Origin: Eledone cirrhosa
Lineage: Eukaryota
NCBI GenBank assembly: GCA_964016885.1
Contig: OZ024741.1
Coordinates: 375,906,001 to 375,970,000 of the forward strand
DNA: 64,000 bases
Direction of reading: 5' to 3'
The notes under the pieces are model-generated. The model was not told where the DNA came from. It made no database searches and saw nothing but the letters and a program-made list of their open reading frames with translations. Of this stretch, positions 1-64,000 are shown piece after piece. A program made the position numbers and the translations under genes. Each line of letters begins with the position of its first letter. Positions within the stretch are counted from its first letter, which is position 1.

Positions 1-857
1 GAATGAACATATAGTAACTGGTCAAGACAAAAAGAAAACGAAAACAGAAAAACGAAACAAAAAAAAACATACTGAAAGAAAAAAAAAAAAAAAAGAATAA
101 CCAAAAACAAAAATGACAAAACAATGAAGTAAAAACGAAATGAATTACGATTGTGAAAACATACTGTAAACTACCTGGGTCAAGTCTGAGACATTCTCGT
201 TCTTGAAGAATATATATATGTCTGTTTACATTAGCTATTATGCCACGCTGGAGAATCGATTCGTAAGACAAATCATACTCGACGTCGCTTTTGTAATCTA
301 ACATTGCAATTTATGAGTGCAAGGAGAACTCCAAGCAAAGTATAACGTTCATGTACATATATACACACACAACCAAGTACATACATACCATGCAAATACA
401 CTTATACATACCAAACGCATCTATCTATCTATCTATTTGTATGGATATAAGTGCGTGTGTATCAAGTTATTTCTCCCCCTTCTCTCTCGCCCCATATACA
501 ACATATAATTCATATATATATATATATATATATGAATATATATGCTTACACACACACACACACACGCGCACACAGACACACACAAACACACATATATGTA
601 TGCATATATATACACACATATGAACATAGACACGAAACACAGAAAGAATAGGTATATGCCCACCGTTCCTTCACCGGATGTTTTGATAATCAACTTAGGT
701 CTCTCTTCAAACTGGAAAATGATTTTTTTTTCTGTTTTTGAAAATGATTCACTAACATTGTATCTTGGCAAAAACCAGCCTTCGTGTTTCCCCACATTGC
801 ATACATACATGCATACACACACACACACACGCACACACATATATATATATATGTAAT

Positions 858-896
<39 letters not shown>

Positions 897-974
897 AATT
901 ACACAGACATACACACAATCACACACCACACACATACATATATATATATATGCATGTATGTAAGTATGTGTGTA

Positions 975-1012
<38 letters not shown>

Positions 1013-1167
1013 TGCTTGCGTTAGTGGATGTATATCTCTAAGAATATTCAGTGTTCTTTAACCAAATGCTATTCATTGAGAGAATTGGCTGGGAGCCAAT
1101 AGGAAATGTTTTGTTTGCGTCTGAAGAGTGAATGCAATACTCACTACACACACATACACACATAGAT

Positions 1168-1243
<76 letters not shown>

Positions 1244-1597
1244 TTGTGTGTGCGTATAATTCTATAATTCTATATATCTATATATATGCATATGCATATA
1301 TATACATATATATAAAGAGAGTGTGTGTGTGTGTGGTGGTGGTGGTGTGGTGGGGGGGGGGCAGAGTGAGAAACAGACAGAGAAAGAAAGAGAGAGGGAG
1401 AGTGAGAAATAGAGAGTAAGAGAGAGAAGGGAGGGGGGGGGGGGCGTGAGGGAGAGAGAGTGAAAGATGAGTAGATAGAACGATAAGAAAATTTTGTGTA
1501 TCCAAAATACCAAATTGACTAAATAATAATCTATAGTTTATTATCAACCTTGTTAATTTTTTTTTGTTAAAACTTTTTTGGCACCCTGCTGTAGACG

Positions 1598-1678
1598 TAT
1601 GTATGTATGTATGTATGTATGTATGTATGTATGTATGTATGTATGTATGTATGTATGTATGTATGTATTATTATTATT
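1598..1678. repeat. (TATG)n followed by short (TTA)n at the left border of the LINE array
   Basis: Direct reading of the tandem repeat. Confidence 0.95.
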
Positions 1679-1893
1679 GAAGGTGAAGCCACGCTTCTTA
1701 TCGCCTCCAGTCTTTTTCAACAGTTTACCTCGTTTTCAACCGTTCTAAACCTTTTATTCAAGTTTCAAACTTGATAAAAGTTTAGAAGAAGTGACCCACC
1801 TAATACAGGGGTTCACTCGTAAATAATACGGCACCACTTTATGGCGTGTCGTATTGTGTAAAAATATTATTTGCAAAAAAAATTTCTTTCAAC

Positions 1894-3983
1894 ATGGATA
1901 ACACAAGAAAGAGAGAGAGCGCTGTCAGACAACACAGAGAGAGAGGGAGACTTTGTCAACATATCAACAAGACAGCGTTCCAGCGAAGGTAAATTTAAAA
2001 GAAAATATTACGAAGGAAAAGAGAAACGATAGCATTTTTAATGATATTGTTACAGATTTAAAATTACCAAATATTTCTAACACAAACAACACCAACAATA
2101 ACACCAACAACAACACCATCAATAACAACAGCAACAACAAAAATAACAACAGTAAGGTCGAGAATGACAATAACAATGACAATAACAACAGCCACAACAG
2201 CAATAATAGTAGGAACAGTATCAACAAAAACAACAATAATAACAACAGCAACAGTATCAACGAAAACAACAACAACAGCAACAACAGTACCAACGAAAAC
2301 ATCAACAATGACATCGATACCTGTAACAGCGATCTCAGCACCACCAGCAGGACCAGTAGCGGCAGCAATAGTCGTGCTGCTGAAAAAGGGACCACTTCTT
2401 TTGCAGGTGTCGCCCTAAATATCGAAACAGTGTTAGTCACAGACGAGGAGATGGCAGTCGCAAGAACCATGGTGACAAGAAACGCCAATAGAGTTTCCTT
2501 GAAACCTCTACCCGATTTTTTCAAGGACCAGCAGCTACGGGCGGTAACGTACCGCACCGTAAGCTAAATGTCAAATAGGGTGGCGAGAGCCACGGAGGCT
2601 CAAATCCAAAAGGTCTTGGGGTGCGTCTGGGCACACAAAACCCACATCACCCGAGGCAGAAAGTATGCCACAGTAGACGTACTTTTAGCCACCCCCCAAG
2701 AAGCGAAGTCTCACTATTTGGAAACCCTGAGGAGTGAGGAGATAGTCTTGGTGCCCTCCTACTGCGGGCAGAAAATTGTGAGGGTCAAAGTGACCCAGGT
2801 CCCACCCAACGTGCCCATTCCTTGGCTGGCCGCGTCTGTCCTTGCTGGAATCTAGGACAGGACAACCATGCTGCAAGTAGAGAAAATAGAGAGAGAGAGA
2901 GAGAGAGAGAGAACTGGTCAGGTATAGGCATGCAAATGCTTATACAAACTGACCAGGAATGTATCGACACTATCCCCGATATCATAGACATCGAAGAAGG
3001 ACTCCAACTCCCTATAAGCGTAGAAGGAAGACGGCCAAAATGTTATCTCTGTGGGTCAAAGGCCCTTTGACCCACTGAGGTGACCCTTTGACAAAGGGTC
3101 ACCTCAGGGCCTTTTGCCCGCAGAAGACAGCAAAGAAGAAGGCCCCTCTCCTTCCAATACCTGGTCCGCTGCTACCAAGAGCAGGTCAGGCAACAAACGC
3201 AGGAGCTCCTTCCACGGTGAGTAGGAGGGCAACGTCCGTGGCATCCGTACCAAGGCCACGGACAACTAAAGCAGCAGCATCAGTGGCGGCAACACCAGTA
3301 GCTACATTTGCAGTAGCTGCACCAGCAACAAAATTGCCGGAGAGGGCTCCACTACCACCACCAACAGCAGTGGAGCTCATACCCCTCCCAGACGCCACGG
3401 AATCTGACATGGAGTATGAGGCGGGAGGGTGTGGAAAACGGTCTGCCACAGAAACAAAAGAGGAAAAACCCCTTAGCTTAACAAAAGTGAAGGCAGACAA
3501 CGAGGGGTAAAGGTTGCAAGGAGACTTGCAGCAACACCACCAGCATCAACATCACCACCACAAGCATCACCACCAACAACAACCACACCACCACCAACAT
3601 CACCAAAAACACCAACAACGCAAACAAAACAAAACACACACCCAACAGCAACAAGAAGAAAACAGCAACAAAATCACTCTTCCACCCAAAAGGTACACAG
3701 CCATAAACATGACAAATAAAGAACTCATACAATATATAAAGCAGCACACAGACATCACAGAAAAAACTACTACACCCCACCAAGAACTCTCCCGACAAAT
3801 ATAAGCATCATTGATATCAAAATAGAACAGTACAAACTTTTAAAATAAAAATTCCCCAACGCAGTTGGACACTTCAGAGGGTCGGTTACCAAGAGGATAT
3901 ACACTGACATCCTCTTGGAAACCCCCATGACCAGTCAAAGGGACGGTTCTACTGTCCCTTCACTACACGATCAAGGTAAGTGA
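1894..3983 (+). pseudogene. Tx1 ORF1 (Asn-rich N-terminus, CCHC zinc knuckle), broken by stops and frameshifts
   Basis: ORF pieces 1953-2567, 2568-2855, 2822-3070 and 3088-3510 are colinear with 18908-20152; CYLCGSK/GHLRAFC knuckle. Confidence 0.85.
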
Positions 3984-4015
3984 TCCTTTCTCACTTGCCC
4001 CGTTTCTCATCCAAC

Positions 4016-5853
4016 ATGGCCGTACTTAGAATAGGCAGTATTAATGCACGTGGCCTGGGGTGATCTTGGAAGCAGGGTCACCTGCTCAACGACCACAGGT
4101 CACTAAACATAGATGTGGTGGCCATCAGCGAGACCAGAATCTCCGAAGCACGAGCCTTCGCACCGATCTTCGACGGCTACGATGTATACGCATCTCCCAG
4201 CCGTCCAGGATCGGGGGAGGGGTAGCCGTCCTTTTTCGGAGAGGCTTGGATCTCGCCATACGGGCCATCTTCCTGGGCCCAGAAGGTAAGTCTGTGGCGC
4301 TGGACATGACCGGCAGCGAAGGCAATGCTTTCAGGCTAGTAGCCGTCTACGCCCCAACTGGGGCAGGACAGCCAGATTTCTTCAGACGTCTAGAGACCTT
4401 TCTTGGAACGTCCCGCTTAGTGGGCGACTGGAACGGTAACTTGGATGCACACTGGGATTGTGTGGGGCTAGTGGATATGGTAGGAGGGTGCAAGAGCCCC
4501 ACCAACCTGCTCAGACGTTTTGAACTGTCTGACAGGTATCGACTGGATCACCCGAATGTGCCAATGTGGAGATGGACAAACCGCATCGGGTCATCCAGAT
4601 CGTATTCTGCAGAGAACTAGATAAATTAAAAATAGTCGACTACACAGACCACAAATTTGTGATCTGTGAGATTGACATAGACAGACTTCATAGACAAGGA
4701 CCTGGTTACTGGAAGCTGAAGCGTCTTTCCCGGCGCGCAAAGCCTACATAGACAGTATTAGCGTATTAGTTAAGCGGGCTTTGACGGGAGCGGTCGTCAA
4801 CAACAAGTGGTGGTTTGCCCTGAAAAGGGCAACTAAAGTAGAGTCGATTAGGTTTAGCAAAGAGTAGCGAAAGAGGAAAATAGAGTAGAGGGAGAGCTAG
4901 TCAGAAAGCTAGAAGAGGCGTTTAGGACAGGTATCGCAACCGCCGTGCTTGCGGCGATATTGGCACTCGACCAATTCTTCAACGCAAAACACGAAGACTG
5001 CGTTGTCAGAGCTAGAGCGCCTGCTCTGAAACACGAGGGGACGAAAGCCGTCCAATGGGCCCGGGTGGCAGAGGTGCGACGTGGCAACAAAGCCATAATT
5101 CGGTCTTTGTCTGACCAAAATGGGTGCGTGTTGCTCGAACCCGAGCAGATGTGTGAGGCTTTTCAGCAGCACTTTGCTGAACTGTTCGGGAGCAGCTGGG
5201 CACCAGTATCGGTGGAACATCCACCTCGGCATTCTATAGAGGACTAGTGGAGAGGAAGAGCGACGACGTTCTCGGAGAGAACCTGGGCGTCGAAGAAGAT
5301 CAGCTGTTTTCTCTCTTCCGGAGAACTTTCAGCCCAGGGTCTATGGATAACTTCCAAAAATCCCTGGCCTGGCAGTGCTACCGAGGAGCGTTGCCGGTTC
5401 GAGATAAGCTCTACAGGCACGGAAGTGCCGTCAGCTAAGCCGAGGTGCGCGCAGAGCGACGAAACCGTCGTGCACGCACTCGTTCAGTGTCCGAGCATTG
5501 CTGACTTGTGGAGCTATGTCGAACAGTTGCTGTCGCGTGTAGGACTGATCCGGTTATCGACTGAGTCCATTGTGCAGATGGTCTCGCCGTCTTCCTTCGA
5601 GGAGTAAGGGCAGGCGGTTTTCATCTGCCTGGTGGCCATGGCGAAAGAGATTGTGTGGTGGACAAGGTTGAAAGGGTTAAAGACAGATACTTTCCTCTTC
5701 GGCGAATCCCTAGTTAACTTTTTCAAGTTTCACTTGAAGAGGAAAATCAGGGTGAAGAGTCAAGTGCTACCTTCTAGCAAGTTTGTTGAAAGGTGGGTGA
5801 ATGTAGCGAGAATGGTCCGAATGAACGGGACCGCTCTGAATATGCGCCTGTAG
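4016..5853 (+). pseudogene. Tx1 ORF2 remnant: APE endonuclease plus C-terminal zinc finger, no RT
   Basis: VYAP, GDWN, YTDH, GPGYWKL motifs; PRC..DETVVHALVQCP; homologous to 15005-18420. Confidence 0.88.
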
Positions 5854-6151
5854 TTTGAGAAATGGAAAAATTGAGAGAGGGCGCTTGCCCTGGTGGTAAG
5901 GGTGGCCGTGCTCTTTGTGTGGTTTTCGCCACGAGTAACCCTCGGAGGTTTCCCCCCTATTGGGGAATTTTTCATTGTTTAAATTTTCATTTTTATAGTT
6001 TATATATATATATATGTTTCTATGTCTTTTTCTTTTTCTTTTCTTATATAAATAATAAAAATCTTTACACGAACAAAACCCACATCCTACCGTCCTGTGC
6101 CGTCTGTAATGTTTTTCTTGATGTCAATCCTTGTGGCCAATAAAGAAATCA

Positions 6152-7535
6152 TCACCCAAAAATGGGCTGGGAGGAAGCTATCACTGAAAGGTCGCGCGAG
6201 GTGGCGAATGCGTACATCGCGTCCGTCATCTACTACCGCCTGACCGTCGTGCCTTGCCCCCGACCGCGCCTCGTCAAGTTGGAACGGCTCCTCTTCAAAT
6301 TCTTGTGGAGGAGAGAAGTTCCGTTGGTGAGGCGGTCCATCTGCTGCCAGCACCCTCTACGCGGAGGGCTGGGCATGCCATGGCTAATGATGCGCAGACA
6401 TGCGTTGAGGCTGCGACATCTGCAGATATTCTGCCTAAACGGTGAACAGATGTAGTCGCCGTTTATCAGACGAGCCTTTCCGCAGCTCATTTCTTTGACT
6501 GAGCTGCAGTCCTGGGTCAAGAAGAGACGGAGACTGGGTGACTGGCACCTGCAATGTTGCCAGGCACTCCCTGCCCTCTACCAAGCGGGCAATGCGATCA
6601 GTGGAACTTCCACTCTCGAGTTTTATAGAGGATTAGTGGTGGGCAAGTGCGATGACGCACTCGGAGAAGCTTTGGGCCTCGACGAAGTCGAACTGACTAG
6701 TCTGTACCGGAGGACTTTCGAGCCGGGGACGATGGACAATTTCCAAAAATCCCTCGCTTGGCGGTGCTACCGGGGGAGCACTGCCGGTTCGGGATAAATT
6801 CTACAGGCACGGAAGTGCTGTCAGACGAGCCTGCCCAAGATGCGCACAGAACGACGAAACCGTTCTGCACGCACTTGTCCAATGTCCGTGCATTACTGAC
6901 TTGTGGAGTTATGTCGAACAGCTACTGTCGCGTGTGGAACGAATCCGTCTATCGGCCGAGTCCATAGTGAAGATCGACCCGCCGCCTTCCTTAGGTCAGG
7001 AAGAGCAGGGAATTTTCCTCTGTCTGGTGGCAGTTGCGAAAGAGGTTATATGGTGGACCAGATTAAAGGGACTGAAGAGAGACACTTTTCTCTTCGGCCA
7101 ATCCCTTATCAACTTCTTCAAGTTTCACCTGGAAAAGAAGGTGAGGGCGGAGAGATAAGTGCTGCACCCCAGTACATTTGCTAAAAGGTGGATGAGTGTG
7201 GCGAGAATGGCTCGTGTGAATGGGTCTACTCTGACCATGCGCCTATAGGCTAGCTAACGTGAGGAGAGGGGGTGCTCTCCCTGGGTGCCCTAGAAGCGCA
7301 GGGTGGTTCAGGATTAGTGGGGTACGCGAGTCACCCCAGGGTCGTCCACCTCCTATCGGGGAATTTATTTTGTTATATTTATGTATAGTTTATATTTATG
7401 TATATATTTTTATATCTTCATTGTTAAATTAGTCTTGCCATTGTGCACTTTTACTCGACCTTATTGTAAACCCCCACTGTCCCAGTCTTTGTATTGTCCC
7501 CTACATGTCGGCCCTTCTGGCTAATAAATGAAATC
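6152..7535 (+). mobile_element. 5'-truncated Tx1 LINE copy E2 (divergent subfamily)
   Basis: Homologous to 17330-18420 (VANAYIASVIYYRL, RGGLGMPWL); ends AATAAATGAAATC then (ATT)n. Confidence 0.9.
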
Positions 7536-7553
7536 ATTATTATTATTATTATT

Positions 7554-7711
7554 TATTGTTTATATATATGTTTCTATGTCTTTTTTTCCCCTTTTTATAT
7601 AAATAATAAAAATCTTTACACGCATAAAACCCACATCGTACCGTCCTGTACCGTCCTGTGGCGTCTGTAATGTTTTTCTTGATGCCAGCCCTTGTGGCCA
7701 ATAAAGAAATC
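7554..7711 (+). mobile_element. Very short Tx1 3'-UTR copy E3
   Basis: Near-identical to E1 3' UTR (~5998-6150); ends AATAAAGAAATC(ATT)n. Confidence 0.85.
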
Positions 7712-7728
7712 ATTATTATTATTATTAT

Positions 7729-10700
7729 AGTTGCATTTATCTTGCTTTATGTTCATACGAGTTATCACGAGGTCACAACCAGTGACCTCAAGAGACAATA
7801 AGGTCCGCCATGTTCAAGAAAGAACATACATACATACACATGCATCTTTAGGTGTTTAGACTTGTGATGTACTTATATTGACAGAATCTTCCTTAGTATA
7901 TGGGCAGTTCCCATTAGTACTATCTTTTGTATTTCTCCTATATGCGGGTTTCCTGCGATTTGCGATAAGTAATCATTAGACACCTGAGGTACAACCACTG
8001 GTATTGTTTTAGTTCTCAATTTCCACATTTTTCCAATTTCTATCTCCAGGTCCTTATACTTGCTCAATTTTTCAAATGTTTTTATAGATACATTCTTGTC
8101 TATTAAAACGGACATATCAATTAGCAGGCATACCCTCTTTTTAAAGTCCTTCAGTATTATATCAGGTCTATGTGCATCTAGTTTTCGGTCTGTTTGGATG
8201 CTAAAGTTCCACAAGATTGAGATGTGATCTTTTTCAAGTATAAGAGGTGGTTGATGCTCCCACCAATTCTTTTGATGGGGCAGGTCAAAATGCTTACACA
8301 TTATCCAATGTATGTATTGTGCAGCTCTGTCATGCCTGTTTAGGTATTCGGTTGGAGCTATAGGACTGCACATTGAAATTATATGATCAATGGTCTCTGG
8401 TTGTTTTTTACATACACGGCATAATGGGTTGCATCCATTTTTTATTATGTTGGCTTGGTAATTTTTTGTTGGCAGACACTGATCTTGTGCTGATATAATC
8501 AGTCCTTCAATCTCCGATTTCAGTCCACAGGATGCCAGCCACTGATGGGTTAAAGTTTTGTCAACATCAGGATTATTAGCTCTTTCTGGGTATTTTCCAT
8601 ACAGAGGCTTTTCTTGCCATTTCTTAGCCAGCTTCTGTAGCAGTTCTTTCTTTGCAGTTACTTTTACCTGCTTTGCTTTTTCTGTGTTTTCCATTTCAGC
8701 AGTAAATGGGACTTCTGAAATTTGTAGTCCATTACTGTATCGTTGTGCATCTTTTGTAATGGAGTATGATCTTTTGATGCTTTCGTGTTTCAAAACGAGT
8801 TTGATCATCCAATCATGTGATTCCCTTAGATATGTAGATAATCCAATCGTTGCAGTTTTCAACGCAATATCTAACTGGGAGATATCTCCTAGGGAGATAT
8901 ATTCTATCTGTATCTGCCTTAGGGTGATGCATTCTGTACATGGTTAAGAATTTTCTAATTTTTGTATCGAGCCTACGGATCTCTGTGCTTGACCAGTTGA
9001 TGACATTGTAACTGTAGGTTACTACTGGTATGGCAAGCGTGTTTATGGCATCGATCCTATTCCTTGCATACAATTCCGTTCTTAAGATTGCTCTTACTCT
9101 GCTGTAAGATTCCTTCCTTATCCTTTCCCTCATTGTCGAGTGCTTGATTCCGTCTCCTTCACAAACACCTAGATATTTGTAAGTTTCCTCTTGATCAAAT
9201 TCTCTTATCACATTCCCCCGATAAAGATTAATGTCTAAACTTTTCAGCAGCTTTCCTCTTAGGCGCATTTATCTAGTCCAAACTCAATTTTAATGTCATC
9301 ACTGAACTGCTCCACAGTGGATAATAGCCCTTGCAATTGTTCATCATTTTTTGCAAATAGTTTCAGGTCATTAATGTAGAACAAGTGATTAATGGTTTTG
9401 TCATAGACTTTATATCCATGTTTTGTTTCATTGAGCATTTTACTTAGTGGTATAAGTGCGATGCAGAATAAAAGCGCTGATAAAGAGTCACCCTGAAACA
9501 TTCCACAATTAATATTAACTTCTCCAGCTTCCAGTGATTGTTTTTCACTATTCAAAAGGAGTGTCGTTTTCCATGTCTTCATACTGAATGACAGGAACCT
9601 CCTGACAACGGGAGATATTTTGAAAATCTCTAAACATTTTTCAATCCAACTGTGTGGCAAACTATCGAATGCTTTTTTATAATCTATCCAAGCAATTGAT
9701 AGATTTTTGTGTCTATTATGACAATCTTCCAGTATCATGTTGTTAACCAAAAGCTGATCCTTACAGCCATATGAGCCTCGTTTACACCCTTTCTGCTCAT
9801 TGGGAAATAGATCATTTGTTATCAGGTGGTCATATGTATATTCAGTTAGGACTGATGTTAACATTTTATAAATTGTGGTCAAGCAAGTTATCGGTCTGTA
9901 ATTTTTGGGATTGTTTGTCTCATCATTCTTCGGAAGCAGGAATGTAATGCCGTTAACTAGCCATGATGGTATATTTTCTGGCTCATTAACTATTTCATTG
10001 TAAAGTTGGGCTAACAGCTCATGAGACTCTGTGAAGGCATTTATCCAAAAATTTGATATTTTGTCTTTTCCTGGGGATTTCCATTTGCTGGTTTTTCTGA
10101 GAGCCAAACGCAACTCTTCAACTGGTATATTTTCCCATATTTGTTCCTCAAGGTGAGCTGTATCTTTCATTTGTCTGTCTATCCATGGGGCATGTATATT
10201 ATGAACTTTTTCTTCGGCCAGAATTTTTGCACTTCCTCCTTGGGTGGTATTGATTTAGCAGTTATTGTTGACTTGCCAATTTTTCTGTAGAAGTTTCTTT
10301 GGTTGTTTTTGAACATATTATTGTCCTTATAGAATCTAGATCGTTTTTCAAAGGGCCTTATACGAGCAGCTTTGGCCGACACTTTTTGCTTGTCTTTCAT
10401 CATGTCTATGTCACATGTTGATTTTATACTGTACTTTTTTTTCAATTTTCTAAGTTTAGTTTGTTTAACATGTTCACCTACTTTATAGTTTGTTAAAATT
10501 TCTATGTCAGATCGGAGAAGGTTTATTTGGCGATTGATGTTCTCTTGCCAAGTAGATTTCTTGTGGGAATTCCTTTGTTTTTTCATTTTCACTCCACATA
10601 AGAGAGTGGTGATTTTAGCCGATGCATAATATAGATGATTTAAATCAGTAATGTTTAGTTTGTTTGTGATGATAATGTTTTTGAGAATTATGTTAGTCTT

Positions 10701-11622
10701 GTGTATTATCTTTTGGTTCTGTTTGGAGTTCTGGATATTAGGGAGAGTGTCTCGTTCCCCCATGTCAGATTCTTTCCTTTGCATCCATTCGATCATAATT
10801 TTATCCTTCAAGTCGGCAAATTCATTCTCATTCATTTCTTTATCATTTACGACCTCATTGTTTTCATTTTGAGTTTCATCTTGAGCATGCACTCCCTCCA
10901 CTTTTTCGATCCTTTCTTTAATTTGTTCTGTTGTCAGTGATTCCGCACCAACCGTGGGATTCGAAGTGTTACAATTTACCTCGTTTTCACTGACACATGT
11001 TTCATTTTACCTTCGCTGACTTTGTGCTAAAAGCTTGATCTGATCAATTTCTATATCAGTTAGTAACTTTTTTTTAACAATATTTCTTCGTATATTGGCT
11101 AGTTTGTTACTGTCAATATAGCCTCTGTTTTCGGGATGTTTCTTTTTCCAGTTGATATATGTCTGTTCTGTATTCGATCTATTTGATGGGTAGTACATGG
11201 CAGTGTAGAAAGCCTCAAGGACCTTTTTATTGTCTTCCCTTGACCATTTTTCTCTCTTTTTCTTTGGATTTTTTGGTGGTGAAGATGGAGGGCCAACAGT
11301 AGGAGTATTCCGGTTATTGAAAGTCTCCAGCTCCGAAGTGATGGGAAGGTTTGAACCATTAGCTGATTTTTCGACCCCAGCCTGGTTCCTCTCTGAGGGA
11401 CGCGGTCCTTTTTTACCCGGGTGACGGCCGATCCGGTATGAGATTTTATCATTAGACATTTACTTTATTTTGTCGCGTTTTATCCTTATCCGCCAAGGGG
11501 TAATCATTTCGTGTTACCACTTCTAGAACGAGTGTCAACCAAGACTAGAGAGGTCGTTCTCCCCTAGAGACACGGCTATTCCCCGCCGGCCGCCATCCCG
11601 GTATTTCTTTTTTGTTGTTTTT
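7729..11622 (-). mobile_element. R4/Dong-clade non-LTR retrotransposon (RLE type), near full length, frameshifted
   Basis: N-terminal KWSRED..LANIRRNI motif; RT (NYRPITCL, IDYKKAFDS, FQGDSLS, YINDLKL); CCHC; RHD..RPD..LID..K..KY endonuclease; (TAA)n on both flanks. Confidence 0.9.
7873..11459 (-). pseudogene. R4/Dong single ORF (RT + RLE), fragmented
   Basis: ORF pieces 11007-11459, 10179-10901, 9259-10170, 8813-9268 and 7873-8862 lie in canonical domain order. Confidence 0.88.
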
Positions 11623-11699
11623 TAAATTATTATTATCATGAGTGGTTCCTTAATGTGAGCATTGCATGACTTAAGAATGAAATCATTATTAATAATATA

Positions 11700-12640
11700 A
11701 TATACCTTTTGCTGAAGTTGTCTGTTATTGTTGTTGGCTATGTCGGTGGTGGTGCTGGGGCTTTTTCTATTGTTGGTGGGGAAGGGGGGACCCAGCAGTG
11801 CCACAGGCGTTGACGTTTGACCGGGTCACTAAGTCAGTCTATTTATATATTTTGCTAGCCCCTCCCTTGTCTAGTGATACCGCCACCTTCCCCTTTCTTA
11901 AGTTAACAGAAGTAGTGGGGGGAATAGTGGTGGTAGCAATGAAGGAGTGGTGGCGGCGGTGATGGGATAGTGGTAGCAATGATGGAGTGGTGGCGGCAGT
12001 GACTATAGTGATGGGATAGTGGTAGCAATGATAGTGATGGGATAGTGGTCGCAATGATGGAGTGGTGGCGGCGGTGACTATAGTGATGGCGTTGTCGTTA
12101 CTGAGTTTTGTTGAATAGACTATAGCTAGTATGCGTTTGTTTGATCTGTGTATCTATGTGGTTTGTCGCGTATGTTTAATGTTGACATATTTCCTTAATA
12201 TTTGAATTAAACATTTTGAGAAAACTTGAGTTACAATAATATTAATTATTATTATTATGCTGGGATTGGTGGTGGTGGTGGTGAAATTGCCGTTATCTGG
12301 CTGTTGTATTTAGTGTATACAGAGGGGTGATGGGATAGGTGGTGTATCTAATTTGTGGTGTTGGTGAAATTGCTGTTATTTGGCTGTTCTATATAGTGTA
12401 GACAGAGGGAGTTTTCTTCCATTTATAACCATTTTATTTTTTGAATATAAAATTTATAATACAAAATTGAATATTTGAGCGATATAACAGGATATTATGG
12501 ATCCAAATTTTGTGAGAGTTGAGTCTGGTGCTTTATGTATCATTTGTACTAAGAATTGTTATATCACAATTGTTTTAAATGTTAAAAATCAAAAACTTAC
12601 GGGAGAGATTTCATACCATTCTATCCACCACGTGCGCCTA
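11700..12640 (-). mobile_element. Possible 5' remnant of another LINE abutting the (GAA)n tract, with ~50-bp internal tandem repeats
   Basis: Minus strand begins TAGGCGCACGTGG right after (GAA)n, then AT-rich and CA-rich tracts resembling the Tx1 5' UTR/ORF1 layout; no diagnostic protein motif. Confidence 0.3.
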
Positions 12641-12641
12641 T

Positions 12642-12778
12642 TTCTTCTTCTTCTTCTTCTTCTTCTTCTTCTTCTTCTTCTTCTTCTTCTTCTTCTTCTT
12701 CTTCTTCTTCTTCTTCTTCTTCTTCTTCTTCTTCTTCTTCTTCTTCTTCTTCTTCTTCTTCTTCTTCTTCTTCTTCTT

Positions 12779-12809
<31 letters not shown>

Positions 12810-12832
12810 TTATTATTATTATTATTATTATT
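12642..12832. repeat. Compound (TTC)n(TTA)n microsatellite
   Basis: Direct reading. Confidence 0.97.
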
Positions 12833-13046
12833 GGCGACCTACGTAGTAAATCGTATCATCGTGAGCTCTGCAAAGGTTTGTTGTTTTCAGTTGTTTAAAA
12901 TTGCCATTTATGGAAAATTTTTATTGTTAACTGTATATAAGTGCACATACATTGTTTTCTGAAAAGGACATTCAAAAGGATTGGGGCCTTGAGCCCAAAA
13001 TTTAAACTTTTATAATTATAAAAAAAAAAAAATTCTTTGAAAAATC

Positions 13047-14970
13047 ATGGCCTTGCTCACAGCTGAACCAAGTAGCTGAGAGCCATCCTCACAAACTAAC
13101 ACCTCACACCGACACCACCTTTGTAAATATTACTACGTTTGCCAACACTAAAAATATAAGCAGTAGCAATATTTTAAATTTTTCTCAGCAGACATTCATT
13201 TCCCGCCATTACCAATGACTGCAGGTGTTGAAGCCGCCACCCCACCACCACCACAGCGACAACAGAAACAAAAGAAAAAAATAAATTATCTCGTGATATC
13301 GAAATGAATTCACCCAAAATGAACTCTTCCACACCGAACACCACTGACGCCACCACCACCACAACTGAAATTAAAATTAACAATAACAAAAATAACGATA
13401 ACAACAACAGCAACAATGAGAATAAGAACACCCTGTCTATTGCCAGAGTAGCAAAAAAGTGCGAAGCAATCCAGGTAACTCAGGAGGAATTAGAAGAAGC
13501 CAAAAGAATGGTAAAGAAAGATGGGCACAGGGTCAGCCTCACCTCCCCACCTAATAGAATGGAGCATCGGCGCCTATGCACCGTGTCTTATCGGACGATT
13601 AACAGAAAATCGCGCCGAGTGGAACGGGCATCCGAGTCCCAAATCCAAAAAGCTTTGGGAGGTGTATGGGCAAAAAAACCCCACATCAGACGTGGGCAGA
13701 AATATGGAACCGTGGACTTGTTCTTTGAAACACCACAGGAGGCCAGAGAACACTCCAAGGCCCCATTAAGAAGTGACGACTTCACACTCGTCCCAAGCTA
13801 TTGTGGCCAGAGACTCGTGAAGATCAGGGTGACCCACGTTCCACCGGCCATCGAAATTCCCTGGCTAATGGCTGCCGTCCTCGCCGGCATCGAGGCCAAC
13901 ACCAAAATAATCGAAATAGCGAAAGAAAAGCAGGAGAACTGGTCCGGATCTGGGATGGAGCTCCTGATCCAAGCGGACCAAAAAAGCATTGAGGAGATCC
14001 CAGAGGTAATAGACCTCACTGACGGCAGCCACCTCACCGTAATCGTCGAGGTCAGAAGGCCTAGTTGTGTCGTTTGTGGTGAAGGAACACACCTAAGGGC
14101 TTTCTGCCCTCAGGCTAAAAGGTTGAGGCCACCTCTCTTACCCACCCGAGTGACTCAACCATAAACACCACCAGCAGCAGAAATGGCAGCAACAACTGTA
14201 GCAGCAACAACAGAAGCAACTGTAACAGCAACAACCCAACACCAGTAGCAAAACCCAAACCACCACCACCTAATGCGCCAGAACTAGCACCAGCGCCTAC
14301 ACCATCCACCACGCCACAACCAAGACTAACGCCTGTGGAGGATTTTCCACTCCCCGACCTATCGCAACTGGAGACAGATTGTGACGACGAGGAGTGGGAA
14401 TCGGTATCAGGAAAAAAGAAACAAAAAAAGAAAAAGAAACCAAAAAAGAAAAAATCCTCTTCATTCCCCCTCCAAAAACAAAATACAGAGGGAAACAAAT
14501 AAACTATCAAACAAAAAAGTTAGGACAGCTATGCCCCATCCACACCAGTATCACCTACCCCATCACCACAAACACCAACACCAACACCATCACCAACACC
14601 ACAAAAGTCACCAAAAAGCGAAACAGAAACAAACCCATAACAAACGCAAACAAAACAAAACAACCAAAACGATACACACTACACAGCATTAAATTTGAAC
14701 AACAACCAATTATTACACTACATCCAACACAACACCAGCATCACAGAAAAAGACTACACAACAACCCAAAAGTTCACACCACCTCCACACATACAAATCA
14801 CTTGCATCACACATAAAACGTACATGACACTAAAACAAAAATTCCCCAAAGACTTCGGAGACTTCTGACAAGCACTCTTCAGGAGGATTTATAAGGACAT
14901 CTTTCCGGAGGAGGCCACAAGCAGTGAAAAGGATGGAGAAACCATCCTTCCTCTACGAGAAGTAAGGTAA
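13047..14970 (+). pseudogene. Tx1 ORF1 with CCHC knuckle, disrupted
   Basis: 13304-14164 contains CVVCGEGTHLRAFC; continues through stops and frameshifts to TAA at 14968-14970. Confidence 0.85.
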
Positions 14971-15004
14971 GTGGTCTTTCCCATCTTTTCCACTCCATTT
15001 CAAC

Positions 15005-18000
15005 ATGGCCTCACTCAGAATAGGCAACATAAATACGCGTGGCTTGGGGTCGTCATGGAAGCAGGGCCACCTGCTCAACGACCTCAGGTCACTAAACATA
15101 GATGTAGTGGCCATCAGCGAGACCAGAATCTCCGAAGCACGGGACTTCGCACCGATCTTCGGCGGCTACGATGTGTACGCATCTCCCAGCCGTCCTGGAT
15201 CGGAGGGAGGAGTTGCTGTGCTTTTTCAGAGAGGTTTGGATCTCGCCATACGGATCATCTTCCTGGACCCAGAAGGTAAGTTGGTGGTGCTGGACGTGAC
15301 CAGCGGAGACGGGCAAGCTTTCAGGCTAGTGACCGTCTATGCCCCGACAGGAGCAGGGCGGCTTGATTTCTTCCGGCGTCTGGAGACCTTTCTAGGAACG
15401 TCCCGCACTTTAGTGTTAGTGGGCGACTGGAACGGGATCTTAGGTGCACGCTGGGACTGTGTGGGATTAGCGGATAGAGGAGGAGGGTGCAAGAGTCTCA
15501 CCAACCTGCTCAGGCGTTTTGAACTGTCTGACAGGTACCTATTGGATTTCCCGAATGTGCCAATGTGGACGTGGACAAATCGCTTAGGGTCATCCAGATC
15601 ATATCTAGATAGAGTATTTTGTAGGGAAATAGATAGGTCTAGCATAGGCTGTCCACAATTCAAGATAGTCAGCTACACGGACCACAAATTCGTGATCTGT
15701 GTGCTTGACTTAGATAGGCTTCATAGACGAGGACCCGGCTACTGGAAGCTAAACGCGTCCTTACCAGCGCGCAAGGCCTACAGAGACCGGATTAGCGAAC
15801 TAGTTAAGCGGGTGTTGACGGGGCCATCGTCAACAACAAGTGGTGGTTTGCTCTGAAAAGAGCGATTAGAATAGAGTCAATTAGGTTTAGTAAGGCTTTA
15901 GCAATAGAGAAAAATAGAGCAGAGAGAGAACTAGTTAGAAAATTAGACGAGGCGCTTAGCAAAGGCATCGCGACCGACGTACTTGCGGCGAAATTGGCCC
16001 TTGACCAATTCTTCAATGCAAAGCACGAAGGCTGCGTTGTCAGAGCTAGGGTGCATGCTCTCAACACGAGGGGACTAGAGCCGTTCAATGGGCCCGAGTG
16101 GCGGAGGCGCGTCGTGGCAACAAAGCCACGATCCGGTCTTTGGTGGACCACGACGGGCGCTTGCTACTCGATCCCGGGAAAATGTGTGAAGCTTTTCAGC
16201 GACACCGCACAGCTGTTCGGGGTCAGCGGCGGGCCGGATCGAGGGATGGACTTTAGTGTCTACCTCAACGGACTGCCGCGGCTCTCTGCCACTGAGGCGG
16301 AGTGTTGCGAAAAGCCGATAAAAGCCGCTGAAGTACGGGAGGCAATGACTGGCTGCACAAGGGGTAAATCGCCTGGTTTTGATGGTCTGCCCTATGAACT
16401 TTACGTACAGATGCCAGACTTGTTCGGAGGCCTCTTGGCGAACGTCTACTGCAAATGGCAATAGAACGGGAGAATTCCCAGCTCTGTGATCCGAGGAGCG
16501 GTGGCGCTGCTAAGAAAGGATCCGAACAAGGGGGATAACATAGATAAATTCAGGCCCATAACTCTGCTAAACACAGAGTTCAAGATTTTGGCCAAGGTGC
16601 TAGCAAAGAGGTTGGCGCTTGTCGTTGGTGGTCTGGTGGGAGAGGCACAGAGATGCGCCATTCCCGACAGATCCATCCACGACAACCTCCACCTCATGCG
16701 ATACATCGTAGAGAGGGTAGCTAAGGAACCTGGCACGGGTGGGTCTTTGATCAATTTAGATCAGTCGAAAGCCTTCGATAGGGTCGACCATCGTTACCTA
16801 GCGGCAGTCCTGAGGGCGGCTGGCTTTGGGCCCGTCTTCAGAGGCTGGATCGCTGCCATACACAGCGACATCTGCTCTGTAGTGAGAGTGAACGGTCACC
16901 TTTCGGAACCGTTCAACATCATGCGCTCGGTCCGCCAAGGATGTCCCCTCTCGTCCCTATTGTACGTATTGACTCTCGAGCCATTACTGCACAAACTGGA
17001 GACGTTGAGGGGGGTCCCGCGCGAACTAGGATGCGGAAGATCCGTGTCAGCATATGCGGACGATGTCACCGTAGTGGTGTCGAACGCCAAACACATCGAG
17101 GCGATCGGCACTACACTAAGAGAATACGAAGTGGTGACAGGAGCAATGATCAACCAGGAAATGTCAGTGGGCCTGCAGCTCGGCACCTGGAGAGGCAGGT
17201 CCATGCCGTTCAACAGCGTCGTCAGGCGCTGGACGGACGGACCGGTTAAATTGCTAGGGGTCTGATTCGGTCCAGACCTCCAGACGGACAAAAACTGGGA
17301 CGAGGTGACGAGCTGGGTGGCTTCTCTCACCCAGAAATGGGCCGAGAGGAAGCTATCCCTGAAAGGTCGAGCGGAGGTGGCTAACGCGTACATCGCGTCC
17401 GTCATCTACTACCGCCTGACCGTCGTACCTTGTCCTAAGCCCCGCCTGACTGCGCTGGAGCGTTTGCTCTTTCGCTTCTTGTGGAAGGGACGCGCTCCGA
17501 TGGTCAGGCGGTCCATCTGCTGTCAACACCCGCTACGTGGAGGGCTGGGCATGCCGTGGCTGATGATGCGCAGACACGCGCTCAGGCTACGACATCTCCA
17601 CCTCTTCCTCGACGGTGATCAGGTGTGGTCGCCGTTTGCTAGACACGTTTTTCCCCAGCTCGTCTCCTTGACGGAGCTGCAGTCCTGGGTCAAGCGAAGA
17701 CTGAGAGGGAGCGCTTGGAAACTGGAATATCTTCAGGCGCTCACAGCCCTCGGCCAATCGGGCAATGTGATCGGTGGAATCTCCACCTTGGCGTTCTATA
17801 GGGGATTAGTGGAGGGGAAGAGCGACGACATACTTGGAGAAACGCTAGGCGTCGACGAAAATCAACTAGCCAATCTCTTCAGAAGGACTTTCGGGCTGAG
17901 GCCTATGGACAACTTCCAGAAATCCCTGGCCTGGCAGTGCTACCGGGGAGCTTTGCCAGTTCGGGATAAACTCTACAGGCATGGAGGTGCCGTCAGCCAG

Positions 18001-18420
18001 GCATGTCCGAGATGCGCACAGGGCGACGAAACCGTCCTGCACGCACTCGTCCAGTGTCCGAGCATTGCTCAGTTGTGGGTTTATGTCGAACACCTGCTGT
18101 CACGTGTAGGACGGATCCAGCTATCAGCTGGGTCCATCGTGAGGATTGCCCCGCCCTCTTCCTTTAGCCGGGAAGGGCAGGCAGTTTTTATCTGTCTGGT
18201 GGCCATGGCGAAAGAGATAGTATGGTGGACACGTTTGAAAGGGCTGAAGACGAGCACTTACCTCTTCGGTGATGCCCTGATTAACTTTTTCAAATTTCAT
18301 TTGAAAAGGAAAATCAGGGTAGAGAGGGAAGTGCTCTCTTCCCAGCATTTTGTTGAAAGATGGGTGAGAGAAGCAAGTATGGCCCGAATGAATGGGCCTT
18401 CTCTGAGTATATGTCTGTAA
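15005..18420 (+). pseudogene. Tx1 ORF2: APE endonuclease + reverse transcriptase + C-terminal zinc finger, few lesions
   Basis: NINTRGL, SETR, VYAP, GDWN, YLDR, TDH; KSPGFDG, FRPITLLN, DQSKAFDRV, RQGCPLS, AYADD; CPRC..ETVLHALVQC. Confidence 0.93.
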
Positions 18421-18665
18421 ATTAAAGGTGGAAAACTGGGAGAGGGCACTTGCTCTGGTGGTCAGGGTCACTGTGGTCTTTTAATGGGCTTTCTCCACAA
18501 ATGTCCCTTGGAAGTCTCCCCCCTATTGAGGAATTTTTCTTTGTTATTTTATTAAATCCTCTGTTTTGTTTTTTACACGCAGAAGTGCCCATTTGTACCG
18601 TCCTGTATTGTCCTGCACTGTCCTTAATGTCTACTTTATGTAAACCCTTGTGGTTAATAAAGAAA

Positions 18666-18697
<32 letters not shown>

Positions 18698-20996
18698 GGC
18701 AACCTACGTAGTAAATCGTATCATCGTGAGCTCCGCAAAGGTTTGTTATCTCCGTTTGTTAAAAATTGCCATTTATGGAAAATTTTTATTGTTAACCATA
18801 TATAAGCGCACATACATTGTTTTCCGAAAAGGACACCCAAAAAGATTGGGGCCTTGTGCCCAAAATTTTAACTTTTATTATTATCCAAAAATTTCTTTGA
18901 AAAAAAAATGACTAATTCACCTCTGCACCAAGCAGCAGAAAGCCTTTCTCACAAATTAACACCTCACACCGACACCACCATTGTAAATGTTACTACGTTT
19001 GCCAACACTAAAAAAAATATAAGCACTAGCAATATTTTAAATTTGTCTCAGGCAGACATTCATTTCCCGCCATTACCAATGACTGCAGGTGTTAAAGCCT
19101 CCACCACCACCACCACCGCGACAACCACCACCCCCACCACCACCGCGACAACAGAAACAAAAGAAGAAAAAAATAAATTAACTCGTGATGTCGAAATGAA
19201 ATCAAGCAAAATGGACTCTTCCCCACCAAAGACGACTGACGTCACCACCACCACAACTGAAACTAAAATTAATATTAACACAAATAACGATAGCAACAAC
19301 AACAACAATGACATTATAAAATCGACCCTCAGTTTCGCCAGAGTAGCAAAACAGTTCGAAGCATTTACGGTAACTCAGGAGGATTTAGAAAATGCCAAAC
19401 AAATGGTAAAGAAAGATGGGTACAGGGTCAGCCTCACCCCCCCACCTAATAAAATGGAGCATCGGCGCCTATGCACCGTGTCGTATCGAACAATAAATGT
19501 AAAATCGCGCCGAGTGGAACGGGCATCCGAGTCCCAAATCCAAAAAGCTTTGGGACATGTGTGGGCAAGAAAAACCCACATCAGACGTGGGAAGAAGTAT
19601 GGAACCGTGGACATGTTCTTTGAAACACCAGAGGAGGCTAGAGAACACTCCATGGCCCCATTAAGAAGTGACGACTTCACACTCGTCCCAAGCTATTGTG
19701 GCCAGAGACTCGTAAAGATCAGGGTGACCCACGTTCCATCGGCCATCGAAATTCCCTGGCTAATAGCGGCCGCCCTCGCCGGCATCGAAGCCAACACAAA
19801 AATAATAGCAATAGCAAAAGAAAAGCAGGAGAACTGGTCCGGATCTGGGATGGAGCTCCTGATCCAAGCGGACCAAAAAAGCACTGAGGAGATCCCAGAG
19901 GTAATAGACCTCACTGACGGCAGCCACCTCACGGTAATTGTCGAGGGCAGAAGACCTAGGTGTGTCGTTTGTGGTGAAGGAACCCACCTAAGGGATTTCT
20001 GCCCTCAGGCTAAAAGGTTGAGGTCACCTCTCCTACCCACCCCAGTGACACAACCATCAACACCACCAGTAGCAGAGATGGCAGCAACAACTGTAGCAGC
20101 AACAACAGAAGCAACTATAACAGCAACAACCCCAGCAACAGTAGCAAATTAGTGGAGGGGAAGAGCGACGACATACTTGGAGAAACGCTAGGCGTCGACG
20201 AAAATCAACTATCCAATCTCTTCGGAAGGACTTTCGGGCCGGGGCCTATGGACAACTTCCAGAAATCCCTGGCCTGGCAGTGCTTTGCCAGTTCGGGATA
20301 AACTTTACAGGCATGGAGGTGCCGTCAGCCGGGCATGTCCGAGATGCGCACAGGGCGACGACACCGCCCTGCACGCACTCGTCCAGTGTCCGAGCATTGC
20401 TGACTTGTGGGTTTATGTCGAACACCTGCTGTCACGTGTAGGACGGATCCAGCTATCAGCTGGGTCCATCGTGAGGATTGCCCCGCCCTCTTCCTTTAGC
20501 CGGGAAGGGCAGGCAGTTTTCATCTGTCTGGTGGCCATGGCGAAAGAGATAGTATGGTGGACACGTTTGAAAGGGCTGAAGACGAGCACTTACCTCTTCG
20601 GTGATGCCCTGATTAACTTTTTCAAATTTCTTCTGAAAAGGAAAATCAGGGTAGAGAGGGAAGTGCTCTCTTCCCAGCATTTTGTTGAAAGATGGGTGAG
20701 AGAAGCAAGTATGGCCCGAATGAATGGGCCTTCTCTGAGTATATGTCTGTAAATTAAAGGTGGAAAACTGGGAGAGGGCACTTGCCCTGGTGGTCAGGGC
20801 CACTGTGGTCTTTTAATGGGCTTTCTCCACAAATGTCCCTCGGAAGTCTCCCCCCTATTGGGGAATTTTTCTTTGTTATTTTATTTCATCCTCTGTTTTT
20901 TTTACACGCAGAAATGCCCATTTGTACCGTCCTGTATTGTCCTGTACTGTCCTTAATGTCTACTTTATGTAAACCCTTGTGGTTAATAAAGAAAAC
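18698..20996 (+). mobile_element. Tx1 LINE copy B, same family as A, ~3.5-kb internal deletion
   Basis: Same termini as A; junction at ~20148 joins A-equivalent ~14252 to ~17806. Confidence 0.93.
18908..20152 (+). CDS. Tx1 ORF1, open for 414 aa but C-terminally truncated by the deletion
   Basis: Uninterrupted ORF with CVVCGEGTHLRDFC knuckle. Confidence 0.75.
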   Translation: MTNSPLHQAAESLSHKLTPHTDTTIVNVTTFANTKKNISTSNILNLSQADIHFPPLPMTAGVKASTTTTTATTTTPTTTATTETKEEKNKLTRDVEMKSSKMDSSPPKTTDVTTTTTETKININTNNDSNNNNNDIIKSTLSFARVAKQFEAFTVTQEDLENAKQMVKKDGYRVSLTPPPNKMEHRRLCTVSYRTINVKSRRVERASESQIQKALGHVWARKTHIRRGKKYGTVDMFFETPEEAREHSMAPLRSDDFTLVPSYCGQRLVKIRVTHVPSAIEIPWLIAAALAGIEANTKIIAIAKEKQENWSGSGMELLIQADQKSTEEIPEVIDLTDGSHLTVIVEGRRPRCVVCGEGTHLRDFCPQAKRLRSPLLPTPVTQPSTPPVAEMAATTVAATTEATITATTPATVAN

Positions 20997-21026
20997 ATTA
21001 TTATTATTATTATTATTGTTGTTATT

Positions 21027-23616
21027 CCTTGAATCTCAGTCATTGATGTTGGTTAATTGGAAAGTCCGTTGGATTGAATATCAAGCCACTACCTGCAGCC
21101 TCAGATATTCAGGACGTATCGGAGGGTTCTCGCTGTTCCAAGCAAGCATGCCTTTTGAAGCGTTCCAAAAAGCGTGAAGGGGCCGATTTTCTTTAACCAT
21201 CCCTGGAAACTTTTGGAGATAGTCCCCAGTGCGCCTATGACAATCGGGATCACTTTGACTTCATGGCAGTTCCAAATCCTTTTCACCTCCCACTTTAGGT
21301 CCTGGTATCGGTTAATTTTCTCCCTCTCCTTCTCTTGCACTCTCGTGTCGAACGGGCAGGCCACATCCACAATCAGACACGATCTTTTTTCTTTGTCCAC
21401 AACCACCAGGTCAGGTCTATTGTGTTCCAGTTTTTTGTCCGTCTGTATCCTAAAATCCCACAGCACCTTCACCTGATTGTTCTCCATCACCGCCTCCGGC
21501 CTATGCTCATACCATTTCTCAGAATGTGGTAAATTGTTTACTTTGCACAGGTGCCAGTGGATCACCCTGCCCATCACATCGTGTCTCCAGCCCTTATAGT
21601 GGGTCTGGGCTAGGTGTTTACACTCGGACACAATGTGAGCCACAGTCTCCTCTCTCTCTCCACAGATCCTGCACAGTGGGCTAGCCTCCTCCTTGTAAAT
21701 ATGGTGCTTCAACCACTTCGTTTTGAGGGCCTGCTCCTGCGCAGCCATTATCATTCCTTCTGTAGCCTTTTTGAGGTCTCCTCTTCTCAACCAGTTCCAT
21801 GTCTGTGGATCTCTAAATTCAGTTTTCTCAAAGAAGGTACTATGAAGGGATTTTCCCTTAAGGCTGCTCTTCCTCCTTGATGTTATTTCCTCCTTGGACA
21901 TCCCCTGGCCTACTGTCCCCTCCTTCAGTACAGTTTTGAGCATTGGCTCCTTACTATAGGTCACGTATTTGTATAGGTTGTTTTTCTCCATCCGAACACA
22001 GTCCTCTATGCTGATAAGACCTCTTCCACCCTCAGACCTCCTTAGGTAGAGTCTATCGACATCACTCCTCTTGTGGAACTTGTTGTAGATAGTCAATAGC
22101 TTCCTAGTCTTCCTATCCATTTCTTTTTGTTCAGCAACATTCCATCTCAGAATTCCCGCACTGTACCTAATAATAGACACAGCTCGGGAATTTACTGCGC
22201 TTATGGCATTTCTGCTGTTCAGATGTGACTTCAATACGCTCCTTACTCTCCGAATGTATTCAGTTCTTAACAATTCCTTCATTTTTTTGTTCTTTATGCC
22301 ATCAGCCTCCAGAAAGCCCAAATACTTGTATCCTTCCTCAGAGTCAATTTCCTTTATCATCTCACCTGTTGGTATCTGGATCCCGCTACTTCTGCTCAAC
22401 CTACCCCTCCTCATCACAATGACTCCACATTTACCAATACCAAACTGCATACATATATCACTGCTGAAAATACGGACAGTGTCAACAAGCACATCCAACT
22501 CCTTCTCACTTTTCCCGAAGAGCTTAAGATCGTCCATGAAGAGGAGGTGATTGATGGTAAGCTCTCCCTTTCCCAACTTGTATCCTGCTCTCACTTTTCG
22601 CAGCATAATGGTCAAGGGCATTAGGGCAAGGACAAACAACAGAGGGGACAGGCTATCTCCCTGGAAGATACCTCTCTTGATCTTCACGCTTCCAAGGATA
22701 CTCCAGTTGATGTCAACTCTGTCTCCCAGGATCCCATACTCCTGCCCAGCAACTGTCTGATGTTATCTGCCACCCTGAAGATCTCCAGGCTTTTGGTGAT
22801 CCAAGAATGAGGCACCATGTCAAATGCCTTTCTGTAGTCTATCCATCCCATGTCAAGATCAGTGTGTCTCCTCCTGCAATTCCCCATTACCATCTTATCA
22901 ATAAGTAACTGGTCCTTTGTACCACGTGACTTCTTTCGGCATCCTTTCTGTTCGTCCGGTAACATGTTGTTTGTGTGGAGGTGATGGTAGATTTCCTCAG
23001 ACACAATGCTCGTCAACAGTTTCCACATTACGGACAGACATGTGATAGGTCTATAGTTGGTAACATCATTACCCTTGATTCGGTCTTTCATTATCAGAAC
23101 TGTGGTACCTTTTGTCAACCACTCTGGCACCTCACCCGACACCAAGCAGTCATTGAACATGGCCGTCAGCTTCGGGTGGAGGGATGTTAAATGTTTAATC
23201 CAATACCCCTGCACACCATCTGGGCCTGGTGATTTCCAGTTGGTTAGTTTTTTGGCCTGCCCCTTAAGAGTTTCAACTGTGATACTCAAATCAGTTTGTT
23301 GTTGTGCCTGCTCACCGATCTCCCTCTGTACTGTCTCAATCCACCCTGCCTGGGCATTATGTCTGACATCCTGCTCCCATATTCCTCTCCAGAATGTTTT
23401 AGTTTGTTCCGCCCCAGGGATCAAGTCGTTGCCTCTTTCTTTCCCCTCAAGCTGTCCAAACAGCATCTTCTGGTTGTTGTCGAACATGCGGTTCTGTTTA
23501 TACTGACTGACTCTGTTCTCGTATCGCCTGATTTTTGCACTCTTTGCTACAATGCGTTGCTTCAATTCCTCTATGATAATATTTAGCTTTTTACTCCTAG
23601 TTTTGTATTTTATTTC

Positions 23617-23619
<3 letters not shown>
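21027..23619 (-). mobile_element. 5'-truncated R4/Dong-clade element, second family
   Basis: ORFs 22684-23679 and 21101-22687 (one frameshift): FQGDSLSP, FMDDLKL, CRIC..H..C, RHD, RPD, KINRYQDL; (TAA)n flanks. Confidence 0.92.
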
Positions 23620-23650
<31 letters not shown>

Positions 23651-23662
23651 GTTATTGTTATT

Positions 23663-24305
23663 CCTTGAATCTCAGTCATTGATGTTGGTTAACTGGAAAG
23701 TCCGTTGGATTGAATATCAAGCCACTACCTGCAGCCTCAGATATTCAGGACGTATCGGAGGGTTCTTGCTGTTCCAAGCAAGCATGCCTTTTGAAGCGTT
23801 CCAAAAAGCGTGAAGGGGCCGATTTTCTTTAACCATCCCTGGAAACTTTTGGAGATAGTCCCCAGTGCGCCTATGACAATCGGGATCACTTTGACTTCAT
23901 GGCAGTTCCAAATCGTTTTCACCTCCCACTTTAGGTCCTGGTATCGGTTAATTTTCTCCCTCTCCTTCTCTTGCACTCTCGTGTCGAACGGGCAGGCCAT
24001 ATCCACAATCAGGCACGATCTTTTTTCTTTGTCCACAACCACCAGGTCAGGTCTATTGTGTTCCAGTTTTTTGTCCGTCTGTATCTTAAAATCCCATAGC
24101 ACCTTCACCTGATTGTTCTCCATCACCGCCTCTGGCCTATGCTCATACCATTTCTCAGAATGTGGTAAATTGTTTACTTTGCACAGGTGCCAGTGGATCA
24201 CCCTGCCCATCACATCGTGTCTCCAGCCCTTATAGTGGGTCTGGGCTAGGTGTTTACACTCGGACACAATGTGAGCCACAGTCTCCTCTCTCTCTCCACA
24301 GATCC
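23663..24305 (-). mobile_element. Short 5'-truncated copy of the second R4/Dong family
   Basis: Near-identical to 21027-21669. Confidence 0.92.
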
Positions 24306-24490
<185 letters not shown>

Positions 24491-24907
24491 TAGTCTGAGG
24501 AGAAGTGAAGTGCATGTCCGTTCCAGGTTGTATTTTCCTAAATGTCCAGGTTATATTTGTACGTTGGAACGTTTGCTAATTGAAGAAACCACATTCAGAA
24601 ATTTGGTGAAGCCAATCGAAAGTGGTAGCGTGTGATGTGTCACATCACCCATGTCACCGGTGTTTTGTGTGTTGTACTAGAAAGAAACAGTAAACATTTC
24701 ATACCGTGTAGGAAATGTTCGGAGTGATTTCCCCTTCATCACAGAAACAAACAATCTCATACATCAAATGACTCACCATCATCACCACCACCACCAACTA
24801 TTACGAATATTTTCCGAAAGCAGATGTATCTAAATTCATGAAATAATTGTATGAAACCGCTGTAGGGGAGAAACTACAGTTACTAAACCAACACAACGAT
24901 GCCAAAG

Positions 24908-24965
<58 letters not shown>

Positions 24966-25566
24966 CTAATTGGGGAGGGTCATATTTGTGTAATAATATT
25001 GCCAGAATTAATAACAGAACACTGTTTGGTTGGTTTTCGCTTCTGTGTCTTTTATACGAACATGCCAGACAACAACACCACGGTAACATAGACAACATAT
25101 AAATTAGAATAATATCTAAACATAGAAATGACCCAGCAGATAAGCAAATCTCATTTGCATATGAAGCTGCATATGTTGGCTCAACTTTTACCTCGATGAT
25201 TGCATAGCTACGGCATAGACGGTTGTCCCCCTTGCTTCTGCTGGACATCACTAGAGGGCGTTAGCCCCCCGGTGATTGCATAACTACGGGTTCCTAAAAC
25301 CGTATTTCCTTGGAGATACGAAATATTTATACATATTGTATAAAGCTATGCTTGAAGCGAAATCCTATTTCTTTTATATATATATATATATATATATTTC
25401 GTATTTGTTATTGTAAATAAATGTTCATAAAATGCTGATAGGGTGGTGCGTGACTTTTCCGCCACCTAGTGTCCGAAACCTTAAGACACCTTTCCTATTA
25501 TTTCAAGCGTTAAACTACTATACATTTTGATTGCACTGTGACGTTTGCATTGTCATTTCTGTTTAC

Positions 25567-25653
<87 letters not shown>

Positions 25654-25759
25654 ATATATACGTATATATACACATATATTTTCGTTCATCAGCTACAAGT
25701 ACCGGATGGTATCGGTTTTTCTCTGAAATATAGGTTTGCAAACTCTACACTGTCATCAG

Positions 25760-26040
25760 TCTAGAGTGAATGGGCCTTCTCTGTACATAAACCTGTAGGT
25801 TGAGGAAGATAAACAGAGAGAAGACAGGAACACCTACAAAACGTGTTGAGGGTTGTTCTATCCACGGGGTGTAAAACAACCCTGCAGTAACGTTCCCCCC
25901 TATTGGGGATTTTAATTGTTATTTTATTATATATAGTTTATTGTTATTTATTAATGTTAAAGTTATTTTTATGTAAAACCCCCGCCGTCACATCTTGTAA
26001 TGTCCCATTTTTGTACGCCCCTATGGCAAATAAAGAAAGA
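25760..26040 (+). mobile_element. Tx1-family 3' fragment ending in (TATC)n
   Basis: GTGAATGGGCCTTCTCTG..CTGTAG matches the ORF2 end of copy A; shared UTR motif CCCCCTATTGGGGA; AATAAAGAAAGA then (TATC)n to ~26118. Confidence 0.8.
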
Positions 26041-26119
<79 letters not shown>

Positions 26120-26144
26120 TATCTATCACCCACTCTCTCTCTTT

Positions 26145-26179
<35 letters not shown>

Positions 26180-26546
26180 ATTTATACATATGTGTGTGTG
26201 TCTGTGTGTGTGTAGTGGACTATCCAGATTTGTGATTCCATCCCTGCAGGCGATTCTGTCATATTTTCTTCGCTGAAGTTTCATCATTTAAATTCTTAAC
26301 CATTCGCACACGCATGCACGCACACACACACACATACCCAGGTACAGACACACACGCGCGCGCATACACACACACACACACACACACACGCACAAGCACA
26401 CACGCACACATATATACATAAGAACCAATTGCGTGATATAAACTTAAAATCTTAAAATTATACATTTACAAGCATGAGATGGGATGGAAAAAGGACAAGA
26501 AGCCCATGAGATATGAACTACGTATCTGTTACATATGACACAACGG

Positions 26547-26613
<67 letters not shown>

Positions 26614-26789
26614 CATGCCATGTTTCTTTAGAAATACAAAATTCTAATACATATCTGTATACAGCTATGCTCGAAGCTAAATTCTAATTCTGTTCTATAT
26701 ATATAGTGAAAAAAGTGTGGACGTTAGGAAATGTTTCATACAGGCCACGTTATAAAAAAAATTATAAAAAAGAGGTTTCGAAAAGCGTA

Positions 26790-26830
<41 letters not shown>

Positions 26831-26834
<4 letters not shown>

Positions 26835-26881
26835 TTAGCCGACGAAACAGCTTGAGCTCAGCCGTCGGGGTCCTACTCGTT

Positions 26882-26886
<5 letters not shown>
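26831..26886 (+). repeat. Fragment of the half-hammerhead family in (TA)n
   Basis: Matches 32925-32979 and 61721-61775; a related tail fragment lies at ~28825-28905. Confidence 0.8.
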
Positions 26887-26955
<69 letters not shown>

Positions 26956-26988
26956 CAGGATGTATATATACATATATATATATATATA

Positions 26989-28216
26989 CAGGATGCGGTC
27001 GGTATTTGAGGACTCATGTATTTTTGGTCATTATTTTATTAGACTAATTTTTATTGAACTTCCATTTCAGAAAATAACAATGAAAATAACTATGCTTACT
27101 AATGAAATGAAAAGGCATGCTGAGATTGTGGCCTTGAAGGCTAAGCATGGGGATTTAGAAATTTCTCGTTTTCTGAAAGCCACAAGATTTGGTGTGAGTT
27201 AGAGAAAGATGGAAGCGTATTACCTGTATCAAAACATAAAAAACATTCCAAACGCTCTGATTCTATCAGGACACCTGAATTTATTCAGGAAGTTAAGCAA
27301 AACATTGATGACAACCCAGGAAAATCAATGAGGTCAATTGCGAAAAATGTTGGTGTGTCAGAAAAACAATGTTGTGCATGAAGACATCAGATACAAATCT
27401 TACGTGATGAGAAGAGGTCAATTCATGTCAGAAAAAAAAACTAAACAAAAGAAAAGCGTTTACTCAGATCCCAAAGACTTTTAAACAAACTTAAAAATCC
27501 ATCAGAAGTTGGTATGATTTGGTCTTTCTCAGATGAGAAAAACTTTGACCAGGACCACAAAACTAACAGAAGAAATGACAGATGGATATGTGCAGACCCT
27601 TCTGAGGTTCCAAGAGTAATGCACACAAAAATTCCTGCCAGTGTCATGCTTTTGCGTGTTGTTAGCAATGAAGGACATGTGATGCCTCCTCACTTTTCCA
27701 CAATACCTTAGGGTGAATGCTGCTGCATATATTGAGGTTCTGGATAAAGTTGTTATGCCTTGGATCAACAGTGTGTGCAGTGGAAGACCTTATGTCTTTC
27801 AACAAGATTCTGCACCATCACACAAGGCTCAATTTATACAAGAATGGAAGGCTGACAATTTGCATGATCACATCACCCCCAACATTTGGCCTCCTAATAC
27901 TCCACTGGACTACTATGTATGGAGCATCGTCGAGAGAAATGTCAATGAACACCCCTATAGAACCAAAGATTCTTTGAAAGCCGCTATAATTCGAGTCATG
28001 TCCGATATGAACAAGGACCACTTAATCCGAGCTTGCAAACGTTTTCGACCCCGTGTAGAGGCAGTTATTGATGCTTATGGTGGTTTTATTAAATGAAATT
28101 ATTAAATCGATAATTTAGCTTTATGTTTATGTTATTTCTATAAGAAAAAAGTTTTTCTTTTATATAGGCGTTCTTTTAAAACCATAAATATGTCCTCAAA
28201 TACCGTACGCGCCCTG
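26989..28216 (+). mobile_element. Tc1/mariner DNA transposon, DD37D (maT)-type, defective
   Basis: Imperfect TIRs (CAGG..CGGTATTTGAGGAC), TA flanks, FSDEKNF, FQQDSAPSH, WPPN..PLDYYVW. Spacing fits D37D if SPDLN has lost four codons. Confidence 0.88.
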
Positions 28217-28232
28217 TATATATCTATATATC

Positions 28233-28309
<77 letters not shown>

Positions 28310-28431
28310 ATATATATATATATAACATGTAAAAAAATTGGTGTTTATCAAAGCTTACTTTCACCGTATTGGGTTATCAAAACGTGTTATTAGGTTAAAT
28401 TGTCTTTTCTCGTTAAAAGACTGATTCTCGA

Positions 28432-28466
<35 letters not shown>

Positions 28467-28569
28467 AGATGACCATGGTTTTGCATCTGAGCAAGAGGTG
28501 TTTTTAGAAGACTAGCAGTTGGCCAAGCATGACAGTAGAAAGGCAATGTCGACATCGCAACCTATTTTT

Positions 28570-28685
28570 ACAACTGGAGCAAGGTAAGATAAAGTGTTTT
28601 GCTGAAGAACACAACTCACCACCCGGTCCAGGATTCAAACTCACAACTTTACGATAGTGAACTCTACGTTCTAACCACTACTCCC
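28570..28685 (-). mobile_element. tRNA-derived SINE head with CORE-like segment, degenerate
   Basis: TAGTGGTTAG A-box, GTTTGAATCC B-box, then GTGTTCTTCAGCAAAACACTT. Confidence 0.6.
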
Positions 28686-28686
28686 C

Positions 28687-28747
<61 letters not shown>

Positions 28748-28785
28748 AGCAAGAATGAGGGGGTCATTCTACTGACATGGCTTTA

Positions 28786-28817
<32 letters not shown>

Positions 28818-28902
28818 AAATGTTATTATCTATTCTACTACCCCAAATATCAAGCACTCTGGCGCGTTATGGTTCACCTGATATCTTACCACACTCTCTT
28901 TG

Positions 28903-28981
<79 letters not shown>

Positions 28982-29040
28982 TTATATTATATATTATGGA
29001 ATACTGTTGGCTTTTCGCTACAATGTTTTCTATACCTTTC

Positions 29041-29079
<39 letters not shown>

Positions 29080-29242
29080 ATATTTAGAAACACACAGATA
29101 CATGCGGACACACACATATATACATGAATGCATCCGCACCCAACTGTGAGTTAAGGGTGCCAACTTCACCGATGTTGCTCAATGAATGACTGGGACAGAC
29201 CAATTCAGTTGAACTAGACTGAACCAGTATCAGAGTTAAAAA

Positions 29243-29789
29243 TACATTATGAAGAGAGAAGAAACATTTAGATATAATTAGTAATAAAATGTATCATACC
29301 TAAACTGCTCCTAAATTCCTCGACTACGTAGTTTCGTGGCATAAACAAAAACAATATATCATAAAGATATAGAGTCCTTGCGAGGTCTGCCGACTTATCA
29401 AGAGGATACCTCATTTTACTAGCTTCAAGAACGCGTCCACACGACGTGAGAAAGAATCCCAAAAGGCGGAGGGGGAGATAGTCACGCGATATAACGGTCG
29501 AGAAACAGAGCTAAGCCTCTTATAACCCCGAAGAAAATACCACGGAGGCGGAGGGGGTATTTATATCGAGGCCGTAGAAGAGGTGGTGAAGAAGGCGAGA
29601 AGTATGATTAATGGAAGCTTTCCAGCTGTATCCTCTTGATAAGTCGGCAGACCTCGCAAGGACTCTATATCTTTATGATATATTGTTTTTGTTTATGCCA
29701 CGAAACTACGTAGTCGAGGAATTTAGGAGCAGTTTAGGTATGATACATTTTATTACTAATTATATCTAAATGTTTCTTCTCTCTTCATA

Positions 29790-29794
<5 letters not shown>
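29243..29794. repeat. Inverted repeat: 167-bp arms (29243-29409, 29628-29794), each with a hammerhead
   Basis: Arms read as reverse complements. Confidence 0.92.
29631..29720 (+). ncRNA. Type I hammerhead ribozyme, U3-A8 core variant (mirror copy 29317-29406 on -)
   Basis: TCCTC-TTGATAA-GTCGGCA..TGCCAC-GAA-ACTACGTAGT-C-GAGGA. Confidence 0.8.
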
Positions 29795-29858
<64 letters not shown>

Positions 29859-29860
<2 letters not shown>

Positions 29861-30068
29861 AAAGACGTAAAATAAGAAAATTATAAAAATTAACTTACTT
29901 ACTAAAATTTTAGTAAGTAAGTTAATTTTTATAATTTTCTTATTTTACGTCTTTCATATTATTGTTCTGCATCCCCTTGCATTGAACCACAAAGTTACTA
30001 AGACAAAACCTATATATTTGCTAGCATAGCTATGCATCTGTATACATATGTTGGTAGATATACAAATT

Positions 30069-30072
<4 letters not shown>
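29859..30072 (+). mobile_element. Fold-back fragment (perfect palindrome 29859-29956) of the family at 51558-52180
   Basis: Palindrome centred on AAAATTTT; the continuation is the reverse complement of ~51560-51736. Confidence 0.8.
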
Positions 30073-30139
<67 letters not shown>

Positions 30140-30547
30140 AATATATATATACATATATGAATGTTCACAACAGCAGTTTAAAACTGATACGTGTTTTGTT
30201 AAATTGCAGTGATGAAGAAAACCAAAATCCTGTATATATCCATGGTTATGGCATAAATGTTCCCAGAAAAGGTGAGGGAATACGTTTACCTAACCAATAC
30301 CCTTAAAACACATATTTTTGCTACAGAAACTATTGACAAAAAGACGATATCTTGACGTGTGCAGGATGACTGATAGATAAGTAAAGCTATTGAGACATAT
30401 GATAGCCTAATGACTGCATTTGTTTGTGATCACGATATTATTGATTTTGGCATTGCTCTAGCTGTTATATATACTGTTTGTGTGTGTATACCCCCCCCCC
30501 CCCCCCACACACACACGCACACATACACACACACACACGCACACACG

Positions 30548-30606
<59 letters not shown>

Positions 30607-30817
30607 GTATGTATGTGTGTGCTCGTATACATGCATGCATCTGAAAATGATAATCTATCAAAGCTTGGAAACAGTTTATTAATCTACTGTTTTTATAGAT
30701 GGATGATAGATATATGTGCAATTCTATAGAATATTTCAAATAGCTAAAGTAGTTCCATCACGAAATAAGCAGTGTAATTTGATAACGTATTTTCTGAAAG
30801 ACATGAAGAGAAAAAGA

Positions 30818-30862
<45 letters not shown>

Positions 30863-30864
<2 letters not shown>

Positions 30865-32160
30865 TTTTGTATTTGTTTTGGAAGATTTCTTATCTGAAAA
30901 CGTGTGTTGAAACAGGTATTGTTATACTTTGAGATAGTCATGCTGCTAATAAAATCACGCGCCTGTTAGTTTTCACTTCAACTTATTATAAACACCTAGT
31001 TTGATAACCGGATAGTTGTTTATTTGTTTATTGTCAAAGCTCTTTTGTCACACATTCTGTGACCGCCACAGTGACTAATTTGTTTTTGTGTCTCCTTTGT
31101 TCTGTTTTACACAATCTTGTTTTTGTGAGCTGTGAGGTGTGTGCTGTTTATTTGGGCTACACATACGTTATATCCATGTGTGTGTGTGTGTGGGTGGGTG
31201 GGGGGTTATTTATTTATTTACATATTTATTTACTTGTCACTAATTTATTTTTTGTTCTACCTGTGTGTGTATCTGGTTTGTTTTGTTACTTTGGTTCTTG
31301 TGTGTCTCTGTAGTCTTGATCTTGTCATTAGTTACTAGTTTTGATGTTGTTGCTATTTCACTCATGTTTTCTGTTTAGTTTTGGTTGGAGTTCATTTATA
31401 TTTGTCGCTTCTGTCATCTATCAGAGCATTGCGTTCGTTCTGTATGGGGATATGATTTTCATCTCTATGTTCTCTTATGTGCCCAAATGATCCATTCTAG
31501 CATGTTGGTGGAGTACTGATGAGATTTTCCCATCTTGGAGTTCTCAACAGTGTTCATTTATTCTTTCTTTTATGCTACTGGCCTCTCACCTATCTAAGTT
31601 GTGTTACTATTCCTACACTGTCCCTCCGTACATCTTATACTATATACTACTTTCCTAGTTTTGCAGTTAATTTGAGGGCTTAATTTGTAGACTATACTTT
31701 TTCTATCAGTACATGGGTTTTCTCAAAAGGTTATTTTCTACTAATTAGGTCTTTTATGAGAATACCTGGTTTTTGCTACTATGTTAATATATAATTTTAA
31801 TTTGTCTAGAGCCCTTCTAAATGTATAAGCTAGTTCGCCTCTGGGGGTTGCATTGACGAATATCACACTCTAGTATTTGTTGCTGTCTTACAAAGAGTTG
31901 ATTTTAGTCTTCTACTTAGTTCTCTCTATCCTATTCCGACATTTTCTCCTATACATGGGGCAAGTACCATTCGCATAATTTTCTACAATCTTCATCCATT
32001 TGACCCTGGCTCCTGTATACACCCTAATCCTGTCTCTCTGATTGTAGCCAAGGAAATGCATGCGGTGGATGAAGTGTTGTATATGTCTCTCTAATTCTTT
32101 AGGATTGCACATGCGGGACACATTCTTCATCACTCTTATAAAGTCCGGAGTTGCCAAAAT
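30863..32160 (-). mobile_element. Old degenerate Penelope-like element (same lineage as 59921-61610)
   Basis: RVMKNVSRMCNPKELERHIQHF; same 3' UTR with decayed hammerhead at ~31030-31075. Confidence 0.85.
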
Positions 32161-32242
32161 ATAGCTCAAAGTAAACAGATCTCGTAACAGCATCCTGTTA
32201 TTCGAAAGGCTCGCCATCTATAACTGTTGTTACATACTTAAC

Positions 32243-32360
<118 letters not shown>

Positions 32361-32364
32361 CTAA

Positions 32365-32760
32365 CAAATAGTTTTTGGAATATTGATAATAATATTCGAT
32401 TCGTTTGCAATTATGCAGATAGCCCACTTCAGCCATGTCAGTAGAACGATCCAGTCATTCTTCCTCTTGTGTTTGCATGCAAACAGAACGGCAGACACTG
32501 ATGCTTCTGGGTGATTGCCCTTCATCAGTACAGTATACTGCTTACCTGCCACTGTCAGAGCCAGTGAAAATATATGATATTTTCTAAAATATACAGTGAC
32601 TGATCGACCTGATTTGCATATTAGCAGACTGCCTGATCAGTCAAATCTGTATAATAGCAGACCCACGGATCAGCCAGATGTGCATGCCAACACAAGAGCA
32701 AGAATGACGAATCGAATATTATTATTAATATTTGAAAAGCTCAGATTACATTTATTGTAT
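32365..32760 (-). mobile_element. Non-coding hammerhead family E copy with inverted terminal piece
   Basis: Homologous to 62220-62830; mutated hammerhead 32489-32533; octamer 32612-32619. Confidence 0.75.
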
Positions 32761-32772
32761 ATACATACACAT

Positions 32773-32812
<40 letters not shown>

Positions 32813-32828
32813 GCATATATGTATATAT

Positions 32829-32870
<42 letters not shown>

Positions 32871-32873
<3 letters not shown>

Positions 32874-33057
32874 AACAAGTAAGACCCCGACGGCTGAGCT
32901 CAAGCCGTTTCGACGGCTAATTCTGAATTAGCCGTCGAAACGGCTTGAGCTCAGCCGTCGGGGTCTTACTTGTTCCTATTACCCACTGTACTACCCTAAG
33001 TATTGAGTACTTTGGTGCGTTATGGTCCACCTGGTTCCTTACCACATTTCCTTCGCT
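32871..33057 (+). mobile_element. Fold-back insertion in (TA)n containing the 3' half of a hammerhead
   Basis: Palindrome 32871-32977 centred at 32924; GAA-ACGGCTTGAGCTCAGCCGT-C-GGGGTC. Confidence 0.8.
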
Positions 33058-33209
33058 ATATATATATATATATATATATGTAAAAGTTCTATTTAAATTG
33101 TTGGGATACAACAAGCAAATATTTTTATAACTGATATAAAGCACTCAACAAATATTTGGAGTAAAAATACGATATTAACAAATGGAAACTATATTTATAA
33201 AACCATATT

Positions 33210-33274
33210 TATTTCATTATACATATTTCAAGGACACCAAGTTAAATTATGGTGTGCTTTCATCAGATAAAATA
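33210..33274 (-). ncRNA. Type I hammerhead in a repeat (33078-33320) related to 39799-40080
   Basis: TATTTTAT-CTGATGA-AAGCACACCA..TGGTGTCCTT-GAAATATGTATA-ATGAAATA. Confidence 0.7.
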
Positions 33275-34859
33275 TAATATAGATCAGTTTTATAAATAAA
33301 TATTGATATACCCTTAAAAAATGCAACCGTTACTGTCAGCTTTACAGAGCTCTGTCAGCTTTATCTCCCCTGTTTGCTGAAAATTTAAAGTAAGTGAGAC
33401 TGTCACTACTCTAAAACAATAGCGTAAGGTCTTCGAAATGATTTTAATTAAGCATACAGTGTATTGCAAAATACACTATATATACATTCATATATATATA
33501 TATATGAATCTGTATACACATCTACATCCACATCCATATAGGCAGAAGATCTTGAGGTAGACCACGAGCTAGATAGTTGGATAACAGCCATGAGCTTGGT
33601 TGGTCTCGCTTGGGGATACAGTGAATCAACTAGAGAATGTTGAAAGAAGAAGCGTAAATATATTTTCTTTTTTTTTTCATGGTATTTCAATATAAACTTG
33701 CTCGATGATTTTCTTTTCGAATGTCATGGAACATTCCTCTCATTTTTCGTCGACAGCTGCAAAATCTGACTGCTTCGAGTAAATCAAAATTGAAAAAAAT
33801 AACCCAATCGGGTCAATTAATGGTGACGTCACGGCCTTGGCTGTTGCGCGGTGTTCGAAACAGTTGAATTATCTTTATTTAAAAAAATGTTTTTTTATGA
33901 TGAATAGGCAGTTTGATTAAGCAGTTAGAACAGACATGCCTTTGATTAGCAGCACTAAATAATCAGATACACCGACATAGTAATGCTTTGTTCAATATCT
34001 AGTGCTTGTACATATAGAAAAAGGAAAAGAAATTATGTGCTGATTATGGTTCAACAAAATGTTGAAGTGAAATTTTCTCTAATAATTAAATGCATTCTAA
34101 CTTCGAAAGGAAAAAATACCAACTTAAAAACAGAATAAATTTCTCGTTTGTTTATCTGCAATATATATACTTATATCTACAATATCACTGTTCAACAATA
34201 AACTGTAACATTACTCTAATAACCAAGTGAGTGGTAATGTGAGAGTTAACAACATTTTCACGTGAGCTATATATTCCTTATATAAGTAAAATAATTGAAA
34301 CATTTAAATGACACGAAATGTTCAATTTCTATATAGGTTCAGAAAATAACATATTTTCTCCAACGATTAACCTATTTATATTTACTCATTTGTCACTACT
34401 TCTTCACATGGTTACATTTTACTAAAATTATTTAGAAAATTGCAGACTTCAAACTTATATTTTACTGATCAAATCAGTTTATGTAAAATTATCTGTTTCA
34501 ATCTTATAACCTTATAACCTTACTGAAACCAATAATGATTATGACAATACAAAAGATATTGTTTTCTTAAACTTGTTACATTTATCTTCACGTGAAACGC
34601 ACGCGTATGCGATTATGAGACGCTACTGTGAGCGTTCCATTTCTCTGCTATCTTTCACTATTATCTAACATACTAACACTTCTTATTTTTTCCTTACCTC
34701 TTCTTTCTATATTTTTTTCTTTTCGCCTGCCATTCGCCCTCACCTCACCGCTACCCCAACCACAACCACAAACTACTTTAAAAACATTTCAAACACCACT
34801 ACGAGAACACACACCCTCACACACGAAAACACACGTATTTATACACATACACACACACA

Positions 34860-34899
<40 letters not shown>

Positions 34900-34953
34900 A
34901 ATATAAAAAAACCTTACGTTTGAATATATATATATATATACATATATATATAC

Positions 34954-35040
<87 letters not shown>

Positions 35041-35049
35041 TATATATAC

Positions 35050-35134
<85 letters not shown>

Positions 35135-35200
35135 AACAAAGCGTCAGTCATACAAAAGTGAGTTACAAACGAAACGAAATTTAATTTCGTTTCGTTATTT

Positions 35201-35273
<73 letters not shown>

Positions 35274-35505
35274 AATATTAAAAATAGAAATATTAAAACA
35301 ATGAAATTAAACACAAAGCTGTTAATTCATAGTAAAACTCATTATTTTACGATCGTTTCTGACTCTGTATCCAATTGAATTATAGCGTTGAAAATTTTGT
35401 ATTTTAAACTTTGCTTCACTACATCTTCTACATACGGATTACATTGAGTTCTTCATACGGTTTAGATCCTACCATTGATTGTTAGATTTATCTGTATATA
35501 TATAA

Positions 35506-37527
35506 CGTTTCTGAATTTGTTTAGTAAGATTCTTTATCTGAATACGTGTGTTGACACCGATATTGTTATACTTTGGGAGGGTCATGTTGCCAATAAGAAA
35601 CACCCGCATCAGTTGCTTTCACTTCAATTTATTATAATAAATTTATAAATTTAGGAATTTATAAATTTCCGGTTGGTTGGTTGGTTCCACAACCAGATGT
35701 TTGTTTATATATTGTCAAAGTTCTTTCGTCAAACATTCTGTGACCTCTTCAGTGACTGGGGATTCTTTTCTTTGCTTTTGTGCCTCTCCTTTGTTCTGTC
35801 GTACGCCATCTTGTTTTTGTGTGTGTGTTGTGTGCTTAGTTTGCGCATGTGTTACATCCGGGTGTCTGTGTGTGTTTATATTCATTTATTTATTTGTTTA
35901 TTTACATGTTACTGATTGGTTGTTTGTTCTATGTGCGTGTGTGTTTTCATTTTGTCCTTAATTGTAAGTTGTGATGTTGCTGTTCCACTCATGTTTTCTA
36001 TTTAATTTTGGTTGGAGTTGATTTATGTTTATTGCCTCTGTGATTTGTCTAAACATTGCGTCTTTTCTGTGTGTAGATTCTATTTTTATTTCTATGTTCT
36101 CTAATTTACCCTTATGTTCTATTTTAGCATGTTGGTAGAGTACACATGATTCTTTCCTATCTTGAAGGTCTCGCCAGTGTTCATTTATCCGTTCTCCTAT
36201 ACTACGAGCTGTCTCACCTATGTACACTATATTTTTATCTCTACATTGTCCTTCCGTACATCTTATGCTATATACTACATTTCTAGTTTTACAGTTAATA
36301 TGGGGGCTTAATTTACAGATTATACATTTCTTATCTATACAGGGAGGTCTTTGAAAAGGGTATGTATTGCTAATAAGTGTTTTTATAGAGGTACCTGGTC
36401 TTTCTACTATCTTAATATTGACTTTATCTTTATCTAGGGCCCTTCTAAATTTGTAAGCTAATTCACCTCTAGGGGTTGTATCGATGAACATTACACTCTG
36501 GTATTTATTGCTATCATACCATGAGTTTATTCTATTAGCCTTATTCCTAGTTCTTTCTATTCTATTCCAAAATTTGCTCCTATACAAGGGGCAGGTCCGA
36601 TATGTGTTATTATTTACCATTTTTTCCCATTTGGTTTTGGCTCCTCTATATACTCTGATTTTATCTCTCTGATTGTAACCAGAGAACTGCATACGGTGGA
36701 TGAAGTGTTGTATGTGTCTCTCTAGTTCTTCGGGGTTGCACATGCGGGACACGTTTCTCATCACCCGTACCAAATCCGCAATCAGTAGGTTGATTTTGGT
36801 ATGGTCCGAAACAGCTGAGTTTCGGTGGATCAGATATTTGGAAGTCATGGGTTTGGCATAATGGGAATGGAAGATTTGTTTTTTTGTTATTAATGGTATC
36901 TAACCAGAGCTCTGTGTCTAGTACAGGTAATCGATGGTTGGGGTGTTTGCTTGGGTAGTCTATAGTAACTCTAATACTCTGATGGATGGAGTTAGCTATT
37001 TGCTGGATGCTTTCCATTGTTTTTCTCTAATTCCTGACTGTTCTCTAGTAGGGGTGTTTTAACTACGATGTTTATATCATCACCGTAGCGGGAGTACATT
37101 ATCAGGGTTAAGGGGTCTTCTAATTTATTCTTTAAGTTTCAGTTTAAGTCTACTGTCCCACCATACCATGAATAGGTTAGCTATGTCGCCTGCAATGCTA
37201 ACACCAATGGCTGCTCCCTCCTCTTGGGCATATGTTTTTCCATTACATTTGAACATATGTTCTTTAAGGGTTAATTTTGTGCTGGCCCCCACCGCATGTG
37301 CAATCATTTTCTTTAGTTCATCGTGGTTTTCGGGGGTCCGTATGGCTCTGGTCCACCCGTTCCATCTATCTGTGTGGGTTTTCTTGGCCATTGAGGTAAT
37401 GGTAGGTGGTCTGCCTCTTGCTGGTCTTGCAGGGCACAGGTTGCTAAGGCCATATGTATCTAGATAATTATTACTATAGGTAAGTTTAAGTAGGAGTCCC
37501 AGCTCACTGGTATCAATCCCACGAAAT
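35506..37527 (-). mobile_element. Penelope-like element (Neptune/Nematis-like), left arm of a 4-kb palindrome
   Basis: RT (GAAIGVSIAGDIANLFM, RYGDD, LPVLD) and GIY-YIG (NVVYSIRC..VYIGETARS..RINEH); hammerhead 35713-35757. Confidence 0.92.
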
Positions 37528-40113
<2,586 letters not shown>

Positions 40114-40317
40114 GAAAGTAAGGTATTTTAATATATCCAACACTGGTAAAAATATAGGGAAATTAAGTTGAAAATGCAATTGGAGTCTTTAAGAAGGTTT
40201 AATTACAGTTATTCATAACTTTATTGGTTTCACATGTTTTATGATTGTCAAAGGTTAAGAGAGATGGAGAAATGTGTTGCTATGCCGACTTGTAAGTCGC
40301 ATATATATATATATACA

Positions 40318-40366
<49 letters not shown>

Positions 40367-40481
40367 AAATGGTGGAGAGAATAAATATTTATGAATACAT
40401 ATATATTTAATGGCTGACAAGTTGTTTGAAATACTGTACAGTAAGATTGGACATAGATGTTGAAATAACGAATATAAAACG

Positions 40482-40542
<61 letters not shown>

Positions 40543-40859
40543 TAAAAGTAATGAAGATCGCTAGTATTAATTCAACGTACTCCGGACAGCGGCTAACTCA
40601 CTCAATGAATCTACCGAATCGTAGTAATGCAGTTGCAATCAACTGTTCAGAGCACACACAATTAGTTAATAGCAGATACGGTGGCTGTGTTTTGGTGGAA
40701 ATACAAGTAAATATCTCCACTCCTGGACGATATCTTTTTTGTGTAATATAACTTCACAAATGCAGATATTACATACGCAATGTTCGGAAAATCACTCAAT
40801 ATAAGCAGATATTTACGTAATCAGGCTATTTCACGCAGAGAAAAACACCCTCCTCACAG

Positions 40860-41410
40860 ATCTAGAAAATGATCAAGGTCATTTCATTTGCGAATAAGGT
40901 GATGGCCTCAGTTTTGGGGATGAAAAAGGTATTGTGTTTATCTTCAAAAAGGCCCTACCATAAATGTAGAGTACAATGTCAACTTTCTGAGGCAGTCACG
41001 AAAGGCTATCAAGACCAAACACCCAAGAAAACTGACAAAAGGGGTTTTGTTTCATCGGAACAATGTTCCAGCGCACAAGGCCTTGCTTTCAATGGTTGCT
41101 GTATGTGACTATGACATTGAACTCATTGTTCCCCCTACCTATTCTCCTGATTTTGCCTCATTTGACTATGGTCTGTTCTCCAACATGAAAAACACTTGGC
41201 TGTGAACCAGTATCGCAGAGATGATAACGTTATATCTGCTGTTGATGACATTTTGACTAACATGATAAAAGCTTCTCCACCAATGGGATCGAAGCACTGC
41301 AGCACCGATGATAGAAGTGTGTGTGGACCGCAAGGGGGACTATGATGAAAAATAAACGACACTTGGTTACACTCCATGAGAGTAACTTGGTCAGCCTATG
41401 AATTTAGCCT
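40860..41410 (+). mobile_element. Mariner transposase C-terminal remnant
   Basis: Frameshifted KVMASV.W, .NVPAH and PYSPDFASFDY motifs. Confidence 0.75.
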
Positions 41411-41419
41411 AAATAAAAC

Positions 41420-41533
<114 letters not shown>

Positions 41534-41534
41534 A

Positions 41535-41910
<376 letters not shown>

Positions 41911-42191
41911 GAAAGTGAACAACACAATATATAACTACTCCATTACCAAAGGTTTAATATACGTCTAGGTCGTTCATCAGGCAGAGTTGTTATGAATAGA
42001 AAATATGAAATGAGATTTAAAATCTGTTAAAAATTGGAACTGAGGCTGGAAAAATAACGGAAAATATACATAAGAAAATATATATAAAAGATTATATAAA
42101 AATTAATATGTAAGAAAATAATATATAAAAGATATATAGAAAATTATAAAAGCATATGCGCACACGTACATTCAGATATAAGTGAAATAAT

Positions 42192-42237
<46 letters not shown>

Positions 42238-42326
42238 GATACATGTATATATACAGTAGGACTGCGAACTCATAAGTAAAAACGTATATAAAAATACATA
42301 TATAGATATAACAAATACGCGTGCAC

Positions 42327-42424
<98 letters not shown>

Positions 42425-42715
42425 GGCATAGACACAAGCGTATAAACACACTAATCTGCAAACATATACATACGCAAATACATAGGGAAAAATAAAAATA
42501 AAAATATAAATAAGCGGTCAGACAAAACGATACAAGAGAAGTCACACACATAAAGATAAACTTATACATAAATACAATCACATACGCAAACCTAAATACA
42601 GATACATACGCGTGTGCTTCCAGTGAAAATATAAACATACGGATGCACGCATATATACACATACATGCTATTACTCACAAATATCCATGAAAATATATAT
42701 ATATATATATATATA

Positions 42716-44093
42716 CTAGCTGGCCCGTCCGGCTAGCGCCCGGCTACCATTGACGTGTTCTGCTGCTTAAACCATTTTGTTTGTTTACCCTAGCGTCCCC
42801 TTTATTTACGTGTCCCAACGACTTTTTTTTTAGTCGTTGCTCGCACCAACCTGAGGTATATGGCCTTTAATGCGACGAAATGCCTACGACGGTTGGATGG
42901 CCACTGATGAGGACAAACTTTTTCATATGTAACCAATTTGCAGCGCCGCAGCTCCATTATTATCATATTTATCCATATATATATATATATATATATATAT
43001 AGTTGACGTACCTCTAACTTCGCTTGGATAAACAGACGATAAGCCGTTACTGTTGAACATATATAGTATTGTATTACTGTTGAAAATATATAGTATAGTA
43101 TTAGTGTTGAAAATATATAGTACAGTATTACTGTTGAAAATATATAGTATAGTATTACTGTTGAAAACATATAGTATAGTATTACTGTTGAAAATATATG
43201 GTGTAGTATTACTGTTGAAAATATGTAGTATAGTATTACTGCTGAAAATATATCGTACAGTAGTATTGTTGAAAATATATAGTACAGTACAGTAATACTG
43301 TTGAAAATAGTATAGTATTACTGTTGAAAACATATAGTGTAGTATAGTATCACTGTTGAAAATATATAGTATAGTATTAATGCTGAAAATATATAGTACA
43401 GTACATTATTACTGTTGAAAATATATAGTGTAGTATAGTATGACTGTTGAAAATATATAGTACAGTATTACTGTTGAAAATATGTAGTATAGTACAGTAT
43501 TACTATTGAAAATATATAGTATAGTATAGTATTACCGTTGAAAATATATAGTATAGTATTACTGTTGAAAATATATAGTATAGTATTACTGCTGAACATA
43601 TATAGTATAGTATTACTGTTGAAAATATATAGCACAGTATTACTGTTGAAAATATATAGTATAGTATAGCATTACTGTTGAAAATATATAGTATAGTATT
43701 ACTGTTGAAAATATATAGTACAGTATTACTTTTGAAAATATGTACACGAATATATAATTATATATATAATTAATTAAAAGTTGGTTAGAAGCGAAGTCAA
43801 TGCAGACAGGCAGCCAGACAGAGATATTTTAAGGGCGCGACGTTATAACTATGTATCTATGTAAAAAGACAGAGTAAGAGAGAGGAATGTCGTATTATAT
43901 ATATTATATATAATAAAGTGCCAGCAATGTACTGGGATAATTGCTAGCCTTGTGCCATAAGTAGAAACAATTATACTTCTTTTTATACAACTGTAAATAA
44001 CATGTTTATGTATGTATATATACGTTTATATACGTATATAGGAATGGTGTAATTAAATGTACAAATTAAAGTGTCTCTTATTTATGATACCAA

Positions 44094-44151
<58 letters not shown>

Positions 44152-44546
44152 TATATATATATACACACACTATATATACACACACTATATATACACACAC
44201 AGATAGCGAAGCCAATGTACAGAATGGTTTTCGTAATGCAGACAGCCAGACATACAGACAGATATTATAAGAGCGCGACCTTATAGCTATGTATCTATCT
44301 AAAAAGACAGACTAAGAAAGAGAGAGATCGCTAACCGGAAGAGTTGACATCTGAAAATTTTAAAGAAGTGAACATTTAAATAAACAATAAAATATCTTTA
44401 ATCTTTCAACTAAATTTAGTAGACAAAAATACCCTCACGTTCTTTTCTTACTTGTAAAAATTTACATCTATGGTGCAAATTTGGTGCTGTTTGGTCCAGC
44501 CGTTTGGCAAAAAGTTTGTTACATACATACGGCCGTCAGCTTTATA

Positions 44547-44556
<10 letters not shown>
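42716..44556 (-). mobile_element. Probable non-autonomous Helitron (may be composite)
   Basis: Minus strand starts TATATTATAAAG..(GTAT)n..AAACGGCTGGACC..CCAAATTTG, like Lep1-type Helitron 5' ends, and ends with a GC hairpin + CTAG|T. Confidence 0.6.
43047..43743. repeat. 27/32-bp minisatellite (AGTATTACTGTTGAAAATATATAGTAT)n
   Basis: Direct reading. Confidence 0.93.
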
Positions 44557-44612
<56 letters not shown>

Positions 44613-44769
44613 AGTGGAAGCTTAGTAAAATCGAAGTTTTGGCTGTGGCCAAGCTAACGATATACAATTAGGAATGTGCAGCAAAGTACTCGATAATGTT
44701 GTAGGCCTTAGAGTAATAACATAATACCAAACCAACGAAAAAACTAATCAGGTTATATATATATATGTA

Positions 44770-46985
44770 TGTAAAAGGTAAATAGAAATAACAACACAAT
44801 CGGTACAGTATATGGAAGGGATATATTAGGTTAACGCTTGATATAGCAGGAAGAGCGGATTAACGTTTCGGACGCTAGTCGTTCATCAGAAGAAAGAATG
44901 AGAAATAAGATAGATTGAGGAGACGGGCGGGTTAGAATTGGAAAAAATGTCTTTAGCTAAAAATAACAGGTCCATTCATGTTGACATCTCTTGCAAAACT
45001 GTTGGTGCTGGCGTTTTGTGTATGATTTATTTTTTAGAACAGTGAATGATGGAGCGCGTCTATCTGAAATGGAGAAAAAAAAATCGTTTTATAAAAAGAG
45101 CTATACTTGTGCACGTGCGAAAGCATATATGTGTGTGTATGTGTGTGTGTTATTATACGTCCATACGAAACTAAGAGGAAATGTGTGTGTATATGTAAGT
45201 AAAAGAGTGTGTGTGCATATAAGTACGAAGCTATGAGCAAAAGTATGTTAATATAAGGGTGTGTATGTGTGTATACAGAGCAGTGAAGGGAAAAGTGGAG
45301 TGAGCATATTTAGTCGGTCTGTATTAGTTGTAAGAGAAAATGTTAATGATCAAGAGAGAGCGATAGGAATCTAGGGGTGAATGTACAAGCGTATGTGATA
45401 ATGGACGGGGTATTAAAGAAATTGGGGAAGTGAGTTGAGTCCAAGAGGCGAATAGGACCTAAGGCGGTGAATCAGACTTTGTTCAGTCCTGGTGCACGAG
45501 GCCTGTGATCCATGATGTAAAAGAACACCAGGACTGAAACATGTAGGGAAGAGTCACCAGGAGAACAGAAATGACGGGCGACAGGAGTATCCAAACCGAA
45601 TCGTATGTCCCTCAAATGCTCAGCTAAACGGTCTGCCAACCGGCGTCCCGTTTGTCCGATGTATAAAGACCCGCAAAGGGAACACCGGAGGGCATAAAGA
45701 ACGTGGATGGATGTGCAGGTGAAAGAGTGGTGGATACGGAAACACCCGTTAGGGTATGTAAGAATGGTGAGGGTGGAAATGAAGGGACAAGTGTTGCAGC
45801 GGGAACGAGAACAAGGATGAGAGCCGGGTGGAGTCTTGGGAGAGGACGAGAAGGAACTGCGAACCAGGAGGTCGCGGAGGTTGCGTGCGCGCTTAAAAGC
45901 AGTAATGGGTGGGTATGGAAAAAAGCGAGAAGTGACGGGGTCAGAAGAGAGGATGCGGAAGGAACGGAGAATATGTCGCCGGAGTGGTACGGTGATGGGG
46001 TGGTAGGTGAGAGGGAAAGGAAGGTGGGTGTTGGGAGGGCATTGGTGACGTGGAATGGCTGTGGTGCGGTCTGTTTTACGGGCGCGGGTGAGAGCTACTT
46101 GGATCAGGGTGGGGGATATCCAAGCTGGATGAAGCAGCAAGCCATGTGAAGCGAATGGGTTTCGAAATCGTCGTCCTAGCTACAGAGCCGACGAAGACGG
46201 AGGAAGTGGGAATAGGGTATTGAGTGTTTGGTGTGGGTTGGGTGGGAGGAGGTGAAGTCGAGGTAAGATTGGGAGTCTGTTGGTTTAATGAAGATGGAAG
46301 TAGAGAGGATGTGATGAGAGTGATTAATAGATAGAGAGATATCTAGAAAAGCGGCAGAAGAATCGGAGACGGAGGCGGTGAAAGTGAGAGCAGGATGGAA
46401 AGATTGGACAAAAGAAAGCAGTCGAGCTGTTCTCGTGATAGAGAGGTGGCGCCGATACAGTCGTCGATATAACGACCGTATAGCTCAGGAGTCAGTCCAG
46501 CGTACTGGGAGAAGATCTAGGCTTCGACGTAGCCAACAAACAAGTTGGCATAGTTTGGATCCATTCTGGTTCCCATCGTTACCCCAGAGACCTGGTGATA
46601 GAATTCGCCGGAAAAGGAAAAGCCATTGAGCGTGAGAACAAGTTCAGCCAGACGGAGAAGAGTGATAGTGCTGGAGTAAGGGGTAGGGCGTAAATCTAAA
46701 AAATGCTGGAGAGCGCGGAGGCCGTCATCGTGAGGGATGATGGTATAGAGAGAGGTGATGTCCAGGATAAAGAGAAGGCGAGAGGGACCGGGAGGGAAGA
46801 AGAAGGAGTTGAAGAATCTAAGGGCATGATTGGTATCATGGATGTGGGAGGGGAGATTGAGGACCAACAGGGCGAGGATAGTGTCTAAATATTCAGAAAT
46901 TATCTCGGTGGGGAAGTTGCACACAGAAACGATAGGACGGCGGGGATTATTTTGTTTGTGTATTTTGGAAAGGAGGTAGATGGTA
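44770..46985 (-). mobile_element. Penelope-like element (Neptune-like), 5'-truncated, with 3' UTR/pLTR
   Basis: SKIHK..RPIVS, DITSLYT, GVTMGT..YANLF, YIDD; C..C..C linker; LYALRC..LYIGQTGRRL..R..EH. Confidence 0.9.
44861..44895 (-). ncRNA. Minimal hammerhead core in the PLE pLTR
   Basis: CTGATGA-ACGACTAGCGTCC-GAAACGTT; stem I weak. Confidence 0.6.
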
Positions 46986-47273
46986 TATACATATACACAT
47001 ACATATACGCACATACACATGCACATACATACAAACATATAGAAAGAGGGAAGATAAGGACACACCATAACTACATACATATATAAAAATATACTTAAGA
47101 ATTGTAGTAGCTTATATTATCATAGGGCGCAAAATACAAAAAAAAAAAACCTTAATATGTTTGTATGTAGGCACAAGTATAACAATACGAAAATAAAAAA
47201 TGTAGAAAATGGCGCAAAATATATGATAAAACCCTATATATGTGAATGTGTACACACGAACATGGGGTACGGA

Positions 47274-47482
47274 CATATACGATAAAATTTAAAATGGAGG
47301 GAAATGAGATGCATTTTCGTTATTTGATGCTCTTTTATTTCCAGAGAGGAAAAGAAAATGCTGCACAAACAGCGAAAAAGATATGTATAGTTTATGGAGA
47401 TGGTGCCATAGCTGATAGTACTGTTCGCAAGTGGTTCTCTAGGTTTAGATCCCAAAAGTTTGACCTTGAAGATCATGGGTAA
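47274..47482 (+). mobile_element. Mariner transposase N-terminal HTH remnant
   Basis: HFRYLMLFYF..AAQTAKKICIVYGDGAI..TVRKWFSRFRS..FDLED. Confidence 0.8.
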
Positions 47483-47519
47483 TTGGAATACCGATTAACA
47501 TAATTCAAATTTTCGTTAT

Positions 47520-48345
47520 TCTCGTAGCAGGGTTCATATAGGCCAGAGTTGAGGTTTAACGTCACGACGAAGAAATTAGCTAATCTAAAGTTATGGTCGA
47601 AAGATATTTTAAGATATATTAAAGAAAGATCTTATAGCTTTCCTTATTCATTCCAACTGTTGACTGTTGAAATTCTTAACAAGTAGAAGAGCGTCATCTC
47701 TATATTTTCTGCCTTGAAGGCCAACACATTCCAGATGTATGTTGTGTATAAGATAGATTCCGGCAGGTTCCATAACCTGGGCCGACTCGCTCGAATCTAT
47801 GCTTATGTCGAAGTCGTTGTTTCTATCACTACGTATCCAATATTCGTTATTAAACAATATTAGTAAGCGTCTGACAGTATTGTCGCCCAACAGAGTCAAA
47901 TTAATTGCAGTATTTAAAGCAATTCAACGAATCTACACCAAACGAGAGGCTGAAAGGATTAAGACTCTACTCCATTGAGCGACGGCGGGACATATACACA
48001 AATAAGATATATGGAAGAGCGTGGAAGAGCCAGCACCAAACCTTGGATCTAGATTAAGTGTCGGACGCTGCAATAATCTAAACTCTTGAATATGCTGTCA
48101 AAATCTGAGAGATGTATATATGGGGAGGATATAAATGTTTTCTTGAACCATTTCGACATTCTACCACCTAAGACCCCCAGATGACCCATATCACACCAAG
48201 AAGAACGAATGAGGGGGTGTAGTATCAAACTCCCTAAGGCACCAATGGTCAATCCAGGAGGAAGGGCTATATAAAATGTAGAACCAATGGTGGTATCCCA
48301 GCATGGCCTCAGCACGTCGTCTGCAAGGGATAAACGATAAACATA
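47520..48345 (+). mobile_element. Decayed CR1-like LINE 3' part
   Basis: ERLKGLRLYSIERRRD motif at ~47944-47995; 5' boundary uncertain. Confidence 0.55.
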
Positions 48346-49627
48346 TACAAAAAGTATATGTGAAATATATATACAAAAATATACAAAAGTATGCTCTCTA
48401 AATAAGTTATGTATAAAGGATATATACAAAATATCAACATGAAAGAACGTATACTGATGTTTTTCTATGTTGGTTCTAAAGTATTTTATCTAGTAAAAAA
48501 TGTATATGGTAAAATACATAGTCAGTTTAGATAAGGCTATAAGATACTTTTACGTAGGAAATAAAACCCAACATAAAACTTGGAATCAATCCACTATTCA
48601 AAGATATAAGTCGTTTCAAAGATTAGATATATGCAACGATATATCGTAACTGTTTTTGTATATCACGATTAGGTTTTGTCACGTAAATCTTTACAAAGAG
48701 AAGACTATCAGGAAAGAAACAAGCTATGTTACACGGATCCATTCACTTGTAGATTGGAAAATGTTTTTAGTGATTGATATAGGTTGTTTGAGTAAGCGAA
48801 TGCCTCAACGTTAAAGGGTACCGGAAATCCAGCTAATGTGTTGCTGTTTCGTTTCGCTTCTTGTCACCACCACTTGCATTACGTTCATACGTATGTTCAT
48901 AAAGCTCTGTATGACTACAATACTGTAAAGTAGTTTCCCCTTCTAAATATAAGTAGCTATTGTAGACTAAAATCGATACAGGTTTCGTTAGCTTGCAGTA
49001 CTGATTTCAATTTCTCCTCTGCGGGAAAGTTATAATGAACACTTATCTTTTGAGTTGTTACCTAATTGCACAGGTTCAAATATGGTTCCTCCTCAACTGA
49101 ATAGAGTTTCAAACATAGTCTTTTGATATAAGTTTTCTAAAACGCTGGTGAGATATGAGATTAATATTAGATTTTAGCAATTATATTGCTTATGTACATT
49201 TACAAAATATTCTTCACCTCATCAGACATTACACAGTTAGTAAAGCTGTTTCAACCGAACCTCTTGGTGCTCTTGATATAGCAGCCACATTGTCATAATT
49301 AAATTATTAACCACCCTTTAAATAAAGATGATACATTTTAAGACATGATCACAATAAAGATGAGATTAATAAGAGTAGAATACTTATTCATTTTATATAA
49401 ATGTTTGATAAAAAAATCAGCAACTAAATTATTTTCAGAACAAAAAGCATCAAAAAGGTTTTGTTAGAAAAAAAAGTATCCCATTCAATGTTAAGAAAAG
49501 TGAGTCACTGTAAAACTAAACGGTTTGCACAAAAGCCTAGCAATGTAATGGCAGAGGATTTTAACGCAGAAACCTTCTAACTCCTTGATCTAGAAAGTGG
49601 TCGATATCTACGTTTCTCCCCCCCCCC

Positions 49628-49662
<35 letters not shown>

Positions 49663-50591
49663 AATAGATGCGTGCGGGCGTGTGTGTGCGTGTATGTGTG
49701 TGTGCGTGTATGTGTATGTGTGTGTGCGTGTATGTGTGTGTGTGCATGCGACTGTGTGTGTGCGCGTGTGCGCGCAGGCGAGTAGGTTTGTTCGTTTGTT
49801 TGTGCAGAGGTTTGGAGAATGTACAAATATGTGTATGAATTTCTGCGTATACATACATACATAGGAGTAGTCGAAAGGAGCTATATAGAAAAGGAGGCGG
49901 TAGCAAATATGATCGTTGCTTTTATATTTCATTTCGTAATAAGAGAAGCTGCTTAGATTCGGGTACGACGATATAGCAGTACAACCGCAAACGGCGAAAC
50001 TACGAAATGTGAAGTCACTACGTGTAAGGAGGAGGATAGAGCCAGGAAATGGTGGGGTGGAGTAAATGTTATCAAATATACAACGGCGACGGTGGCACTG
50101 AGTGCCATGCGACTACAGTCGGGCGTGCAAGAGATACAAGTACACATGCACCTTCAAGCGTATCCCTGGAATGAATGTGTATGTAGTGGCTGCGGGCGTG
50201 TGCACATGTACCTGCATGCACGAGGAAGTGTAGGACTTTGAGGGTTATATCTATGCAAAGGTAGATGTGTGTTGGCTGGTATATACGGGTGCAATAAATA
50301 TGGGTGTGTATTGTGTATTGGCTAGAGTTGTGTGTGTGTATGTGCATGTGTTTGTGTGTGAGTGCAAGGGTAAAAGGAGATTATAGAAACAGTGGGGGTA
50401 TAGAGTCCATTCGGAAAAGTAGTTTCAACGCGAAACATTATGTTCTGCTTAGTCCTCTCCCAATCTCACCGAGGAAAACGGCAATCCGGTGATCGAAGTC
50501 TTCACGGTGACCTGCATGAAAAGGAAGCGGTCGGTCCACTCTCGGTACTTGAATACTTGTGTGTGAGTGCGTGCGTGTGTGCGTGTGTGTA

Positions 50592-50665
<74 letters not shown>

Positions 50666-50690
50666 CACACACACGCACACACGCACACAT

Positions 50691-50743
<53 letters not shown>

Positions 50744-50940
50744 TTTTCCTGAGTTCAGTTTTTTTCGTTGCTATGACAATGCGGCTGGACTGCCGGTCGC
50801 TATATTTGATTTGCAAAGCTGTCTAAACGTATTGTAATAACTCTGGGGTATTATTCTCCATCGAGTACTAAGCTGCATTCCGAATCTGCATTCGTTAGCT
50901 TAGCCGCAGCCTAAAGCTTCGTTAATACTGTACTAAAATT

Positions 50941-50994
<54 letters not shown>

Positions 50995-50996
<2 letters not shown>

Positions 50997-51370
50997 CCTG
51001 AACATGGAACCTCGTTCTTCCCCCAACTCTCACATTCACATACACACACACACGTACACCTACACACATGAACAAACACCACCTTCAGCCCTCTCCGCTC
51101 GGACGCCCACCTCCCCCTCTTATTTTTATTTCTATTTTTATTTGCACTTTTAAAAAAGTTTCTTTACATGTCTTTCCACCACTCCCCCACACACCCTCGG
51201 AACTCTCTTCCTAGCCACTGTTCTCCTGATGAAGGATTATGCCCGAAACGTCGTCACCCACCCCAACTCTCAAGCGTGAAACTAAAAACCATATCATTTG
51301 TACTGCCTCTCTGTTTTTTGTTCTCTACAGCGGTCTCTGTCCATGATGATTGTACCATATAAAGACATGC
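50995..51370 (+). mobile_element. Solo PLE pLTR-like piece with hammerhead core (51226-51252)
   Basis: CTGATGA-AGGATTATGCCC-GAAACGTC; (TA)n flanks. Confidence 0.6.
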
Positions 51371-51399
51371 GTATATATATATATATATGTATATATATA

Positions 51400-51482
<83 letters not shown>

Positions 51483-51502
51483 TTATTTATATATATATAT
51501 AT

Positions 51503-51557
<55 letters not shown>

Positions 51558-51563
<6 letters not shown>

Positions 51564-52180
51564 ATTTAGTATATCTACTAACATATGCGTACAGATGTAC
51601 GCTAATGCCAGCAAATACACAGGTTATGTCATAGTACCTAGGTGGTTCAATGCAGGAGGATGCAGAACAATAATATAAAAGACGTAAAATAAGAAAATTT
51701 AAAAAAAAATTTAAAAAATTAACTTACTAAAATTTTCACTCCAACTAATTAGTTTCTGCAATGGGATAAAGACAGTTACGTAATAAACTGTTGAGAATTC
51801 ATTGCGTCGTCAGGGAGGTCTATTCTCAGCTAAGTCTCCAGGCAATGCGCGGACACTGGGGACTCATATAAAAATAATAATAATTCGGTAAATGGAACAG
51901 CTAGCGGGGACTGGATTCCATGCACTGAAAATCTCGCTGTCACTGGTCAAATGGCAGATTCTAAAGAATCAATCACGTGACACTGAGGCTAGTCGGTAGG
52001 AGTGGGATGGTAAGATGACAGAAGCCTACTAACACACCAAAAAATTAGTAGTGGTTTTGGCAGGTTTGCTCGACAAATAAGTGATTTGGACATAAATATA
52101 GAGAATTTAGTATATCTACTAACATAAGCGTACAGATGTACGCTAATGCCAGCAAATACACAGGTTATGTCATAGTACCT
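51558..52180 (-). mobile_element. Non-coding ~540-bp unit plus ~80-bp direct terminal repeat, carrying a hammerhead
   Basis: AGAGAATTTAGTATATCTAC..GTCATAGTACCT occurs at ~51558 and ~52100. Confidence 0.8.
51739..51817 (-). ncRNA. Type I hammerhead ribozyme
   Basis: CTCC-CTGACGA-CGCAATG..CATTGCA-GAA-ACTAATTAGT-T-GGAG. Confidence 0.75.
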
Positions 52181-52207
52181 ATATATATATATATTTATAT
52201 ATATATA

Positions 52208-53770
52208 GAATAGAATGAAACGAAATTTCATTTCTCACTCTTAGGACGGCACTTACTTAAATGCAAGTATGTATGTATGTATGTATGTATGTATGTATGT
52301 ATGTATGTATGTATGTATGTATGTATGTATGTATGTATGTATGTATGTATGTATGTATGTATACGTACATACATATATGTATACAGACGTACAGTAGTAT
52401 GTATATATATACACACATGCACACATATATATATGCAGGTATCGGTTTACCGAACATTTATTATAATGCTCGGTTTGTTTGTAAACAAACAAACAGCCCG
52501 AATTACGCTGTACAGTGTTTAGGCAACCACGTCATCTTTTTGTTCAACACTGACACAGGAACAATGTACTTGTTTCAAGCTTATTAGCTATCGTCAGCAT
52601 CGTATACCTTCCTGCCAGATGGTTGAACGCCTGGAAGTATATACTTTCCTTATGCATATTAACGGCTGAGCAGCCTAATTTGCATATCGAGTGAGTTCAG
52701 TAGGCCGGGCACACCGAAAACGATAAATGGAATAGAATGAAGCGAAATTTCATTTCTCACTCTTAGTACGGCACTTACTTAAATGTAAGTATGTATGTAT
52801 GTATACGTACATACATATATGTATACAGACGTACAGTAGTATGTATATATATACACACATGCACACATATATATATGCAGGTATCGGTTTACCGAACATT
52901 TATTATAATGCTCGGTTTGTTTGTTTATAAACAAACAAGCAGCCCGAATTACGCCATACAGTGTTTAGGCAACCACGTCACCTTTTTGTTCAACACTGAC
53001 ACAGGAACGATGTACTAGTTTCAAGCTTATTAGCTATCGTCAGCATCGTATACCGTCCTGCCAGATGGTTGAACGTCTGAAAGTATATACTTTCCTTATG
53101 CATATTAACGGCTGAGCAGCCTAATTTGCATATCGAGTGAGTTCAGTAGGTCGGGCAGTAGTGTATACAGACGTACAGTAGTATGTTTACAATCAAACAA
53201 ACTGAGCATTATAATAAATGTTCGGTAAATCGATACCTGCATATATATATGTGTGCATGTGTGCATATATATATACATACTACTGTACGTCTGTATACAT
53301 ATATGTATGTACGTATACATACATACATACTTACATTTAAGTAAGTGCCGTACTAAGAGTGAGAAATGAAATTTCGTTTCATTCTATTCCATTTATCGTT
53401 TTCGGTGTGCCCGGCCGACTAAACTCACTCGATATGCAAATTAGGCTGCTTAGCCGTTAATATGCATAAGGAAAGTATATACTTTCAGACGTTCAACCAT
53501 CTGGCAGGAAGGTATACGATGCTGACGATAGCTAATAAGCTTGAAACAAGTACATTGTTCCTGTGTCAGTGTTGAACAAAAAGGTGACGTGGTTGCCTAA
53601 ACACTGTACGGCGTAATTCGGGCTGTTTGTTTGTTTACAAACAAACCGAGCATTATAATAAATGTTCCGTAAACGGATACGTGCATATATATATATATGT
53701 GCATGTATGTATATATATACATACTACTGTACGTCTGTATACATATATGTATGTACGTATACATACATAA
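52208..53770. mobile_element. Retrozyme-like tandem repeat, family F: two units on -, then ~1.3 inverted units on +
   Basis: Units start at 52208 and 52730; inversion at ~53160-53185; hammerheads at 52561-52603(-), 53007-53049(-) and 53516-53558(+). Confidence 0.85.
53007..53049 (-). ncRNA. Minimal type I hammerhead with palindromic stem III
   Basis: ACGATG-CTGACGA-TAGCTAATAAGCTT-GAA-ACTAGT-A-CATCGT. Confidence 0.85.
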
Positions 53771-54079
53771 ATATATATATATATACATATATAATGTTGA
53801 ATCTATAATTTTAGATGTCTCACACAGAAGCTGTCATTAGAAAAAGCAACACAAAACAAAACAAACCACTAAAAAGTAAACCAAACAAGAAACTGTTTTC
53901 TATAAGTACAGTAGTACCGTTGTTTATTAGATTTTTGAGTGGTGTTTTTTTATGTGACAACGTTGTACAATCTATGAAGATATGAGGCAAGGAAATATAA
54001 TGTCAGCAAAAGTGTTAAAAATATTCAAGAAAAAGAAAATGATGTAAAATAAAACAGTAAAGTAAGAGAGAGAGAGAGA

Positions 54080-55560
54080 GAGAGATATGAAAGAACGCAT
54101 AACGGACAAGTACAAAATTATTACTCCAATAGCAGAAATAACATCTACAATAACAATAACATCGACAACGTCAACAACATCAATAACACCAACAACAACA
54201 ACATCAACAACATCAACAACATCAACAACAACAACCACAACAACAGCAACATCAATAACAGCAACATCAACAAAAACAACAGCAACATCAATAGTAACAA
54301 CAACAGCTATTGCCAAAAAATAACAAAAACAAAAAAGAAACACAAAACAAAACATAAAATCAACAAGAAAAACAAAACCAGACGAAACAAAAACTAACAA
54401 CAAAAATAATAAAAAAAAAAACAGAAAAAGATGATGAGAAAATAAGAGAAAGCATAACAATTTAAAGTTACTACTTCAATAGTAACAGCAACAACATCAA
54501 TAGCGACGATGACAATGCCCCCCCCCCCAAAAAAAAAATACCCCACCCCTCCCCCAAAAAAGATCCTCAACAAAAACAAAACGAAGTAAAACGATAAAGC
54601 AAATGTAACAAAAAATCTAATAAAAAAATACCTAAACATCCACAAGAAAAGTTGTATAGCAACATGGACACAGCTTCACCAGCAAATATTAGTAATAACA
54701 GCAATAGTAACAACAACAACAACGACAACAATAACAACAGCAACAGCAACAAGTCAAACAAGTCAAACAACAACAAGAACAAGTCAAACAAGTCAAACAA
54801 CAACAACAACATCAACAACAATAACAACAGCAACAGCAATAACAACAAGTCAAACAACAAGCCAAATAATAACAACAACAATAACAACAGCAACAAGTCA
54901 AACATATCAAACAACAACAAGTCAAACCACAACAACAACAAAAACAGCAACAACAATAACAACAAAAACAATAACAACAACAGCAACAACAATAACAATA
55001 GCCAGAGCAATGATTCAATGGATAAAAAAAGAGAAATCTGTAATAGTTACATGAACACGAATTGCAAGCAATGTTATACCAAAGCTATTGTAGACGTGTA
55101 GAAAAGACTGTCACGTTGGAGAGTAGTTGGTAACAGTGTGTTAGGGGAGAGGAAGAGAGACAGAGAGAAAGAAAGAGAGAGAGAAAGAGAGGGGGAGGAG
55201 GAGAGAAAGAGAGAGAGAGGGAAGAAGAGAGAACAAGAGAGAAAACGAGAGAGAGAGAGAAGGGGGGAGGAAGAGAGAAGAAGAGAGAAAACGAGAGAGA
55301 GAGAAAGAGACAGATAAAGAGAGAGGAGAGAGAAAGAGAAAGAGACAAAGAGAGAAAGAGAGAGAGTGAAAGAGAAAGAGAGAAAGAGAGAGGAGAGAGA
55401 AAGAGAAAGAGACAAAGAGAGAGAGTGAAAGAGAAAGAGAGAAAGAGAGAGGAGAGAAAGGAGAGAGAAAGAGAAAGAGAGAAAGAGAGAGAGAAAGGGA
55501 AAGAGATAAAGAGATAAAGGAAGATAATGAGTGCGAGAGAGAGAAAGCGAGAGAAAGAGA
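54080..55560. repeat. Low-complexity (AAC)-rich then (GA)-rich tracts
   Basis: Direct reading. Confidence 0.85.
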
Positions 55561-55679
55561 AAGTGTTATGGTGACGTTTTAAGTAATCCAAGACTAACAA
55601 ATCTTTATGGATGGTAAGAATCTTTGTGCAAAATATGTATTTTTCCAAATCACCGATGATTATATTATCTGGGTTGATT

Positions 55680-56110
55680 CGGTCATCAGGCGCCTTGGAC
55701 TGGCGATAAAGGAAAGGAAATACCTTTCTAGGGTATTATCCAAGGCAGCTGAGAAAGCGAGTTACTACATCTGGCTCAAAAGAGAAGATAAATGATGCGC
55801 TTGATACATTGAGGTGGATGGAGACGTCTCGCTCAGAGTCATATCATCAGGCTCATAAAATTTCATGATGTTCTGATAAGTTGAAATGGACAAAGTCACA
55901 TCAGAATCACCAAAGATTGTTCTGTTGTGCAGGTGTTTTATCACCTACATAATCGATGGGTAGTCCCGAGTAGCTCTGGTGTCGCGGTAGAAGGGACCAA
56001 AACACCTACAAAGCTACTTCACCGTCTGATGAGACATCCGCTCATGCATTCAGAGACGTAGAACTGTGTTTACCAAGTATTTGAGCATTGAACTTATAAA
56101 TAAGACATTT
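55680..56110 (+). mobile_element. 3' end of an RLE-type LINE (HERO-like)
   Basis: C-terminus LSKAAEKASYYIWLKREDK*; 3' UTR GACCAAAACACC..CTGATGAG. Confidence 0.55.
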
Positions 56111-56334
56111 AAAATAGAGTATTTAACTTTAAAATTTGGTGGTTGTATCTGATTCTGTGTATTATGCATGGTCCCGTAACTCCACAGAGAGTCGTAGCGG
56201 CACCGTTGTGACATACAGCATTTCTAGGGCATTTTATGCCTGCCGGCGCCTCTCCAGGTCTGAATGCAGCAGATATCTTCCAGAGAACGTTAGAGAGAGT
56301 GAAAGAATGGAAGTGAGAAAGAGATATAGAGGAA

Positions 56335-56490
56335 GAATCAACCCCAGTACTAGACTGGTACTTTTTTTTATCGACCTTCAATGGATGAAAGGAAAAGTTG
56401 ACTTCGGTGGGGTTTGAGCAGAGAGTTGAAACTAATACCACAGAGCATTCTATACGACGTTCTAACGACTCTGCCAATGCACTATCAGTT
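56335..56490 (-). mobile_element. tRNA-derived SINE
   Basis: Reverse-complement homolog of 56593-56812. Confidence 0.75.
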
Positions 56491-56592
56491 GTATCTGATT
56501 AGACCGTTGAATTCAGTCAAAGTAACAAGGGGATCAACATCATCAACAGCTCTAGAAATATTTATAATAACAATTATTAATTATTTATTTCA

Positions 56593-56812
56593 GGGCGGTG
56601 GATTGGCAGTATCGGTAGAGGTTCGGACGCCATGCTTTGCAGAATAGAGTTACAGCCCTTTATGATCTGAGTTCAAATCCCGCTGATGTTAACTTTGCCT
56701 TTCATCCTTACGAGGTCGATAAAATAAAGTACCAGTCACACACTAGGGTAGATTTTAATCGACTTTCCCATCCCTCAAAATTGCTGGCCTTGTCCCTATA
56801 TAAGAAACCATT
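56593..56812 (+). mobile_element. tRNA-derived SINE, near full length (further pieces 56878-56972 and ~57425-57590 on -)
   Basis: A-box TGGCAGTATCGG, B-box GTTCAAATCC, central GCCTTTCATCC..GAGGTCGATAAAATAAAGTACC. Confidence 0.8.
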
Positions 56813-57729
56813 GTTTATTTATTTTTGTTTTTTACTTTTATTTTTATATAATGATAATAAAGCCATTGCTGCAAAAAGAATTGTTTCTACTTTTGGCACA
56901 AGGCCAGCAATTATCCAAGTGTATTACTGGTACTTTATTTTATCGACCCCGTAAGGATGAAAGGCAAAGTTTAACCTTACCAAAATAGCAACAGCAGTAG
57001 CTACAACAATAGTACTATTAGCAACAATCTAATCATCAACGAGTCCTGAACTGTTGATAAACTTGTATGGACACCTACATACGGTATGTCTTGCAACTCT
57101 AAACACAAGTGATTTCTTCCAGAGCGAAAGTGTATGCGTGTGTGTGTGTATGTGTGTTATTGTCTGTGTGTGTATGTGTGTTATTATGTGTGTGTGTGTG
57201 TATGTGTGTTATTGTATGTGTGTGTGTATGTGCGCATGTAAGATATATATATATATATATATATAAAGAGAGAGAGAGAGGAAGAGAGAGAGAGAGAAGA
57301 AGAAGAAGAAGAAGAAGAAGAAGAAGAAGAAGAAGAAGAAGAAGAAGAAGAAGAAGAAGAAGAAGAAGAGAAAAGCCAGGGTGAGAGAGCGCGAGTAAGA
57401 GAAGATGAGAAAGCGAAATATAGATAGGGGAATAATCGACCCTATTAACAAACACTTTATTTATTTACCCTGAAAATATGAAAGGCAATGGTAACCTCGG
57501 CTGGATTGGAATTCACAGCACAGAGAGTCAGAACAGACATCGCAATGCATTCTATTCAATGTTTTAAAGGCGCTGTCAATTCGCTGTCTATTTAATAAAA
57601 TTACAATCAAACGAAAAACCAAAAGGTTGATAGTAATTACTCTGGCATACTAAAAATAAATGTTGTTGATATCCTATATGTAATACTACTACTAACTACT
57701 TTGACTCTAAACTCCGCCAGTTGTAGACT

Positions 57730-58080
57730 GCGCATAGACATGAGATATTTTTCTCCACAAAATTCGATCACCAGCAGCAGAGTTTAAAGAGAAAATATCA
57801 AGCCCAGTCCATAAGTTGACATTATCAAACCATCGTTTTGGTTGTCGGCATAACCTACTCACACCACGAGTTGAAAACCTTCGTTCAACTGAAATTATCC
57901 AACCAAATAGCAGACAATCTCACAGTTTCCTTCTTTCACATTCCTTCCTCTTTTTCTTCAAATTTGTAACGCTTTTCTATAATGGTCTCCCAAACATGAC
58001 AAACGATATGCATCAGTATGGCAAGACCAAGAGCTTCGCAACTTCAACGATGAACTAAGTGTCACTGATGAACAAATAAT
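57730..58080 (-). mobile_element. Decayed RTE-like LINE C-terminus
   Basis: RQPKRWFDNVNLWTGL..AAGDRILWR on the minus strand. Confidence 0.55.
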
Positions 58081-58447
58081 TACAACAGCTTTGGCCAACA
58101 CTACACCTTCCATGTATAAGGAATCCAGGAGTAAGTATTCTACAGAGATGATGGTATTTCTTTGCTGCAGGCGTATGCGAGTCTTCGTTCGCTGCAGCGA
58201 AATTTTCACTGTCTGTATATGTTGGTAGGAAATCCGAGTTCTGGCATACATGGGGTCAAAACATGCAAAATTAAACGCAAAATATACAACAAATTCTATA
58301 GGGACAGATGGGGTTGTAACTCGAGCGTCCATACTTAATTGTCTGCAGTCGATAAACTACCAACAAACAAAATCAAAGATGGCAAAAGATTAAAAACACC
58401 GCTGGTTTCTAGTAAGAGTACTTATTTCTCACACACTCGCACACACA

Positions 58448-58536
<89 letters not shown>

Positions 58537-58735
58537 ACATACACACACACACACACAGCCGCCCACACTCACACACCCACACACCTACACACATAAGTAT
58601 ATATGTAGTTCAAGAAGACAACAAAAAGAGGTACACAAATTCTTCTTAGTTTCACGCTTTAATAAAGAGGAAAAAATTCAACATGTCTGGCTTAAGCCCT
58701 TTTTGAGGAGTACAAAATAGAGACAGGATCACAAT

Positions 58736-58785
<50 letters not shown>

Positions 58786-58797
58786 GAGAGAGAGAGA

Positions 58798-58863
<66 letters not shown>

Positions 58864-59821
58864 ACAAAAGTGGGAGAAAGGAAAAGAGAACATGGGAAAG
58901 CGAGAGAGAGAAAGGGAGAGACAAGGGGGGGGGGGGAGAAAGAGAGCGAAAGAGGAGGAATGACCTGCTTCTTTGTCTATCTTATTGTCTATATTAATAG
59001 CAATGTCTGTATTATCCAATATTTTGAATAACTCATATCACTGGTATTATCTTATTTGCTAGTATTTTCTTTTTATAGAATTTAACCACAACCTAGAAGG
59101 AGTTTTCCCCACTGTTTGCTCGGAGATTCTCACATGATACACATTTTTATATTCACTACTGAACATTTATGCGAAATTGCAGTGTTTGGAAAAAAAAACA
59201 AAAGAAAAACCAAAATCATGAAAAAAAAAAAAAAACGAAACAAAAACAAAAACAAAAACAAGACGAGATAGAACTAAATGCAACATGCTTCCACAACATA
59301 GAAATGAGACGAACAGCCACAGATTAATACGAACAACATCACTGGCAACAATAACACCAGCTGCAATAGTAACGATAATAAGAAACAAAATGCAGGAAAA
59401 ATAATAAATTTAACAATAATGACATCACAAAACGTTAATAATAATAATGTTAAAAACAGCAACGAGTAAACCCCCCCCCCCCTAAAAAAAAAAGCCAAAA
59501 CTAACAAGAAAAAATAAAAATAAACGAAAAAAAAAAAATAGAAAACAATTTTGCCGTGGGATAAAAACTCAGGAATAAATGTCAAAAAGTATTTTTCTAG
59601 TAAGTAGAAATCTTGTGAGAAATAACATAAGTTTTCAAGAAGACAAACACCTTCTGCCATACACACGCACCCAGACACATATTGATACATACACAAACAC
59701 GCCTACACACACACACATATATATATGCATACACACATAAATATATAGATATATATATATATTTATGTAATAAACAACATAAGGCAATTATTTCATTTAC
59801 CAGTGGTTGTAACCTACACAG

Positions 59822-59920
<99 letters not shown>

Positions 59921-61610
59921 CGTTTCTGAATTTGTTTAGCAAGATTCTTTATCTGAAATCGTGTGTTGAAACCGATATTGTTATACTTTGGGAGGGTCAT
60001 GTTGCCAATAAGAAACACACGCACCAGTTGCTTTCACTTCAATTTATTATATATTTATAAATTTATAAATTTACAAATCTACAAACTTATAAATTTCTGG
60101 TTGGTTGGTTGGTTCCACAACCAGATAGTTGTTTATATATAGTCATAGTCCTTTCGTCACACACTCTGTGACCTCTTCAGTGACTGGGGATTCTTTTCTT
60201 TGTTTCTGTGCCTTTCCTTTCTTCTGTCCTACGCCATTTTGTTTCTGTGTGTGTGTTGTGTGCTCAGTTTGCGCATGCGCCACATCCGGGTGTCTGTGTG
60301 TGTTTGTGTTCATTTATCTATTTGTTTATTTATTTATTTATTTATTGTTGGTTGGTTGTTTGTTCTATGTGTGTGTGTGTTTTCATTTTGTCCTTACTTG
60401 TAAGTTGTGATGTTGCTGTTCCACTCATATTTTCTATTTAATTTTGGTTGTAATTCTTTTATGCTTACTGCCTCTGTAATTTGCCTAAACATTGCATCTT
60501 TTCTGTGTGTGGATTCTATTTTTATTTCTATGTTCTCTAATTTACCCCTGTGCTCTATCTTAGCATGTTGGTAGAGCACAGATGATTCTTTATTATCTTG
60601 AAGGTCTCGCCAGTGTTCATTTATTCGTTCCCCTATACTACGAGCTGTCTCACCTATGTACACTATATTTTTGTTTCTACATTGTCCTTCAGTACATCTT
60701 ATGCTATACACTACATTTCTAGTTTTACAGTTAATATGGGGGCTTATTTTACAGGTTATACATTTCTTATCTATACATGAGGGTCTTTGGAACGGGTATG
60801 TCTTGCTAATAAGTGTTTTTACGGAGGTACCTGGTCTTTCTACTATCTTAATATTGAGTTTATGTTTATTTAGGGCCCTTCTAAATTTGTAGGCTAGTTC
60901 GCCTCTAGGGGTTGTATTGATGAACATTACACTCTGGTATTTATTGCTATCATACCATGAGTTTATTCTATTGGCCTTGTTCCTAGTTCTTTCTATTCTA
61001 TTCCAAAATTTGCTCCTATACAAGGGGCAGGTCCCATTTATGTCATTATTTACCATTTTTTCCCATTTGGTTCTGGCTCCTCTATACACTCTGATTCTAT
61101 CTCTCTGATTGTAGCCAGAGAACTGCATACGGTGGATGAAGTGTTGTATGTGTCTCTCTAGTTCTTCGGGGTTGCACATGCGGGACACATTTCTCATCAC
61201 CCGTACCAAATCCGCAATCAGTATGTTGATTTTGGTATGGTCCGAAATGGCCGAGTTTCGGTGGATCAGATGTTTGGAAGTCATGGGTTTGGCATAATGG
61301 GAATGGAGGATTTGTTTTTGGTTGTTAATGGTATCTAACCAGAGCTCTGTGTCTAGTACAGGTAATCGATGGTTGGGGTGTCTACTTGGGTAGTCTATAG
61401 TAACTCTAATGCTCTGGTGGATGGAGTTTGCTATTTGCTGGATGCTTTCCATTGTGTTTTTCTCTAGTTCCTGACTGTTCTTTAGTGGGGGTGTCTTAAC
61501 TACGATGTTTATATCATCTACGTAGCGGGAGTACATTATCAGGGTTAAGCTGTCTTCTAATTGTTCTTTAAGTTTTTGTTTAAGTCTACTGTCCCACCAT
61601 ACCATGAATA
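59921..61610 (-). mobile_element. 5'-truncated Penelope-like element with uninterrupted ORF, in (TA)n
   Basis: ORF 60394-61605 (403 aa): YSRYVDD, LPVLD, GIY-YIG. Confidence 0.93.
60141..60185 (-). ncRNA. Minimal type I hammerhead in the PLE 3' UTR
   Basis: AGTCA-CTGAAGA-GGTCACAGAGTGTGTGAC-GAAAGGACTA-TGACT. Confidence 0.78.
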
Positions 61611-61633
61611 TATATATATATATATATATATAT

Positions 61634-61852
61634 AGGAACGAGTAGGACCCCGACGGCTGAGCTCAAGCCGTTTCGACGGCTAATTCTGGACTAAAAAAAA
61701 AATTTTTTTTTTTTAGTCCAGAATTAGCCGTCGAAACGGCTTGAGCTCAGCCGTCGGGGTCCTACTCGTTCCTATTACCCACTCTACTACCCTAAGTATT
61801 GAGTACTTTGGTGCGTTATGGTCCACCTGGTTCCTTACCACATTTCCTTCGT
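61634..61852 (+). mobile_element. Fold-back insertion, same family as 32871-33057
   Basis: Palindrome 61634-61773 centred on an A-run/T-run. Confidence 0.85.
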
Positions 61853-61930
61853 TATATATATATATATACATACATAATAATAATAATAACCGGCATACCG
61901 CCTATCGACGCATCCAAGCAACCTTACTAG

Positions 61931-62008
<78 letters not shown>

Positions 62009-62016
62009 ATATATAA

Positions 62017-62062
<46 letters not shown>

Positions 62063-62068
62063 ATATAA

Positions 62069-62144
<76 letters not shown>

Positions 62145-62150
62145 ATATAA

Positions 62151-62190
<40 letters not shown>

Positions 62191-62219
62191 AAGAAAATTT
62201 CGCTCTACATGGCTGAATA

Positions 62220-62830
62220 CAATAAACGTAATCTGAGTTTTTCGAATATTAATAATAACATTCGATTCGTTTGCAATTATGCAAACAAGCCTCAATTTTA
62301 TAGCCATGTCAGTAGAATGAACACTTCATTCTTGCCCTTGTGTTGGTATGCGAACAGAACTGCAGACACCAATGTTTCTGGGTATCACCCTTCATCAGTA
62401 CAGATCACTGGTCACCAGCCAAACTTTTTATTTGGATTTGGCAAAGCCTGCCATTTATCACTCGTATACAGGAAACTGACTGGGCAGTCTGCTGATATGC
62501 AAATCTGGCTGATCAGGGGATCTCCTAATATGCAGATCTGACTGATTAGCCAGTCTGCTAATATGCAAATCAGGTCGATCAGTCACTGTGTATTTTTGAA
62601 AATTGCGTATATTTTCACTAGCTCTGACAGTTTGGCAGGTAAACAGTGAGCTGTACTGATGAAGGGTGATACCCAGAAACATTAGTATCTGCAGTTCTAT
62701 TCGCATGCCAACATAAGAGCAAGAATGAAGTGTTCATTCTACTGACATGGCTATAAAATTGAGGCTTGTTTGTATAATTGCAAACGAATCGATTGTTATT
62801 ACTATTCGAAAAACTCAGATTACGTTTATT
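62220..62830. mobile_element. Non-coding family E, head-to-head, hammerheads at 62360-62403(-) and 62651-62694(+)
   Basis: CTGTA-CTGATGA-AGGGTGATACCCA-GAA-ACATTGGTGT-C-TGCAG; octamers at 62497-62504 and 62563-62570. Confidence 0.82.
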
Positions 62831-62845
62831 ATATATATATATATA

Positions 62846-63222
62846 TAAGTATGTATACGTACATACATATATGTATACAGACGTACAGTAGTATGTATAT
62901 ATATATACATACATGCACACATATATATATGTACATATGGATTCACCGAACATTTATTATAATGCTCGGTGTGTTTGTAAACAAACATCCCAAATTAAGC
63001 CGTACAGTGTCTCGCAACCATCGTTGCTCATTTGTTCAACACTGACAAAGGAACGCTGTACTAGTTTCAAGCTTATTAGCTATCGTCAGCAACATATACC
63101 TTCCTGCCAGATGATTGAACGTCTGAAAGTATATACTTTCCTTATGCATATTAACGGCTGAGCAGCCTAATTTGTATATCGAGTGAGTTAATCGGCCGGG
63201 CGCACCGTAAACGATAAACGAT
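62846..63222 (-). mobile_element. Dispersed monomer of family F with hammerhead at ~63053-63096
   Basis: Homologous to 52785-53157. Confidence 0.85.
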
Positions 63223-63405
63223 ATATATATATATTTATTAAAATAACAGATTAAAGTTTAAGCAAAGAATCGCTGCTTTTACCCTTAACGGGATCTTCTG
63301 AAACTTTTGCTCTACGGTTCTTATATATTTGATATATATTTATCCTTATCGAGCCCTCTTTGGATTTTAGTCTTCAAATTTATTATTATTACTATATATA
63401 TATAT

Positions 63406-63572
63406 ATGAAAAAGTTTGTCCTCATCAGTGGCCATCCAACCGTCGTAGGCATTTCGTCGCATTAATCGCCATTTACCTCAGGTTGGTGCGAGCAACGGCT
63501 AAAAAAAGTCGTTGGGACACGTAAATAAAGGGGACGCTAGGGTAAACAAACAAAATGGTTTAAGCAGCAGAA
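63406..63572 (+). repeat. Inverted copy of 42758-42926 (Helitron subterminal segment)
   Basis: Near-identical reverse complement. Confidence 0.85.
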
Positions 63573-64000
63573 AGTGATGAAGAAGGAAACAAGTCCCAGA
63601 TTTCTATGAATATAAATTCGGTGGAATCGTGAACGAGAGAATAAAGATCATCAATCCTGGTTGAAATGTGAGCAAGGAAGGAATTTCGCACAGGTCTAAC
63701 GGGAGGAAGAAGGGGTCTGGTCTGTGAATTCGGTAAACATAAGTTCTGTGAAGTCGCAGACGAGAGAGAGAAAAAATTTTCATACCGGCTTGGTCAAGTG
63801 CCCGCGAGAAAAGGATTACGGACAGGTCAAACGGGAAGAAAGGGGAGGAGGAGAGGTAGTGACAGAGAGTGAGTGAGTGAAAGGGGAGGAAGAGGCTACC
63901 AGAGAGAGAAAGACTGCTAGAAAGGGTAAAGACACAAAGAACGAAACAGACTGGTGGCAGCGGAGGAAAAAATATATGTGTAAATATGATAATAATGGAG

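Follow-up and report, generated by a model that had tools for sequence, protein, structure and literature searches.

A 446-nt hammerhead repeat family of Eledone cirrhosa and its probable insertion by the machinery of Penelope-like elements

The non-LTR retrozymes of animals are described as non-coding tandem repeats with units of a few hundred nucleotides and one type I hammerhead in each unit (Cervera and de la Pena 2020, PMC7229834), as in the repeat family reported here. Mobilisation of animal retrozymes by Penelope-like elements (PLEs) was a hypothesis in 2020 (PMC7229834), and a 2026 preprint supports it by co-occurrence and by pLTR similarity (bioRxiv 10.64898/2026.07.22.740005). Partial tandems, a 5′-truncated copy in inverted orientation and a one-end tail are reported for PLE insertions (PMC8557442). 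In vitro, a PLE protein is reported to cleave both strands of AT-rich DNA and to use two internal initiation sites on its RNA (PMC11167929). We analysed a hammerhead repeat locus of E. cirrhosa in a 64,000-nt stretch of contig OZ024741.1 (hereafter the window), together with its relatives in the genome. The 446-nt family was, with a probability of about 85%, inserted by a PLE reverse transcriptase/GIY-YIG protein.

Layout and hammerheads of the window locus

The element at 52208-53770 sits between two (TA)n target tracts, one on the left flank (52180..52207) and one on the right (53771..53793). It is built of a minus-strand arm of ~2.1 units (52208..53157), a 23-nt filler at the junction (53158..53180, minus strand, a copy of unit positions ~314-338) and a plus-strand inverted arm of ~1.3 units (53181..53770), with the two arms head-to-head. 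The long arm has its 3′ end at site A (52208) and is 5′-truncated at 53157; the inverted arm is 5′-truncated at unit position 222 and has its 3′ end at site B. The segment from site B to site A (unit positions ~378-435) forms a tail on the long arm (52208..52258, minus strand) that is missing from the inverted arm. The complete unit at 52712..53157 on the minus strand, which serves as reference, is 96% identical to 52341-52711 over 375 nt, and a repeat finder reported a spacing of 446 nt (family D19) for this array, which is short and comprises only about 2.1 units. A (GTAT)24 expansion was observed within the terminal unit at 52267..52362 and likely postdates the insertion. A dispersed single-arm copy (62842..63218, minus strand, 88% identity) terminates at site B, within (TA)n. 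The element at 52208-53770 is a passenger, decayed by 2-3%.

The unit contains ATGCAAAT at 53124..53131 on the minus strand, an octamer-like motif which we take to be a possible promoter element; newt satellite 2 may offer a promoter parallel. The motif also occurs in a sister family described below. An 82-nt direct duplication (51559-51640 and 52100-52181, 98.8% identity) brackets ~460 nt and abuts the left TA tract of the element.

The type I core, CTGACGA-TAGCTAATAAGCTT-GAAA, starts at 53043, 52597 and 63089 on the minus strand and at 53522 on the plus strand. The initial annotation of this DNA had described equivalent hammerheads at 52561 and 53007, 446 nt apart on one strand, with a third on the inverted arm, a dispersed copy at 62.8-63.2k and no credible ORF, and this description was borne out. 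Positions 52561 and 53007 correspond to the lower-numbered ends of stem I in the hammerheads with cores at 52597 and 53043; the core at 53522 is the one on the inverted arm, and that at 63089 belongs to the dispersed copy. The stem I noted for the 53007 copy, ACGATG (53007-53012) with CATCGT (53044-53049), is present. Twenty ATG ORFs of at least 30 aa overlap the element, with lengths of 37-108 aa; they are mostly microsatellite read-through and none is credible.

In the hammerhead, the 6-bp stem I continues beyond a bulge, stem II is AGCU/AGCU with a U-U mismatch at its base and helix III is GAAAC-UA-GUA, with a loop of only 2 nt. The copy at 52996..53064 (core 53043, minus strand) has the extended stem I, the U-U mismatch and a palindromic helix III (CTAG). 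Cleavage is predicted after GUA, between 53013 and 53012 and between 52567 and 52566. These sites are 446 nt apart on the minus strand and would release a 446-nt monomer (predicted at 52567..53012, minus strand), a candidate circle. In the hammerheads at 52550..52618 (core 52597, minus strand) and 53501..53569 (core 53522, plus strand, cleavage predicted between 53552 and 53553), the palindromic CTAG is replaced by CAAG and stem I contains a G-U pair. Self-pairing of the palindromic 10-mer was computed at −6.8 kcal/mol and that of the CAAG variant at −0.1, so the locus's own CTAG/CAAG hammerhead pair is probably impaired.

No match at gathering score was obtained from Rfam for the window hammerheads, and the 71-nt motifs fold little better than shuffles (z −0.85 to −1.7); identity of the motif therefore rests on its core, conservation and covariation. 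Among 175 long copies, three subfamilies of 91, 56 and 14 copies were distinguished, differing at 4-10% of columns. None of the 24 columns of stem II and helix III differs among them, versus 14 of 54 columns just downstream, a comparison partly biased because 65 loci were chosen by the core motif. In 66 segments chosen by a motif 3′ of the ribozyme, mismatches were fewer in the core (10/683) than elsewhere (355/9688; p 0.001). At stem I positions 112/148, 120 copies have A-U and 66 have U-G, which reads as one compensatory change. Helix III is ACTAGTA in 193 copies, versus 15 copies among the next five variants. From the conserved columns, the few core mismatches and the stem I compensation, source copies appear to have needed the motif. 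Cleavage of a hammerhead of the window type cannot be assumed, since eight of nine Xenopus dimers are reported to have failed to cleave (bioRxiv 10.64898/2026.07.22.740005). A further hammerhead-like core (CTGATGA..GAAA) was seen at 51228-51260 of the window.

Family abundance, insertion ends and candidate enzyme

The search covered the genome of 3.0 Gb in 1796 contigs. A 26-nt core gave 11,409 exact matches and its reversed control gave none; the matches are not chance. By hand count, 24 of the 100 core matches listed fall in 10 same-strand runs with a spacing of 420-453 nt. The unit has a GC content of 38%. No LTR pair around a body was found on the mapped loci, and no ORF with RT plus GIY-YIG was found in the window element or, at 94 loci, directly upstream of the unit. 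The element is a tandem repeat without coding capacity, its type I hammerhead is conserved and a 446-nt RNA is its predicted product. By sequence-level criteria it classes as a retrozyme of the non-LTR type, in agreement with the initial annotation, which had likened it to non-LTR retrozymes and predicted release of a unit-length RNA. No account of the 446-nt family or of the end rule given below was found in the main texts of the largely open-access literature covered.

A 21-kb satellite-like array of ~48 units with higher-order repeats was found at G000:C1:70055695-70077137 (L167-L169). Its hammerhead cores are mostly mutated and its inverted arm ends at site B. The array shows a retrozyme insertion turned satellite by later DNA-level amplification. 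As a source locus it was rejected because most of its cores are mutated.

Insertion ends were mapped at 141 independent loci, namely 29 best DNA hits, 65 from the core-pattern places listed and 47 from a downstream pattern, with duplicate places and the long array excluded; these are top hits and the places that come first on contig C1, and do not sample the family at random. Site A (unit positions 420-437) is the 3′ end of 104 of the 241 complete arms and site B (360-385, ~57 nt from A) that of 102; the other 35 end elsewhere. At 178 of these 206 ends the sequence continues into (TA)n, and in such tracts a target-site duplication is unreadable. The 5′ ends of arms are scattered and the 3′ ends fall at two fixed sites. 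Circularly permuted insertion ends, proposed in the initial annotation for a genome-wide check, are excluded: the 3′ ends of 206/241 arms lie at two sites and only the 5′ ends vary. Head-to-head pairs comprised 48 AB, 5 BB and no AA (p 3.5e-10 versus 50:50), and 16 more pairs have a non-standard end. The window locus was scored among the BB pairs but is truly AB, its microsatellite expansion having split the match. We refer to this pattern as the one-A-one-B rule.

Two fixed 3′ ends, 5′ truncation, a partial tandem, an inverted arm and a (TA)n target are features of a non-autonomous PLE, and the unit has all of them. As judged from the sequence, its insertion anatomy is that described for PLEs, and it agrees with the two-strand cleavage and paired internal initiation reported for a PLE protein in vitro (PMC11167929). 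The inverted arm, which the initial annotation had treated as incidental, is the signature of a PLE insertion.

In the mechanism that we propose, the PLE protein would cut both strands of a (TA)n tract. Each DNA end would then pair with UA-rich microhomology in the RNA and prime cDNA, one end at A and the other at B. The cDNAs would extend back over one to three units, and joining of the two truncated cDNAs head-to-head would yield the lopsided palindrome. The template would span the cleavage site, either as a ribozyme-cut, religated circle or as an uncleaved multimer.

Family a, a young autonomous PLE family, is represented in the window by a 5′-truncated minus-strand copy at 59899..61610, which has RT and GIY-YIG motifs and a hammerhead of its own. 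Family a has ORFs of 1226-1261 aa, copies 98-100% identical in the endonuclease region, a CX4CXXC linker like that of Neptune/Nematis and two 3′ ends ~60 nt apart in (TA)n. All nine head-to-head pairs scored by script were AB; by eye, L136 is also AB and L109+L110 is AA. Pfam named no domain in the PLE fragments or in the full 1239-aa family-a ORF, so the assignment of family a to the PLEs rests on motifs and anatomy. The unit was compared by BLAST with 36 family-a loci, which returned only neighbouring copies and short matches, and no autonomous element of shared sequence. The tails of the unit and of family a have no common fold. Homology between the unit and the family-a pLTR was not detectable there or within the window, and family a therefore remains a candidate supplier of the enzyme, not a proven partner.

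At L012/L258, a family-a copy ending at its own site A abuts site A of the unit without a TA tract, and the other outer end is site B of the unit. The arrangement looks like one chimeric insertion. It could also be nesting, in which family a inserted into the flanking TA tract and the tract was lost; in this single case, the evidence for a template switch rather than nesting amounts to 1-2 extra bases. At L176:104-1600, an a-like PLE arm stands head-to-head with a unit arm with few TA bases between them, a possible second chimera; it was not counted as one, as a short TA remnant is kept.

Family a and older relatives, with 38,681 first-look candidates, also lie at 35483-39610 and ~30860-32145 of the window, besides the copy at 59899-61610; the 35.5-39.6 kb copy is a 4-kb palindrome with two arms. 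At 45472-47116, an older PLE (family b) is represented by fragments in which RT and GIY-YIG motifs are present. Family b was dropped as partner of the young subfamily because of its age (~80% aa identity among copies).

A sister non-coding hammerhead family (family c, ~440-nt unit) is present at 62217..62834 as an inverted pair with two fixed 3′ ends ~35 nt apart. It occurs again at ~32370-32750, has 2830 first-look candidates and contains repeated ATGCAAAT-like motifs. Family c and the 446-nt unit have short motifs in common (~70% over 54 nt). Its 11 pairs comprise 6 AB, 1 AA and 4 other. Short near-perfect palindromes between TA tracts, at 61632-61775, 32869-32979, 29242-29795 and 39610-39996, probably stem from other PLE-type families, as insertions with two very short arms. 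The window also contains broken LINE fragments at ~4000-24300, with RVT_1 matches (16465-17265 and 21101-22762) and related ORF pieces, and a 27-nt minisatellite of ~25 copies at 43047-43741.

Template of the insertions

Of 81 copies, 79 cross the cleavage site and only two stop at unit positions 141-151, so cleaved linear monomers were not the usual template. A circle and an uncleaved linear multimer are sub-cases of insertion by a PLE protein, and we rate them about equal.

The first sub-case, a rolling circle, falls a little short of an even chance. A dimeric hammerhead would cut the multimer, a host ligase would close the 446-nt monomer, and the PLE enzyme would initiate internally at A and B and travel round the circle. 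Such a template would account for a ribozyme that is under constraint, yet leaves few stops at its cleavage site, and it is consistent with the 114 of 241 arms that cross the unit boundary. Divergence among the units of one insertion is star-like (106 singleton changes, 6 in two units and 4 in all three, in 15 triples), which equally fits a homogeneous uncleaved multimer. For the circularised monomer, a fold of −133 kcal/mol is predicted that leaves the hammerhead stems free, at z −6 versus 60 shuffles, a score probably inflated by AT-rich palindromes. Circles are reported for the retrozymes of coral, mussel and axolotl (PMC7229834). Several observations speak against the circle. The arms are short (median 400 nt), with three or more segments in 13/241. 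The two terminal units of the window share two changes missing from the middle unit, which can be explained by palindrome homogenisation. The 48-unit array and its inverted arm share the core mutation C3A, present in 14/18 monomer types, and both are mosaic. PLE insertion in vitro is reported to proceed without need of ribozyme cleavage (PMC11167929). The fixed 3′ ends do not refute a circle, since the PLE reverse transcriptase is described as initiating internally (PMC11167929).

The second sub-case has a comparable, not quite even, likelihood. A small number of homogeneous source loci would be transcribed into an uncleaved read-through multimer, the kind of template assumed for the partial tandems of ordinary PLEs, and the hammerhead would serve 3′ processing or protein binding, or would be a side product. 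PAc is reported to use unprocessed RNA, and its hammerhead to need protein (PMC11167929). With a 2-nt loop on helix III and a dimer needed, cleavage may be slow. The C3A array suggests copying of an uncleavable RNA; the change would be inactivating, and the array leans to an uncleaved template for that case only. A mild enrichment of 5′ ends was noted post hoc at unit positions −10 to 29 (16 ends; 13-15% per 20 nt versus 0-12% elsewhere); it may reflect a start site or, alternatively, a GC hairpin. Core conservation among the source lineages and the near-absence of cDNA stops are hard to explain by a linear template. Religation is the simplest way to reconcile a conserved ribozyme with the scarcity of stops where it would cut, although the PLE hammerhead is dispensable in vitro.

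A shared-variant test that had seemed to favour the linear template was set aside, as sharing tracks the loop size of the palindrome and the distance from its centre. Changes shared between opposite arms numbered 34/317, versus 11/357 within arms, and sharing between opposite arms falls with loop size (16/82, 9/88, 6/124) and with distance. It therefore points to palindrome homogenisation and gives no support to the linear template. L061 was left out of this test because two of its units are duplicated.

A more specific model can be put forward only tentatively. The 446-nt ribozyme circle would be the true template, and a Penelope dimer would prime from both ends of the TA tract, once at A and once at B. 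If this is true, the one-A-one-B rule, observed in the 446-nt family, in family c and in family a, would be a genomic readout of the unresolved integration mechanism of PLEs, and would account at once for the tails, the inverted arms and the partial tandems.

A reading of the units as solo pseudo-LTRs left by an autonomous PLE, or as a DNA-level satellite, with the hammerhead as a relic, is improbable. Hammerheads that stand singly or on opposite strands, 100-700 bp apart, are reported as traces of truncated PLEs (PMC4209133), but upstream of the unit in mapped loci lies another unit, not an ORF, and the unit's hammerhead, with its extended stem I, is unlike that of family a. DNA-level amplification with higher-order repeats did occur at G000:C1:70.06-70.08 Mb, but the copies are scattered, each between TA flanks of its own and with ends of the retrotransposon type, and for these dispersed copies the remnant or satellite reading is largely refuted.

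Comparison with known systems

The class of the element and the qualitative anatomy of PLEs are already known, and the value of the present family lies in its clear integration scars. The family carries scars of the PLE type directly, beside a young intact PLE of matching anatomy, so that a small RNA and a candidate enzyme are at hand for reconstitution. As quantified here, the one-A-one-B rule provides a testable model of why PLE insertions have a one-end tail and an inverted arm.

The unit resembles animal retrozymes in its GC content of 38%, short palindromic helix III, thousands of copies and co-existence with PLEs. It resembles axolotl HHR_Amex2 in the U-U mismatch at the base of stem II (PMC7229834); the Amex2 ribozyme is reported to cleave better as a dimer (PMC7229834). 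Retrozyme circles are given as 170-400 nt (PMC7229834), whereas the unit here has 446 nt. Cleavage and circles were shown for those retrozymes, whereas the 446-nt unit is known from its sequence. The main text of that article makes no mention of inverted, truncated or microsatellite features, whereas the unit has A/B ends, inverted arms and TA targeting.

For vertebrate retrozymes, Li, Clavereau and Pollet (2026, bioRxiv 10.64898/2026.07.22.740005) conclude dependence on PLEs, the same conclusion as here. Vertebrate retrozymes and the present family both occur mostly as monomers or short multimers with occasional long arrays, and the window locus has the two hammerheads in tandem by which these authors define such elements. 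Their evidence is co-occurrence and pLTR homology; ours is insertion anatomy, and pLTR homology was not found here. The main text of the preprint makes no mention of a tail.

The EN+ PLEs, Poseidon PAc (PMC11167929) and Neptune/Naiad (PMC8557442), are described with the same partial tandems, inverted 5′-truncated copy and one-end tail as the unit. They share with it AT-rich or (TA)n targets and a hammerhead upstream of the initiation sites. The unit differs from them in having no ORF and in its tail of ~57 nt, versus 30-40 nt in the EN+ PLEs.
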